A stretch of 64,000 bases of DNA, from NCBI GenBank assembly GCA_049322915.1, contig JBMOPW010000007.1, forward strand, positions 32,001 through 96,000, written 5' to 3'. Positions 1 through 64,000 of the stretch are shown piece by piece. The notes under the pieces were generated by a model that worked only from the letters and a program-made list of their open reading frames with translations, was not told the origin of the DNA and did no database searches. This DNA comes from Candidatus Zhuqueibacterota bacterium (GTDB taxonomy: Bacteria > Zhuqueibacterota > Zhuqueibacteria > Thermofontimicrobiales > Thermofontimicrobiaceae). Numbering within the stretch: position 1 is the first letter of the stretch; each line of letters begins with the position of its first letter. The position numbers and the translations under genes are program-made.

Positions 1-514
1 GGACTAAATCAGCGTTATGGTTCTGATTTGCCGCAGACCAGATTTTGATATGTTCCTTAGGGTCTGTAGAGAGCCAAGACTGTGTTATTGAGTTTGGAAT
101 TAGGTAACCCCCGCCTTGTCGGTTGAAAGCGGGCACAACATCGACCACAAAATCTGTAAACCGGATAGTAACCGCTTGGCCATTCCTGCTGATGTCAGGA
201 GTATTCGAGTAGGTTTTCTTCAAGACTCGTTTTAATAGATCGAGTAAACCTGCTTGACCACCGTTCTGCCCGTTATAGTTGTGAAAGTATTTTGGATCAA
301 GAATAATGACGATATCAATATCAGCTTGTTTCAACGGAGCAATTAGAGTTTGACGTGAATATGATCCTGATAAAAATGAGTCAGAGACGGTAAGGCCATT
401 TTCCACAGCGGTACGAACTGTTTGTTGCCTTGCCGAAACAGTTGCAGTTTGAAGATTTGTTATCTCCAAGTTTGACTTAAATGCATTGAAGGATTCTAAA
501 ATTGTCTTTGCCAT
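1..514 (-). CDS. cGAS/DncV-like nucleotidyltransferase (CD-NTase/SMODS, CBASS cyclase), N-terminal 171 aa; continues beyond the left edge
   Basis: Hand translation from ATG at 514 is open to the window edge: MAKTILESFNAFKSNLEIT...SFLSGSYSRQTLIAPLKQADIDIVIILD...SRNGQAVTIRFTDFVVDVVPAFNRQGGGYLIPNSITQSWLSTDP. It has the GS-x-DxD motif, third Asp in VDVVPA and YxIP...W..TDP typical of SMODS/CD-NTases. Confidence 0.85.
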   Translation of the reverse strand, partial: MAKTILESFNAFKSNLEITNLQTATVSARQQTVRTAVENGLTVSDSFLSGSYSRQTLIAPLKQADIDIVIILDPKYFHNYNGQNGGQAGLLDLLKRVLKKTYSNTPDISRNGQAVTIRFTDFVVDVVPAFNRQGGGYLIPNSITQSWLSTDPKEHIKIWSAANQNHNADLV

Positions 515-848
515 AGTTACTTATCACCGGTCGCACAAGTTACTCTACAGACCCCCATAACATCCCAAGACAAAAAAAAGTCTGTCCCCAAAATACAATG
601 ATAACATGACTTGCTGTGGTTGCATGGCGTATGTTTCAGAGCATGATGCAGACCGCATCATATCCGAAATGTATGGTTACAGCGAGAACGTTTTCCTGTT
701 ATTGCCAATACCTGGCGCCATGCAAACTCACGATGGCGATTTACAAATAACAGTATAGCACAAAGAAGTTCTCCATCGAAAATGGCCGCCCATGTTGTCA
801 CTTTAGAAGGTTGAGCCGTCACGTAAAACTAACATTAAATTCTATTGT

Positions 849-878
849 ATAATATATAAGATTTATTTTCAATGTCAA
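849..878 (-). promoter_or_regulatory. Candidate sigma70 promoter facing the CD-NTase gene
   Basis: Minus strand TTGACA (878-873) followed by TATATT (16-nt spacer) or TATTAT (18-nt spacer) in AT-rich DNA. Confidence 0.45.
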
Positions 879-1222
879 TATTTTTTTATGAGTTAAACAA
901 AAATATACTGTAAAAAATGTTTTCTTTATGAATTTAAGAATTGGGTTTTCCATACTCGTTTCATTTTCTCAGAACATCTGTTCATGGCAATGATTATGGA
1001 GTTTCAATTCAAAAAAATGCCGGGCTGCATTCCTTTTGTACTGAGATTATTTTTTACCTGTTATTCATCTCCTCCACTATTTTTTGGAATGGTCGGATGG
1101 TCGCGACTATTTCAATTTTTCATTGCAGTATTGCATTCGATGCACACCCGACAAAAATTCATCAGGATCGGAAGGCGTTTTCATTTTTTTTTCGCGTGAA
1201 TTGGGAAGAAAAATCTTTTTTC

Positions 1223-1251
1223 TTGACAATGAAAAAAAAAAATGTTATAAT
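1223..1251 (+). promoter_or_regulatory. Consensus sigma70 promoter of the pyr operon
   Basis: TTGACA (1223-1228), 17-nt spacer, TATAAT (1246-1251), with extended -10 TG. Confidence 0.85.
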
Positions 1252-1267
1252 GGGTTAACTAATTTTT

Positions 1268-1344
1268 CCCTTTAAACCCATCCTGCGAGATCGGAAAGGG
1301 GCGTATTTCTCAGAGACCTTCGCACGCCCGCAGAAGGTTTTTTT
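1268..1344 (+). promoter_or_regulatory. PyrR-binding attenuator leader
   Basis: CCCTTT-AAACCCATCCTGCGAGATCGG-AAAGGG resembles the PyrR binding loop (ARUCCNGNGAGGYU). It is followed by hairpin ACCTTC...GAAGGT plus a T-run just before pyrR. Confidence 0.75.
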
Positions 1345-1365
1345 ATGTCCAAAAATTCGAAGGCA

Positions 1366-1938
1366 ATGGAAAGAAAAATAAAAGCCAAAATCATCGATCA
1401 GGTCGGTCTCAAAAGGACGATACTGCGGCTCGCCCATGAAATCCTGGAGCGGAACAAAGGTTCCGAAAAGCTGATCCTTGTGGGGGTTCGCACGCGGGGC
1501 GTCTATGTGGCGCAGCGCATTTTGAAAGAGGTCGAGAAGATCGAGAAGAAAAAAATTCCATTGGGGATATTGGATATCACCATGTATCGGGATGATTTCC
1601 GGCAGCGATTGAAACAGCCGATTGTGCAGCAAACCGACATCCCGTTTGACATCGATGAAAAGACGGTCGTTCTTGTGGATGACGTGCTTTACACCGGTCG
1701 CACAACGCGCGCTGCCCTGGAAGCGCTGATGTCCTTTGGCCGGCCGGCGAAAATTCAGCTCGCGGTGCTGGTCGATCGCGGCCACAGGGAGTTGCCGATA
1801 AAACCCGACTATGTCGGGAAGAACATTCCGACCTCGATTGGCGAGGAGATACAGGTGAAAATGATAGAAGTCGACGACGATGATTGCGTGCTGCTGGTCG
1901 AAAGCCCGGCAACCGATAGCTCTAACTTAACGATATGA
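1366..1938 (+). CDS. pyrR: Bifunctional pyrimidine regulator/uracil phosphoribosyltransferase PyrR
   Basis: LDITMYRDD, VVLVDDVLYTGRT, LAVLVDRGHRELPIKPDYVGKN. ATG 1366 preferred over 1345, which abuts the terminator T-run. Confidence 0.97.
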   Translation: MERKIKAKIIDQVGLKRTILRLAHEILERNKGSEKLILVGVRTRGVYVAQRILKEVEKIEKKKIPLGILDITMYRDDFRQRLKQPIVQQTDIPFDIDEKTVVLVDDVLYTGRTTRAALEALMSFGRPAKIQLAVLVDRGHRELPIKPDYVGKNIPTSIGEEIQVKMIEVDDDDCVLLVESPATDSSNLTI

Positions 1939-1980
1939 AAATTAAACCAGACCTGATGACGTTAACCAAATTGAATAACG

Positions 1981-2910
1981 ATGGATTTTAAACGTAAGCA
2001 TCTTTTAGGTCTCGAAGATGTTAGCGCAGAGGAAATAGCTCTGATTCTGGATACTGCCAAATCGTTCAAGGAAGTATTGGACAGACCCATTCCGAAAGTG
2101 CCAACACTTCGGGGAAAAACAATTGTGAATCTCTTTTTCGAACCCTCCACGCGTACCCGCATTTCTTTTGAATTAGCAGAAAAGCGTCTCTCCGCTGATA
2201 CCATCAGTTTTTCTACATCAACCTCTGCCGTTAAAAAAGGCGAAAGTCTTCGGGACACTGCCCAGAATATCGAAGCCATGAAAGTGGATATGGTCGTGAT
2301 TCGCCACGGCGCTTCCGGCGCGCCTCATGCGCTGACGAAATGGATCAAAGGTTCTGTTGTCAATGCCGGCGACGGGTGTCACGAGCATCCCACTCAGGCG
2401 CTGCTGGATATGATGACCCTGCGCGATATTTTCGGCGATCTCAAAGGGCTTAGGGTCGCCATTGTCGGGGATATTCTGCACTCCCGGGTGGCCAGATCCA
2501 ATATCTACGGATTGAATACCATGGGAGCAGAAGTGGCGCTGTGCGGTCCCTCTCCGCTCATTCCAATCAAAGCCGAACAATGGAAGCAGCGAACCTTCTT
2601 CGACGTGGACGAGGCGATCGTCTGGGCCGATGTCATCATGGTGCTGCGCATTCAGTTGGAGCGCCAGTCACAAAATTTCTTCCCATCGCTGCGGGAGTAC
2701 CACAACTATTTCGGAATCACCCGGGAACGACTGGAAAAAGCCGGCAAGAAAGTGACTATTATGCATCCCGGCCCTATCAATCGCGGCATTGAAATCGAAA
2801 GCGACCTCGCCGATGATAGTGAATACTCTGTCATTCTGGATCAGGTGACCAATGGCGTCGCCATTCGCATGGCGATTTTGTATCTCCTCAGCGGTGAAAA
2901 ACAGGAATAG
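1981..2910 (+). CDS. pyrB: Aspartate carbamoyltransferase catalytic subunit
   Basis: [49 protein letters not shown]. Confidence 0.98.
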
Positions 2911-2983
2911 CGATTTGTCATTATAATAATGAAATGAACGAAGATTTCATACTGGATTTGAACATACACAAGCAATTTTATCT

Positions 2984-4339
2984 ATGAAGAAAAAACTCAC
3001 AAAAAGTCATGTCTCATTTGAGCAGCGCGACCGTGCTGCCCTTGTACCTGCGCAAAAAGTACTCATTCGCAATGCGAAAATCATTGGCGGTCAGCAGAAG
3101 GCCAACACCCTGTTCGATATTCTCATCGTGGATGGGAAAATTGCCGAGCTGAAACCGGGGCTCGAACTGTCCCATGATTTTGGCGGGCAGATCATCGATG
3201 CGACCGGTTTGCTTGTCTTCCCCGGTTTCATGGATTTGCACGTCCATTTCAGGGAGCCCGGGCGCGAAGATGAAGAGACCATTCGGAGCGGCGCTGCCGC
3301 GGCCATGGCCGGCGGATTTACGGCTGCCTGCACCATGCCCAATACGCAGCCAGTGACAGACAATAAAGAGATTGTGGAATATATTCAAGATCAGGTGAAG
3401 AACCATCTGGTCAAAATTTATCCCATCGCTGCCATCACGCGGGGACAAAAGGGGGAGGAGATTGTCGACATCGCCGAGTTGATCGACGCCGGCGTGGTCG
3501 CCTTCTCTGATGACGGGCGCTCTGTCGCAAATAGTCTGGTGCTGCGCCGCGCCATGGAATATGCGCGCATGTTTGACGTTCCGATCATTGAGCATTGCGA
3601 GGACAGCAACCTTGCGGCCGGCGGCGCCATGCACGAGGGATACATGTCCACAAAATTGGGGATGCCGGGCATTCCAGCCATTGCCGAAGACATCGTTGTC
3701 GCGCGAAATATCATGCTGGCTGAATACCTGCAATGCAAAATTCATATCGCCCATGTGTCCACGGCCGGCGCTGTGGAGCTCATTCGTCGGGCAAAGGAAA
3801 AAGGCATTCAGGTGACGGCCGAGGTGACGCCCCATCATTTCACGCTGACCGATGAGACAATCGGCACGTTCGATGCGAACTACAAAATGAATCCACCCCT
3901 GCGGGACAGCTTCCACATTGACGCGCTGATTCGCGGATTGAAAGACGGCGCCATCGATGCCATCGCCACAGACCATGCGCCCCATTCAGCGGAGGAGAAA
4001 GAGGCCGAGTTCGAAATAGCCCCGTTTGGCATTATCGGTCTGGAAACGGCGGTGGGACTCGTGACCACGCAACTGGTCGGGACAGGCCAGTTGACCTGGG
4101 ACCAGGTGGCTGAAAAAATGAGTCTGAATCCCTGCAGCATAGTGGGAGTTGATGCTCCGGCAATTCGGGTGGGCGAGACGGCGAATTTAACCATCATTGA
4201 TCCGGAGAAAAAATGGATGGTCGACAAGTCCGCGTTCAAATCCAGGTCGCAGAATTCACCATTCATCGGAAGGGAATTGAAGGGCAAACCTGTGCTGGTT
4301 TTTAATCAGGGTTATTATTACTCCAATGATCGCACGTAG
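2984..4339 (+). CDS. pyrC: Dihydroorotase
   Basis: DLHVHFREPG, MPNT, EVTPHH, KMNPPLR, ATDHAPH; follows pyrB. Confidence 0.96.
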   Translation: MKKKLTKSHVSFEQRDRAALVPAQKVLIRNAKIIGGQQKANTLFDILIVDGKIAELKPGLELSHDFGGQIIDATGLLVFPGFMDLHVHFREPGREDEETIRSGAAAAMAGGFTAACTMPNTQPVTDNKEIVEYIQDQVKNHLVKIYPIAAITRGQKGEEIVDIAELIDAGVVAFSDDGRSVANSLVLRRAMEYARMFDVPIIEHCEDSNLAAGGAMHEGYMSTKLGMPGIPAIAEDIVVARNIMLAEYLQCKIHIAHVSTAGAVELIRRAKEKGIQVTAEVTPHHFTLTDETIGTFDANYKMNPPLRDSFHIDALIRGLKDGAIDAIATDHAPHSAEEKEAEFEIAPFGIIGLETAVGLVTTQLVGTGQLTWDQVAEKMSLNPCSIVGVDAPAIRVGETANLTIIDPEKKWMVDKSAFKSRSQNSPFIGRELKGKPVLVFNQGYYYSNDRT

Positions 4340-4387
4340 CCGCATCAGATTTTCAGGGAGTCATAACCTTAAAACAAGAAAACACGT

Positions 4388-5533
4388 GTGGACCCAAAAA
4401 TGATCTCTGACCGTTCGCAGAAAATTTCTCCGTTCATCGTAATGGAAGTGCTGGAACGGGCGCAGCGCATGGAGCGCGCTGGCGAACATATCATTCATCT
4501 GGAAGTGGGCGAACCCGACTTTGATACGCCGCCGAAAATCACTGAAGCTGCCTGTAAATCTCTGACCCGGGGTGAAACGCACTACACCCACAGTTTGGGC
4601 ATTTGGCCGTTGCGGGAAGCCGTTGCCCGGCACTATTCCGAACAATACTCCATCTCTGTCTCGCCGGAACAGGTTATCATCACATCAGGTACATCGCCGG
4701 CGCTGCTGCTTGCGCTCTCGGCGGTGGTCAATCCCGGTGACAATGTGATCTGCGCAAATCCCAGCTACGCCTGCTACAAAAATTTCATCACGTATCTCAA
4801 CGCAGAACCCAATTGCGTGTTCGTGACCGAGCAGGATGGCTTTCAATATCGGCCGACTGAAATCCGGGCGAACATAAACGCGCTGACCCGGGCGATCATG
4901 ATCAATTCTCCGTCCAATCCGACCGGCAATCTCCTGTCCCCGGACGTGATGAAGCAAATTGCCGGACTGGGACCGATTGTCATTTCCGATGAGATTTATC
5001 ACGGTCTTGTTTATGGCGAGGCAGCCCATTCCATTCTTGAATTCACCGACAATGCCATTGTGCTGAACGGCTTTTCCAAATTGTATGCCATGACCGGCTG
5101 GCGATTGGGCTACCTCATTGTTCCGGCAGAGCTGGTTCGACCGATTCAGAAATTTCAGCAGAATCTGTTCATTTCGCCCAATTCGTTCGTTCAGGCCGGG
5201 GGCCTGTCCGCGTTGACCGAACATCACCCGGAAATTGAAGCTATGGTGCAGACATACAATGTCCGAAGAAGATTCATCATCGATCGACTTCGCGACATCG
5301 GCTTCGGCATTTCTGTGGAGCCCACCGGCGCTTTCTATGTATTTGCCAATTGCCATCGATTCCGTTCCAATTCATACGACTTCGCCTTCGAACTGCTGGA
5401 GAAAGCCAAAGTGGCAGTGACGCCCGGGATCGATTTCGGCGCTAACGGGGAAGGATTTCTGAGATTTTCCTATGCCAATTCGATTGAGAAAATTGCCATC
5501 GGCATGGACCGTCTGGCCGCTTATCTCAAGTGA
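4388..5533 (+). CDS. PLP-dependent class I/II (aspartate-type) aminotransferase
   Basis: GEPDF, NSPSNPTG, SDEIY, GFSKLYAMTGWRLGY. Confidence 0.93.
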   Translation: MDPKMISDRSQKISPFIVMEVLERAQRMERAGEHIIHLEVGEPDFDTPPKITEAACKSLTRGETHYTHSLGIWPLREAVARHYSEQYSISVSPEQVIITSGTSPALLLALSAVVNPGDNVICANPSYACYKNFITYLNAEPNCVFVTEQDGFQYRPTEIRANINALTRAIMINSPSNPTGNLLSPDVMKQIAGLGPIVISDEIYHGLVYGEAAHSILEFTDNAIVLNGFSKLYAMTGWRLGYLIVPAELVRPIQKFQQNLFISPNSFVQAGGLSALTEHHPEIEAMVQTYNVRRRFIIDRLRDIGFGISVEPTGAFYVFANCHRFRSNSYDFAFELLEKAKVAVTPGIDFGANGEGFLRFSYANSIEKIAIGMDRLAAYLK

Positions 5534-5993
5534 AGTCTGGCCGAAGAAATTGGTGAAAAAAACTTCTTGACAATTATTTTAAAAATCTTTAATTTTTGCT
5601 TTAGCTTTTCATTGTTGATTTGGTTCAATGTTGCGGCAGTGTGACTCCTTAATTAATTCAGAGGAGGGCTCAATTTGAAAAAGCCAGTATCGGGTCATTG
5701 GAGCGATGGGGAAGAAGATTGATTGAGTTGTGACTGCGGCTCATCAGATGCGAATGTCGGTTCAGCCGGCGCAGCAGATTTTAAATAGAAATCAAATGTT
5801 CGTAATGTTATTGTAACATTTACCAGTTAAATTTTCCATTCAAAAATTTGAGTTAAATAAAGTGGTGCTCATATCCGTTATTAACAAACGTGAATCTGCA
5901 AGGGAAAGGAGGTCGTAAGGCGTTAGTTGATAGTGGTGGTACAGCGTTTTGTAATTAATTCATTTTTATTTAATAACCTTAAGGAGGAAAAGC

Positions 5994-8900
5994 ATGAGAA
6001 ATGTAATTCTTTTTTTAATTGTTACTCTCATTTGTATACCGTCATTTCTGATGGCGCAGGGAGTAACAACAGCTTCAATAAACGGCACTGTGACTGCTGC
6101 TAACGGTGAAATATTACCTGGCGCAAATATCGTCACGCTTCATGTCCCCAGCGGCACGGTTTCTGGTTCCATTTCACGTTCAGATGGTAACTTTAATGTT
6201 ACTGGTTTGCGCGTTGGCGGGCCCTACACTATTACCGTCTCTTACATCGGCTATAAAACTCAGAAAGAGGAAAATGTATTTCTTACTTTGGGTCAATCTT
6301 TAAGATTGGAATTTAAACTTCCAGAGGAAGCGCTTGAAATTGGAGAACTTGAAGTAACTGCTGAACGCAATGCCATTATGAGTGCATCCAGAACCGGCGC
6401 TACCACATCGATTAGTCGTGAGGCAGTTGCCTCTTTGCCCAGTATTACCGGTCGAATTGAGGACTTCGTACGATTAACACCTCAGTACAATCCTTCTGGC
6501 TATGGATTTTCATTTGCCGGTATGGATAATCGCCTCAATAATGTCACTGTTGACGGTTCATATTTCAATAATTCATTCGGTCTGTCCGGTCAACCCGGCG
6601 ACAGAACCGGTGTTGCTCCGATTTCGCTGGATGCCATCGAGCAGCTCCAAATTAACGTGTCACCTTACGATGTTCGTCAGGGTAATTTTGTCGGTGCCAA
6701 CGTGAATACAGTTACGAAAAGCGGTACCAACGAATACAAAGGTTCGATTTATACGCAAACCCGTAACCAGGACTGGGTAGGTACAGAAGCCAAAGATCTG
6801 GAATTTGATCCAGGTACGTTTAAATATAACCGTATTGGTATTTCTGGGAGCGGTCCAATTATTAAAAACAAATTATTTTTCTTTGTTAACTATGAAGGCG
6901 ATAAACTAACGCAACCAGGAACCACGTTTACAGCAAATACCGGTGGACAAACCGTTGCTGGTAACACTACCCGCGTGTTAGCATCGGATTTGAATGCTCT
7001 CAGCAGTTACCTGTCCACGAATTTTGGCTATGACACAGGCCCCTATCAAGGATACGATTTCGATACGCCAGCTACCCGTTTCATTGCTAAAGTTGACTAT
7101 AATATCAATGCCCGAAACAAAGTAAGCGTTCGTTATAATCACCTGGATTCAGAAACAGATGTGCTGTTATCGAATTCATCTTCTCTCGGCGCTGGCAGTC
7201 GTCGTAGCAATACAACTGGTCTGAATTTCGCCAACTCGAATTACATTATTATGGAAAACATTCGCTCGGTTGTCGGCGAATGGAACTCGATGATCGGCAA
7301 AAATATGGCCAATAATCTCATTGTTGGTTACACGTATAATGATGAAAGCCGTAAAGCTGTTGGTGAATTTTTCCCATTGGTCGATATTAAAGAAAGTGGC
7401 TCGGTTTATACGTCTTTTGGTTTTGAACCGTTTACGCCGAACAATGAACTGCGTTACAGCAGCTATCAATTACAAAACAACTTCATGCTTTATTTAAAAA
7501 AACACAGCTTAACTTTCGGCATCAGCTTGGAACGATACAAATCTGAAAACGTATTTTTCCCGGGATCACAGAGTATTTATGTCTATAATTCCCTTGCCGA
7601 TTTTTACACCGATGCAAATGATTACCTGGCAAATCCTGACAGAACCACATCGCCGGTTACTTTAGGGCGATTCCAGGTTCGTTGGTCCAATATTCCCGGA
7701 CAAACCAAACCGATTCAACCTCTGAAAGTAATTTATGCTGGCGTTTATGCGCAGGATGAATGGCAGGTCAATAAAAAACTTGTGGTCACTGGCGGTTTAC
7801 GTTTGGATGTTCCATTCTTTGGCGATACTGGTTATGAGAATGCCAATGCGGATGCATTATCCTTTATGGATGAGGATGGAAATACTGTAAAATATGAAAC
7901 CAAGAAACTTCCTGATCCCCATGTATTATTCTCCCCGCGAATTGGTTTCAACTGGGATGTTACTGGCGAACGAACCACGCAACTCCGCGGCGGCACCGGC
8001 ATATTCACCGGACGTCCGGCTTATGTCTGGATTTCCAATCAGATTGGCAACACCGGTGTGTTGACTGGTTTCTTAGATGCGTCCAACACCACGGCTTACC
8101 CGTTCAATCCGGATCCGAATCATTACAAACCAACCAGCGTAACCGGCGATCCGGCGAGTTCCTATGAATTAGCACTTACCGATAAGAATTTCAAATTTCC
8201 ACAATTATGGAGAAGCAACCTGGGTGTCGATCAACGCTTATGGTTTGGTGTAATTGGAACAGCCGAACTGATGTACAGCCGCGATATCAACGGCATTTAT
8301 TATATCAATGCCAATTTAACGAAGCCCAATGGCAATTTTGTTGGCGCTGATGATCGTCCCCGCTGGACAGGCTCCAATAGAATCAATTCAAATGTAAGCA
8401 ATGCCACTGTCTTGAAAAACCAGAATGTGGGTTCTTCCTGGTTCCTAAGCTTAGGATTGGAAAAACCGTTTTCTGATAATTGGTATGCTAAAGCCGCGTA
8501 TAGCTTTGGTGTCTCTAAAAATACGGTTGATCCCGGTTCCATCGCCTATGGTTCCTGGAGCAATAATGCTCAATCCGGAAATCCCAATGATCCGGGTGTA
8601 GCTTATGCTTCTACGTCTCCGGCATCACGCTTCATTACAGCGCTTTCCTATCGAAAAGAGTATTTCAAATTAGGCGCCACTACTTTCTCGTTGTTCCTCG
8701 ACGCTTATTCGCTGGGTACAACTAGCTACATATTCAGCGCTGATATGAATGGTGATGGTTGCAAAAATGATTTGCTCTATATTGCAAAGGACAAATCGGA
8801 AATGAATTTCCTGGAATATACGGATAAAAATGGCACCTACACCGCTGAGCAACAAGCAGACGCCTGGGAAGCTTATATAAAGCAGGATGAATATTTAAGC

Positions 8901-9260
8901 GACCATCGCGGTGAATATGCCAAACGAAATGCGGTTCAACTGCCGATGGTAATGCGCATGGATTTCAATATCACCCAGGAATTATTTGCCAGTCTTTTTG
9001 AGAAGAGGAATACACTTCAATTGCGAGTCGATTTCCTGAATGTTGGCAATTTATTAAATAAAGATTGGGGTGTCGGACAACGTTTGGTTTCTAATCAACC
9101 GTTGGTCGTTGATTCTAAAAATCCGGCCGATGCAAGCGGCAAGTCCATTTATAAATTATATAATGTCAATGGTAAACTGCTTTCAAAGACATACGAACAG
9201 ACATCAAGTATTTATGATGTGTTCCGAATCATGGTCGGAGTACGCTATAATTTTAATTAA
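5994..9260 (+). CDS. TonB-dependent receptor, Oar-like, with N-terminal carboxypeptidase-regulatory-like domain
   Basis: Signal peptide, GLRVGGPYT, NNVTVDG..FNNSFGL plug, PYDVRQG, VTKSGTN, SPRIGFNWD, C-terminal GVRYNFN. Confidence 0.92.
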   Translation: MRNVILFLIVTLICIPSFLMAQGVTTASINGTVTAANGEILPGANIVTLHVPSGTVSGSISRSDGNFNVTGLRVGGPYTITVSYIGYKTQKEENVFLTLGQSLRLEFKLPEEALEIGELEVTAERNAIMSASRTGATTSISREAVASLPSITGRIEDFVRLTPQYNPSGYGFSFAGMDNRLNNVTVDGSYFNNSFGLSGQPGDRTGVAPISLDAIEQLQINVSPYDVRQGNFVGANVNTVTKSGTNEYKGSIYTQTRNQDWVGTEAKDLEFDPGTFKYNRIGISGSGPIIKNKLFFFVNYEGDKLTQPGTTFTANTGGQTVAGNTTRVLASDLNALSSYLSTNFGYDTGPYQGYDFDTPATRFIAKVDYNINARNKVSVRYNHLDSETDVLLSNSSSLGAGSRRSNTTGLNFANSNYIIMENIRSVVGEWNSMIGKNMANNLIVGYTYNDESRKAVGEFFPLVDIKESGSVYTSFGFEPFTPNNELRYSSYQLQNNFMLYLKKHSLTFGISLERYKSENVFFPGSQSIYVYNSLADFYTDANDYLANPDRTTSPVTLGRFQVRWSNIPGQTKPIQPLKVIYAGVYAQDEWQVNKKLVVTGGLRLDVPFFGDTGYENANADALSFMDEDGNTVKYETKKLPDPHVLFSPRIGFNWDVTGERTTQLRGGTGIFTGRPAYVWISNQIGNTGVLTGFLDASNTTAYPFNPDPNHYKPTSVTGDPASSYELALTDKNFKFPQLWRSNLGVDQRLWFGVIGTAELMYSRDINGIYYINANLTKPNGNFVGADDRPRWTGSNRINSNVSNATVLKNQNVGSSWFLSLGLEKPFSDNWYAKAAYSFGVSKNTVDPGSIAYGSWSNNAQSGNPNDPGVAYASTSPASRFITALSYRKEYFKLGATTFSLFLDAYSLGTTSYIFSADMNGDGCKNDLLYIAKDKSEMNFLEYTDKNGTYTAEQQADAWEAYIKQDEYLSDHRGEYAKRNAVQLPMVMRMDFNITQELFASLFEKRNTLQLRVDFLNVGNLLNKDWGVGQRLVSNQPLVVDSKNPADASGKSIYKLYNVNGKLLSKTYEQTSSIYDVFRIMVGVRYNFN

Positions 9261-9277
9261 TCAATTTGCAGTTACCT

Positions 9278-9311
9278 AAAAAAAAGCCGCTCTTGCCAGG
9301 GCGGCTTTTTT
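9278..9311 (+). terminator. Intrinsic terminator, possibly bidirectional
   Basis: A-run, GCCGCTCT-TGCC-AGGGCGGC stem-loop, T-run directly after the TBDR stop. Confidence 0.85.
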
Positions 9312-9713
9312 ATTGTGTTGGGTATATTCAACAGCTTGGAATCCGAATCAAACGCTGGTAATCCTGGGATAATTTGGATGACCAGGAAGGAGTTATGAAA
9401 AATTTCCAAGCTCGCTGACCCGTACTCAAAATCCCGCTGTTGACAGGGCGATATCGACCTGTTCCTGCCAGACGGACTGAAATGGTCTGACCGAGCGGTG
9501 GTATCCGAAAGTCAGGCAAATGATGTAGTCAACATACAGTCAGTCTGATTGTCCAGGGTGAATATGCACTAACGTTATCAATATTTGTTGTTACTCTCGG
9601 CCAGCTCGTCGTTCCTGTGCGCCGTCTGTGAACCCTGGCTTTCCACGGGCTGATTGTTCTATGATTAATCAGTGACCGACTAGCAAAAACCATCAACTAA
9701 CCGGTATCCAATA

Positions 9714-10949
9714 ATGAAGATACAGAAAAACCTGTTACGAACTATTTTCATCGTCATTCTATTCGCGTCCCTTGCCCGAACCCAATCCCACGAAATGCCC
9801 TATGTCATCCTCGTCTCCTTCGATGGCTTTCGCTGGGATTATGTCCATCGGGGCCTGACGCCCAATCTGAAACACATGGAAATGAACGGCGTCTCTGCGC
9901 TTTCCTTGCGGCCGGTCTTCCCGTCGAAAACGTTTCCCAATCATTATTCGATCATCACCGGTCTCTACCCGGAACACCATGGCATCATTCACAATGATTT
10001 TATTGATCCTTTCAGCGGCGAACGCTACAAGATCGGTGATTCGAAATCTGTGCGCGACGCGAAGTGGTACACCGGCGAGGCGTTCTGGGAGACAGCGAAG
10101 CGCCAGGGCATCGTAACGGCCAGTTATTTCTGGCCCGGCTCGGAAGTGGAACTCAGCTATCGCCATCCGGATTATGTTGAATATTTTGACCACGACCGGT
10201 CATACGAAGCGCGGATCGATGGCGTGATGAACTGGCTGAAACTGCCGGAGAAGGCGCGGCCGCATTTCATCACGCTCTATTTTGAAGCCACGGACAGCTA
10301 CGGCCATGAGCACGGTCCGGATTCCGAAGAGACCAACGCCGCCATCAAACTCCTTGATTCCACGCTGGGACTGCTTTTTAAAAAACTGGACGAAATACAC
10401 TTGGCTCAGCGAACCAATGTGATCGTTGTTTCCGATCACGGCATGGCGCAGATCAATGCGGAGCGATATATCAACCTGTCCGAAATACTGAAGGGCTTCG
10501 ACGTACGCATCCAGGGGGATGGCCCTGTGGCGATGATCGATTGCGCGGAACAGGACATCGCTGCAATTTACCAGAGGCTAAAGTCGCAGGAATCGGATTA
10601 CGAGGTCTATCTCAAAGACGAAATGCCTGCCTGCTACCATTTCGCAGACCATCCGTTCATTTCGCCCATCATCGTCATCGCAAACGTCGGCGCCAGTCTG
10701 GGGGAAGGACTTGTGGATCGTCTTCACTACAAGCATCTCAGCGAGGGGGATCACGGTTATGATAACAACCATCTCGACATGCATGGAATTTTCTTCGCTG
10801 CCGGCCCGGCATTCAAAAAAGGGTATCGCACCGGCACGCTGTGGAGCATTGATATCTATCCCATGCTCTGCAAAATTTTCGATATTTCGCCCCGGGCGCC
10901 CATCGATGGGAATTTAGAGCGCATCGGATTCATTCTGAAAGAGCATTAA
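9714..10949 (+). CDS. Alkaline-phosphatase-superfamily nucleotide pyrophosphatase/phosphodiesterase (NPP), secreted
   Basis: LVSFDGFRWDY, PSKTFPNHYSIITGLYPEHHGI, DSYGH, VSDHGM, GDHGYDN. Confidence 0.93.
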   Translation: MKIQKNLLRTIFIVILFASLARTQSHEMPYVILVSFDGFRWDYVHRGLTPNLKHMEMNGVSALSLRPVFPSKTFPNHYSIITGLYPEHHGIIHNDFIDPFSGERYKIGDSKSVRDAKWYTGEAFWETAKRQGIVTASYFWPGSEVELSYRHPDYVEYFDHDRSYEARIDGVMNWLKLPEKARPHFITLYFEATDSYGHEHGPDSEETNAAIKLLDSTLGLLFKKLDEIHLAQRTNVIVVSDHGMAQINAERYINLSEILKGFDVRIQGDGPVAMIDCAEQDIAAIYQRLKSQESDYEVYLKDEMPACYHFADHPFISPIIVIANVGASLGEGLVDRLHYKHLSEGDHGYDNNHLDMHGIFFAAGPAFKKGYRTGTLWSIDIYPMLCKIFDISPRAPIDGNLERIGFILKEH

Positions 10950-11295
10950 TCCGGCAGCGATTCCGCAAGGCACACTCAGGATGCGCCGACGCCAGTGATG
11001 CTTACCTGAGAACAGACCCGATCCGGCAGAGGCCGGATTTTGAGCGTCGAACCGACATGCGATGAAATTCCGGGCGCGGGACTGCCGCCTCGCTCCATCC
11101 TCGTTTTTGAGGGTGAGTGTTTTAAACACTGCAATGCGCCGAATTCCTGTCGCAGGGCTTCGTGCGCGTGGAGTGCTGACGAGTTTATCATGACTTCGGG
11201 AATACACCGCATTGCGACGTGCCACATTTTTTCAGGCCCACCCACTTTCCAAATTTTCTCTCCTGCTGCATGTCATCGCTTCATTACAAAGAAAA

Positions 11296-11603
11296 GTAAC
11301 GGCTCAGGTTCCAGGTTTAAAGGTTCCCGGTTCCGGGTTAAAGAAAATTTTCGTCGCTATTCAGGCATGTAGTCTTGCCACGAAGTCAAACGAAGATGTC
11401 CTTTCATTCATTCATATTTTGTGAGATTCAATTTTTTTTTAACCAGGTTCATCTTTTCAGAATCGAATATTTTGGATCCATTTTTTTGTGCCTTCGAGAC
11501 TTTTGTGGCTGTACAATTTCGAATATTCATTTACAAAATATACATAATGAGATGATTCTGACCTTGAACCCTGAACGCTGAACCAGCCAACCTGAGTGGT
11601 TAC
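11296..11603. mobile_element. MITE, long form (308 bp), copy 1
   Basis: Ends GTAACGGCTCAGG / CCTGAGTGGTTAC (imperfect TIR); 8-bp direct repeat AAAGAAAA at 11288-11295 and 11604-11611; homologous to 47812-48127. Confidence 0.85.
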
Positions 11604-11729
11604 AAAGAAAAAATTATTGCCCGATTGAAAAAATGGTTAAAGCGCTGCATTGTTTGTTAAAGCCGTGATATGTTGGTGTCGATAGATTAGTAAAAAGGTC
11701 CATTAAAATCTATCGAGGTGAGGTGCGTG

Positions 11730-13037
11730 ATGAAGAGGCGAAGGACAGAACGTGAGAGGCGAATCGGAGCGATTCTTGGCTGCATGTTTTTTTCGGGATT
11801 GATGGTCTGGCCGTTGCCCGGCCGGGCGGACGAACCGAATTCAATGACATGCGATTACTGCAATTTTAAGATTGAAGAGGAAGCGATTACAGACCTGGAG
11901 CTGTATTTCCAGTTTCCGCATACGTCATTGACATTCCAGAAAGTGGACAGTGTATTTGCGGCGGAGACCGAAATTGCTGTCACACTCTTTGATGAGCAGG
12001 GTGAATTTGTGGACGAAATTTTCGTGGATCGAACCATCGAGGAAAAGGATTTTGATCGGACCATCTAGTTCGGGAATAAGACGCTCGTCCAATTCAATTT
12101 TGATGCGGAGCCTGGCTCGTACCGGGTGCACTTCAAATTGGTGGATCGGAATAGCGGAAACGAATTTGAGCTTAAAAATAATGTCGTTGTGAAATCATTC
12201 CCTGAAAAGGAACTGAGCCTCAGCGATATCGAGGTTGCAAGCAGCGTCGATCGCTCGGATGAGGAGACGAATTTTGTGAAAAATGGCAGGAAGGTCCTGG
12301 CGAATCCGAGCCGTCAGTTCGAAACCGGCAGCGAGGATGTGCACGTTTATTTTGAGATCTACAATTTGAACACCGCTGAGTCGAACGGCGCGAATACATT
12401 TCGCTTTGAATATGAAGTCAAAAACAGCGCTGAAGAGGTTGTCCGGGCGTATTACCAGAGCTACCCCAAACCGTATTCCAGCACATCGATCGATTTTGCC
12501 ATTCCCACAAAAAAGCTAGAGCCCGATGCCTATTCCCTGGCCGTGACCATCATCGATGAGGATACCCGCGCCAGAGCGATGGCTGTTGCAATGTTCAGCG
12601 TGACGCGCTCGCCGCTGGATGGCGACCCCACCGATTTTGATAGAACCATCGCCATGCTCCAACTGATTGGCGCCAAGTCTGAAATTGCGGAAATGAAAAA
12701 AGCATCCGAGTTGGAACGAAGAGCGCTGCTGACGAAATTCTGGCGCGGCAAAGATCCAACGCCGGGCACGCCTGAGAATGAACTGATGATTGAGTTCTAC
12801 AACCGAATCGACTATGCCAATGCGCACTATTCCACCGACCATGTGGAAGGCTGGAACACCGACCGCGGGAAAATTTTCATCAAACATGGCAAGCCGGATC
12901 GCATCACGCGTTCCGTGCCGATGGCTGGCTGGATTCGCTACGAAACCTGGGAGTACTGGAATAAAGGCCGGACGTTTATGTTCGGCGACAGGTTCGGATT
13001 TGGCAACTACACTATGATTGATTGGCTCATCTACTGA
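11730..13037 (+). pseudogene. GWxTD-domain protein interrupted by one in-frame TAG (12066-12068)
   Basis: ORFs 11718-12068 and 12126-13037 share a frame; read-through gives FDRTI*FGNKTLVQFNFDAEPGSYRVHF. C-terminal FWRGKDPTPGTPENE...RIDYAN...GWNTDRGKIFIKHGKP. Confidence 0.75.
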
Positions 13038-13066
13038 CGGCTTCTGCGTCAATGCAAAGGAAATCT

Positions 13067-13101
13067 GAAAGGCCGGCGATCATTGCCGGTCTTTCTTTTT
13101 T
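13067..13101 (+). terminator. Intrinsic terminator
   Basis: GAAAGGCCGGCGA-TCAT-TGCCGGTCTTTC followed by a T-run. Confidence 0.75.
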
Positions 13102-13266
13102 AGTGATTCCATTGGCCTACAAACAGATGCGTCCGAATGAATTGAAAACCCAAATTCCTCTGCAAGAGTCGTGTCCCCGAGTGAATTCTACTGCATGTCC
13201 CCGGCTTTTATTTCCATCGCAGGCTGAAAAGCTGACCTTCACATCTGTCCGGGCTCGCCAACCGAT

Positions 13267-13402
13267 CGTTCGGGATATTCATCCCGAACGGTGCATCGAA
13301 TCCGGAACATACGTTCCAATCCATTTACCGCGCTGGATAGATATCCAGCGCGATCATGATTATTGAACATACGCGTACTGGACGGTCGCGACCGTCCACT
13401 AC
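13267..13402. repeat. Cluster of three REP-like hairpins/palindromes
   Basis: CGTTCGGGAT-ATTC-ATCCCGAACG (13267-13290); CGCGCTGGATA-GA-TATCCAGCGCG (13329-13352); perfect palindrome TGGACGGTCGCGACCGTCCA (13379-13398) followed by CTAC. Confidence 0.6.
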
Positions 13403-13553
13403 AGATACAAAAAAGTATCGAATTTATTGCACATGCGTTCAACCGGTCAATCATATTAACAGGGGATTTTTTCGCTTGACTAATAACTATTTATTTATTA
13501 CTTTTCCTTCCATAACAGAATCGTAATCATTTCACTTATGAGACTGGTAACGT

Positions 13554-15737
13554 ATGAAGTTAAAAAAAACGCTTCTCATTCTTGCTATCAGTTTAATCAA
13601 TTCCTCTCTGCCACTCGCTCAACAGGAAAGCCGTCCCGCCAGGCCAATGTTCAAACCCACTGTCGATGATAACTCAAAGTACACGAATATCGGGAATATC
13701 GGTTTAACGATCACGAATTTTGGAACGTTCGGCGATGGATTTGTCATTCAATCGCCAATGGACCAGCCTTCCTGCGAATACCCGCTGGGCTCAAAGATTG
13801 AGCACATTTTCGATGGCGGTCTCTGGGTTGGCGCGCGGTTGGAGGATGGCACCAAAAAGGTAACGACTGGCGCCGTGGATATTGCCTATCTGGTGGACAT
13901 CGCTTCGGGCTTCGAATTCACCAATACCGCTGATCCGGCCGATGTCGTGATTGAACGCTCGTCCCTGGTCAGCTCGCCGTTTTACCATCCGATAGCGATC
14001 AGTCATCAGGACTTTATATGCAATTTTTCGGACACCAACCTGTACATTCCTGAATTGCAGAACGCCCGCATTCCCAACCACTCGCCCATGGGCATTGCCG
14101 TGCATCAGGAAACGTACGCCTGGAACTATCCCTTTGCCGACGATTTTGTCATCCTTAATTATACCATCACGAACGTCAGTTCCGATACGCTGTGGGATAT
14201 TTACCTCGGGCTCTGGGCGGATCTGGTGGTGCGCAATACGAACATCACGCCGCCGCGCATTGGTACGCCGTTCTATACGCACGTAGGCAATAGCTATGTG
14301 GATTCGCTGAGAATGGCCTATGCCTATGATTATGATGGCGATCCCGGCTTTACCGATCCCGGTCTGTATGTGGGCATGAAGGTGCTGGGCGTAACACCCC
14401 AGGCCGATGACGATGTGTACACGTTGAACAGCAAGTACAACGCGTGGCGATTCCGCAACACCGATGATCCGGTTCTGTTTTCACCCACCGATGATGTGGC
14501 CCGCTACGAAAAAATGTCGACTTCGCTGCCTGTTGAAATTGTCGAAGGCGCGCCTGGTAATTACATGACACTGATCACCACCGGCCCGTTCGAACGGCTG
14601 GACCCTGATTCCTCCATCAATGTCGCGTTCAGCATCGTCTGCGGCGCCAAGGCCGGACTCGATCCGAACACCGACGACTCCGAGGAGAGCAAGGCGTATT
14701 TTTACACCAACGCCGGCTGGTCACAGACAGCGTACAACGGCGAGGACAGAAATTCCAACGGTCAAATCGATCCTTCCGAGGATGTGAATGGCAATGGCAT
14801 TCTCGATCCCGGTGAAGATACCAACGAGAATGGGCTGTTGGACCTCGGCGAGGACATCGACGCGGACGGCAAATTGACGCGATACGTGCTGCCGACGCCG
14901 CCAACACCGCCGGTATTTCGCGCCGTGCCGGAGAATAACAAAGTCACGATTTACTGGGCCAACAATTCAGAGAAGTCGCGCGACCTCATCACAGGTGATC
15001 AGGATTTTGAAGGCTACCGCATTTACAGGTCCCGATTGGGGGAAGACCTTGCCGGCAGAGACCTGCTCAGTTCATTGACTCTTCTGGCTGACTTCGATTC
15101 GATCGATGGCATCGGCTACGATACCGGTTTTAATTTCATCCGAATCCCAGCCGATTCGCTCATCTTCTTTGAAGATGAAATCAGCGATGGCGATACCATT
15201 TTCTATTGTTATAAATTTGAGAATTCGCAATTGTTGAATGGCTGGCAATACGCCTACTCTGTGACAGCGTACGACCGAGGCGATCCGGCCAATAAACTGG
15301 AAAGTCTGGAAAGCAGCTATCTGGCCAATGTGGTGCGCATTGCCCCGGGCACTCCGGCCAGCGATGACGACCGCGAAGCAGTCGCTGTCGGCGTTTATCC
15401 CAATCCCTATCGCACCCATGCAGCCTGGGATGGCACGCTGGAGCGGGATCGCAAGCTCTATTTCTTCAATTTACCGTCTCAGTGCGAAGTTCGAATTTTC
15501 ACCCTTGCCGGCGATCTGGTGGACAGCTTTGTTCACAATGGGGCTTCATACGCCGGGAGCGATATTCAATGGTTTCAGAAATTTTCCCGCGGCGAGACCG
15601 TCTTTGCCGGCGGGGAGCACGCCTGGGATCTGGTGACGAAGGATGATCAGGCAATAGCCACGGGGCTGTATTTGTTCACAGTCGAAAATTCTACGACTGG
15701 CACTATTCAGACCGGCAAATTTCTGGTGATTAAATAG
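13554..15737 (+). CDS. Secreted hypothetical protein with EF-hand-like repeats, Fn3-like domain and C-terminal sorting (CTD-like) domain
   Basis: Signal peptide; DxNxNGxLDxGE repeats; DFEGYRIYRS...YAYSVTAYD; VGVYPNPY...VRIFTLAGDLV...WDL...IATGLYLF...GKFLVIK. Confidence 0.75.
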   Translation: MKLKKTLLILAISLINSSLPLAQQESRPARPMFKPTVDDNSKYTNIGNIGLTITNFGTFGDGFVIQSPMDQPSCEYPLGSKIEHIFDGGLWVGARLEDGTKKVTTGAVDIAYLVDIASGFEFTNTADPADVVIERSSLVSSPFYHPIAISHQDFICNFSDTNLYIPELQNARIPNHSPMGIAVHQETYAWNYPFADDFVILNYTITNVSSDTLWDIYLGLWADLVVRNTNITPPRIGTPFYTHVGNSYVDSLRMAYAYDYDGDPGFTDPGLYVGMKVLGVTPQADDDVYTLNSKYNAWRFRNTDDPVLFSPTDDVARYEKMSTSLPVEIVEGAPGNYMTLITTGPFERLDPDSSINVAFSIVCGAKAGLDPNTDDSEESKAYFYTNAGWSQTAYNGEDRNSNGQIDPSEDVNGNGILDPGEDTNENGLLDLGEDIDADGKLTRYVLPTPPTPPVFRAVPENNKVTIYWANNSEKSRDLITGDQDFEGYRIYRSRLGEDLAGRDLLSSLTLLADFDSIDGIGYDTGFNFIRIPADSLIFFEDEISDGDTIFYCYKFENSQLLNGWQYAYSVTAYDRGDPANKLESLESSYLANVVRIAPGTPASDDDREAVAVGVYPNPYRTHAAWDGTLERDRKLYFFNLPSQCEVRIFTLAGDLVDSFVHNGASYAGSDIQWFQKFSRGETVFAGGEHAWDLVTKDDQAIATGLYLFTVENSTTGTIQTGKFLVIK

Positions 15738-15762
15738 TGTCTGTCTGGAAAGTATCGTCTTT

Positions 15763-15884
15763 CTGTCATCCCTGCAATCTTTATGCAGGAATCTCTTGAT
15801 ATTTCGAAGGAGATTCCCGTTAAAAGCAAAGTCTGCTTTCATCTAAAAATATAATGCAACTTTGCAGGCATGCGGGAATGACAG
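15763..15884. repeat. GTCATTCCCGC-type (dRS3/REP-like) inverted-repeat element
   Basis: Intergenic; CTGTCATCCCTGC ... GCGGGAATGACAG ends (11/13 complementary) with internal GGAATCT/AGATTCC. Confidence 0.5.
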
Positions 15885-15919
15885 CAACGGACATGTAATA
15901 ATTCTAAATTGCGGAGGCA

Positions 15920-17941
15920 ATGATGAAAAAAAGTTTGTTACTGTTCTGCCTGTTGTGCGCGTTAAGTCTGCCGGTGTTCGCATCGGACGCCCAGGTCGCG
16001 GCTTTTGATACCGTATCTGTTCGGGATATCCAATTCGTAGCGCCGGAATCCCTGGCAATCGGCGCCGATGATTCCTACTTTACCGGGGACACAGTGATCG
16101 TCGAGGGTGTTGTTGCAACCGGTCCTCGTTCGCTGTGGGCTGGCGCGCGCTGGTCGTTCATTCTGGTCGATGAAGCTGGCGGTGGATGGAATGGCATTCA
16201 GATCATTCAAAATGATACCACCAAAACCGGCACCAATGTGACCGCGTTGAAGCCGGGATACAAAGTGCGATTGACCGTGCTGATTGAAGAATATTGCTAT
16301 GGCGTCGCGCCTTCTCACACCCAGGCAGCGATGTTGGTGAACCCGCCTGTGCCGGTCGAACTACTGGGATTTGGCGTTGCAATCCCTGAGCCCACTTTGG
16401 TGACCTGCGCTGAACTCGCAGCCGACGTCGGCGAACAATACGAATGCACCCACGTTTCCATCAAAAATGCAACGGTTGTGAACAATAATTTGAGCAGCAA
16501 CCAGATGCTGATTATGGATGCCACCGGTCAGTTGGTGGTTGACGATTGGTCGCTGGAACTTTACGACAGTCTCGCAGAGGGTTCGTACGATTGGCCGTCC
16601 AACGGAACCAGCATCGACATCAGAGGGTATATTCGCAGCAATGCCAATGGCAATGGTTTTCAGATCGCGCCCATGTCGTCCGCCGATATCACCATTCTGA
16701 CTAATCCACCGCAGATTTCCAATGTGCAGCGTATGCCTGCCGCGCCGACATCGAACGACGATGTGATCGTTTCAGCGAAAATCAAAGATACCAATGGCAC
16801 GGTTCAATCGGCCCGGCTGCATTACAGGATCGGGGAGGGTCGCTGGCAGTTAGGCAATATGAGCGCAACTGATTCGATTTACACCCGAACCATCCCGAAG
16901 CAGCCGGACGGAACCAGGGTTTATTATTTTGTGAAAGCGACGGACGAGGTCGGCGACTGGGCCATGATGCCCGGCGATACTTCGGCGCTCCAATATTTTT
17001 ACACGGTCCGCGATGGCGGTCTGACCATTGAGGATCTTCAATGGACGCCCTTTAAAAATACAGATTCGCCGTATCTGGGCTATGTCGTAACTGTGTCCGG
17101 CGTTGTGTCTGCTTCACCGGAAGACTTTTTAGGCGATTATATTCTTCAGGATGGTGAATTGCCCTGGCGCGGGATTTGGGTGAACGATGCAGCCCATGTG
17201 CCCCAGCGCGGCGATTCCGTGCGCGTGACTGGAAAGGTGGAAGAAAACTACAATGTCACCCGGCTGAATCTGGTGACAGCTTTTGATTCGGTGGGAGTGG
17301 GAAAAACGATTGTCCCGATGAAAATCACCACCGGCCAGGCAACCACCGGCAGCGCAGAAGCTGAAAGCTACGAAGGAACCCTGATCCAATTCGATAATGT
17401 GCTCGTCAGTGATCCATTCCCGGATGCGCCGAATAACTATGGTGAACTCGAAATCAACGATGGCACAGGCGGCTACCGCGTGGATGAAAATAGCGACTTC
17501 GGAGGCAATTTTGATTCGACTTACGCCTTGAATGACAGGATCGAGACGATCATCGGAATCGGCTGGTTCTCGTTTTACAATTATAAACTGGAACCGCGAA
17601 ATCTCGATGATGTGATGGGCCATTACCCGGCTGGCGTCTCCAACGACAGGGGTGTATTCGTGCAAAATTATGCGCTGAATCAGAATTATCCCAATCCGTT
17701 CAATCCCTCCACGACCATTCAATTCAGCATTGGCGCGAACGAACTGGTCCAGGTGTCGGTATTCAATGTGTTGGGGCAGAAAATCAGGTCGCTGGTGAAT
17801 GAGCACCGCGTCGCCGGCCAGCACAGCATCCAGTGGGATGGGCTGAACGAGTTCGGCCAGAAGGTCTCCAGCGGACTTTATTTTTACAATCTGAAAGCCG
17901 GTGATTTTGTTCAAACAAAGAAAATGATTTTGATGCAATAA
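15920..17941 (+). CDS. Secreted protein with repeated OB-fold-like modules and FlgD-Ig/T9SS-type-A C-terminal domain
   Basis: Signal peptide; two modules of type xRDIQ...SxYxGxxVxVxGVV...; C-terminal NYALNQNYPNPFNPSTTIQF...WDG...SSGLYFY...KKMILMQ. Confidence 0.75.
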   Translation: MMKKSLLLFCLLCALSLPVFASDAQVAAFDTVSVRDIQFVAPESLAIGADDSYFTGDTVIVEGVVATGPRSLWAGARWSFILVDEAGGGWNGIQIIQNDTTKTGTNVTALKPGYKVRLTVLIEEYCYGVAPSHTQAAMLVNPPVPVELLGFGVAIPEPTLVTCAELAADVGEQYECTHVSIKNATVVNNNLSSNQMLIMDATGQLVVDDWSLELYDSLAEGSYDWPSNGTSIDIRGYIRSNANGNGFQIAPMSSADITILTNPPQISNVQRMPAAPTSNDDVIVSAKIKDTNGTVQSARLHYRIGEGRWQLGNMSATDSIYTRTIPKQPDGTRVYYFVKATDEVGDWAMMPGDTSALQYFYTVRDGGLTIEDLQWTPFKNTDSPYLGYVVTVSGVVSASPEDFLGDYILQDGELPWRGIWVNDAAHVPQRGDSVRVTGKVEENYNVTRLNLVTAFDSVGVGKTIVPMKITTGQATTGSAEAESYEGTLIQFDNVLVSDPFPDAPNNYGELEINDGTGGYRVDENSDFGGNFDSTYALNDRIETIIGIGWFSFYNYKLEPRNLDDVMGHYPAGVSNDRGVFVQNYALNQNYPNPFNPSTTIQFSIGANELVQVSVFNVLGQKIRSLVNEHRVAGQHSIQWDGLNEFGQKVSSGLYFYNLKAGDFVQTKKMILMQ

Positions 17942-18074
17942 TGAAACGCTGACTGTCGCGATGATTCTCTCTTGATTCAATTCCTTCCGAAGGATCAACC
18001 CCCTTCGGAAGGAGTTGGATGCCGCTGATAGCGGAGAAGATCATCCATTACTCTCACTTAACGACAACGATAAC

Positions 18075-19469
18075 ATGACCAAAAAAATTATCGTTTTTTA
18101 TCTGCTGCTACTGGGTATCCATTTGAGCTGTGGTGAAAAAATAACGGATAATCCCAGACCAAACCAACCACCGTCCACTCATCTCACGTTTTATCCGGAC
18201 GAAGAACTGGCCACGACCACCAGCCGGCAGGTGCTGCACTGGTGGGGCGACGATCCGGACGGGAAAGTCGTGATGTACCTCTACACCTGGGAAAACGATG
18301 CTGCCGTCCCGGCGCGATTCGATGCTGCGACAACGTTGGGCGCCTGGGATACCACGTCCGCTTACAGCGATACATTTTCGCTGGAGTTCCTGGAACTGGA
18401 TACGGTGTACACGTTCAGAATCAGCGCGGTGGACGACGAAGGGCTGGTGGATCCCACCCCGGCTGTGCAGGCGTTTCCCATTGCCAATACGCCGCCGGAA
18501 GTGGAGTTCGTCGTTTCAACTGACATTCCGGAGACGACGTTCACCGTGGCGTCATTTTATTGGAAAGGGACTGATCTGGACGGGGACGACACCATCGACC
18601 GCTACGAATACGTGCTGGATGACACCAGCGCCGAGTGGCGTTCGATTCCGGCAGACACGTCATTCCTCAATCTGAAAATTGCGGATGAACTTGGCGACAG
18701 GGCGCATGTCTTTTATCTGCGCGCCGTCGACATCGCCGGCGTGCCCAGCACCATCATTCGTATGCCCAGAAAAGAGACAAGCCTCTGGTACGTGCGTCGG
18801 CCAATCGGACACTATCTCATCATCGATGATTACGAGACTTACGACAACAATCAGTACATTTATCAGAAAACTTTGGACAGTCTCGGTCTGGATTATTCAG
18901 TCTGGAATATCAAGCTGAACCGAAACGGCGACACGGTCTATGACCTCATGCCCAGTTCGGTCGACATGTTCGCAGAAACCTTGCTGCTGTTCGATCGGGT
19001 GTTGTGGTACGCGGATTCGAATCCACATTTCGAAGAGGCTCAAATTGCCATTCCCCGGTTTCTCAAAGATGCCGGCAAGAAAATTTTCTTTTCCACTCAG
19101 TTCAGGGAGTTCTTCTCCGAGCAGGGCGACCCGCTTGAATTCTCGCCGGTGGACAGTCTGGGAAAAACATCCATCGATGTGCTGCCCGGGATTTATCTGG
19201 AGCCTGATGCCAATAAGGCCAGTTTCCCACGATTGAAAGCTGCATCGTGGATCCCGTTTGTCAAAGAATTGGCGCCCAAGATAAGCGCGCAGGTCCTGTA
19301 CCGATTGGCAGCCAATCCCGGCCTGTACGCCGGTCAACCGGTCATGGCCGTGGCGAACGCGGAGAATTCCTTTGTGTTTTTCGGGATCCCTTTTCACCAG
19401 TTGAATGCCGCTCAAAATGGCAAGCGTTTTTTATCGATCATTCTGCTGGATGAATTTGGCGCACCCTGA
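18075..19469 (+). CDS. Hypothetical lipoprotein with Ig/Fn3-like repeats
   Basis: Lipobox HLSC; repeated WxGxDxDG...F.(I/L).AVD units. Confidence 0.7.
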   Translation: MTKKIIVFYLLLLGIHLSCGEKITDNPRPNQPPSTHLTFYPDEELATTTSRQVLHWWGDDPDGKVVMYLYTWENDAAVPARFDAATTLGAWDTTSAYSDTFSLEFLELDTVYTFRISAVDDEGLVDPTPAVQAFPIANTPPEVEFVVSTDIPETTFTVASFYWKGTDLDGDDTIDRYEYVLDDTSAEWRSIPADTSFLNLKIADELGDRAHVFYLRAVDIAGVPSTIIRMPRKETSLWYVRRPIGHYLIIDDYETYDNNQYIYQKTLDSLGLDYSVWNIKLNRNGDTVYDLMPSSVDMFAETLLLFDRVLWYADSNPHFEEAQIAIPRFLKDAGKKIFFSTQFREFFSEQGDPLEFSPVDSLGKTSIDVLPGIYLEPDANKASFPRLKAASWIPFVKELAPKISAQVLYRLAANPGLYAGQPVMAVANAENSFVFFGIPFHQLNAAQNGKRFLSIILLDEFGAP

Positions 19470-19690
19470 TGTCCCTGGTACGTTGAGGCTGGTTGCATTG
19501 CGCGACAGGTCGTTTTGAAAATAAAATGTGAGTCCGGTGATGCGTCAGGACGGGACCTGAATTCGGGTGCCGGGCAGATTCTCTCTGCAATCGGCCGGGA
19601 GATCCCGCCCCTAGGAGGCATGTCGAGGATGACGCTTTTACAGAACGGACTCAACCCTGTGGCCTAACATTAAAAATTTGGTTGAAAAAC

Positions 19691-22546
19691 ATGAAACGAA
19701 ATCAGTACATAATTTTATGTCTCTGGTTAGGATTGTCTCTTGTCACCTCCGGCTTTAGCCAGACCAAAGGCACAATCCGCGGACAGGTGCTGGATGCGGA
19801 GACCAAAACCGGCCTGCCCTCGGTGAATGTTCTGGTGCAGGGGACCTATTCCGGCGCGGCGACCGATATGGATGGAAATTTCACCATCCCCAATGTGAGT
19901 CCGGGCGATTTCACGCTGCAATTTTCCATGATTGGCTATACCATGGTGCAGAAGACCGGCGTGAAAGTGGTTGCCGGAGAAGTCACCCAGGTCGTCGTGG
20001 AACTGACTTCCACGGTGCTCGCCCTGGGCCAGGAAGTGATGGTCATCGGCGAAAAACCCCTGTTCAATATCGATGAAACATCCAGCCGGCGGACCCTGAC
20101 GAGTTCTGAAATTGAAAAGACCACGTTGAAAAGCGTCAAAGATATTGTCGCGGCGCAGGTAGGCGTCATCAAGACGGATGATGAAATCCATATTCGCGGC
20201 GGCCGAACCTACGAAAACGCCTTCCTGCTGGATGGTATTTCAGTGCAGGATCCCCTGTCCGGCACCGGCTTTGGCCTGCGTTTGAGTACCGACGCCATCG
20301 AAGAAGTGGAGATCATCACCGGCGGGTTCAACGCGGAATATGGCCAGGCCATGTCCGGCATCGTGGACGTCAAGACCAAAGAGGGCAGCGAGGTCTATCA
20401 CGCGTCCATCAGTTACAAGCGCGATAATATCGGCGTGTTCGACAAAGACACCCCGATCATCGGCAGTCTGAGCAAAGATAGCCCATACAGCTTCAACACC
20501 GATGTGGTGGAACTGAGCCTGTACGGGCCGGAACCCCTGACCCGGACGATTTTGCCGTCGCTGGGATTGAAGATTCCCGGCTCTCTGTATTTTTTTACCA
20601 ATGCCTACATGTACATCAGCGACGACTTCACCAAAGTCACAGCCGATCAACTGTATTCATCGACGTTTCACGGCGAAACGTTCGCTCCGCGTCAGATGAA
20701 CAACTGGTCCGGCATGGCGAAAATTACCTGGAGGATCGATCCGTCGCACAAACTCATCGCTTCATACAACCAGTCCGTGACCATCAACCAGAACACGCAG
20801 TCCCTGCAGACCAATCTGGAATACGTGCCGCCCGGCCCGGGATACCCCTATGAATATGAAAAAAATCTGGACAATTTCAATACGTTCACTCATTTGAACA
20901 ATCAGTTCAGTCTGCACTGGACGCAGACGGTCAGCAATAAAACCTTTTTCGAGATCAAGCTGTCGCGGTATTTCGCCAACCTGAGAAGCGACCTCAGAGG
21001 ACAGCACTGGACGACGTACCAGGAACCGAAGGACATCGTCACCCAGCCGATTCAATATTATTTTTCTCCGGACAGCACTGCCATCTATGTGATTCCCGGC
21101 GATGGTTTCTGGGACTATGGCAATTCCGATACCTGGCACGATCATTACGTGGAAGATTACACGCTGAAATTCGATATCTCCAGTCATCGCAGCGAGCGGC
21201 ACAAGATGAAGGCCGGCATTGAAATGAACTACCGCGAAATGCAATTGATCGATATTTACCGGCCCTGGTTCGGTGAATTGGGTTTGAACAACGATATTTA
21301 CAAAGTCCATCCGAATTTCGGCGCGGCCTATATTCAGGATAACATCACCTTCCGCGGTCTGATTGCCAACCTGGGTCTGCGTTTCGATTACTGGTTCCCC
21401 GGCGAATACGTGGATGATGCGGTGAAGGATCCTGAGGTGATCACCATCTCCGATGCCACGCGCCAGGCCTACACCGATGAAACGTACAGCCTGTTCGGCC
21501 ACCGCTGGAAGGGGCGACTGAGCCCCCGCATCGGCGTATCGCATCCCATCACCGACAACCAGATGCTGTTTTTTTCATACGGCCATTTTTCCAAAATGCC
21601 GCGCCCGCAGTTTGTCTACGCCAAGCTGGGCCGGTACAGCGCCAAGTCCACGTTTCAGAAATTTGGCAATCCCAACCTGAATCCTGAGACCACCGTCGCG
21701 TACGAACTTGGGCTGAAACACAAATTCACCGAGAACGACGTCTTCACCGTCACCACCTATTACCGCGATATTTTCGATTACGTCACCACGGTTTCGTTTC
21801 GCGGCTCAGGCCGACTGGCTGGCCGTTCGTTCATCACCTACATGAATCTCGATTACTCGCGGTCGCGCGGCGTTGAAATCGAATATAAAAAGCGCGCCGG
21901 ACGCTACTTCACCGGGTCGTTCAGTTTTTCATACTCCATTGCCACCGGCAAAAGTTCGAACCCGGACGATGCGCTGCTCGTTGCCCAGGGGAGTTTAGAA
22001 GAAAAACCCATCACTGAAAATTTCCTGATCTGGGATCGGCCGATTCAGGGCGCCGCCAGTTTCAATCTCTTCATGCCCAAGGAAAATACGCCGGCCTTCT
22101 ATGGCTGGAAAATTCCGGGCAATTGGAACTTCAATCTCCGTGTGACGCTTCAGTCCGGTAAACGATACACGCCCTATTATTTCACCGGCAGTTATCTGGA
22201 ATCGAGCACGGATTTGCGGCCGGAGTATCGCTCAGACGTGGATAACCCTTACAGCGAAATCGCGGATTACTGGATGTGGGCGGATTTGAATCTCGAGAAA
22301 TACTATAAAATCGCCAGGCTGAATGTGATATTTTCCATCGAGGTGTTGAATGTGTTCAATCGGAAAAATTCCAATATCATCAACCCGGTGACCGGGCAGG
22401 CTTACGAGTACGGTGACCCGACTCCCAATAGCTGGAACGATCCGCTCTACCCGGATGTCCAGGCGCCGCTGGACCCGTATCCGTACAACCCGGCGCGATA
22501 CTTGAATCCGAGGAATATCAAGCTCGGATTCAAATTGCGATTTTAG
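19691..22546 (+). CDS. TonB-dependent receptor
   Basis: Signal peptide, CarboxypepD_reg-like N-terminus, HIRGGR..E...LLDG, TGGFNAEYGQAMSG, GNPNLNPETT, C-terminal LGFKLRF. Confidence 0.92.
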   Translation: MKRNQYIILCLWLGLSLVTSGFSQTKGTIRGQVLDAETKTGLPSVNVLVQGTYSGAATDMDGNFTIPNVSPGDFTLQFSMIGYTMVQKTGVKVVAGEVTQVVVELTSTVLALGQEVMVIGEKPLFNIDETSSRRTLTSSEIEKTTLKSVKDIVAAQVGVIKTDDEIHIRGGRTYENAFLLDGISVQDPLSGTGFGLRLSTDAIEEVEIITGGFNAEYGQAMSGIVDVKTKEGSEVYHASISYKRDNIGVFDKDTPIIGSLSKDSPYSFNTDVVELSLYGPEPLTRTILPSLGLKIPGSLYFFTNAYMYISDDFTKVTADQLYSSTFHGETFAPRQMNNWSGMAKITWRIDPSHKLIASYNQSVTINQNTQSLQTNLEYVPPGPGYPYEYEKNLDNFNTFTHLNNQFSLHWTQTVSNKTFFEIKLSRYFANLRSDLRGQHWTTYQEPKDIVTQPIQYYFSPDSTAIYVIPGDGFWDYGNSDTWHDHYVEDYTLKFDISSHRSERHKMKAGIEMNYREMQLIDIYRPWFGELGLNNDIYKVHPNFGAAYIQDNITFRGLIANLGLRFDYWFPGEYVDDAVKDPEVITISDATRQAYTDETYSLFGHRWKGRLSPRIGVSHPITDNQMLFFSYGHFSKMPRPQFVYAKLGRYSAKSTFQKFGNPNLNPETTVAYELGLKHKFTENDVFTVTTYYRDIFDYVTTVSFRGSGRLAGRSFITYMNLDYSRSRGVEIEYKKRAGRYFTGSFSFSYSIATGKSSNPDDALLVAQGSLEEKPITENFLIWDRPIQGAASFNLFMPKENTPAFYGWKIPGNWNFNLRVTLQSGKRYTPYYFTGSYLESSTDLRPEYRSDVDNPYSEIADYWMWADLNLEKYYKIARLNVIFSIEVLNVFNRKNSNIINPVTGQAYEYGDPTPNSWNDPLYPDVQAPLDPYPYNPARYLNPRNIKLGFKLRF

Positions 22547-22721
22547 CCTGCCGGGAAAGAGAACAAATCCGGCAGGGAGAAGCCGCGCCGACCAGTTTCG
22601 CGGCCGATCACGTTCGCCGGGCTGCCGGTAGCGCGATGCCAGTCGCTTTCTTCGGCGTCTGGAAAAGTAGTTGAAAATAACGTGTCAGTCAATGGTAAAA
22701 AAGACTAACAGAAAAACGATT

Positions 22722-23714
22722 ATGAAAAGCAAAATAATCTTCACTCTTGTGACTTGTGTTTTTTTAATTTCGCTGCCAAATTCGAGTCAGGCTCAACTCA
22801 TACCAAATCTTGGCGGTCAGAGGAGCGGCACAGCGGCGGTGCAATTTTTCAAAATCGGTGTGGGCGCGCGCGCAGTGGGCATGGGCGGAACCTTTGTCGC
22901 CGTGGCCAACGATGCCTCAGCGCTGTACTGGAATCCGGCCGGGATTGTCGAATTCCGCTCCAATCAATTGTTTTTCTCGCACATCAACTGGCTCGTGGAC
23001 ATCAAACACGATTTTGTCGGCTACGTGCATCATATCGATGGCACCAATTCCATCGGAGTCAGCGTCACCACGCTTTACACGGACGACATGATGGAGACCA
23101 CCGAGTATCAGCCATTCGGAACCGGCAATTACTTCAGCTTCGGCGATGTGGCGTTGGGAGTTACCTACGGCCGCAAGATGACCGATCGGTTCAGTTTCGG
23201 CCTGACCCTGAAATATTTTGAGGAGACTCTGGCCGAATTTAAAATGTCCGGCTTGTTGGTGGACATTGGTACCTTTTATTGGACAGGATTCGGATCGAGC
23301 CGATTCGCGGTGTGCGTCTCCAACTTTGGCAATCAGATGAAACCGGACGGCAGTTACACCAACCGCGATGGCCGGGAAATTGGCGAGTTTCAGGAATTCT
23401 CGCCGCCGACGATTTTCAAAGTGGGATTTGCAGCGGAGTTGTACCAGACCGAGCTGCACCGCGTTACGTCCTCGGTGCAGTTGAATCATCCCAACGACAA
23501 CGCAGAGAATGTGAATCTGGGAATGGAATACGGCTGGCGCGAGTTCTTTTTCCTGCGCGGCGGCTACAAAGTGAACGTGGATGAGGAGACATTCAGCCTC
23601 GGCGCCGGCTGCAAAGTGCCGCTGAAAATCCTCGACTGCCTCGTCGATTTTTCCTATTCCGATTTCGGCCGGTTGGGGACCGTGTCGCGGTTCTCGGTAG
23701 CGATGAGTTATTGA
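22722..23714 (+). CDS. PorV/PorQ-family outer-membrane beta-barrel
   Basis: FFKIGVGARAVGMGG.FVAVANDASALYWNPAG; LGMEY...LRGGY; DFSYSDFGRLG. Confidence 0.85.
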   Translation: MKSKIIFTLVTCVFLISLPNSSQAQLIPNLGGQRSGTAAVQFFKIGVGARAVGMGGTFVAVANDASALYWNPAGIVEFRSNQLFFSHINWLVDIKHDFVGYVHHIDGTNSIGVSVTTLYTDDMMETTEYQPFGTGNYFSFGDVALGVTYGRKMTDRFSFGLTLKYFEETLAEFKMSGLLVDIGTFYWTGFGSSRFAVCVSNFGNQMKPDGSYTNRDGREIGEFQEFSPPTIFKVGFAAELYQTELHRVTSSVQLNHPNDNAENVNLGMEYGWREFFFLRGGYKVNVDEETFSLGAGCKVPLKILDCLVDFSYSDFGRLGTVSRFSVAMSY

Positions 23715-23793
23715 AAATTTGCACATGAGAGTGATTAAAAATAACCACAATGGGCGAAAATTTTTTTTGACAGGCTCCGCCATTTCGCGCGAT

Positions 23794-23853
23794 GGGGCTA
23801 AAGCCCGGAAGACGCGGCGGGATCGCGGAACCCCCGCCCTGAAGGGCAGGGCT
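23794..23853. repeat. IS200/IS605-end-like or REP-like hairpin pair (non-autonomous remnant)
   Basis: GGGGCTAAAGCCC and CCCCGCCCTGAAGGGCAGGG hairpins in the porV-rlmI gap. Confidence 0.4.
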
Positions 23854-24034
23854 GTTCAAATGTAGAGAACTGACTATTTCACGATTGATTGGTTCCGCCA
23901 TCTCGCGCGGTGGCCGAGGGAATTCAATCCGCGACCCGATTGTCGGGTATTTCGGATAAATAAAAACGTCGTCTCATTGTGCTGAACCGGCGTCGGTTCG
24001 GTACCATGAACGCATTGGGTAAAAAGGAGATACG

Positions 24035-25225
24035 GTGAACCAGGCAATACTTCATAAAGGACGAGAGCGCTCGCTTCTGCGGCGGCATCCCTGGGTGTTC
24101 TCCGGCGCCATCAGGAAGATCGACGGAAGCCCGGCCGCAGGTGAGACCATCGATGTGCTGTCGGATGAAGGCCAATTTGCAGCGCGGGGGGCCTATTCGC
24201 CAGAGTCGCAGATTCGGATTCGCGTCTGGACATTCGATGCATCCGAGACGATTGACGACGCATTTTTTGCAGGGCGAATCTCACACGCTGTCCGTCTGCG
24301 CGAAGCGCTGCGCATTCCGGAAGCGACGAATGCGTACCGTCTTGTTTCGGCAGAGGCGGATGGTTTACCGGGGCTCATTGTCGATCGATACGGCGATTGG
24401 CTGGTGTGTCAGTTTTTCAGCGCCGGAGTTGAATTCTGGAAAAAATCTATTTTCGAAGCGTTGAAAGCCGCGACCGGGGCGAGTCATTGCTTCGAACGCT
24501 CCGACGCTGATATTCGGAAAAAAGAGGGACTGTCCCTGACGAGCGGAACAGTATGGGGAGACGATCCGCCACGATGGATTGAAATGAATGAGCACGATGT
24601 CAAATTCTTCGTCGATATCAAAACCGGGCACAAGACCGGATTTTACCTGGATCAACGCGTCAATCGCCAGCTTGTGCGTTCGCATAGCGCCGGGGCTGAG
24701 GTGCTCAATTGCTTTGCCTATACCGGCGGGTTTGGCTTGGCTGCCTTGAAAGGTGGAGCAAAGCGCGTCACCAATGTGGAAGATGTGGCCGGATTAGTGG
24801 AGCAGATAGACAGGAATGTGCAACTCAATCAGTTCGCGCGCGAATCCTGTGAAAACGTGAAGGCGAATGTGTTTCATCTCCTGCGTCATTACAAGGATGA
24901 ACGCAAATTGTACGACGTCATTATTCTGGATCCCCCCAAGTTTGCCGAGACGAAGGGGCATTTGTCCCAGGCGAGCCGCGGCTATAAAGACATAAATCGA
25001 TTGGCGTTCGGCTTGCTCAAACCCGGGGGCATGCTTTTCACATTCTCGTGCTCCGGTCTGGTGAAAATGGACCTGTTCCAAAAAATAGTCGCTGACGCAG
25101 CCATCGACGCCGGCAGGGACGCACAGATTGTCAATTGGCTGGGACAAAGTCCGGATCATCCGGTCACGTTGCACATTCCTGAGACGAGCTATCTCAAGGG
25201 ATTGTGTCTGCGGGTGAATCATTAA
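24035..25225 (+). CDS. rlmI: 23S rRNA m5C1962-type SAM methyltransferase (RlmI family)
   Basis: RRHPWVFSGAI PUA domain, EADGLPGLIVDRY, GHKTGFYLDQR, LNCFAYTGGF, ILDPPKF, FSCSG, YLKG. Confidence 0.9.
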   Translation: MNQAILHKGRERSLLRRHPWVFSGAIRKIDGSPAAGETIDVLSDEGQFAARGAYSPESQIRIRVWTFDASETIDDAFFAGRISHAVRLREALRIPEATNAYRLVSAEADGLPGLIVDRYGDWLVCQFFSAGVEFWKKSIFEALKAATGASHCFERSDADIRKKEGLSLTSGTVWGDDPPRWIEMNEHDVKFFVDIKTGHKTGFYLDQRVNRQLVRSHSAGAEVLNCFAYTGGFGLAALKGGAKRVTNVEDVAGLVEQIDRNVQLNQFARESCENVKANVFHLLRHYKDERKLYDVIILDPPKFAETKGHLSQASRGYKDINRLAFGLLKPGGMLFTFSCSGLVKMDLFQKIVADAAIDAGRDAQIVNWLGQSPDHPVTLHIPETSYLKGLCLRVNH

Positions 25226-25344
25226 ATTGTCTGTGTTGCAGAAGGAATTGAGCGCGATTTCTTCCAACGATAAAAACATGCGTCACGATCAATTCAGGAA
25301 GTGTTAATATGAATCAACCAGGAACCATGCGAGGATTAAACGTA

Positions 25345-26433
25345 ATGACGAACTCGAAAGTGTTCATTGCTGCCGCGACCATCATTGTGTCAGTTGCCTT
25401 TTTGCTTCCCTCTTGCGGCGACAAGTATCCGCTGCCGGCCACGCCGAAAGACCAGAGCACGACCATCGGTGTGGGCGATACGACCTATATTCAGCAATAT
25501 CCTGACTGGGATGCGAGCAACGGCTTCAATCTGAGTTCTCCCACTGATATTCTTGTTGGCAACGAGCCGTATCTGTACATTGCTGATTCGGCAAATGACC
25601 GAATTTTGATGCTGGATTTGAATGGGAACAGGGTCGGCAGTTCGCAGCCAATTCCTGAGCCGACGTGCGTTTCTCAGGACGGCCGATTGAATCTTGTTGT
25701 TGTGAGCAATACCAATAAAATCTATAAAATTGACTTATATTCAGTCCAGCACAACATTGCCGCTGCAGAGGTGAAACTGGTCTATGAAGACGTCGATCAC
25801 CCCAATCGGCAGTTTACGTCGGTTGCCGCCTGGCACGGAACCCAGAGCGGTTCTGTCGAATTGGAGCAGTGGTATTACGTCACGGTGAATGGGCCGGATA
25901 AACGGGATAATGCCATTTTTTACTTCTCTCCAAAGACGGACGATGAGGATGAGTTGATTGGCCCCATCAACATGGAGCCCAATGGCACCGGCATGTTTTC
26001 GACAGCCACTCCCTGCGGCATTACCATCACCAAAAGTTTCAACGGCGCGACCGGCTATTTCGATTTTATCTTCTCGCAGAAAGGTGATAATTTTTATAAA
26101 GTCCAGTGGATCACGTCCAATGTGTACGGCTTCGCCATTAAATTGAATCCGGCCACCAGTCCCACCGACATTTTTGCCCAGGGAAAATTTTCCGCTCCGG
26201 AGGATGTCACCATCGATGAACAGGGCAACATTTTTGTCGTGGATGCGCACCAGCATCGGTTGTTCAAGTTCAATTCGTCCGGGGTTGAAATGCACTCGTT
26301 CGGCGAATTTGGCGACGGCGAAAAACAATTCCACCGTCCCATGGGCGTGGCCTATTTCGATAAGACAGTGTACGTGGCAGATACCGGCAACAATCGAATC
26401 CTCCGATTCAAGCTGTCCACCGATATTCAATAG
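25345..26433 (+). CDS. NHL-repeat (beta-propeller) lipoprotein
   Basis: Lipobox LPSC; LSSPTDI..YIADSANDRI, FSAPEDVTID..GNIFVVD, FHRPMGVA..VYVADTGNNRILRF. Confidence 0.8.
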   Translation: MTNSKVFIAAATIIVSVAFLLPSCGDKYPLPATPKDQSTTIGVGDTTYIQQYPDWDASNGFNLSSPTDILVGNEPYLYIADSANDRILMLDLNGNRVGSSQPIPEPTCVSQDGRLNLVVVSNTNKIYKIDLYSVQHNIAAAEVKLVYEDVDHPNRQFTSVAAWHGTQSGSVELEQWYYVTVNGPDKRDNAIFYFSPKTDDEDELIGPINMEPNGTGMFSTATPCGITITKSFNGATGYFDFIFSQKGDNFYKVQWITSNVYGFAIKLNPATSPTDIFAQGKFSAPEDVTIDEQGNIFVVDAHQHRLFKFNSSGVEMHSFGEFGDGEKQFHRPMGVAYFDKTVYVADTGNNRILRFKLSTDIQ

Positions 26434-26712
26434 CGCCTCACTCTCTCGCCGGGAGCGCGACGCTTTTTTCATACAGCCCGCAGCCGCATTTTACCCGAAT
26501 CCCCTTCACCTCGTTGAGAAATTCGGTGCAACAGGGGAACGCTTCCAAAAGTCAGTGCGATAGGGGGCCGCGGCGCGCGAAATTCCCGCAGAGAAACAAT
26601 GCCTGCCTTTTTTCATTTTCCCTTCAACCATCACAGCACGCGATGCTCCCCGTGAGCAGCGCTGCGTTTTATCATTTTGAACTGATATTGATGAACAGGA
26701 GACAAAATTTAT

Positions 26713-29115
26713 ATGGCGATCGATTTATTGAAACTGCTGGATTATGAACCGCCCATGGGAGATCTGGGCGTCAAACCATCGTTATCGTTCTGCCGGGGAA
26801 TATGGACTCGACCAATTGCCGGTGAGGATGATGCGCCGGCGCTTCGGATCATTCATGCGCGAATTTTACAGATGCACGCGCCGGCTCGCTTGAGCCGTCT
26901 GGGACTGATGCGCGCGCCCGGCTACCACAAATGCGGCAGCCGCCAGGATCCGGACTGGGTGGTTTCGTTTCGTGTGCTGATTTGGAAAGACGATCAGTGG
27001 CAGGTGCTGCGGCATGAACAGGATGTGGACTGCTGCGCCGAGAACTCGATGCTATGGTTCGATCTGGGCGATGCCATCACCTCCGCGGTCATCGTGGAAA
27101 TTCGCAAAGCTGGCGTGGATGAATGGTGGACGTCGTGGAATCTGGCCGCCGGTGGAATGATCATCGAGGGGGAGCCGTTGGGAAAGATTGAGCCGCGGGA
27201 CGAAAAAACGCTGGCCAGCCAGCATGTCTCGCTGGCCGGCTTGCCGCAGGGCGTTTCAGCGCAGCGCCTGGCCGGACAGGTGCGATATCGCACCCGATTT
27301 TTCGACGTGGGATTTTTTTTGAATCGCGCCGGTTTTTCTTTTCTCAGCATCGACGGTGAAGGTCAGGGGAAATTTTCTCAGAACCTTTTGAAAATTCAGC
27401 CTGGCGTTTTTTATCAGGGAATTCAACTGCACCCGGTTGGCGGCAGGCCGATAGCGGCGCCAACGCTGCGGTACAATGTGGAAGGCCACACTTCGGTGAT
27501 CGGCAACCATATCGCCTATGACGTGACGCTGAATGAAGTCGGCCTGAATTACCGGCTGGCCTGGGAAATTCACGACGATCGCCTCGTGCTCCGGGCAGAG
27601 CGGACGGCTGAAACTGCTCTCCGCGCGTGGACCAGCAGCGCGTGGACAATGGGCATTCAACCCACTGTGTCGCCGGTGAATGTGTTGGGCGCTATCACCC
27701 GATCCGGCGAGACCGGCAATTTGTCGCTGCCGGTCATCGTGCATGCCCCCACTGCCGGCAGCCTGAAAATCCAGGCTTTGAATCCCGGAACGCTGTGGCG
27801 TTTTGATGCGTTTCGGCCCATCGATTTGATCATCAATGAACTGAAGCTGGGCGAGGCGCCGCAGCCAGAGGGCGATTATTTGATTCCCGCGGGTCAGTTT
27901 CAGACAGAACTGGAAATAAGCATCACCGAACCGGCTCTTTCGTTGCGGCGTTCAGCCCCGGAAGAATTGAAAAGGGCGATCCGAAAGACCGCGTTTACAG
28001 CGCTCACCTATCGACCGGATACGGCCACGTTGAGCAATAACAGCGCATCCATTCACTGCCCGATCAGCATGGATAACTGGTCGGCGATTACGACGCGGAT
28101 GGGGGAGCTCCTCCCCGGACTGAAGGCGGTCGATCTGCTGCGAGCGTCCCTGGAGCGCTGGCTGGATGGCGGACCTGGCTATTCCAGCGGAAAGCTGTTG
28201 CACGAGGGCGAATCCCATGACGCAGAGGACGAATATCTGATGACCGGCGCGGCGTGTCTGCTTGGACTGGCAGAATATCTCAGCCGGGCAGCTTCGCCGG
28301 AATGGGTGACGCGCTACCTTCATCCCATTCAGCGACAGGTGAAGAAAATGCGCGCCCGCGATCTGGACGATGATGGCCTCATCGAGAGCGACTACCGGAC
28401 GGGCATAAGCGGCAGCGGCCAATGGAGCACCTGTTGGTGGGACGTCATTTCCTTTGGCTGGAAAGACGCCTTTGCCAACGCCTTGCTCTACGCCGCGCTG
28501 AATACGCTTGCGCAATCGCTGCCGAAATTGGGAGTGACTGACGTGGGTGTGGATTTGAACGCATGGGCGGAAAAATTGCACGGCCGGTATTTTCCCACGT
28601 TCTTCAATCCTGAGACTGGCTGGCTGGCTGGCTGGCGCTGCAAAAAGAATCAGTTGCACGATCATGCGTTCCTGTTCGTGAACGGCGTCGCCATCAGCAA
28701 TGGGCTGGTGGAGCCTGAGCCGGCGCGGACCATCATGGAAAAACTCTGGCAGGAGACAAAGCGGGTGAATATGCCGGACCCGATCTACGGTCTGCCCGGC
28801 AATTTATGGCACATCCCGGACGCAGATCTCGCGGACATCATGCAGGGTTATCCCCTGGGCTATTATCAGAATGGCGGTCGGACGCATTCTCAGGCGCGGC
28901 ATTTTGTCAATGCGCTTTACGCTGTGGGCATGACGGAAGAAGCTGATTTTGTGCTGCGACGTCTGGCACTGGGACTGGCTGAAGGGCTTGTCTTTGGCGG
29001 CTGCAAATCCGGCGTGGATTGGCGGTTCTGGGACGATCGTCCCAGCGGCTACGAAGGATTGCTGACCGATCAGTTCGGCGTGCTGGCGGTTATCCTGGAA
29101 CGGTACCGGGAGTGA
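26713..29115 (+). CDS. Hypothetical six-hairpin (alpha/alpha)6 glycoside hydrolase-like protein, cytoplasmic
   Basis: DLDDDGLIE...WWD...KDAFANALLYAAL..LA and YQNGG segments typical of GH78/GH63/GH116-like barrels; no signal peptide. Confidence 0.55.
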   Translation: MAIDLLKLLDYEPPMGDLGVKPSLSFCRGIWTRPIAGEDDAPALRIIHARILQMHAPARLSRLGLMRAPGYHKCGSRQDPDWVVSFRVLIWKDDQWQVLRHEQDVDCCAENSMLWFDLGDAITSAVIVEIRKAGVDEWWTSWNLAAGGMIIEGEPLGKIEPRDEKTLASQHVSLAGLPQGVSAQRLAGQVRYRTRFFDVGFFLNRAGFSFLSIDGEGQGKFSQNLLKIQPGVFYQGIQLHPVGGRPIAAPTLRYNVEGHTSVIGNHIAYDVTLNEVGLNYRLAWEIHDDRLVLRAERTAETALRAWTSSAWTMGIQPTVSPVNVLGAITRSGETGNLSLPVIVHAPTAGSLKIQALNPGTLWRFDAFRPIDLIINELKLGEAPQPEGDYLIPAGQFQTELEISITEPALSLRRSAPEELKRAIRKTAFTALTYRPDTATLSNNSASIHCPISMDNWSAITTRMGELLPGLKAVDLLRASLERWLDGGPGYSSGKLLHEGESHDAEDEYLMTGAACLLGLAEYLSRAASPEWVTRYLHPIQRQVKKMRARDLDDDGLIESDYRTGISGSGQWSTCWWDVISFGWKDAFANALLYAALNTLAQSLPKLGVTDVGVDLNAWAEKLHGRYFPTFFNPETGWLAGWRCKKNQLHDHAFLFVNGVAISNGLVEPEPARTIMEKLWQETKRVNMPDPIYGLPGNLWHIPDADLADIMQGYPLGYYQNGGRTHSQARHFVNALYAVGMTEEADFVLRRLALGLAEGLVFGGCKSGVDWRFWDDRPSGYEGLLTDQFGVLAVILERYRE

Positions 29116-29191
29116 TTCAAAAAATAGACGCGGACCCTACATTCCATCTCTCCATTGAGGGCCCGCGTTTTACCATAGTATCAATGCTGCG

Positions 29192-31117
29192 CTATGCTTC
29201 TTTTCCATCCGGGAAGAATCTCGCCAGCACCTCTTTTGACGGTGGTTTGGTGATGTAAGAAATTCCAACCAGACTCACCAGTGCAACGACCAGCGCCGGA
29301 TAAAGCAGCGGAATGCCAAACGGATCGGCATTGGGATCGCCGGCCGGTTTCATGATGCCAGGCCAGACATAGCCGGCAATTTTCAGGAACAGCGTGACCA
29401 CAGTGGCGGACACAATGGATACCAGTCCCGCGATTTTAGTGACCCGCTTCCACGCTAAGGCAGCTAACAACGCCGGCGTAATAGCCACACCGTAAATTGT
29501 GTAGGCAAAATAGGCATTCTCCAGCACCGAGGTCATCTGGGTGGCCATGAGATAGGCGAACACGCCGACCAGAACGATGAGAAATTGTTGCAGAAACACC
29601 ACCTTTTTCTCGGCCGCAGCGCGTTCAGTATCGCGATAGATGATGAGCGCCAGACCCGCCACCATGGCTAAATAGACGCCAACTCCTAAATGGCTCAACG
29701 CCTGCTTGCTCGCTGTGAGCAGAATTCCCAGCGCAGCGAACGGTATCAGTCCGGCGACCAGCGCGGTGACTTTCGTCGGGAGTTTTGCGAGCGTCAGAAT
29801 GACCATACCAATACCAAAAACCGGAATGAGGTAAACCAGTAATTTGAACACGATTGCCATGGCCGGGATGCTGAACTGCATATCCGTGTTTTCAGCGATG
29901 AATTGGGCGACCTGCACGCCGAGATAGCTGGCTGACTCGCTTTTGAACCAGGTCAGGAATCCGGAGAGGAACAGCGCCGCTGCAGCGATGACCTTTGGCT
30001 GAAGGAGCAGATTTTTTTCGGCTGTTGATTTGCGCACGACATCCTTCTGCTTTGATTTGGAAAAACGCTGAATGATGTCCCGGATCAGCGTGGTGGTGGG
30101 CGAAAGCAGGTAATTCATCCCGGTTGAAATGACAACGACGGTGGCAGCGCCCAACAGCAGCACGCCGACCGGCATGGGAATCATTTCGCGAGCGGCTCGC
30201 ACAATCACTTCGGCATGATCCAGTTGACCAGCCTGCAGACGATCCCAGAAATGCACCGACGCAAAAATGGCCATCACCACGGCCACGGTCTCGATGAAAA
30301 TGGTGCCGATGACCCAGATGCCGGCTGCCTTGCGGGCTTCCTGGGGCGTCTTGGCGCTGTAGAATTTCTGATACATGCTCTGCACGCCCAACAGCAGCAA
30401 AAATGTGGAAATGGCGATAGCGAGAATTTTCATCGGTGGATTGTAGGTGAATTCGGGATTAAAAACCTGGAGATGCGTGGCTGGCAACACCGCTGCCATC
30501 GTGGAAAAACTGCCGGCCGCGATGATGACCAGCGGCGTGGACACGATCATGGCTGTCAAAATAATGATGCCATTGGGCAAGTCGGTATTGGCGATGGCGA
30601 CCATGCCTCCGATCATCGTGAAAATGGTGACGAACAGGAATGCGAAAAACATGCCCTGGGCATCGGAAAGTGCGCCGTCGGAGATTGTTTTCAGAATGTA
30701 GCCGCCGGCTTTGAATTGATAGCTGACAATGGTCGTGAAACTGATGACAATGGCGATGGCGCCGAACACCCGGGCCACGGGCCCGTAGCGCACTTCGAGA
30801 ATGTCACCGACCGTGTACTGGCCAAAGGTTCGGATTTTCGCAGCTAAAAAATAGATGATCACGATGCCAACTGCCACGCCTCCCACCTGCCACAATGCGC
30901 TCCAGCCAGCCTTTGCAGCGAACTCAGCGCCGGAGATGAACGTCCCGCTGCCGATCCATGTGCAGATGAGCGTGAACACCATTTTGGTCATGGAAATAGA
31001 ACGGCCAGCCAGCATCATATCATCCTGGCTCTGCACTTTCCTCGATTTCCAGAAATTCATGATGGTGAGACCGACGAGATAAAGAACAATGATGAGGATA
31101 TAAATATTCATATTCAC
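29192..31117 (-). CDS. Sodium:solute symporter (SSS) with an internal extra membrane domain
   Basis: LAGRS, TWIGSG, TVGDILEVRYG, GGMVAIANTD, QSMYQKFYSAK. Confidence 0.88.
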   Translation of the reverse strand: MNMNIYILIIVLYLVGLTIMNFWKSRKVQSQDDMMLAGRSISMTKMVFTLICTWIGSGTFISGAEFAAKAGWSALWQVGGVAVGIVIIYFLAAKIRTFGQYTVGDILEVRYGPVARVFGAIAIVISFTTIVSYQFKAGGYILKTISDGALSDAQGMFFAFLFVTIFTMIGGMVAIANTDLPNGIIILTAMIVSTPLVIIAAGSFSTMAAVLPATHLQVFNPEFTYNPPMKILAIAISTFLLLLGVQSMYQKFYSAKTPQEARKAAGIWVIGTIFIETVAVVMAIFASVHFWDRLQAGQLDHAEVIVRAAREMIPMPVGVLLLGAATVVVISTGMNYLLSPTTTLIRDIIQRFSKSKQKDVVRKSTAEKNLLLQPKVIAAAALFLSGFLTWFKSESASYLGVQVAQFIAENTDMQFSIPAMAIVFKLLVYLIPVFGIGMVILTLAKLPTKVTALVAGLIPFAALGILLTASKQALSHLGVGVYLAMVAGLALIIYRDTERAAAEKKVVFLQQFLIVLVGVFAYLMATQMTSVLENAYFAYTIYGVAITPALLAALAWKRVTKIAGLVSIVSATVVTLFLKIAGYVWPGIMKPAGDPNADPFGIPLLYPALVVALVSLVGISYITKPPSKEVLARFFPDGKEA

Positions 31118-31263
31118 TCCATAAAAATTAGGGGTAAATTAGAAAATTGACAAGCCACGCAGGCTGAATAGGCAGACCTGCTCTGTGGCGCGAATTCAAA
31201 AAAAGCTCACCCACTGCCGCGGCGCTGTACGGAGAGAGCGCTCTCTGCATACAGCCACACCAA

Positions 31264-32649
31264 TCACAGCTTCAGCGCTTCAATGTCGTCGATGGATTTG
31301 GGGATTGGCTTGCCCAACACCCGATGTCCATTTTTGGTGATCAGCACATCGTCCTCGATCCGAATGCCGCCGAGTCCGATGGTTTTCTCGACTGCTTCGT
31401 AATTGATGAATTCGGTGAATTTGCCCTGCGATTTCCAGAAGCCGATCAGTTCCGGCATGAAATAGATGCCCGGCTCAACAGTGAGCACCAGCCCCGGCTC
31501 CAGCTTCCTGGCAAAGCGCAAATAGGCCAGCCCGAATTGGTCGCTGCGTTTGACCGTGGCGTCGTAGCCCACAAAATTTTCACCGAGGCTTTCCATGTCA
31601 TGGACGTCCAGACCCAACTGATGCCCCAGCCCGTGCGGGAAAAACAGGGCATGGGCGCCGGCCGAGACCGCATCGTCGGTATTGCCTTTCATGAAACCCA
31701 GATCCTTCATGCCCCGGGCAATGGTTTTCGCGGCGGTGAGATGCACGTCTTTGAACGGTACGCGCGGTTTCATCATTTCTATCGCTGCCAACTGGGCGTT
31801 GAGAACCACGGTGTAAATGTCCCTTTGCGCGGGCGTGAATTTCTTCCCGACCGGGAATGTCCGGGTGATGTCGCTGGCGTAGTGCAACGGCGATTCAGCC
31901 CCGGAATCCAGAATGAGCAGATCCCCATCTTTCATCACATTGTGATGCGAATGGCCGTGAAGCACTTCCCCATGAATGGTGAAAATGACCGGGAAGGAAA
32001 TAAGGCAGCCCCGCGACAGTGCAAGGCCTTCCACGGCGCCGGCGATTTCGCGTTCGACCATGCCTGGCTGCGACTGCTTCATGGCCAGGGCGTACATATC
32101 GTAACTCACATCCAAAGCCATTTCGATCTGTTCAATTTCAGCCTCCGATTTGATAGAGCGCTGAGCCACGACTGCGGCGATCAATTCTTTGGATGCGTAG
32201 TCATTCACCAGCGATGTGTGAATTCCGGAGAGTCGCTCCATCCTGATGATGTTGTCGAAGCGATACTGCGGCAGGTAATGGATTCTTCGGCCCGTCCGGA
32301 GGCCATCTTTGATGGCGGTCTCCAACTGATTCAACGCGCTGGTTTTGGCGACGCCGATTCGTTTCGCCTTGTCCGCCAATTTTTCCTGAGGCCCCATCCA
32401 GATGATGTCGTCTATTTCGAAATCATAGCCGAACACTGTTTCCTCACCGCTATCGGCGTCGATGAGAGCGGCAAAGCCGGGCGAGTCGATTCCCCAATAA
32501 TAAAGGAAGGTGCTATCCTGGCGGTAGGCAAAGGTGTTGGCCGGATAGTTCATCGGGCTTTCTTCATTGCCTAAAAATAATATCAGCCCGGATGATATTT
32601 TTTTCTTCAATTGTTTTCTGCGTTCAACGTACACTTTGGTTTCGAACAT
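31264..32649 (-). CDS. pepP: Xaa-Pro aminopeptidase (M24B)
   Basis: YRQDSTFLY, LDSG...YASDITRT, PHGLGHQLGLDVHD, TVEPGIYF, GGIRIEDD. Confidence 0.93.
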   Translation of the reverse strand: MFETKVYVERRKQLKKKISSGLILFLGNEESPMNYPANTFAYRQDSTFLYYWGIDSPGFAALIDADSGEETVFGYDFEIDDIIWMGPQEKLADKAKRIGVAKTSALNQLETAIKDGLRTGRRIHYLPQYRFDNIIRMERLSGIHTSLVNDYASKELIAAVVAQRSIKSEAEIEQIEMALDVSYDMYALAMKQSQPGMVEREIAGAVEGLALSRGCLISFPVIFTIHGEVLHGHSHHNVMKDGDLLILDSGAESPLHYASDITRTFPVGKKFTPAQRDIYTVVLNAQLAAIEMMKPRVPFKDVHLTAAKTIARGMKDLGFMKGNTDDAVSAGAHALFFPHGLGHQLGLDVHDMESLGENFVGYDATVKRSDQFGLAYLRFARKLEPGLVLTVEPGIYFMPELIGFWKSQGKFTEFINYEAVEKTIGLGGIRIEDDVLITKNGHRVLGKPIPKSIDDIEALKL

Positions 32650-32728
32650 GTTTTCCTCCTCGTTGATGACGGATAATTCATTCTGAAATTATTTCAAAGA
32701 ATGTAACGGTTCAGCCTTCAAATCTTAA

Positions 32729-32876
32729 GTAATCGTTCACAGGTTCATCGTTCCGGGCTCAAGGTTAATGATAACGTACAGTTGATGACGAACTATTTGC
32801 GCATAAAAAATGTTATGCGCAACCATATCCAAAACCCCATCCGGGAACGCTGAACCCGGAACCTGTGAACGGCTAC
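32729..32876. mobile_element. MITE, short form (148 bp), copy 1
   Basis: GTAATCGTTCACAGGTTC / GAACCTGTGAACGGCTAC ends; 8-bp direct repeat AATCTTAA at 32721-32728 and 32877-32884; homologous to 40175-40315. Confidence 0.85.
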
Positions 32877-32979
32877 AATCTTAAAGGCGCAATGCGATAG
32901 AACACCTGAACTTCTGAAATGAAATGCCAAATGAGCGTTATTATTTTACTGCTGCTGATTTATCCCGGATGACAGCCTT

Positions 32980-35064
32980 TCATTCCACAATGATTTCATC
33001 CACAAAAAGCCAGGCTTTGCCTCCGCCGCCTTTGTGCCATTGGGGGCAGACGCCGATGTTCGTCGCGCGGACGCGAACGAACTGCGCCGGGACGCGATCA
33101 AATTCGCGGCTGATATTTTGAATGATCATGCCGTCTTTGTTCTGCGCTACATTGTGCGCGACGGTCGCTGTCTCCGTGAACTCCTGCCCATCAAGGGACA
33201 GGCTATATTCCACGGACGTGGGCAGCCAGATCCAGGAGTCGATATTCTGCAAAAAGCCGCTGGTTATTTTTTGAACCGGAACCGGTTTGCCCAGGTCCAC
33301 CACTGCCTCGAAATTTTCCTGCTCAAACCCTAACCACTTTCCATCACGAAAATCGCCGGAGCCGCGCTCCCAATCGCCCAGCGTCAATTCGCCCTGGCCG
33401 GGATAGCGCTCACTTGCCGGCTGTTTCAACTGGATGCGTTTGTATTTATTGGCCAGAATGAACTGCGCGGCGGCGGTCTCGCTTTTCACATATCCCTGCC
33501 TGAACGCGGCCGCCCGGACGGTGGTAGTCGTCGAGAGCTGAATCGCCTCGTGATACAGGAGGGAGTTCATGTCCGGCTCGGACCCGTCCAGCGTATACCG
33601 GATCTGCGCGCCCTCGGTCGCCGAGTTCAGTGTCATGGCGACGTTTTCGGAAAAAAGGAGTGAGGAAAGATTCTGCTTCTGCGGGCTGCTCACAACCGGC
33701 TTTTCAGCGACACTCGGCTGGGCGCCTTTGATTTTGAAACAAAAGGCGTGTTTCATCGGACGCCCGGCTTCTTCCATCAGCGATTCAGGCAGGTGAATGG
33801 TCAGTCCCTGGGTTGCGTCGTAGTCCCAGTCCAGAGCGTGGGGGTGACCCAGCAGGAAAATTTCCGAACTCTCCTCCGGGATGACGTACTTGAACGTGAT
33901 GTGCGGGCCCGGCCACTGAAGAGCACAGGCGTAAATGTGTTTTTTATCATGGCTTTGAATGTAGCGGATCGATTCGCCTTCGCGATAAAATGGCAGGCGG
34001 TGAGTCCCGTAAATCACCTCACTGTGGATTTTCATCCATTCGCCGATTTCCCGAAGCCGGTCGGTGCTGGGCTGCGGAATGAGTCCTTCTGAGGTCGGCC
34101 CGACATTCAGCAGGAAATTTCCACCTTTGGCGGCAATGTCCACCAGATGATGCACGAGCATCTCCGGCGATTTCCAATGATCGTCCTGAGCATTGAATCC
34201 CCAGTGATCGTTCATCGTCATGCACGATTCCCAATCTATGGTGGAAGCGGATTGCAGCACCTCCTGCTCCGGCGTTCCGAAATCGCCGGCCGCGCCCTCG
34301 TAGGTATTCATGCCCTGCATGCCGGAGCGGCCCTTGCCCACCCGATTGTTGATGATGATGTCCGGCTGAAGATTTCGCACATAATTGTAAAGCTCCCGGC
34401 CCTGATCCTCGGTCCACTCGTCGATCCACTCGCCATCAAACCACAGCACGCCAGGTTTGCCGTACCCGTTCACGAGTTCCCTGAGTTGCGGTTTGAGATA
34501 GTTCTCCCTGTATTGGGGAAAATTTTCGCCCCGGGCATCCGGGTGATGCCAATCCATAATGGAGTGATAAAAACATAATTTGATGCCCTGGTCGCGGCAG
34601 GCAACGGCCAGTTCATGAAGCACATCGCGCTTGAACGGCGTGCGGTCGATGATGTCGTAATCCGAGACCCGGGAATTCCAGAGACAGAATCCATCGTGAT
34701 GCTTGGACGTGATGACGATGTATTTCATGCCCGCATTTTTTGCAATCTGCACCCACTCGTCCGCGTTAAATTTTACCGGATTAAATTGCGTCGCGTACTG
34801 CTCGTACTCCTGAACCGGGATATGGGCGGTTTCCATGATCCATTCGGCGTGACCGCCTTCGCCTTTGTAAACGCCGGCCGGCACGGAATAAATGCCCCAG
34901 TGAATGAACATGCCAAACCGCGCCTCGCGCCACCAGGCCATTCGTTCGTCAAACTGCTGCCGCGGTTCATTCAGATAATTTTTCTGCTGCGGATGGGAAC
35001 AACTCAGGAGACCAGTCAGGAAAATTCCAAATCCAATCATGAGGAGGAACAGATTACCTTTCAT
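32980..35064 (-). CDS. Alpha-L-fucosidase (GH29) lipoprotein with Fn3-associated and F5/8-type C-terminal domains
   Basis: ARFGMFIHWG, TSKHHDGFCLW, LWFDGEW, GGNFLLNVGP; IRYTLDGSEP; VVDLGK. Start ATG 35064 (MKGNLF..LLSC). Confidence 0.92.
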   Translation of the reverse strand: MKGNLFLLMIGFGIFLTGLLSCSHPQQKNYLNEPRQQFDERMAWWREARFGMFIHWGIYSVPAGVYKGEGGHAEWIMETAHIPVQEYEQYATQFNPVKFNADEWVQIAKNAGMKYIVITSKHHDGFCLWNSRVSDYDIIDRTPFKRDVLHELAVACRDQGIKLCFYHSIMDWHHPDARGENFPQYRENYLKPQLRELVNGYGKPGVLWFDGEWIDEWTEDQGRELYNYVRNLQPDIIINNRVGKGRSGMQGMNTYEGAAGDFGTPEQEVLQSASTIDWESCMTMNDHWGFNAQDDHWKSPEMLVHHLVDIAAKGGNFLLNVGPTSEGLIPQPSTDRLREIGEWMKIHSEVIYGTHRLPFYREGESIRYIQSHDKKHIYACALQWPGPHITFKYVIPEESSEIFLLGHPHALDWDYDATQGLTIHLPESLMEEAGRPMKHAFCFKIKGAQPSVAEKPVVSSPQKQNLSSLLFSENVAMTLNSATEGAQIRYTLDGSEPDMNSLLYHEAIQLSTTTTVRAAAFRQGYVKSETAAAQFILANKYKRIQLKQPASERYPGQGELTLGDWERGSGDFRDGKWLGFEQENFEAVVDLGKPVPVQKITSGFLQNIDSWIWLPTSVEYSLSLDGQEFTETATVAHNVAQNKDGMIIQNISREFDRVPAQFVRVRATNIGVCPQWHKGGGGKAWLFVDEIIVE

Positions 35065-36874
35065 TGCTTCGCCCTTCGTTAAGTTGATGGATGTTGCCGC
35101 TGATTCGAAATACCCACGCGTGTTCGCACGGCAATTCGTTGCAACTGATCTGCGATGTATCAATCCGCAGACGGTTGTTTTTATACTGCCATGATAAATC
35201 GCGATGCAAGCCCACAAGGGCCACTCGCGCGTCCCGTTGCGGACGGCCCACCGGCAGAACCAGTTCCTTGCCCGGCCACTCCAGACAAATTGCGTACAGA
35301 TTGCCGTGATGGGTCGTGTAGCACAGATAATGCCCCTCGGATTCGTATCGGCCGTTCAGGCCATCGCCGCTGCCGGCGCTCTGGTTCGAGGTGAATAAAT
35401 GCGCCCCGGGGACGATCTCTCCGGGCTGGCGCGGACTCTCCCAGTAAAGCTGTATCGATGCGTTCTGCTTCCTCTCAATGAACCGGATTTTAATGGGGTA
35501 TTTTTTGAATGCAGTCACGTGCATGCGGCCGCTTCGCTCCTGGCTGGTCCCGGCGAATTCGGCGTCGGGAATGGCGCGGCCATCGATCCAGACTTCGGCG
35601 CTGTCATCGGCGTGGATCGTGAATCGATATTCCTCAGAAAATTCAGGTTGAATGAAGCCGGTCCAGGTGACGGAAAAATCATCTTCCGCAATGGGCGTGC
35701 CCGGCGAATTTCGCACCCAGTCAAAATCGATCGCCGAATCGATGCGCTCCAGAAAATAGGATTTGGTCTCGCCGGTCTTGGCCCAGGGCTTTGATCCATA
35801 AATCGCTTCGCCATTGACTTGCAACCATCGTCCCAGTTGAACGAGCCGTTCCTGTTGCAGCAGTGGAATCTGGCCGTCGGCGCCGGGCCCGACATTCAGC
35901 GTCATGCCGCCGCCGTGAGCGACTGCCTTCACGAAAAAGTGAATCAATTCCGACGCCGATAGGTAGGCGTCCAGTTTTTCGTTGCGGTTCAGTCCAAAGG
36001 AGCGACCCAGACCTCGGCATTCAGCCCAGGGGCGATCGGTGATATGAATGCCGGCGCTGTACTCCGGCGTCAAAAATCCGATGTCGCTGCCCGCGCCCCA
36101 GCGATTATTCACAATGGCGTCCGGGCCGACAAGATTGTAGTACCAGGCAATCAACTCCGGCGCGTGCCAGGTTTCAGCGGAATGAAACCACTCGCCGTCG
36201 GTGAAAAGGACTTCGGGCCGGTACGCCGAGATCAATTCCCTGAACTGCGGAATCATGTGCTGTTCCACGTAAGGGCCAATCTGATCGTTGGGATCGGTGT
36301 ACCATCGGAAAAGTCGGTTATTCCACTCCGGCAGGGAGTAGTAGAGACCCATTTTCAGCCCGGCGTTTCGCACCGCCGCGCTCAGCTCGCCGACAATATC
36401 ACGGCGCGGCCCCACGTCGCTGCTGTTCCAGCCGGGCGCGTATCGGCTGGGCCAGAGACAATAGCCGTCGTGATGTTTGGAGACGAGGATCACGTATCGG
36501 GCGCCGCTTCGGGCAAATAGCTGCGCCCATTCATTCGCCTCGAACAATTCAGCTTTGAACAGCGGGGCGTAATCGCGATAGGTGAAATTTTCGCCAAAAG
36601 CGCGCTTCTGAAATTGGATGCGAGCCGAATCGCCGCTCTCCAGCCCTCGCAGAAACCACTCCGCGTACTGCTCCCGGCCGCTCCAGGCCGGGACCGAATA
36701 GACGCCCCAATGGATGAAAATGCCCAATTTGGCGTCGCTGAACCACTGTGGGTAGGGTCGCGATTTCAATGATTCCCACGTGGCCTGGTAGATGGTGTTT
36801 TCCTGAGCTGCAACGCGCAGAGGCAGAATAAGAATTCCAATGAAAACAAACCAGGTCATGAGTTTCGATTTCAT
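35054..36874 (-). CDS. Alpha-L-fucosidase (GH29) with inserted PA14 domain
   Basis: WFSDAKLGIFIHWGVYSVP, SKHHDGYCLW, LFTDGEW, LNVGPGADG; PA14 RIDSAIDFDW...FSVTWTG...ADD...QLYWESP. Confidence 0.9.
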   Translation of the reverse strand: MKSKLMTWFVFIGILILPLRVAAQENTIYQATWESLKSRPYPQWFSDAKLGIFIHWGVYSVPAWSGREQYAEWFLRGLESGDSARIQFQKRAFGENFTYRDYAPLFKAELFEANEWAQLFARSGARYVILVSKHHDGYCLWPSRYAPGWNSSDVGPRRDIVGELSAAVRNAGLKMGLYYSLPEWNNRLFRWYTDPNDQIGPYVEQHMIPQFRELISAYRPEVLFTDGEWFHSAETWHAPELIAWYYNLVGPDAIVNNRWGAGSDIGFLTPEYSAGIHITDRPWAECRGLGRSFGLNRNEKLDAYLSASELIHFFVKAVAHGGGMTLNVGPGADGQIPLLQQERLVQLGRWLQVNGEAIYGSKPWAKTGETKSYFLERIDSAIDFDWVRNSPGTPIAEDDFSVTWTGFIQPEFSEEYRFTIHADDSAEVWIDGRAIPDAEFAGTSQERSGRMHVTAFKKYPIKIRFIERKQNASIQLYWESPRQPGEIVPGAHLFTSNQSAGSGDGLNGRYESEGHYLCYTTHHGNLYAICLEWPGKELVLPVGRPQRDARVALVGLHRDLSWQYKNNRLRIDTSQISCNELPCEHAWVFRISGNIHQLNEGRSNER

Positions 36875-37361
36875 AGGCGACCCCCTGACTCGTGAGTCAG
36901 CGTTGCCTGTGTGAGCGAAGCCAGTGGCCGGCTTTCCACTTCGGGCAATCTGTGGAAATTTGTCTGCCGGGGTGCGTTGGATGGATTAGCAAAGGGATGG
37001 TGTCGGTGCTGCGGCGCGCGGATGGGAAAGGCGTCAGGCCGGGAAACAGATCGGCTGCGTGAAAGGCCGCGGAGTGCGTTGGTTGTACAGATGAAGATAC
37101 CTGGAAAAAATCCGTTGGATTTGTTCATTCAAAAACCTCTTGTTCAGCTATGTTATGCCGCCGTTTGTTTTTAAAAACACGGTGCATTTATGTTAGCTAA
37201 CCTGCATTATTCATCGTACTTTTAAAGGAGGCTGGCTAACCTGAATGGTGCTCTTTTTAGAATAAACATATAAAAACTGAGTTTCAAAATAGCTTAGTCT
37301 TTAGCTAATTGAAAATCTGAATGTTGACTCAAATTATGAGCAAGTTCATGAATAATTCAGG

Positions 37362-38795
37362 CTAAATATTCAACACCGACTCAAGACTTGCTCTGAATTG
37401 GTTTTCATCTTCGTTGTTGTAAAACTGTACGCCAACCAAGCGGTACTTTTTGTCTTCAAGCGTCAGCAATTTGGTTTCAAACTCTGATTTGATTGTATTG
37501 AGAAAATTCAGTTTCCACGGCTCGGCTTTTTGCAGTATCTTTGCTTTTGGCTCGATGAAAAGCTGGTAAGTGAGTAGCCTGCCGCTTTTCTCTCGCAGGA
37601 ACAAAACAAAGTCTGGCTGGAAGGCTTGACCATTGGCATAGTTGTAGATTGCAAAATGCCCTTCGTTGCGCAGAAGATAGATATGCTCGTATTGCGCTTG
37701 TAGTTTTTGCATGTGTCTGTCCAGCATACGCACAAAGGCTTTTTCTTCGCTCGTTCCGTAGATGGTGTTGAAGGCAAACCAATCTTTGTCGGAGACGAAA
37801 TGCTCAAACTGCGTGTCGTCTGCGGCGCGAGGGTTTTTGGCGTCGAATTTTAGCGCCTTGTCTTTGAAGATTTCATGCACCCAATTGCGTCTGAAGTCTC
37901 GCGTGCCTTCGTAGTCGGTGATTTGCTGGCGGATTTCGGCTTCGATTTGACTCATCAGGCCCGACACGGCGGCGAGTTTTTCAGAGCGGTTGTCGTCCAG
38001 CCAGTACATATTGCCCTGAAAGGTGATTTCCAGCCCGCCGAGAAAATCGTCCGATGCGATAAAGTCGCGAATGGAGGCCAGATGGGGAAAATAGCGTTTG
38101 AGTGAGGCAAAGGTAAAGAACGGGTTGCGCGCGATGGCAGATTGAACGATGTTGCGCTCGATGTCTCGCACCTTTACGTCCTGACGGGTTTCGTCTTCCA
38201 CCACCCAGCCTTTTTTCCCGCGCGAAGCGTCCAGCACGACGGTCGCGCCGCCGTGACCCGTGGCGATGACGTGGAGTTTTTGAATCGTGGTGAAGCAGAT
38301 ATTGATGTCGCTGGGGTTGACCGCTTCAAAGTTCTCGACAGGCGTCACGCGCACGCGGCGGCCTGCCCTGAGCGGAGCCGAAGGGTTGGCAATGTAAATA
38401 TCCTGCCTGTCCTGAGCGTAGCCGAAGGAATTGAACAGGTATTTGATGCTGCCGGGATTGAGGAAGTTGTCTTTGGTCTTTTCGATGATATTGGTGGAAT
38501 TAACAAAGAACAGGAAATTGCAATAGCCCTGCTCGTAAAGATAAAGAATCAAGCCCGCCATGATGAGCGTCTTGCCGCTGCCCGTCGCCATGTTGAACAG
38601 AAAATGCAGGGGATAGGTTTTGTCGGGAAAATGGTTTTTGTAACAATGGAAAAAGCGCGCAAAGGCATCCACCTGATAGGGACGCAGTTCGTATTTGGAG
38701 TTGAGATTTTGTGCGACACTGTCGGAGACTTCCGTTTTGAGAAAGCCCATGCTGGACGCCGCGTCAAGACGTTCGTAGAGAAACTGTTCGATCAT
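37362..38795 (-). pseudogene. Type III restriction endonuclease Res subunit with internal deletion of the helicase core
   Basis: LRPYQ and FNMATGSGKT (motif I) and C-terminal FQPDF..FIEPK nuclease motif present. No DEAH or later helicase motifs; 477 aa only. Confidence 0.8.
38362..38429. repeat. Two 24-bp palindromic repeat units inserted in frame within res
   Basis: CCTGCCCTGAGCGGAGCCGAAGGG (38362-38385) and CCTGTCCTGAGCGTAGCCGAAGGA (38406-38429), 21/24 identical. Confidence 0.8.
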
Positions 38796-38799
38796 GGCG

Positions 38800-39375
38800 T
38801 TACTCTGCCTCCCGCAAGGCGCGTTCCAGCAGGTCGTTCACTCGGAGTTCGCCCGCCCACTTCCGCAGGTAGTCCAGTTCGAGTTCGCCGGCGCGGGTTT
38901 TCAATACACCAAGGATATCGCGCCATTGACGCTCGGAGACTTCGCCGCCCAGGCGATAACATTCCAGTTTTGCCAGAACAATATCTTCGGGACTGACCAC
39001 ATACACACTTTGTTCGGGATCAGCAGCAATGACCAACGTTCTGCGCCGTTCGAATTGCAATGCGTCGAAGGCGCGCAGTTTGCTGATGAAAATATCCACC
39101 TTGAAGGCGGTTTCATAATGGATCAGGTTGAAACTGCTGTGATGAGCGATGGCGTCGCGCATCATTTCATCGTCGGCGTAAAATTCTTTTGAGAGCGCGG
39201 CGACCAATGGCTGGACGTGTTTCACTTTCATATCCGCCACAATATCCACATCCAGCGTGGACCGCATAACGCCATGCAGGGAACTTGCCAGCGAACCACC
39301 CACTGCGTAGGGGATGCCGATCTGTTCAAGCGTTTGCGTGACGAGCAATGTAATCCGTGTGACTTCACCTTGCAT
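38800..39375 (-). CDS. Nucleotidyltransferase-fold protein (GS..DxD)
   Basis: IPYAVGGSLASSLHGVMRSTLDVDIV, KVDIF, SPEDIVLAKL, SERQWRD, LDYLRKWA. Confidence 0.75.
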   Translation of the reverse strand: MQGEVTRITLLVTQTLEQIGIPYAVGGSLASSLHGVMRSTLDVDIVADMKVKHVQPLVAALSKEFYADDEMMRDAIAHHSSFNLIHYETAFKVDIFISKLRAFDALQFERRRTLVIAADPEQSVYVVSPEDIVLAKLECYRLGGEVSERQWRDILGVLKTRAGELELDYLRKWAGELRVNDLLERALREAE

Positions 39376-39610
39376 GTTTGTACACCTTTTCAGCCAATTC
39401 CGCGCCGAGTAACATTTCTGCCAGCATGCTGCGGAGTTGTTCGGGCCTCGCTTTGGGATGGCGCTGTCGAATATCGCCAAGCGCCAGCGCCTTGATGGTC
39501 TCGTTCAGGCTGTCCACCATAGCCATCTTTTTCCACGATGGCATGCGTCGAATCAATTCGATTTGCAGGGCTTCCATTTTGGGGTGGGTATCGGAATAGA
39601 GCGCAGTCAT
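39365..39610 (-). CDS. Small hypothetical protein, partner of the downstream NTase
   Basis: 81 aa (SDTHPKMEALQIELIRRMP...GDIRQRHP); overlaps the mod stop (ATGA) and the NTase start. Confidence 0.7.
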   Translation of the reverse strand: MTALYSDTHPKMEALQIELIRRMPSWKKMAMVDSLNETIKALALGDIRQRHPKARPEQLRSMLAEMLLGAELAEKVYKHAR

Positions 39611-40149
39611 AGATGTTCTCCGTAAAATGCCTTATTCAATGCTTTATCTTTCTCACTGACCTTGAACTGCACATCGTCAATCTCCGAAAGATTCACATAC
39701 AACTGATTCTTGTCCAGCAGTTCCGCCAGCAGATGTTTTTGCTTTTCCAGTCCGTTGGGTTCACTGCCCAATGCGATAAAGTCGTTCATTGCTTCTTCAG
39801 GCATTTCGGGGTTGACGTACCAGTTCAGGAACGAGCCCTCCGCCATCTCGCGCCAGATTTGCAGGAGTTCTTCGCTGGACTTGGCGGCCTGAATGCGCTC
39901 CATGAAGGCTTCGTTGTATTTCATCAGTTCGCCGTAGATGAAATCGCCGCCGCCCTGCCAATTGACGGATTTGGAGATGCCGCCCTGTTCGCCCGCGATG
40001 ACTTTCTTCAAGCGTTCAACAGGAATGGTTTCAATGTAGTCCATCTGCTCAATGCCGATATATTGCCTGCCCATTTTGTGGGCAACTGCAGTTGTAGACC
40101 CAGACCCCGTGCAAAAATCCAAAACCAAATCATTCTCGATTGTAGAAAT
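39607..40149 (-). pseudogene. Type III R-M methyltransferase (Mod), C-terminal fragment
   Basis: ISTIENDLVLDFCTGSGSTTAVAHKMGRQYIGIEQMDY...GEQGGISKSVNWQGGGDF. No N-terminal DPPY region; upstream lie a MITE and a divergent gene. Confidence 0.85.
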
Positions 40150-40174
40150 GCGGACGCGTTGCTGCTGCCACAAA

Positions 40175-40315
40175 GTAACCGCTCGCAGGTTCATCGTTCA
40201 AGGTTAATGATAACGTACAGTTGATAACGGACTCGTTGAGCATACAAAATGTTTCGCGCAACCAAATCCAAAACCCCAACCGGGAACGCTGAACCCGGAA
40301 CCTGTGAACGGTTAC
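40175..40315. mobile_element. MITE, short form (141 bp), copy 2
   Basis: GTAACCGCTCGCAGGTTC / GAACCTGTGAACGGTTAC ends; 8-bp direct repeat GCCACAAA at 40167-40174 and 40316-40323. Confidence 0.88.
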
Positions 40316-40431
40316 GCCACAAATATAGTAAATGAGAATAAAAGAATCAATTAATTACTTGAAATATTTTAAAAATTTTCTTAAGTTGGGCGAGTTGGAG
40401 AATCATCGAAACGTACCGGGAAAGGGAAGTA

Positions 40432-41646
40432 ATGTCCGAACGAGTTCATATCACTATCATCGGCGCCGGGGTGGTCGGTTGCGCCATTGCCTACCAGCTA
40501 TCCAAAATTTACAACGACGTCATCGTGGTGGAGAAAAATCCGAAAGTGACGGCGGAGAATCAGTCCTCGCGGAATTCCGGCGTGGTTCACGCCGGGGTCT
40601 ATTATCCCAGAGACCTGGGTCGGCTGAAAGGCGAACTGTGCGTGAAAGGAAATGGCATGCTCTACGATTTCTGCCGCGAATTCGATGTGCCCATTCACCA
40701 GACCGGCAAGCTGATCGTTGCCACAAAGGAACAGGAGATCGATTTTTTGGAGGATACGCTTCGCATTGCCAGGGAAAACATGGTGCCCGGAGCGCGGCGC
40801 ATTTCAGCGGACGAGGCGAAGAAAATGGAGCCCAATATCCGCTGCCTCAGCGCGGCCTTTTTCCCAACGTCGGGAATCGTGGAGGTCACGCAATTGGTCT
40901 ATCGGCTGTTCACGCTGGCGACCAACCAGGAAGCGTTCTTCCTCACCAACACCCGGGTCGTGGCCATCAAGCCCCGGGACAGTTATTTCGAAATACAGAC
41001 AGAAGCGGGCCAGGCGACAGAGATTTTTGAGACGGATATTTTGATCAATTCTGCAGGACTGTACTCCGATGAGATCGCGAAAAAAGTGAATCCTGACTGT
41101 CGTTTCGAAATCAATCCCATTCGCGGCGAGGCGGTGAAATTTCTCAAAACGAGGCGAGCGGATATTTTTCATCATGGCCTCAATATTTATCCGGTGCCGC
41201 ATCCCATTTACCCGGACGGAACAAAAGCTGAGGTGTCGTTTCAGGAATTTCAACGGCTCTTTCACAGCAAACAAGTGCTGAAAACAGTCGGGGTGCATGT
41301 GACGCCGACCTTCGACATCAGCGACGGTCGCTATGAAATTGGCAACACCGTGACTATCGGCCCGGCCACGAAAGGCGTCCTCGACAGAGAGGACAATGCG
41401 TCGGATCTGCTGCCGCCGGAATTGTACCTGAATCGGGTGCAGTCTTTTTTCCCCAACCTTCGGCTGGATGATATTTCCCTGCATCAGGCCGGGGTGCAGG
41501 CGAAATTGAAGAACTATTTCGACTGGGTCATTGAACCGGATGAAAAACATCCCCGGTGCATTCAACTCATTGGAATCGATTCGCCCGGTCTGACAAGCTG
41601 CCTGGCCATTGCCAACTATGTGGCGGATTTGGTCGCTGCCATGTGA
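40432..41646 (+). CDS. FAD-dependent oxidoreductase, L-2-hydroxyglutarate oxidase/DAO family
   Basis: IIGAGVVGCAIA, QSSRNSGVVHAGVYY, INSAGLYSD, GVHVTP, GIDSPGLTS. Confidence 0.85.
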   Translation: MSERVHITIIGAGVVGCAIAYQLSKIYNDVIVVEKNPKVTAENQSSRNSGVVHAGVYYPRDLGRLKGELCVKGNGMLYDFCREFDVPIHQTGKLIVATKEQEIDFLEDTLRIARENMVPGARRISADEAKKMEPNIRCLSAAFFPTSGIVEVTQLVYRLFTLATNQEAFFLTNTRVVAIKPRDSYFEIQTEAGQATEIFETDILINSAGLYSDEIAKKVNPDCRFEINPIRGEAVKFLKTRRADIFHHGLNIYPVPHPIYPDGTKAEVSFQEFQRLFHSKQVLKTVGVHVTPTFDISDGRYEIGNTVTIGPATKGVLDREDNASDLLPPELYLNRVQSFFPNLRLDDISLHQAGVQAKLKNYFDWVIEPDEKHPRCIQLIGIDSPGLTSCLAIANYVADLVAAM

Positions 41647-41697
41647 GCCGCGCCTTCGCCGCCGGGAGCCATGACGCGAATTTCACCGGCGCCGGCA

Positions 41698-42858
41698 TCA
41701 GAACGGCAATGTCGCCTTTTGGTGGTAATACGATTCGAGGAGCTTCTTCGACAGAGCGTCGTCATTCTTCCGAAGTCCTTCATAAAAGAAAAATACCTCT
41801 CCGCAATAGCCCTTCTCCCTGTTGTAGGCCAATTTCTGCATGAGCAATTCTTCGCTGATGGTGTAATCGCCGACATTCATCAAAATGCCGGGGAAGATAA
41901 TTTTGTCGCCGGGCTGAGTCGCCAACTCCGCTGGTATCAGTGTATTCACAGTCGATTTGTAGTCAGCGAGATTGTAGCGGTAGCACTGGGGAATCACGAT
42001 GTCGGCGTCGCCATTCTGCAGCCAGGCTGGCCAGTCCTGCAGATATTCATCATAACACCACGGGTAAATGGAGGGCGCCCAGGAGATGATGAGATTCGAT
42101 TTGAGCGCGTTCACTTCAGCGTACAGGCGATGGGCGAATTGACTCAGTCTGTCCGCGCGCCAGCGCTGCCAGGCCGGATCTCTGAAATCATCCGGCGGAG
42201 CTGCGCCATTGTGCTCCGCGCGGAACAGGCTGTCGGTATGGGCTGAGTAGCCGCCTTCAATGGGCTGGGCCGGCAGCCGGTCGTCGCCCTGCACGCCATC
42301 CACGTCGTAATGGCTGGCCACCTCCTTCACCAGAGATAACAGGAATTGCTGCACCTCGGCGTGATAGCCATTCATCCACTCGAATCCATTTTTGGTGAGC
42401 AATCCACCGCGGCTATCCGCTGCTGCCCAATGTGGCTTCGCCTTCAGAATGTCCCCGCCGTTTTTTTGATAGGATGCGGCGAAACCGTATTCGAACCAGG
42501 GAATGACGGCGATGCCCCGCTGATGCGCTTCTTCGATCACCTCCTGCAACGGATCGCGGCCGGCATAACGGGGATCGATGGGCAGGCCGAAGAGGCTGTC
42601 CATCACCTGACTGGGAAAGAGAGTTACAGCGTCGTTCCACACCACAGGGAACACGGCGTTAAAATGGTGATCAGCCAAAAATTGCATGGCCGCGCGAATC
42701 GATTCCCGCGAGTCCAGCACGCGACTGTCGACGTTGGTGAGCCAGATGCCGCGCAGTTCTTCGGGGGCCGGCTCGTCGGTTGCGGGGGCGTCGGCGTTCG
42801 GGCATGACGTGAACAGCCACAGCATCGGGAGAAGAGCAAGCATTATCGTCTTTTTCAA
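41698..42858 (-). CDS. Glycosyl hydrolase-like 10 (GHL10/DUF187, YddW/DigH family) lipoprotein
   Basis: ELRGIWLTNVDS, DPLQEVIEEAHQRG..VIPWFEYG, YDVDGVQGDD, LQDWPAW, PQCY. TTG start with AGGA RBS; lipobox FTSC. Confidence 0.85.
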   Translation of the reverse strand: MKKTIMLALLPMLWLFTSCPNADAPATDEPAPEELRGIWLTNVDSRVLDSRESIRAAMQFLADHHFNAVFPVVWNDAVTLFPSQVMDSLFGLPIDPRYAGRDPLQEVIEEAHQRGIAVIPWFEYGFAASYQKNGGDILKAKPHWAAADSRGGLLTKNGFEWMNGYHAEVQQFLLSLVKEVASHYDVDGVQGDDRLPAQPIEGGYSAHTDSLFRAEHNGAAPPDDFRDPAWQRWRADRLSQFAHRLYAEVNALKSNLIISWAPSIYPWCYDEYLQDWPAWLQNGDADIVIPQCYRYNLADYKSTVNTLIPAELATQPGDKIIFPGILMNVGDYTISEELLMQKLAYNREKGYCGEVFFFYEGLRKNDDALSKKLLESYYHQKATLPF

Positions 42859-42904
42859 ATCGAAAATCCTTTCTGTTTGAGTCACACTGGCTTGATTCGT
42901 TGCC

Positions 42905-44728
42905 TCACAGCCCAACCGGCAGCCGGTGAAATGGGTCGAAAATCCAATCGATCAGCAGGGCAACATCCTTCCGCCGGATGCTGTCCTCCGGCCGGAATGC
43001 CCGGCGATGGCGGTATTCCCGGAACCAGGACAGTCCTTCGAAACAGGTCTGCCATCGGGCGCTATCCTCGCTGTCGGACAATTTTTCGGGATGGAGATGA
43101 AGGAAGATCAGCGCAAATGCGCCGTCGAACGTCAATTCCGCAGGCAGCGATGGGAACTCATGGGGAAACGGCAGGTTTTGCTGCGAAGCCAGGTTCAACG
43201 CTGACCACACCTCCTGGCCGGTCATCGGCGTTTCCGGATGGAATCGCATTTCATTGGCCCAGTCTTTGGAAATGAGTTGCCCCTGCAGAATACCGCACAG
43301 CCCGATGCGCTGCACCGATTGGAACTCCGGCGCATCCGGCGGGACGTCGCAAAACGGCATGAGCCAGCAACCGGCGTCCAGCAGCGTCTGCTGCAATTGC
43401 CGGACATTCAGCGCCCGCGGCTGAACCCGTTCCCGGATGCACAGCGCGGCGCACGCGCCGGCGGCCTGACCGATTTGCATCACCACCGGCTGCAATCGCG
43501 TGCAGCCATTCACGAGATGGGTGACGGAGATGCTTTTCTCGGCGATGACAAGCCCATCCACCGAGGCCGGGATCAGGCAGCCAAACGGCACGTTGAATGC
43601 CGGGATGTCGGGAAAATTTTCGGTGACCCTGCGGGGCGCTTTTTTATGATGATGATCCAGCGGATAGTCTCCCACTGCAATTCCAGTCTTGTAGGCTTCG
43701 AACTGATACGGGGCAACGAGCTCGCGCGTGGTCAGCCGGCGAATCCCTTTCACCCGCCTGCTCTCGCGATGATACGGGATGAGCGGCAGACGATCGGGCG
43801 TGGGGAATTCATCGTCGGCCAGGCCAAGCCGGGTCCTTCCCAGTTCTGTCTGGAGAAAATAGACGCAGCCCAGCGTGAATTGCTTGGCTTTTTCCAGTTC
43901 GGCGATTCGCTCCGGCCGACTCATTTCGATGATGTTCAAATAAAAGTCATTGCCGGAATTGGGCCAGTTGAGCATGTATTTGTCCCCGGGCAAACGGCCG
44001 TAGTTGAGCATGGTCTGGCAATCGACGCCGGCCTGCTGCGAATCGCTCGCCTCGCGGCAGATGCCCGTGTAATGCTTCGGATCGTAGCGGGCAGGCCGGG
44101 GAAGAGTCAAATCCGCGCCAGGGCCGAAGTCCTTCAAAATGGCCACATAGGTCAGATCCTGAATGAAATCGTCCGCCTGTTCCGGCGCTTCCGGCTCGCC
44201 AGTGTCTTTTTGGGCGTCGCGTCCCAGATCGTAGTCGCAGCCGGCCAGCGCCAGAATATCACCGCATTCCGTGGCGTCGATGGTGATCGTCGCATTGACA
44301 ATGATTCGGTCGCCGGTCTGATTTTCAAAAATCGCGCCGCGGACTGTCTCGTCCTCTTTCAAAATAGCCTTCGGAAAAAAACCGAAATGGAGCGAGATGG
44401 CCGGATGAGCGCGGGCCATGTCTTCCAAAATGGCGCGGCCCACATGCGGTTCAAAAAGCGTGTGACTCACCCAGCCGGTGGCCAGGGCCTCCGGCCCCCC
44501 ATAATGGGCGTACAGCGCCTCCCTGAATTCGCCCCACAGTCCGGAAGGCAGCTTATGGTTGCCGTCGATGGCGCTCACCCCGGCTGAGGTGAGCATGCCT
44601 CCCAACCACGGCGTTTCTTCCATCAAAACGACGGTGACGCCGGATCGCGCCGCCTGAATGGCCGCGCAGACACCGCTGGCGCCGCCGCCGGCGACCAGCA
44701 CATCTGTTTTCAAGTCCATCGGTTTCAT
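42905..44728 (-). CDS. FAD-dependent oxidoreductase (FAD_oxidored family)
   Basis: DVLVAGGGASGVCAAIQAAR, WLGGMLTSAGVSAIDG, IDATECGD, PYHRESRR, GDYPLDHH, EKSISVTH.VNGCTRLQP. Start likely ATG 44728 or 44719. Confidence 0.85.
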   Translation of the reverse strand: MKPMDLKTDVLVAGGGASGVCAAIQAARSGVTVVLMEETPWLGGMLTSAGVSAIDGNHKLPSGLWGEFREALYAHYGGPEALATGWVSHTLFEPHVGRAILEDMARAHPAISLHFGFFPKAILKEDETVRGAIFENQTGDRIIVNATITIDATECGDILALAGCDYDLGRDAQKDTGEPEAPEQADDFIQDLTYVAILKDFGPGADLTLPRPARYDPKHYTGICREASDSQQAGVDCQTMLNYGRLPGDKYMLNWPNSGNDFYLNIIEMSRPERIAELEKAKQFTLGCVYFLQTELGRTRLGLADDEFPTPDRLPLIPYHRESRRVKGIRRLTTRELVAPYQFEAYKTGIAVGDYPLDHHHKKAPRRVTENFPDIPAFNVPFGCLIPASVDGLVIAEKSISVTHLVNGCTRLQPVVMQIGQAAGACAALCIRERVQPRALNVRQLQQTLLDAGCWLMPFCDVPPDAPEFQSVQRIGLCGILQGQLISKDWANEMRFHPETPMTGQEVWSALNLASQQNLPFPHEFPSLPAELTFDGAFALIFLHLHPEKLSDSEDSARWQTCFEGLSWFREYRHRRAFRPEDSIRRKDVALLIDWIFDPFHRLPVGL

Positions 44729-44900
44729 CTCAAAAGAATTATACTTGAATTTTTTGATTAAACAACTTATATTTGGAAGTGAATTTTTCAATGCCAATCC
44801 ATCGCGCGGATGCGCCGGGATTCCCGGACCCGACGCCGAAAGTGCACCGCGTAAATTAAGGATTTCCGGCATAAAAATCAAAAGAAAAATCAAGGTGTGG

Positions 44901-46214
44901 ATGAGACATTCAGATTTACTTCGAATCCCATGGCTTGTCTGGACGCTGCTGATGTTCGCGTGCAGTCCGCCGGTCAGACATTTCTCTCTCAATGATTTCT
45001 GCTCTCCTCAATGCATCAAAGACAATCGTGAAAAATTCGAGCGTGATTTAATCAGCGACACGATTCACCCGAATCTGTCCCTGCCACTGAATGCGGAGAA
45101 CGAGCCGCAGTGGGAGTCGGCGTTCTGGGCGATGGAGCTCATGCTGTACCGATCCGACAGCCTCAAAGAGCGGCTGCGGATGGGATTGGCTGATTTTGAA
45201 AACCGCTCCGATTCGTTCCGGCGCGCCATTTTGGAAGCAGCGTATTGCCTGTATCCTGCTGATTTTTCCGCTGAAATGGAAGCGATCGCCCGGCAGACCC
45301 GGCATCCCAAACTGTTTGCCATGGCCGCGCTGTACGTCACGCGGAATGCCCCGGCTCGTACATCCGAGTTCGAACGTCTGCTGAAAACGCAATTCCCTGA
45401 TCAACTCGACCATCCCATTATTTCGCGATTGCAGCGCTCGCTCGCAGCGACGGCGCCGGACAACGTCGCGGAGCGACCACCGCTGTCGGAACTGCTGCGC
45501 CATTCGTTCGTCGTCGGAAAGCCGGTCATTTTCAGCATGCAGCGACAGAACCGGGATTATCCGGGCTTGGTCATCATAAAGAAAGCGGACGGGGCATTTG
45601 TGCGAAATGCGGATGGCGCTATTTTTCACGTGTCCCAGCTTGCCCGCTCCATCTCCAACCTGCCGGGCTACATCACCAATGGCAGCACGCCGCAGGGCGT
45701 CTTTTCAATTCAGGGGATCGGCCAGTCCGACAATGATTTCATCGGCCCTTCGCCCAACATCCAATTAGTCATGCCGTGGGAAGCGCCGGTGAGCCAGTAC
45801 TTCCACGGCAACGCTGGCTTGGGTTCTGCCTGGTCCCGGGATATTTACCAGGGTCTGCTACCTGATTCCTGGAAGGAATACGCGCCCATTTACGAGGCGT
45901 TCGACGCCGGTGCGGCAGGTCGGACCGAAATCATCGCCCATGGTACGACGATCAATCCGGAATTTTACAGAGGCCTGCCCTGGTTTCCCAATACTCCCTC
46001 CCTGGGCTGTCTGACAGCCCTGGAATTCTGGTCGGCTGAGACCGGGCGCACTATTTACAGCGATCAGATTGCGCTCGTGAGCGCATTCCTCTCCGCCGGC
46101 AGCGAGACTGGCTTTCTGGTCGTCGTGGAAATTGACGCGCAAAATCGTCCTGTGGCCATCGAAGATGTCATCGTGGACGTCTTGCAGCCTGAACATGCAC
46201 ATCCCGTGTACTGA
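44901..46214 (+). CDS. Lipoprotein with C-terminal YkuD/L,D-transpeptidase-like His-Cys motif
   Basis: Signal peptide ending LMFAC; TPQGVFSI and IIAHG-x18-SLGCL. Confidence 0.55.
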   Translation: MRHSDLLRIPWLVWTLLMFACSPPVRHFSLNDFCSPQCIKDNREKFERDLISDTIHPNLSLPLNAENEPQWESAFWAMELMLYRSDSLKERLRMGLADFENRSDSFRRAILEAAYCLYPADFSAEMEAIARQTRHPKLFAMAALYVTRNAPARTSEFERLLKTQFPDQLDHPIISRLQRSLAATAPDNVAERPPLSELLRHSFVVGKPVIFSMQRQNRDYPGLVIIKKADGAFVRNADGAIFHVSQLARSISNLPGYITNGSTPQGVFSIQGIGQSDNDFIGPSPNIQLVMPWEAPVSQYFHGNAGLGSAWSRDIYQGLLPDSWKEYAPIYEAFDAGAAGRTEIIAHGTTINPEFYRGLPWFPNTPSLGCLTALEFWSAETGRTIYSDQIALVSAFLSAGSETGFLVVVEIDAQNRPVAIEDVIVDVLQPEHAHPVY

Positions 46215-46224
46215 GGTGAACCCA

Positions 46225-47706
46225 ATGATCGAGACGATTCAGATAATTCTGCTCCTCATCCTGTTTCTTGTCATGGCGCTGTCCATGTTCTTCCGAAAAA
46301 TTCCCGCCCTCATTGCGCTGCCACTGATGGCGTTCTTCATCCCGATCATCAGCGGCGTTTCGCTGAACGATACCATTCAGCTCGTCGTTGGTCAGGGTTC
46401 GCTGAAACTGCACAACGCCTACACCGTGGCGCTGTTCGGGAGTATGTTGAGCATCTTGCTGCAGAAGACGAAAGTCGCGGATAACTTCATCAAAAAAGGC
46501 GCGGAGCTGGCCGGGGACAATCCCTGGATCATCGCGGTGATTTTGCTTTCACTCATCATGCTGCTGTTCACCACTCTGGGCGGGCTCGGCGCGATCATCA
46601 TGGTGGCCACGGTGGTGCTGCCCATCATGTCATCCGTGGGCATGAGTCCCAAAACCGTGGTCGGGATTTTTTTGATCGGATTGAGCATGGGCGGAATTTT
46701 GAACGCCGGCAACTGGGCGGTGTACGTCGATGTGATGGGCCTGTCGCTGAGCCAGGTGCGGCCGTTTGCGCTCATCATGTTTGGCATCACCTATGTGATG
46801 GCGCTGATTTACATCACTGTCCAGCTTTATCGCGACGGCCAGGATTTGAAGCTGAAGAAAATTTTGGGGTACAGTCTGAGCGGCATCGCCGGGATCGTCA
46901 TGCTGGCTCTGGCCTATTCGCATCTCAGTCCCGAGATTCGGTTGGTTCTGCAACAGGCGCTTCGGGTGATGGGACGCGCGCTCAAAATCGGCATCGGGGC
47001 CGGTATGGCATTCCTCTTCGTTTACAGTGGCCTCAAAACTGTGGCGCTCAAATCCGTGCCGGAGAAGGACATCCTTTGGACGGCCTATTTCTCGCCGGTC
47101 ATCCCTCTGTTTTTAATTTTAATTTTCAATATGAATTTCATCGCCGCATTCATCTGCGGCTTGCTGTTTGGCTTTGTGGCCACCTTTCGCTCCGGACGGT
47201 TGAACGTGCTCGTCCAGTCCATTCTGGAGGGCGGCGCAGTCGTCATGCCGGCTGTGGCGTTGATGCTGGGAATCGGGATGCTGCTGAATGCCATCATGGG
47301 CCCGGGCGGCGACTGGAACCAATCCCACCCGGCCGGCTGGCCGGTGCTCAATTTGCTTCAGCCGCTGCTGGCGCATATCATCCCGTCGAATGGGTTGATG
47401 TACATTGTGATATTCGGACTCGCTTCGCCGTTGGCCCTGTACCGCGGGCCATTGAATGTCTGGGGAATGGGCTATGGCCTGGCCGCGGTGTTTTTGGCCA
47501 GCGGCATGGTTCCCGGCGCGGTGATGGGATTGCTGATGGCCGTGGGTCAGGTGCAGGGAATCTGCGATCCCACCAATACGCACAATGTCTGGCTCGCCAA
47601 TGAAATGCAGGTGGATGTTCAAAAAGTGCTGTGGAATGCCATCCCCTATGCCTGGGCTGTGGCCGTGACCGGGCTGATATTTTCAGCATTGCTTTTTTAC
47701 TCGTGA
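46225..47706 (+). CDS. Ion-transporter (IT) superfamily permease (CitM/GntP-like)
   Basis: About 12-13 hydrophobic segments; PLALYRGPLNVWGMG, DPTNTHNVW. Confidence 0.7.
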   Translation: MIETIQIILLLILFLVMALSMFFRKIPALIALPLMAFFIPIISGVSLNDTIQLVVGQGSLKLHNAYTVALFGSMLSILLQKTKVADNFIKKGAELAGDNPWIIAVILLSLIMLLFTTLGGLGAIIMVATVVLPIMSSVGMSPKTVVGIFLIGLSMGGILNAGNWAVYVDVMGLSLSQVRPFALIMFGITYVMALIYITVQLYRDGQDLKLKKILGYSLSGIAGIVMLALAYSHLSPEIRLVLQQALRVMGRALKIGIGAGMAFLFVYSGLKTVALKSVPEKDILWTAYFSPVIPLFLILIFNMNFIAAFICGLLFGFVATFRSGRLNVLVQSILEGGAVVMPAVALMLGIGMLLNAIMGPGGDWNQSHPAGWPVLNLLQPLLAHIIPSNGLMYIVIFGLASPLALYRGPLNVWGMGYGLAAVFLASGMVPGAVMGLLMAVGQVQGICDPTNTHNVWLANEMQVDVQKVLWNAIPYAWAVAVTGLIFSALLFYS

Positions 47707-47811
47707 GCCCTGTCCGGCGAAACGGATGCGGGCGATTTTCCCGGCACGATTGGCAGTTTTTGCGCACCAAGATTCATCGAGTATCAACGAACCTAATTTA
47801 ATATGAGAAAC

Positions 47812-48127
47812 GTCATTGCTCAGGTTTCAGGTTTAAAGGTTTCAGGTTCCGGGTTAAAAAATTTTCGTCGCTATTCAGGCATATAGTCTTGCCACGAAGT
47901 CGCCAAACCACCAAGTGACACGAAGATGTCATATTATTCATTCGTATTTGGTGAGATTCAATTTTTCTTAAACTAAGTTCAGCTTTTCAGAATCGATAAT
48001 TTTGATGTATCTTTTTTTTCGTGCCTTTGAGACTTGGTGGCTGAACAGATACGAATAGTCATTTACAAAATATACATAATGAAATGATTCTAACCTTGAA
48101 CCCTGAACCAGCCAACCTGAGAGTTAC
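47812..48127. mobile_element. MITE, long form (316 bp), copy 2
   Basis: GTCATTGCTCAGG / CCTGAGAGTTAC ends; flanks TGAGAAAC (47804-47811) and CGAGAAAC (48128-48135); collinear with 11296-11603. Confidence 0.82.
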
Positions 48128-48257
48128 CGAGAAACATAAAATCAAGGTGAATCGTCTTTGTTTTTGAAACCGAAAGCCAGTCGCCAATAGCCAATCGCGA
48201 ATTCACGTTTCTTGAAAGTTACGTTCTTTCTGGATAAAAGACAAGCGCAGCGATCTC

Positions 48258-50402
48258 ATGAGAAAAATCAAAATAGGAATCGATGTCGGCGGGACATTCA
48301 CGCACGCTGTGGCCGTGGATATTTCGGATTACAGCATTGTCGGTAAGGCCTGCGTCCCGACAACCCACACGGCCGGCGAGGGTGTGGCTCGCGGCGTCAT
48401 TTTATCTCTCGAAAAATTATTGTCAGAAGCCCATATCGCGCCGGCGGAAGTGATTCTGATCGCCCATTCCACGACTCAGGCGACCAATGCGCTGCTGGAA
48501 GGCGACGTCGCTGCGGTGGGCGTCATTGGAATGGGTCGGGGTTTTGAAGGCGCACTCGCGCGAAAACAGACCAATCCGCAGCACATCCCATTGGCGCCGG
48601 GTAAATTTCTCAGGACATGCTTCGCTTACGTGGATGTGAGCCAGCGGCCATCGGTCGCGACGATTCAATCGGCGATCAACGGCCTCGTGGAGCAGGGCGC
48701 AGAGGTGATTGTGGCGTCCGAGGCGTTTGGCGTGGACGATCCGACCCATGAAGATCTGGTCGTGACGATTGCGTCGGACATGGGATTGCTGGCCACGGCA
48801 GCGAGCCGCATTTCCAAATTGTACGGTCTGCGCATTCGGACGCGGACGGCGGTGTTCAACGCCAGCATGATGCCCAAAATGCTGGAGACGGCGAACATGA
48901 CCGAAGCTTCGGTGCGAAAGAGCGGCATCAATGCGCCGTTGATGATCATGCGATCCGATGGCGGCATCATGGACATCAATGAAATGCGGAAGCGGCCTAT
49001 TTTGACCATGCTGTCCGGCCCGGCGGCCGGCGTGGCGGCTGCGCTGATGTACGTGAAAGTTTCCGACGGAATTTTCATCGAGGTCGGAGGCACATCGACC
49101 GATATTTCGGTGATCAAGAACGGCAAGCCGCAGATCAAAAGCGCCCAGATCGGCGGCAATCGGCTCTACCTTCGCACGCTGGATGTGCGCACGCTGGGCA
49201 TTGCCGGCGGTTCGATTCCTCGCGTTCAGAACAATGAAATTGTCGATGTGGGTCCCCGCAGCGCGCACATCGCCAATTTGCACTACATCGCCTATAGCGG
49301 GCAGACCGATTGGGACGATGTCGAATTGCTGAAAATCCAGCCGCGTCCCGGCGACCCGGACGACTATCTGGCTATCACTATCCCCGGCCGGAGCGACGAC
49401 CGATATGCGTTGACTCCGACGGAAGCCGCTCATTTCCTGGGCGCTGCTGAATTCGCCGGCAATTCCGCCGCGGTGCAGCGCATTGTCGCGCTGGTGGCTC
49501 AGAAATTGAATAGCACCGGCGAAGCGTTAGCCAGGCGGATTCTGGCGCTAGCCGCTGAGAAAATCAAGCCGGTCATCAGGCAGCTCAGTCGCGAGTACAA
49601 GCTGGATTCGGACCTGATTCAATTCGTCGGCGGCGGGGGAGGCGCGCCGGTGCTGGTACCGCACACCGCGCAGCACATGGGAGTTGATTTTAGAATTGCC
49701 GAAAACACCGAGGTCATTTCCGCCATTGGCGTTGCCCTGGGCATCATCCGCGACTCTGTGGAGCGAAGCATCGTCAATCCCACGGATGCGGAGATCATGG
49801 CCATTCGGCAGGAGGCTGCTGCGTCGGTGCAGGCCATGGGCGCTGCGCCGGAGAGCATTGAAGTGACCATTGAAGTGGACAACCGGAACAAACGGCTGAT
49901 TGCCGTGGCCACTGGCTCCAGCGAACTGCGCACGCGCGATGTGCACGTCAAAGCGCTGACTGAGGATGACGCGCTGCGATTGGCGGCGGCCTCTTTGAAG
50001 ACAGACGTGAGCCGGGTGAAGATCGCGGCGCGGACATCGTTCCTGCTCGCCGTCTCGACGGTGTTCACCCAAAAACGCCTGTGGGGCCTGGTGAAAACCA
50101 CGACCGAGAAAATTCGCGCCGTCGATCGCGAGGGCGTTATCAAGCTGCAAATCCAGGATGGCGTCGTGGTTCAGACGGATGCGGCCGCTGTGAAATCCGC
50201 CATTCAGCATGTCATCGAAAATCTCACCATATACGGCGACGCCGGCGCGCTGGTGCCGGATGTGTATGTGTTAGTGGCCGGGAAAATAAACGATTTGACC
50301 GGGCTGGTGAAAGAATCTCAGATTATGATCCTGGTGGATATGGAAATGAAGTCCGTTCCATCGGATGAGCCGGTGATTGTTATCGCAGCTAAAAAGAAAT
50401 GA
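48258..50402 (+). CDS. Hydantoinase/oxoprolinase A-family (ASKHA ATPase fold) protein, stand-alone
   Basis: [63 protein letters not shown]. Confidence 0.88.
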
Positions 50403-50462
50403 CGATCCGGCAGCATTCGATTTCCGCCGGCGCAATTCACCGATGAAAAACAAAGGGCTATC

Positions 50463-51878
50463 ATGAACAGTCACAATCAGTCGATGCGGTCCCATTCGCT
50501 GGATGCCCTGCGCGGTTTTGCAATTCTGACAATGGTCTTGTCCGGGGTGATCCCGTACGGCGTCTTGCCGCCGTGGATGTACCACGCCCAGATCCCGCCG
50601 CCTGACCATCGTTTCAATCCGCAACTCCCGGGATTGACGTGGGTGGATCTGGTCTTTCCCATGTTCCTGTTCGCTCTGGGCGCAGCGATTCCGTTTGCCC
50701 TGTCCCGGCGGAGGGAACAGGGCGATTCTGCCGGGAAAATAATGGGGAGCATTGTGCAGCGGGGATTCCTGTTGGGATTCTTTGCCATTTTCCTGCGCCA
50801 TGTCCGGCCCCATGTGCTGCAAGCCAATCCGCAGCCCCGGCACTGGCTCATCGCCCTGGCCGGATTTGCCCTGATGTTTCCAATTTTCGCCCGGCTCCCC
50901 GGCGGCTGGCCGCGCTGGAAACGCGGGGCGATACGGTCGTTGGGTTGGCTCGTCGCCGTGCTGATGATAGCCCTGCTCCGCTATCCGGATGGCAGCGGCT
51001 TTTCGCTGAACCGCAGCGATATCATCATCGTTGTGCTGGCGAATATGGCTGTCTTCGGTTCGCTGGTCTGGCTTGTCACGCGGAACAATATCCTGCTGCG
51101 GCTGGGCGTTCTCGCGGCGCTGTTGGCCTTGCGGCTATCCAGCGCGGAACCCGGCTGGGTCCAGACGCTGTGGAATTTTTCGCCGGCGCCGTGGATTTTC
51201 AAACTGTATTATCTGCAATATTTATTCATTGTCATCCCCGGCACACTGGTGGGCGACGTACTCAGCCAGCCGAGGCAGATTGAGCCGCTACCGTCTGAAC
51301 TGGACAGCGGTCTCAGCGCATGGTGGCTGTTCCTGAGTATGCTGGTCGCGACGACGCTCGTCCTGTTGATCGGCTTGCAGTCGCGCTGGCTCTGGCAGAC
51401 AGCGATCCTCACGCTGGCGCTCACCCTGGGGGCTGGCTGGCTGATCCGGCGCATCCGCGGCGATTTCGGAAAGGTCATCCGTCTCCTGTTCAACTGGGGT
51501 GCATGCTGGCTCTGGCTGGGATTGCTGTTCGAGCCGTACGAAGGGGGCATCAAAAAAGATCACTCGACACTGAGCTACTATTTTGTGACGGCCGGGATTT
51601 CGACCTACGCATTGATCGCGTTCTCCGTCGTCATTGATTTGTTCAAAAAACAGCGCTGGGTGCAACTGCTCATTGATAACGGCAAAAATCCCATGATCGC
51701 TTATGTGGCGTTTGCCAATTTCATCTGGCCCATTCTGGCCCTCAGCGGCGCTGAGAAAATCATGCTCTCCCTGACGCCGACGCCCTGGCTCGGGTTCTTT
51801 CGCGGACTTTTTTACACGGCGCTCCTGGCGCTGCTGGTGAGCCTGATCACCCGGAAGAAAATTTATTGGAGAACCTGA
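50463..51878 (+). CDS. DUF5009/HGSNAT-like membrane acyltransferase
   Basis: RSHSLDALRGFAILTMVL, WMYHAQ, GLTWVDLVFPMFLFALGAAIP, GGIKKD.STLSYYF, GKNPMIAY. Confidence 0.8.
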   Translation: MNSHNQSMRSHSLDALRGFAILTMVLSGVIPYGVLPPWMYHAQIPPPDHRFNPQLPGLTWVDLVFPMFLFALGAAIPFALSRRREQGDSAGKIMGSIVQRGFLLGFFAIFLRHVRPHVLQANPQPRHWLIALAGFALMFPIFARLPGGWPRWKRGAIRSLGWLVAVLMIALLRYPDGSGFSLNRSDIIIVVLANMAVFGSLVWLVTRNNILLRLGVLAALLALRLSSAEPGWVQTLWNFSPAPWIFKLYYLQYLFIVIPGTLVGDVLSQPRQIEPLPSELDSGLSAWWLFLSMLVATTLVLLIGLQSRWLWQTAILTLALTLGAGWLIRRIRGDFGKVIRLLFNWGACWLWLGLLFEPYEGGIKKDHSTLSYYFVTAGISTYALIAFSVVIDLFKKQRWVQLLIDNGKNPMIAYVAFANFIWPILALSGAEKIMLSLTPTPWLGFFRGLFYTALLALLVSLITRKKIYWRT

Positions 51879-52175
51879 TCAGGCGTGACTTTGTTGAAAT
51901 GCAGAAAGCTGCCTGGCATTTTCGAAGCAGTAGTTTGCGCAGTGGTCAGCCGACGCCGATCGCTTCGGTGAAACAGCATGATTTTGAATCGTAAAATCAG
52001 GAGGGTTCGGATATTTATCCCGAACGGCGGCTATTCGGGAGATTACGATCCAAACCATTCCCTGCGCTGGAAACATCTCCAGCGCGATCTGTTTTGAAAA
52101 AATCAGGGCAATCGCCGGACATTCGCTCCAACAACGAAAACGGCGCGCCCAATCTGTCATCAAAGAAGGGAACCC

Positions 52176-54068
52176 ATGAAATTCCGCACTCTGCTCACGC
52201 TGCTTTTTCTGGCAACCGCCGGCCTGTCGCAAACGGTCAGCGAATTCCGCGCGGTTAAAATCACCAATGTGGACAGCGACGTGCTGTTCAGCGACGCCGC
52301 TATCGCCGAGGCTATGGATTATCTGTCGTCCATTGGCATCAATGTCATTTTGCCGGTTGTCTGGAATGGGCATCAGGCGGATGGCGTGTACACGCTCTAT
52401 CCCAGCGCAGTCATGGACAGCATGTTTGGCCGGCCACTGTACCCCTATTTCCCGGCAGCGCGCGATCCATTGAAACGTGTCATCATCGAGGCCCACCGCA
52501 ACGGCATGGAGGTGTTGCCCTGGTTCGAGATGGGATTCTCCCCGTCGTACTCTCAGAATGGCGGTTACATCCTGGAGCAATTTCCGGCGTGGGGACTTCG
52601 AAACAACGCCGGCCATCTGGTAGTCAAGAATGGCTTCGATTGGATGTCGGCAGCCAATCCGGAGGTGCAGGAGTTCATTTTGGACCTGGTGAAAGAGGTG
52701 GTGGATTGTTACGATGTGGATGGCATTGAGTTCTCCGATCGCATCCCGGCCATGCCGGTCGAGGGCGGCTACGATGCGGCCACAGTGGCGCGGTACAGCA
52801 CAGAGCACAATGGCGCGACGCCGCCGACCAATGACCTCGATCCGGCCTGGATGCGCTGGCGCGCGGACGTGTTGAATGCGTTCAACCAACGGGCGCGCGA
52901 TGCGGTCAAAGCGCGGGGAGAACACCTCATCTTTTCTTCCAGCCCCAGCGTTTATCCCTGGTCGTACGACGAATATCTTCAGGATTCGAAAACCTGGGTG
53001 GATCGCGGCATTGTGGACAACATCATTCCCCAGCTTTACCGCTATTCGATTTCAGACTATACTGCTGAGTTGAACCGCTCGTTGAGCGCTATTCCTTCTG
53101 GCAAACGGCCGATCTTTTTTGCCGGCGTGCTCATCAAACTTGGCGATTATACCATCTCGCCGGAATTTCTGTTCGCTTCCATCCAGGCCAATCGAAACCG
53201 CAATGTGTCCGGAGAGGCGCTGTTCTTTTATGAAGGTCTGCGCGCCAATGATGATCTCCTGGGCGATACGCTGAAAGCCACATATTATTCGGCGCCGGCG
53301 CTGAATCCGCATCGCAACGGGATGGTTTGGCGGCCCAAAGCGCTCATCGTGAATGAAGATGATCCCGGCGCCCGCATCGCTGGCCAGTGGGATTTTTCGA
53401 CCATCGCCGGATTTCGTCCCAATATTCTCATTAAAAAAGATACCAGCTATGCTGCGATCCGATACGATTTTCATGTGCCGGTCAGCGCCTGGTACGACGT
53501 GTTCGCCTACATCGTCACTGGCCCACTGGCAGCGAACGCCGCGCCATTCACTGTATTTTCGGACAGTGACTCCGAAACCGTGACCATCAACCAGCAGAGT
53601 CTGTACAATCGCGGCTGGCAGTTTTTGCAGACTGTCTTTCTCCCGCAGGGCGAGCGGACTGTCCTGAAGCTGGACAATGCCAACGTGGCGCAAGGCCAGT
53701 TCGTGTCCGCAGATGCCGCCATGCTCATGCTCAACCGCAAGCGCTCCACGGACGTGTTGATTCCATCGAATATCGACAGCGAGCCCGAGACAGCGGAGCT
53801 TCCCGAAACAGTCGCGCTGATCGGGACCTATCCCAATCCATTCAACATGTCGACCAAAATCCGCTTTCGAATCGATGCGCCGGCGTTTGTCGAGCTCACT
53901 GTTTTCGACCTGTTGGGCAGACAGGTGGCCACGTTGATGAGCGAACCGAGGTCGCGCGGTACGCACGAAGTCATTTTCTCCGGAACTGGCCTGGCCAGCG
54001 GACTATACGTCTGCCGGCTCGCCGCGAATGGTGTGAACGAGACGATTAAAATAGTGTTAATTAAATAA
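52176..54068 (+). CDS. Secreted GHL10 hydrolase with golvesin/xanthan-lyase-like beta domain and C-terminal sorting domain
   Basis: EFRAVKITNVDS, DPLKRVIIEAHRNG..LPWFEMG, YDVDGIEFSD, PQLY; INQQ..GWQFL..VSADA; YPNPFN...ASGLY. Confidence 0.85.
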   Translation: MKFRTLLTLLFLATAGLSQTVSEFRAVKITNVDSDVLFSDAAIAEAMDYLSSIGINVILPVVWNGHQADGVYTLYPSAVMDSMFGRPLYPYFPAARDPLKRVIIEAHRNGMEVLPWFEMGFSPSYSQNGGYILEQFPAWGLRNNAGHLVVKNGFDWMSAANPEVQEFILDLVKEVVDCYDVDGIEFSDRIPAMPVEGGYDAATVARYSTEHNGATPPTNDLDPAWMRWRADVLNAFNQRARDAVKARGEHLIFSSSPSVYPWSYDEYLQDSKTWVDRGIVDNIIPQLYRYSISDYTAELNRSLSAIPSGKRPIFFAGVLIKLGDYTISPEFLFASIQANRNRNVSGEALFFYEGLRANDDLLGDTLKATYYSAPALNPHRNGMVWRPKALIVNEDDPGARIAGQWDFSTIAGFRPNILIKKDTSYAAIRYDFHVPVSAWYDVFAYIVTGPLAANAAPFTVFSDSDSETVTINQQSLYNRGWQFLQTVFLPQGERTVLKLDNANVAQGQFVSADAAMLMLNRKRSTDVLIPSNIDSEPETAELPETVALIGTYPNPFNMSTKIRFRIDAPAFVELTVFDLLGRQVATLMSEPRSRGTHEVIFSGTGLASGLYVCRLAANGVNETIKIVLIK

Positions 54069-54149
54069 CGGAGGAACTCGCTTACAGCCCGATGATTCGG
54101 CTGGATGCTGTTTCCTCCACGACAGTGAATTTGAGGACAGGTAACGATA

Positions 54150-55763
54150 ATGAAAAATTCAACCATGGATCGCCGGCAATTTTTGAGGATTGCCGGGCAA
54201 GGGATCGCCGCTTCATCCCTGTCGCCGCTGATGTTTCAGGCGTGCGATTCAATGAAACGGCGACCGAATATCCTGTTCATCATGACCGACGACCATGCCT
54301 ATCAATCTATCAGTTGCTACGGCAGTCACATGAACCAAACGCCCCAGATTGATCGCCTGGCGCGGGATGGCGTCCGATTCGAGCAGAGTTACGTCACCAA
54401 TTCCATCTGCGCGCCGAGTCGGGCCGTGCTGCTGACGGGCAAATATAGCCACATCAACGGCCACGTTGATAACCGCAACACCTTCGACGGTTCTCAGCCC
54501 ACGTTTCCAAAGCTGTTGCAGCAGGCGGGATTTCAGACGGCCATGGTCGGCAAATGGCATTTGAAAAGTGATCCGACCGGATTTGATTACTGGAATATTC
54601 TGCCGGATCAGGGCCAGTACTACAATCCCGATTTCATTGAAATGGGCGTGCGCCAACAAATTCATGGATACGCGACGGATGTGGTCACTGATATCGCCTT
54701 GGATTGGCTGGAGAAGCGGGATCGGAACCGGCCGTTCTGTCTGCTGCTGCATCATAAAGCGCCGCATCGGAACTGGATGCCGGCGCTGAAGTACCTGAAC
54801 AAATACGAAGACGTGGAAATTCCCATGCCTGAGACGTTTTTCGATGATTACGTCACCAGAAGCGACGCAGCCAGACAGCAGGAGATGGAAGTCGTCAACC
54901 ATACGTTTCCCATCTACGATTTGAAAGGCCCTCTCGATGAATCGACTCCGCCGCGAAATGACGACGAGAAAGCGGACCGGGACATGTGGAAGGCCGGCTA
55001 CAATCGCATGACCGAGGAGCAGAAAAACGCCTGGGATGCGGCGTATGGTCCGCGAAACAAGGCGTATCAGGAATCCCTGCCGGAGGGACGCGACCTGGCC
55101 CGCTGGAAATACCAGCGGTACATCAAGGACTACTTGCGATGCGTCGATTCGGTCGACGAGAATATTGGCCGCGTGCTTGATTATCTGGATAATAACGATC
55201 TGGCTGAAAATACGATTGTGGTCTATACCTCGGATCAGGGATTTTATCTGGGCGAGCACGGTTGGTTTGACAAGCGGTTCATGTATGAGCAATCCCTGCG
55301 CATGCCGCTGATCATCCGATATCCGGCGAGAGTGAAACCGGCCGTCAACAGTAGCGATATGGTGATGAATCTGGACTTTGCTCCGACGTTTCTGGACTTT
55401 GCCGGGGTGGCAGCGCCGGCGGACATGCAGGGCCGGTCGCTGCGCCGGGTGCTGACTGGAAAAACGCCGTCGGACTGGCGGCAGTCCATCTATTATCATT
55501 ATTACGAATATCCGGCCTGGCACATGGTCAAGCGGCATTACGGCGTCCGGACCCACGAGTTCAAATTGATCCATTTTTATTACGACATCGACGCCTGGGA
55601 ATTGTACGATTTGAAGAAAGACCCCCATGAATTGAACAACGTGTACGACGATCCGGCTTACGCGGATAAAGTGGTCGAGTTGAAAGCTGAATTGGAACGG
55701 CTGCGCAAGTTTTACGGCGATTCGGACGATAATAAATTCATGCCAAAAGCGACTGCCTCATGA
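54150..55763 (+). CDS. Formylglycine-dependent (S1) sulfatase with Tat signal, probably a hexosamine-6-sulfatase type
   Basis: DRRQFLR, PNILFIMTDDH, CAPSR (CxPxR), GKWHL, YTSDQGFYLGEHGWFDKR. Confidence 0.92.
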   Translation: MKNSTMDRRQFLRIAGQGIAASSLSPLMFQACDSMKRRPNILFIMTDDHAYQSISCYGSHMNQTPQIDRLARDGVRFEQSYVTNSICAPSRAVLLTGKYSHINGHVDNRNTFDGSQPTFPKLLQQAGFQTAMVGKWHLKSDPTGFDYWNILPDQGQYYNPDFIEMGVRQQIHGYATDVVTDIALDWLEKRDRNRPFCLLLHHKAPHRNWMPALKYLNKYEDVEIPMPETFFDDYVTRSDAARQQEMEVVNHTFPIYDLKGPLDESTPPRNDDEKADRDMWKAGYNRMTEEQKNAWDAAYGPRNKAYQESLPEGRDLARWKYQRYIKDYLRCVDSVDENIGRVLDYLDNNDLAENTIVVYTSDQGFYLGEHGWFDKRFMYEQSLRMPLIIRYPARVKPAVNSSDMVMNLDFAPTFLDFAGVAAPADMQGRSLRRVLTGKTPSDWRQSIYYHYYEYPAWHMVKRHYGVRTHEFKLIHFYYDIDAWELYDLKKDPHELNNVYDDPAYADKVVELKAELERLRKFYGDSDDNKFMPKATAS

Positions 55764-55855
55764 GACGGGATGAATAACTACAATTCCTGCCCGGCCAGCG
55801 GTCCCTGTGACGACAAAACTGCCGCCTGATTATTTCACTGTTCGGAGAGACTCCC

Positions 55856-57301
55856 ATGGATATTTTAAAAGACCCGCTGGCTGTATTGCAGCGATATCTT
55901 CAAATCGATACCACAAACAGCCAGAACGACCGCGATGTCTGCCGCTTCTGGGAGTTGATTTTTTCGCGCTATGATGTGAATTGCCGGCATGTCCGCAGCG
56001 GTGATTTCTGCAATTTCGAAACCTACCTCGATGAGGGCCGGCGCGAGCGAATTCTGCTGCAGAACCACATGGATGTGGTGCCGGCATTGCGGGGCGAGTG
56101 GAATTTCGATCCGTTCGGAGGACGGATTGACGCCGGCTATCTCTACGGCCGCGGCGCTCTGGACATGAAATCCATAGCCGTCTTTCAGGCCTACGCCTTC
56201 CTCCGTCTGGTTTACGAAAACCATCCCCGCAAGCACTTGCTGAAGTTCTGTTCGATGGTGCAGGAGGAGACGTCCTCTGAACACGGCGCCCGATTTTACG
56301 CGGACTATCTGAAACGCCAGGGCTACAGTGATCTCGTTGTATTGGGCGAGGGCGGATTCCTGCTTCGTATTCCGGAAATCTACGCCGGAAATTTGTTCCT
56401 CTACGAGACGGAGCAAAAAGGGCTGCTGTGGCTGGCCATCACCGTTCATTCGAGAGGTGGACACGGTTCCCTGGGCGGAAAAACCAAAAAGGCCAATCCT
56501 GTGTTGCGGGCGGCCAAAGTGGCGGACCGCCTGAGCCGAATTAAATTTCCGGTCAAAATCGAGACGTCGGTGGAGGTGTTCATCAGTTCGCTGCTGGATG
56601 TGTCTCATAACTTTTTAATCCGGCACATCGTCGCCAGCACGCTGTTCAAGCGATTCCTTTTCCGCACAAAAATGGGGAGCGGCATGCTCTGCCGGCTCAT
56701 CACCCGGGCGACGGCCATCCCTGACCTGTTCCAGACTTCGCTGAATGTCACCAATATTTCAACGGACAAAATCGAGGGAATCGCCGAGCGAACACAGCGC
56801 CTGCCCCTGTGGCGGAGATTGTTGCGCCGTGGGCCAACGCGAAAATTGAACCCCATCACCCGAACCGGCGTCAATGTCATTCCCAGCTACGCCACAGTCA
56901 CGTGCGATATTCGCTTCAATTCCGTTTACACCGCCGACGAATTGATTGAAATCATCCGGAAGGTCATCCCCAAAGACGCAGAACTGACCGTGATGAATTC
57001 ACAGAAATTTTCCACGTCGCCTCATCATCTCATCGTCGACCCGATCCGCCGCGCGCTGGATAGCGCCGGGCAAGTGGAGACGATTGTCTCCCCGTTCCTT
57101 TTCATCGCGGCCTCGGACAATTACTTCTTCCGCAACCAGGGCTTTGCCTCGTTCGGATTGGTGCCGAATTTAATTTCACTGGATGAACTGGATCGCATTC
57201 ACGGCTGCAATGAACGGATCCACATCCAGCATTTCAGAGAAGGCTGCCAGTTGTATTACCGCATTTTGAAGCAACTCATCGAATCCCTGCCCGATGAGTG
57301 A
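55856..57301 (+). CDS. M20-family metallo-amidohydrolase/peptidase
   Basis: HMDVVP, YGRGALDMK, QEE, GEG, GGHGS, NVIP, IHGCNERI. Confidence 0.85.
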   Translation: MDILKDPLAVLQRYLQIDTTNSQNDRDVCRFWELIFSRYDVNCRHVRSGDFCNFETYLDEGRRERILLQNHMDVVPALRGEWNFDPFGGRIDAGYLYGRGALDMKSIAVFQAYAFLRLVYENHPRKHLLKFCSMVQEETSSEHGARFYADYLKRQGYSDLVVLGEGGFLLRIPEIYAGNLFLYETEQKGLLWLAITVHSRGGHGSLGGKTKKANPVLRAAKVADRLSRIKFPVKIETSVEVFISSLLDVSHNFLIRHIVASTLFKRFLFRTKMGSGMLCRLITRATAIPDLFQTSLNVTNISTDKIEGIAERTQRLPLWRRLLRRGPTRKLNPITRTGVNVIPSYATVTCDIRFNSVYTADELIEIIRKVIPKDAELTVMNSQKFSTSPHHLIVDPIRRALDSAGQVETIVSPFLFIAASDNYFFRNQGFASFGLVPNLISLDELDRIHGCNERIHIQHFREGCQLYYRILKQLIESLPDE

Positions 57302-58101
57302 TCGTCGTGCTGTTTCCTATCGCATTGACTATATTCCGGCGCGACGCCATTCGCACTGCGCTGGTTGTAGCAGAACCGGCAGTGCGCGGCGTGATATCTT
57401 TTTGTCCGTAGCAGTGCAGACTGCTTTTTCACCCGTCTAAGTGGTTGAAAGACATTGCAGCTTTCATCTTCAATCAGCGAAACGCTCTGCGCACGATCCT
57501 TCATGCTGCCGTGTCCCTCGGAAAGAAGTCGGTTTTGCAATTGGAACTTCCGATTGAAATTTTCCGGAAAAATTTTTATTCCGGTTGAATCTTTCTACCG
57601 GGCATCACATCTAAACAAATGTATTCCATGAAAAATTCACAGCATGCAGATCGCGCGCGACAGCTTCATGCTGGTGCGAGAGATCGATGCGATTCAGAAA
57701 AGCCACTTATCAAATTAACCCGACCATTGTTGCATGAGACAAAGAGCGAAAAAAAGAACCTGCCTGGTTTGCAAAAAATTGCATCATTGTGGCTCTGGTG
57801 GACTCACCGCTAAAAATGAGTGACAGCTTCCCACAATTCACATACTGATACCTTACCTGTACCTGCAACGTGCAGCGAAACGTCGTTGTCAGGAATTCAT
57901 TTTGATTCAATACAATTACCGGTCGAAAACGACATCGCAGTGAAACGTTGATTTTCAGGCGCTGGCATGTTATCGTGCTTTAATGACAGGCATGCGTTTT
58001 TTAAATCTGAATTCCGCCGCCCGGTTATCATCGGACGTGTTCGGGAATTTGCAGTGTAAGTTTTAGTCGATCATTGAATAAAGTATGAAGGAGTCCTACG
58101 T

Positions 58102-58353
58102 ATGGAGAAACAAGCAACCCAGCCACGGGTGATTATTTTTACAACGCCCACTTGCACCTGGTGCAATCGGGTGAAGAGCTATCTGCGACAGCATCGCATT
58201 CGGTTTCGCGACATCGATGTCACGAAGGATGCCAGCGCGGCGCGGGATTTAGAGCGTCGTGGGCATCGTGGAGTCCCGGTGTTGTTTATTGGCAGCGCAA
58301 CCGTGGTCGGATTTGATCAACCGAAAATTAATAGTTTGTTGGGAATAAAATGA
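58102..58353 (+). CDS. Glutaredoxin-like (NrdH/YruB-type) protein
   Basis: FTTPTCTWC, GVPV, VVGFD. Confidence 0.88.
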   Translation: MEKQATQPRVIIFTTPTCTWCNRVKSYLRQHRIRFRDIDVTKDASAARDLERRGHRGVPVLFIGSATVVGFDQPKINSLLGIK

Positions 58354-58377
58354 TGAAAATCTAAGGAGATTCACGCT

Positions 58378-58647
58378 ATGGAATTAATACCAATGGACGA
58401 TCGGATTATTGTCGAACGCTTTGAAGAAGAAAAGAAGCATGGCACAATTATCATTCCGGAGACCGCAAAAGAAAAGCCGCGAATGGGCAAAGTCATCGCG
58501 GTGGGCACGGATGAAGATTTGCAGGACAAAGTGAAAGTCGGCGATAAAGTTTTGTACGGGAAATATACCGGCGACGAGATAGAATTCGACGGAAAAGAAT
58601 TGCTGATCATTCAACGAAACGATATTTTAGCGATCATAAAAGACTAA
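58378..58647 (+). CDS. groES: Co-chaperonin GroES
   Basis: PMDDRIIV, IIIPETAKEKP, GKVIAVG, VKVGDKVLYGKY.G, DILAII. Confidence 0.93.
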   Translation: MELIPMDDRIIVERFEEEKKHGTIIIPETAKEKPRMGKVIAVGTDEDLQDKVKVGDKVLYGKYTGDEIEFDGKELLIIQRNDILAIIKD

Positions 58648-59046
58648 CAGACTGAAGAGGCAGATGCGCGACGTGTCTGCCTCTGATTTTTTGCGGAAGG
58701 AAGAACGTCGGCAGCCTGGCGAGGCGTTTGGTATAATTTAGAATTCAGCATTGACGCGATGGTGGGCTCTTCAAGCCAGTTGCTTCCCGATGAAAAATGT
58801 TGGATCACAGAGGTTTCCGAAACCGTATTTTCAGAAGCATTTGATTTCAGCGGGGCAACTTGCTGCACCGATAACCAAAAAGAGATGCAGTTTGCTCCCA
58901 ATTCTCTCCGGCGCACTGGGCTATGAATCGCTTCAACTGTCTATTATTTCAAGAAGATGAAAGAGCAGCGACCAAACTGGTATTAGAATTGCTTTTGATG
59001 TGACGAGTGAAAGTCATGTCAATAAAAAAAGAGGAGGTGACCCAGA

Positions 59047-59433
59047 ATGAAGTTAGCAATTGGAACAGATGATGGGATGACAATCAGGCAGGGACATTTC
59101 GGAGAGAGCAAGTATTATTCAATATGTGAAATTCTCAATGGCATTTTTTTTACACAGGAGTTGAGACAGAATCCTTTCCGGGATGAAAAACATGCGGTAC
59201 ATGGTCAAACTGAAAATATCATGGACCTGCTGAACGATTGCCAGATTTTCATCGCCAAAAGCTACGGCATGAAATCTCTGAAGAAAATTGTCCAAAACAA
59301 GATCGATGCCATCATTACAGATCTGGACGACATTGAACGGACAGTTCAATTTTACCTGCATTCGGAAGATATCCATTTTAAATATTATGATGATGAAAAT
59401 GGTCAGTTCAATGCGTGCAGCGATCGCAATTAG
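59047..59433 (+). CDS. NifB/NifX (dinitrogenase FeMo-cofactor-binding) family protein
   Basis: MKLAIGTDDG..I..GHFGES..Y, LR.NP, L.DC. Confidence 0.75.
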   Translation: MKLAIGTDDGMTIRQGHFGESKYYSICEILNGIFFTQELRQNPFRDEKHAVHGQTENIMDLLNDCQIFIAKSYGMKSLKKIVQNKIDAIITDLDDIERTVQFYLHSEDIHFKYYDDENGQFNACSDRN

Positions 59434-59591
59434 CGCGAACCGCGAATAAAAATTCGCACGGTGTCCGATGTAATATCCCGCGTCCGGAGCGTGCGGTGCG
59501 GGCTGGCATCAATGCCGGAGAAACGATTGAAACACGATTCATCGCCACGTAACGACGCACATTACTTACTACTTTGGGAAAGGAAACAGAT

Positions 59592-60020
59592 ATGCCATTC
59601 GGATTTGGAGGCGGCGGCGGTCGCGGCCACGGACATGGGATGGGACGAGGGCGTGGAAGGAATTTTGGAATGATGGAGAGCGACGCAAATTGCGTGTGCC
59701 CTCAATGCAATACAATCGCGCCGCATCAGCGGGGGGTACCCTGCTTTCAGACGATTTGTCCCAGATGCGGGGCGGCGATGACGCGGCAATTCAATGCGGT
59801 CGCTTCGACACAACAGCCGCAATCGTTCTCTTCAAAACCACAACCGCAATCCTTCGTTCCGGTCGTCGATCAGGCTCTGTGTACAGGCTGCCAGCGATGC
59901 GTTGCCGTGTGTCCGTTTGGCGCTATTGAAATAGTGGACAAGAAAGCGGTGATTCAGGCCGACTCGTGCAACAATTGCCGCGTCTGTGTTTCGTCGTGTC
60001 CTGAATCTGCGATTCATTGA
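59592..60020 (+). CDS. Gly/Arg-rich and CxCxxC protein fused to a 2x[4Fe-4S] ferredoxin domain
   Basis: GGGGRGHG.GMGRGRG; CVCPQC..PHQRGVPC....CPRCG; CTGCQRCVAVCP and CNNCRVCVSSCP. Confidence 0.85.
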   Translation: MPFGFGGGGGRGHGHGMGRGRGRNFGMMESDANCVCPQCNTIAPHQRGVPCFQTICPRCGAAMTRQFNAVASTQQPQSFSSKPQPQSFVPVVDQALCTGCQRCVAVCPFGAIEIVDKKAVIQADSCNNCRVCVSSCPESAIH

Positions 60021-61297
60021 TTGGGCAGGTCATGGAGCATGTTATTGAACAATTGCGGCGAGGGCAGCGCGTCGCTTTCTGGGCGACCGTGGCGACATTG
60101 CTGCTGGCGGTGCTCAAAGCAGCGATTGGATTGATTTTCAATTCTCAACTCCTTGTGGCGGACGCCTTTCACAGCGGCGCCGACACCATTGCTATTTTTG
60201 CATCGGCGTTTGGTCTGTGGCTTGCCTCGCATGGGAAAAGCGAACGCTTCCCCTATGGATTGTACCGGGCTGAGACCCTGGGAACGCTGGCCGTGGGCGG
60301 ACTCATTGCGTGGGCTGGCATCGAATTGCTCTTTGATGGGTATTTCAAGCTGGTCACCGTGGCGTCGGTCGGAAAATTTCCCACATTGCCGGTGGCTGCG
60401 AGCATCCTCTCCATGATTGTTGCGATTGTTATTGCCACGAAGGAAAGAGAAGTGGGGCAGGCCATTCATTCCCGGTCATTGATCGCCAATGCGCGGGAAT
60501 CGTTTCTCGATATCGGAACGTCATTCGTCGTATTGGCGGGAATTGTATTCGCCTACTTCAGAATTCCCTACATCGAAGGCGCGACGATAATCCTCATCTC
60601 GCTGCTCATTCTGAAATTGGGTTGGGAAAACCTCTGGCGCTCCCTGCTCATTTTGATGGATGCCAATCTGGAAAAAAATCTACAGCGTCACATTGAAGCC
60701 ACTGCTCGGGACGTCTATGGCGTTCGCGATGTGTACGATGTGAAAATTCGGGAAGCCGGGCCATTTCGCATGGTGGAATTGAAATTTGCAGCCAATCCCT
60801 CGTTGACTCTGTACAAAGCCCATGAGCTGTCCGAAGAAATTGTAAAGGCGATCAAACATTCGTTCGATTTCATCGAATCGGTGTTTGTCCATATCGAACC
60901 ATCGGTGAAAAACGAATTGAATGCCATTTTCCCGGTTGAAGAGATTAAAGGGTTGGATTCACGGGTTCACGGCCATTTTGGTCGCGCTCCGTATTATGCA
61001 ATTCTTCGTGTGGAGGGAGAACGGTTCGAAATCGAGGAATTCTATTTGAACGAATTCCTCGATCGAACCAAACATGTCGGTTTGAATGTCGTGAAGGTCA
61101 TTGTGAACTACAACCTGGATATGCTATTCACAACCCAGATCGGCGAAATTTCTTTCTACATGCTCAAAGAAAATTTCATCGATATTTACCGAATTGAAGA
61201 GGATAGCCTGACAATTCGCGAGGTCATTTCGCGCTACCTCAAAAATCAGATACCGCGCATCACATCGCCGACGCACACGGTGGATGAAGCTGTGTAA
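60017..61297 (+). CDS. Cation diffusion facilitator transporter with C-terminal NifX-like domain
   Basis: ADAFHSGAD, FPYGLYRAE, VFVHIEP; C-terminal V.GHFGRAPYY. Confidence 0.88.
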   Translation: MIGQVMEHVIEQLRRGQRVAFWATVATLLLAVLKAAIGLIFNSQLLVADAFHSGADTIAIFASAFGLWLASHGKSERFPYGLYRAETLGTLAVGGLIAWAGIELLFDGYFKLVTVASVGKFPTLPVAASILSMIVAIVIATKEREVGQAIHSRSLIANARESFLDIGTSFVVLAGIVFAYFRIPYIEGATIILISLLILKLGWENLWRSLLILMDANLEKNLQRHIEATARDVYGVRDVYDVKIREAGPFRMVELKFAANPSLTLYKAHELSEEIVKAIKHSFDFIESVFVHIEPSVKNELNAIFPVEEIKGLDSRVHGHFGRAPYYAILRVEGERFEIEEFYLNEFLDRTKHVGLNVVKVIVNYNLDMLFTTQIGEISFYMLKENFIDIYRIEEDSLTIREVISRYLKNQIPRITSPTHTVDEAV

Positions 61298-61342
61298 CGC
61301 GCATCCGCACATCGCGCCGGCGTATCTTCCGCGCCCTGCGAC

Positions 61343-63439
61343 CTATCGTCTGTCTTTCTCTTTCCGGCGTTTCTCCACAATCTCTTCTGCAATTGAAAAT
61401 GGGACGACTTCATAATGATCGAAATGCATCGATGCGCTGCCCCGGCCAGAGGTGATATTTCGTAACTCTGTGGTGTAACCGAACATTTCCGCCAATGGCA
61501 CCTGAGCCTTCACAACTCGCGTCCCGTTTTTGGCATCCATGCTGAGAATCTTGCCGCGCTTGCTCACGATGCTCCCGGTGATCCCGCCCAAGAATTCTTC
61601 CGAGGCGGTTATCTCAACGGACATCACAGGCTCCAGCAGTTTGGGGCCGGCCTTCTGAAATGCGGCTTTGAAACACATGGACCCGGCAATCCGGAATGCC
61701 ATTTCTGAAGAGTCGACGTCATGGAACGACCCATCGATGAGCGTACACCGCACGTTCACCACTGGAAAGCCGGCGTACGGGCCAAATTCCATGGCATCGA
61801 TAATTCCTTTTTCGATGGCTGGAATATATTCCTTGGGTATGACGCCGCCGATCGTCTTATTGATGAATTCGAACCCTTTTCCCGGTGGCAGTGGCTCCAC
61901 TTCCAAAACCACGTGCGCGAATTGTCCGTGACCGCCGGATTGCTTCGCGTATTTGGTATTTTCCGTGACCGAATTGTAGATGGTCTCGCGATAGGAAACC
62001 TGGGGCACACCGATATCTGTCTCCACCTTGAACTCGCGCTTGAGCCGATCCAGTAAAATTTCCAGATGCAATTCGCCCATCCCGGAGATGACGGTTTCGC
62101 TGGTTTCAGCATCGCTTTTCACGATAAAGGTGGGATCTTCCTCAGCCAGTTTAAGAAGGCTGAGCGAGAGCTTCTCCCGATCCTGCTTGCTTTTCGGCTT
62201 GACAGCGATGGAAACGACCGGCGTCGGGAATTCAATCGCTTCCAGGACAATCGGATGGTCATCGATACAGATTGTATCCCCGGTGGATGATTCGCTCAAA
62301 CCGACAATTGCGCCGATTTCGCCGCAGTATATGGCCTCTTTGCTTTCTATTTTATTGGCATGCACCTGAAAAATTCGTCCGATGCGCTGCCGTTTTTTCT
62401 GGGTTGAATTGTACACATAGGAGCCTGCTTCAATGGAGCCGGAATAGACCCGAATATAAGCAAGCTTGCCGCGATGTTTATCCGTCATGATTTTGAATAC
62501 CAGCGCGGAAAAGTGCTCATCATCCGCCGGCTTTCGTTCCAGCGTGGCCTCATCATCCGATCTCGAAATGCCAATCACCGGCGGCCGGTCAGCCGGAGAA
62601 GGCAGGTAATAGACAATCGCATCCAATAATTTTCGGATGCCTTTGTTTTTGTAGGCGGAACCGCACATGGCCGGGACAATGGAGAGGCTCAGCGTTGCTG
62701 CCCGCAAGGCATCCCGTATCTGCTGTTTGCCAGGCGCTTTGCCTTCAATATACATATTGAACAACTCTTCATCCTGTTCCGCAATTTTCTCGATCATGTT
62801 CTTCCGATATATGTCCACCAACTCCTTCATGTCGTCGGGGATGTCGGTTTCCATGTACGACTGGTTCAATGAGGAGTCATCGTAAAAAATGGCCTTCATT
62901 TCGACGAGGTCGATGATACCCCGAAACTGATCTTCAGCGCCAATGGGGATGACGATGGGCACCACATTCGCGCCGAGCATCTCCTCAATCTCTTTGATCA
63001 CGGTGTAAAAGTCCGCGCCGATGCGGTCCATTTTATTGACGAACGCAATCTTGGGAATCGCGTATTTTTCAGATTGCCGCCACACAGTCTCCGACTGCGG
63101 CTGAACGCCTCCCACTGCGCAAAACAGGGCGATGGTTCCGTCCAGCACGCGCAGGCTGCGCTCGACTTCTGCTGTGAAATCGACGTGTCCCGGCGTGTCG
63201 ATGATATTAATCTCGTGATTTTTCCATGTCGTGGTTGTCGCCGCCGAAGTGATAGTAATACCACGCTCTTTCTCCTGTTCCATCCAGTCCATTGTCGCCT
63301 GTCCATCATGCACTTCTCCCACTTTATGAATTCTACCGGAATAGAATAGAATCCGTTCGGTGGTCGTTGTTTTACCTGCATCGATATGGGCCATTATGCC
63401 AATGTTACGAACTTTTTCTAATGGTAAAATTGTAGACAC
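61343..63439 (-). CDS. fusA: Elongation factor G (stand-alone copy)
   Basis: [63 protein letters not shown] start with AAGGAG RBS. Confidence 0.95.
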
Positions 63440-63533
63440 AACTAACTCCTTTAACTGATCAATAGCTCAATTGCTTAAAAACAGAAAACAAAGAGGAAGG
63501 CCTTCGCCTTCCTCTATAATTTTAAAGGCGGAA

Positions 63534-63562
63534 AATATACTGGTATTTATATTAAAAGTCAA
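63534..63562 (-). promoter_or_regulatory. Candidate sigma70 promoter of fusA
   Basis: Minus strand TTGACT-N17-TATATT. Confidence 0.55.
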
Positions 63563-63907
63563 TAGTTATTTTCAGAATTATTGAATTTGAGGATGCGATC
63601 TGGCGCTCTCACGGAATTGCCAGGCGGAACATGTTCGGCCTGATTCAATCGAAACGTTGCAGCCGTTGAGTTTTTAAAATGGTTGAACAGCGACAGTCAA
63701 TGTCTGACGCCCAATGCACCGCAGGTTTTTTAGCTTGATTATTCCATAATTTTTTTGTATATAATACCGCGCAGCGAGCCTAACCCATCGGAAGATAAAG
63801 CCGATTGCGAAGAATTTCAAGTCGCCGAGGTGTTGGCGGAGCATGAAAAAACCTGTCTGGTTTGATAACAAAATGAACTTATCCCTATATTTTCACGGAG
63901 GCGAAGT

Positions 63908-64000
63908 ATGAAACCCATCGATAGACGACAATTTTTGAAAACAGCCGGTGCGGCCGGATTGGCGCTGAGCGGATTCGGCAGTTTGCCGTTCGGCTTTGGC
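63908..64000 (+). CDS. N-terminus of a Tat-exported protein, truncated by the window edge
   Basis: GGAGG RBS; MKPIDRRQFLKTAGAAGLALSG. Confidence 0.75.
   Translation, partial: MKPIDRRQFLKTAGAAGLALSGFGSLPFGFG

Follow-up and report, generated by a model that had tools for sequence, protein, structure and literature searches.

Two in-frame 24-nt units in a decayed type III restriction gene: probable minimal copies of a GIY-YIG-associated hairpin family

Introduction

The palindromic elements of Rickettsia (RPE), as reportedly described by Ogata et al. in 2000, are ~100–150 bp long, lie in frame in protein-coding genes, and are translated with them. The SDR of Nostoc, reportedly described by Elhai et al. 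in 2008 (Genome Res 18:1484), are said to be 21–27 nt long, to form a hairpin with compensatory changes, and to show self-nested insertions; we know of no enzyme linked to them.

Other short hairpin repeats are tied to a gene of their own. REP/REPIN elements (PMC3116915, PMC3333891) are short hairpins with a conserved 5′ tetranucleotide that occur as inverted doublets, leave no target duplication, are extragenic, and bracket a single-copy gene for a RAYT Y1 transposase. According to the 2025 description of the Ssn system, SsnA is a 94-aa single-domain GIY-YIG enzyme; it cleaves single-stranded DNA next to oriented hairpin repeats, and these SRM repeats (NTS/dRS3 in Neisseria) flank the gene of the enzyme in many phyla (Chenal 2025, PMC11893778). 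Chenal et al. (Nat Commun 2025) liken the gene with its flanking repeats to an insertion sequence, and leave the role of the Ssn nucleases outside Neisseria and the mobility of the repeats as questions (PMC11893778).

Here, we analyzed a 64-kb stretch of DNA from a Candidatus Zhuqueibacterota bacterium (hereafter, the window), in which a sequence-only reading had marked two near-identical 24-bp palindromic elements inserted in frame in a restriction gene, and had proposed a minimal mobile element of unknown mobiliser.

Results

Two 24-nt units in a restriction subunit gene

The two units (A and B; Table 1) share one orientation, are identical at 21/24 bases, and follow the formula 5′-CCTG YCCT GAGCGNAGCCGA AGGR-3′, although the edge of unit A may shift by one G (38361–38384). 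Within the Res open reading frame (ORF), on the minus strand, unit A is translated as PSAPLRAG and unit B as SFGYAQDR, in two different phases, as had been noted at the outset. The accompanying remark that neither phase contains a stop is true and unremarkable, given that 5/6 frames of the unit are open, as judged from its sequence. The term "palindromic" applies only weakly, to a short stem (YCCT/AGGR, 4–5 bp) enclosing a 12-nt loop, and the predicted DNA folding of the units (-1.2 and -1.9 kcal/mol) is no better than that of shuffles.

Table 1. Features of the restriction–modification remnant in the window and of the GIY-YIG cassette elsewhere in the same genome (prefix C7, contig coordinates)
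Feature	Position	Strand	Details
Type III restriction subunit (res) remnant, 477 aa	37362..38795	-	Pfam ResIII over first 200 residues
Unit A	38362..38385	+	CCTGCCCTGAGCGGAGCCGAAGGG; tag CCTG 38362-38365, stem CCCT 38366-38369, stem AGGG 38382-38385
Unit A 12-nt loop	38370-38381	+	GAGCGGAGCCGA
Unit B	38406..38429	+	CCTGTCCTGAGCGTAGCCGAAGGA; tag CCTG 38406-38409, stem TCCT 38410-38413, stem AGGA 38426-38429
Unit B loop	38414-38425	+	GAGCGTAGCCGA
Partner DNA methylase (mod) remnant, C-terminal 195 aa	39607..40194	-	
Hairpin/GIY-YIG cassette of the window genome	C7:449953-450555		
GIY-YIG-only ORF, 118 aa	C7:450145-450498		Bracketed by hairpins

A scan of the window with a 23-mer at ≤3 mismatches matched the two units only, compared to 0.00 matches in 100 dinucleotide shuffles, which rules out a chance origin and bears out the earlier statement that the window holds no other copy. 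Allowing ≤4 mismatches, units A and B were likewise the only matches in the whole 6.25-Mb genome. An Rfam search of the element returned no family (sub-threshold miRNA noise only), and in the literature we found no description of a 24-nt element of this kind, nor of its 15–17-nt strings.

A decayed restriction–modification island

The host ORF, called a coding sequence at the outset, is a decayed gene. An in-frame internal deletion, equivalent to residues 159–554 of the full-length homologue P0002, has removed helicase motifs II–VI, including DEAH (junction KLH|VIATG), and mod is cut down to its last 195 aa, showing that the restriction–modification (R-M) system as a whole has decayed. Between the mod and res remnants (window 38800-39480, minus strand) lies an ORF with a DUF6036 nucleotidyltransferase match, which may represent a small toxin-antitoxin-like insertion. 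A sequence search for a solved homologue of the window Res returned none.

The GC content drops over the island (36.9–40.5 kb), and the res gene was not found in 13/13 other genomes of the family, including a same-genus genome (94% complete). Given the decay of res and mod and their absence from relatives, the data support the units being passengers in a dead gene that arrived with the R-M island, as the sequence-only reading had suspected. In the window genome, 7/7 copies of the exact loop with a stem of ≥4 bp also map to a pair of type III R-M loci, both on one contig; a further exact loop with a 3-bp stem occurs at C19:77295. The same-genus genome (G129) has 15 copies, all intergenic and none of them present in the window's genome; its intergenic DNA is unalignable and its genes are ~75–80% identical, making it unsuited to a base-level comparison of empty sites.

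Filled and empty sites among Res homologues

Of 8000 proteins scored in a search of longer proteins only, 6485 were relatives of Res, and the best 120 (853–892 aa) were aligned. The site of unit B (site 1) is empty in 119/120 of these best full-length homologues and that of unit A (site 2) in 116/120; at site 2, 3/120 carry seven residues unrelated to the unit (PLKGTFS/G). These empty sites, which had been proposed as a check, rule out that the residues are ancestral in Res. Only P0001 among the 120, an 884-aa protein from a Candidatus Brocadiia MAG (locus L006), holds both units, plus a third elsewhere in the protein.

At the codon level, the DNA of filled and empty alleles differs by exactly 24 nt with zero target duplication, consistent with what had been read from the window alone. 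The junctions are ATCCTG^ATTGAA at site 1 and GCGGCG(G)^TTGGC at site 2, where one G is ambiguous, and GCGGAA^ACGGTC at a third site, where the unit lies in reverse orientation. In total, the 24-nt unit was seen at five other places in Res proteins, in both orientations. The translated 24-mer appears as an xRSFDFAQD insert in nine homologues, and the opposite orientation as PALSG[AV]EG, also in nine, at a point of that loop separated from the first by 9 nt; jointly, these two points are filled in 18/120 homologues. The forms PALSAAEG, PSTALRAS, and RALGEFEG were each found at one further Res site, and L013 retains a 12-nt leftover at the reverse-orientation place.

The insert sites are indel-prone in the Res alignment. 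In L029, the site-3 loop (RYFPF...KFRRKF) holds a 33-nt perfect palindrome (TLKVSETFRV) unrelated to the 24-mer, and the same loop carries 11–12-residue inserts of the SLRGQAEGLSY type, with P0120, P0028, P0038, P0042, P0081, P0095, P0100, and P0112 listed for its unrelated inserts. The site-3 loop is a hotspot for small palindromes, and the presence of unrelated ones indicates that part of the clustering reflects insertion tolerance.

Res gene tree and allele flanks

Trees were built with the insert columns removed. The window Res belongs to a group of 11 with 99% support, in which all other members lack inserts at sites 1 and 2, and P0001 is placed outside this group; forcing the two together cost 53.9 log-likelihood units (AU p = 0.0075; 40 of 121 rows, quick LG+G4 tree). 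The site-3 reverse insert (nine rows) requires 5–7 changes across trees (seven on a FastTree of 121 rows), and the forward insert three on the same FastTree.

The 21-nt spacer between the units differs at five positions between the window and L006, compared to only two between the window and the empty allele L018, which argues that the shared sites do not derive from a recently exchanged patch. At site 3, the filled allele L062 most resembles empty alleles in its flanks (0.87), and the filled L016 much less (0.74), a weak comparison based on just two usable alleles at fixed offsets. Independent hits, old recombination, and precise loss are each possible explanations for the sites shared by the window Res and P0001.

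A longer hairpin family in the phylum

Each unit begins with a 5′ tag of 4 nt (CCTG in the window), followed by a stem of 4 bp that closes an invariant loop of 12 nt, GAGCGNAGYCGA. The core of the element occurs in 94/167 genomes of the phylum (a tally that takes in the unpublished genomes G163 and G167) at 1 to ~80 copies each, with ~0 matches for a reversed control. Its usual form in the phylum is an intergenic hairpin of ~30 nt with the invariant loop GAGCGNAGTCGA and variable, compensated stems of 7–10 bp, found as singletons and as inverted doublets; in G124 and G142, the doublets are 44 bp apart and often at contig ends. In a set of 104 distinct copies, Watson–Crick pairs were found at stem positions 3, 4, and 7 in 94, 86, and 67% of cases, compared to 61, 40, and 42% with shuffled partners. 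The sequence GCGNAGC is a classic, very stable DNA mini-hairpin.

The 24-mer in metagenomes, unrelated genes, and viruses

An exact scan of metagenome contigs found the 24-mer in at least 125 stretches, from which 80 loci were taken; these gave 81 distinct instances, each examined with 20 nt of flank. Beyond positions -3 and +1, sequence information falls to ~0, with G at -1 in 72/81 and A at -2 in 57/81 instances. Positions 5 and 24 covary (CG 47, TA 19, TG 12, CA 3; Fisher p = 8e-8, n = 81), and the T.G wobbles (12/81) occur on the plus strand only. On the 3′ side, nothing pairs with the conserved 5′ tag. Given that host genes hold the 24-mer in either orientation, these strand-restricted wobbles fit a structure of the DNA strand better than one of the mRNA. 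Flanks able to pair with each other over ≥6 bp enclose 10/81 units, compared to 1.4% of mismatched controls. A tandem copy was noted in L159 and nested copies in L185 and L133.

The 24-mer is read in five frames (PALSxxEG, CPERSRR, PFxxAQGR, PSxxLRA, and LRLRSGQ). Spanning ORFs of ≥250 aa numbered 35, of which 25 were tested and 10 had Pfam matches, among them a glycosyltransferase and metagenomic RecJ, peptidase S58, NuoL, and ArgRS, the last four with the unit in frame. An alignment of this RecJ to the window genome's own RecJ shows an exact 8-residue gap beside the DHH motif. The 18-nt core was also found in at least 132 stretches of viral contigs, where the copies mostly have a stem of only 4–5 bp plus the 5′ tag (CCTG 19, GTCA 8, TTCG 6). 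The database search thus places the 24-mer in unrelated genes, many genomes, and viral contigs, and together with the empty sites, the exact length, and the other sites and orientations in Res, it upholds the proposal of a discrete inserted element of eight codons; the comparisons further suggest that the 24-nt unit is mobile.

Several loci showed additional context. Seven (L118, L119, L122, L151, L155, L182, and L192) share longer common flanks, GGGCACGGCTTCAGAG ... TGCCG, which may represent a composite repeat or a favoured target. In L140 (63-86), the stretch immediately 3′ of the 24-mer looks like the T-arm and acceptor end of a tRNA; a tRNA was rejected here, with ARAGORN finding none with or without the unit. 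In a Brocadiia genome (G001), the five non-res copies (L249-L253) are intergenic and each nested in a CCCCCTT...AAGGGGG palindrome.

Association with a small GIY-YIG nuclease gene

The sole domain of the 118-aa ORF of the window genome is GIY-YIG (PF01541, 5.7e-21); among solved chains, it is closest to the UPF0213 proteins 1YWL and 1ZG2 (~4e-13), and an NCBIfam search of the protein returned nothing. A small GIY-YIG homologue is present in 119/167 genomes of the phylum. Taking the best 30 matches and leaving out L113, same-loop hairpins were found ≤300 bp from the gene at 14/29 GIY-YIG loci, compared to 0/29 for a reversed-loop control. The typical layout has one hairpin ~40 nt upstream of the gene and one ~40 nt downstream, inverted. 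Among the matches listed, the closest homologue (G127, 82% identical) also lies between mod and res, and the next (G020, 66% identical) is placed elsewhere.

The gene of the window genome sits, outside the window, in a second type III R-M locus (L083, G000:C7:447371-453115), in the spacer between mod and res, where an inverted pair of hairpins, present as direct repeats, brackets it and a hairpin encodes its last residues. The mod ORF of this locus contains an in-frame inverted pair of repeats (C7:449250-449310; L083:2751-2811). One is a degenerate copy of 24 nt, translated as VFDFAHTD, and the other a 28-nt hairpin whose stem has 8 bp, translated as GHVERSRNMT. In Brocadiia, a small GIY-YIG gene on a 724-bp contig (L239, G001:C18) is flanked by a different hairpin type, GTCATTCTGAGCGAAGCGAAGAATC; in two of the flanking copies, the loop contains a nested piece resembling the reversed 24-mer.

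The search for a co-occurring nuclease or transposase, suggested with the original observation, was therefore positive for GIY-YIG and negative in two other respects: Y1-transposase (PF01797) loci in G124, G142, G013, G014, and G015 have a hairpin within ~1.5 kb in 0/15 cases, and the window itself has no nuclease gene, the nearest being 380 kb away. The mobiliser, initially given as unknown, is thereby narrowed to a candidate, a GIY-YIG nuclease whose gene is flanked by same-loop hairpins as in Ssn/SRM, and which would mobilise the repeats.

Discussion

We consider it probable (roughly 0.7) that the two 24-mers represent a widespread GIY-YIG-associated hairpin family in minimal, solitary form, entered res as 24-nt insertions, and belong to a family whose spread an Ssn-like nuclease may drive. 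The data establish the insertion, the boundaries and recurrence of the unit, the pairing of its stem, and the association of the loop family with GIY-YIG genes. The units would have entered res in an earlier host, as discrete 24-nt insertions with no target duplication, and would have been translated as 8-residue loops, tolerated at indel-prone sites because 24 nt corresponds to 8 codons and 5/6 frames are open. The res/mod island would then have reached the window genome by horizontal transfer and decayed there. The hairpin presumably acts on one strand, in single-stranded DNA, and a trans-acting Ssn-like nuclease may cut at or near the 5′ tag, so driving the spread. Several points count against this reading. 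The published SRM string matches none of these copies, the solved proteins nearest to the local GIY-YIG belong to UPF0213, the nuclease gene nearest to the window is 380 kb away, the computed fold of the 24-mer is weak, and we saw neither a mobility event nor an insertion polymorphism between near-identical strains. GIY-YIG enzymes hydrolyse DNA, and we know of none with strand-transfer activity; and G124, with 76 hairpins, lacks a close nuclease homologue, having only a weak small PF01541 match in a locus with no hairpin.

A bolder form of this reading, which we regard as unlikely, takes the 24-nt unit to be a complete Ssn-type GIY-YIG substrate that is itself mobile and among the smallest known, undergoing excision and re-insertion as single-stranded DNA, with no target duplication, with a preference for exposed loops and certain sites, and precise removal. 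It would account for the same exact sites being filled in non-sister res genes with empty nearest relatives, and, if true, would amount to a new transposition route that combines a hydrolytic nuclease with host repair. The same pattern bears on a reading without transposition, in which rare founding events were followed by spread of the units among res and other homologous alleles through homologous recombination or short-tract gene conversion, possibly helped by nuclease cutting of the empty allele, as in homing. That the window Res and P0001 share both sites without being sisters (AU p = 0.0075), that the site-3 reverse insert needs 5–7 tree changes, and that the res family has clearly been exchanged between phyla all speak for such exchange, but the spacer between the units is nearer to the empty L018 than to L006 (two versus five differences), the flanks of the filled L062 resemble empty alleles (0.87) more than the filled L016 (0.74), and recombination cannot account for the unit in unrelated genes and in intergenic hairpin loops; we therefore find this explanation doubtful as well.

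Movement by a Y1 (HUH) transposase of the RAYT or IS200-IS605 type, in place of a GIY-YIG enzyme, would make these REP-like elements. The tetranucleotide tag with a hairpin, the lack of target duplication, and the inverted doublets 44 bp apart in high-copy genomes resemble REP/REPIN (PMC3116915, PMC3333891), but with hairpins at 0/15 Y1_Tnp loci in five high-copy genomes compared to 14/29 GIY-YIG loci, we judge it improbable. More improbable still is retention of the inserts for a host function, whether as a useful 8-residue loop or as a gene-regulating mRNA hairpin. The unit copies are identical between the window and L006 at 44/48 bases, compared to 397/477 for the surrounding gene, and of the four differences, two fall on the free loop base and the other two on opposite sides of a single stem pair. 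However, the excess of identity is small, the window units lie in a dead gene, one DNA sequence is read in five frames to give unrelated peptides, and both orientations occur in host genes, such that the pairing strand is only sometimes in the mRNA.

Returning to GIY-YIG-associated hairpins that entered res as insertions, the res family offers natural filled and empty sites at single-base resolution, which fix the unit at 24 nt, and the availability of such sites in both orientations and in reused loops makes both the mobility of the unit and the role of the nuclease directly testable. The units also explain odd 8-residue insertions (PALSxxEG, SFGxAQDR, PSxxLRA, and others) in proteins of many phyla and viruses, which can mislead annotation and alignment. 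As the window units show, very small selfish DNA can ride within genes.

Comparison with known systems

Like the RPE, the units are palindromic repeats that lie in frame in genes, but at 24 nt, they are far below the ~100–150 bp of RPE. With the Nostoc SDR, they share a very small size, a compensated hairpin, and self-nesting; they differ in phylum and in sequence.

The likeness to REP/REPIN (PMC3116915, PMC3333891) extends to the tag with a hairpin, the inverted doublets, the lack of target duplication, and a bracketed single-copy enzyme gene. Those repeats are extragenic and bracket a Y1 gene, in contrast to units lying in frame in res, RecJ, peptidase S58, NuoL, and ArgRS, and to the Y1 loci here, of which 0/15 have a hairpin.

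With Ssn/SRM, as described in PMC11893778, the family shares oriented hairpins with a non-palindromic 5′ part (NTS starts with CGTCA, and the long forms here with GTCA/TTCA), hundreds of copies in some genomes, and repeats on both sides of a GIY-YIG-only gene of ~95–120 aa. This flanking arrangement was found for the long-stem hairpins with the same loop, and the window 24-mers are not beside such a gene. The published SRM string, HGTCWYN(0-2)YYVSBRHN(0-5)WNVSBRGN(0-2)RNCYNB, had no match in the 64-kb window, in 14 GIY-YIG loci, or in any of 86 24-mers with flanks, and the 12-nt loop does not occur in the supplementary files of PMC11893778 that were searched (12 of 14); the text of that paper makes no mention of in-frame or intragenic copies. 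The family here differs from Ssn/SRM in its 12-nt loop and variable stems, and the window units in being cut to a 4-bp stem with a CCTG tag and in lying inside genes. In kind, then, the system is already known, from Ssn/SRM and from in-frame palindromic elements, and the most plausible reading of the units is a minimal variant of GIY-YIG-associated hairpins that genes tolerate; what they add is the 24-nt form with its exact boundaries, the repeated use of the same loops in restriction genes, and the spread over phyla and viruses.
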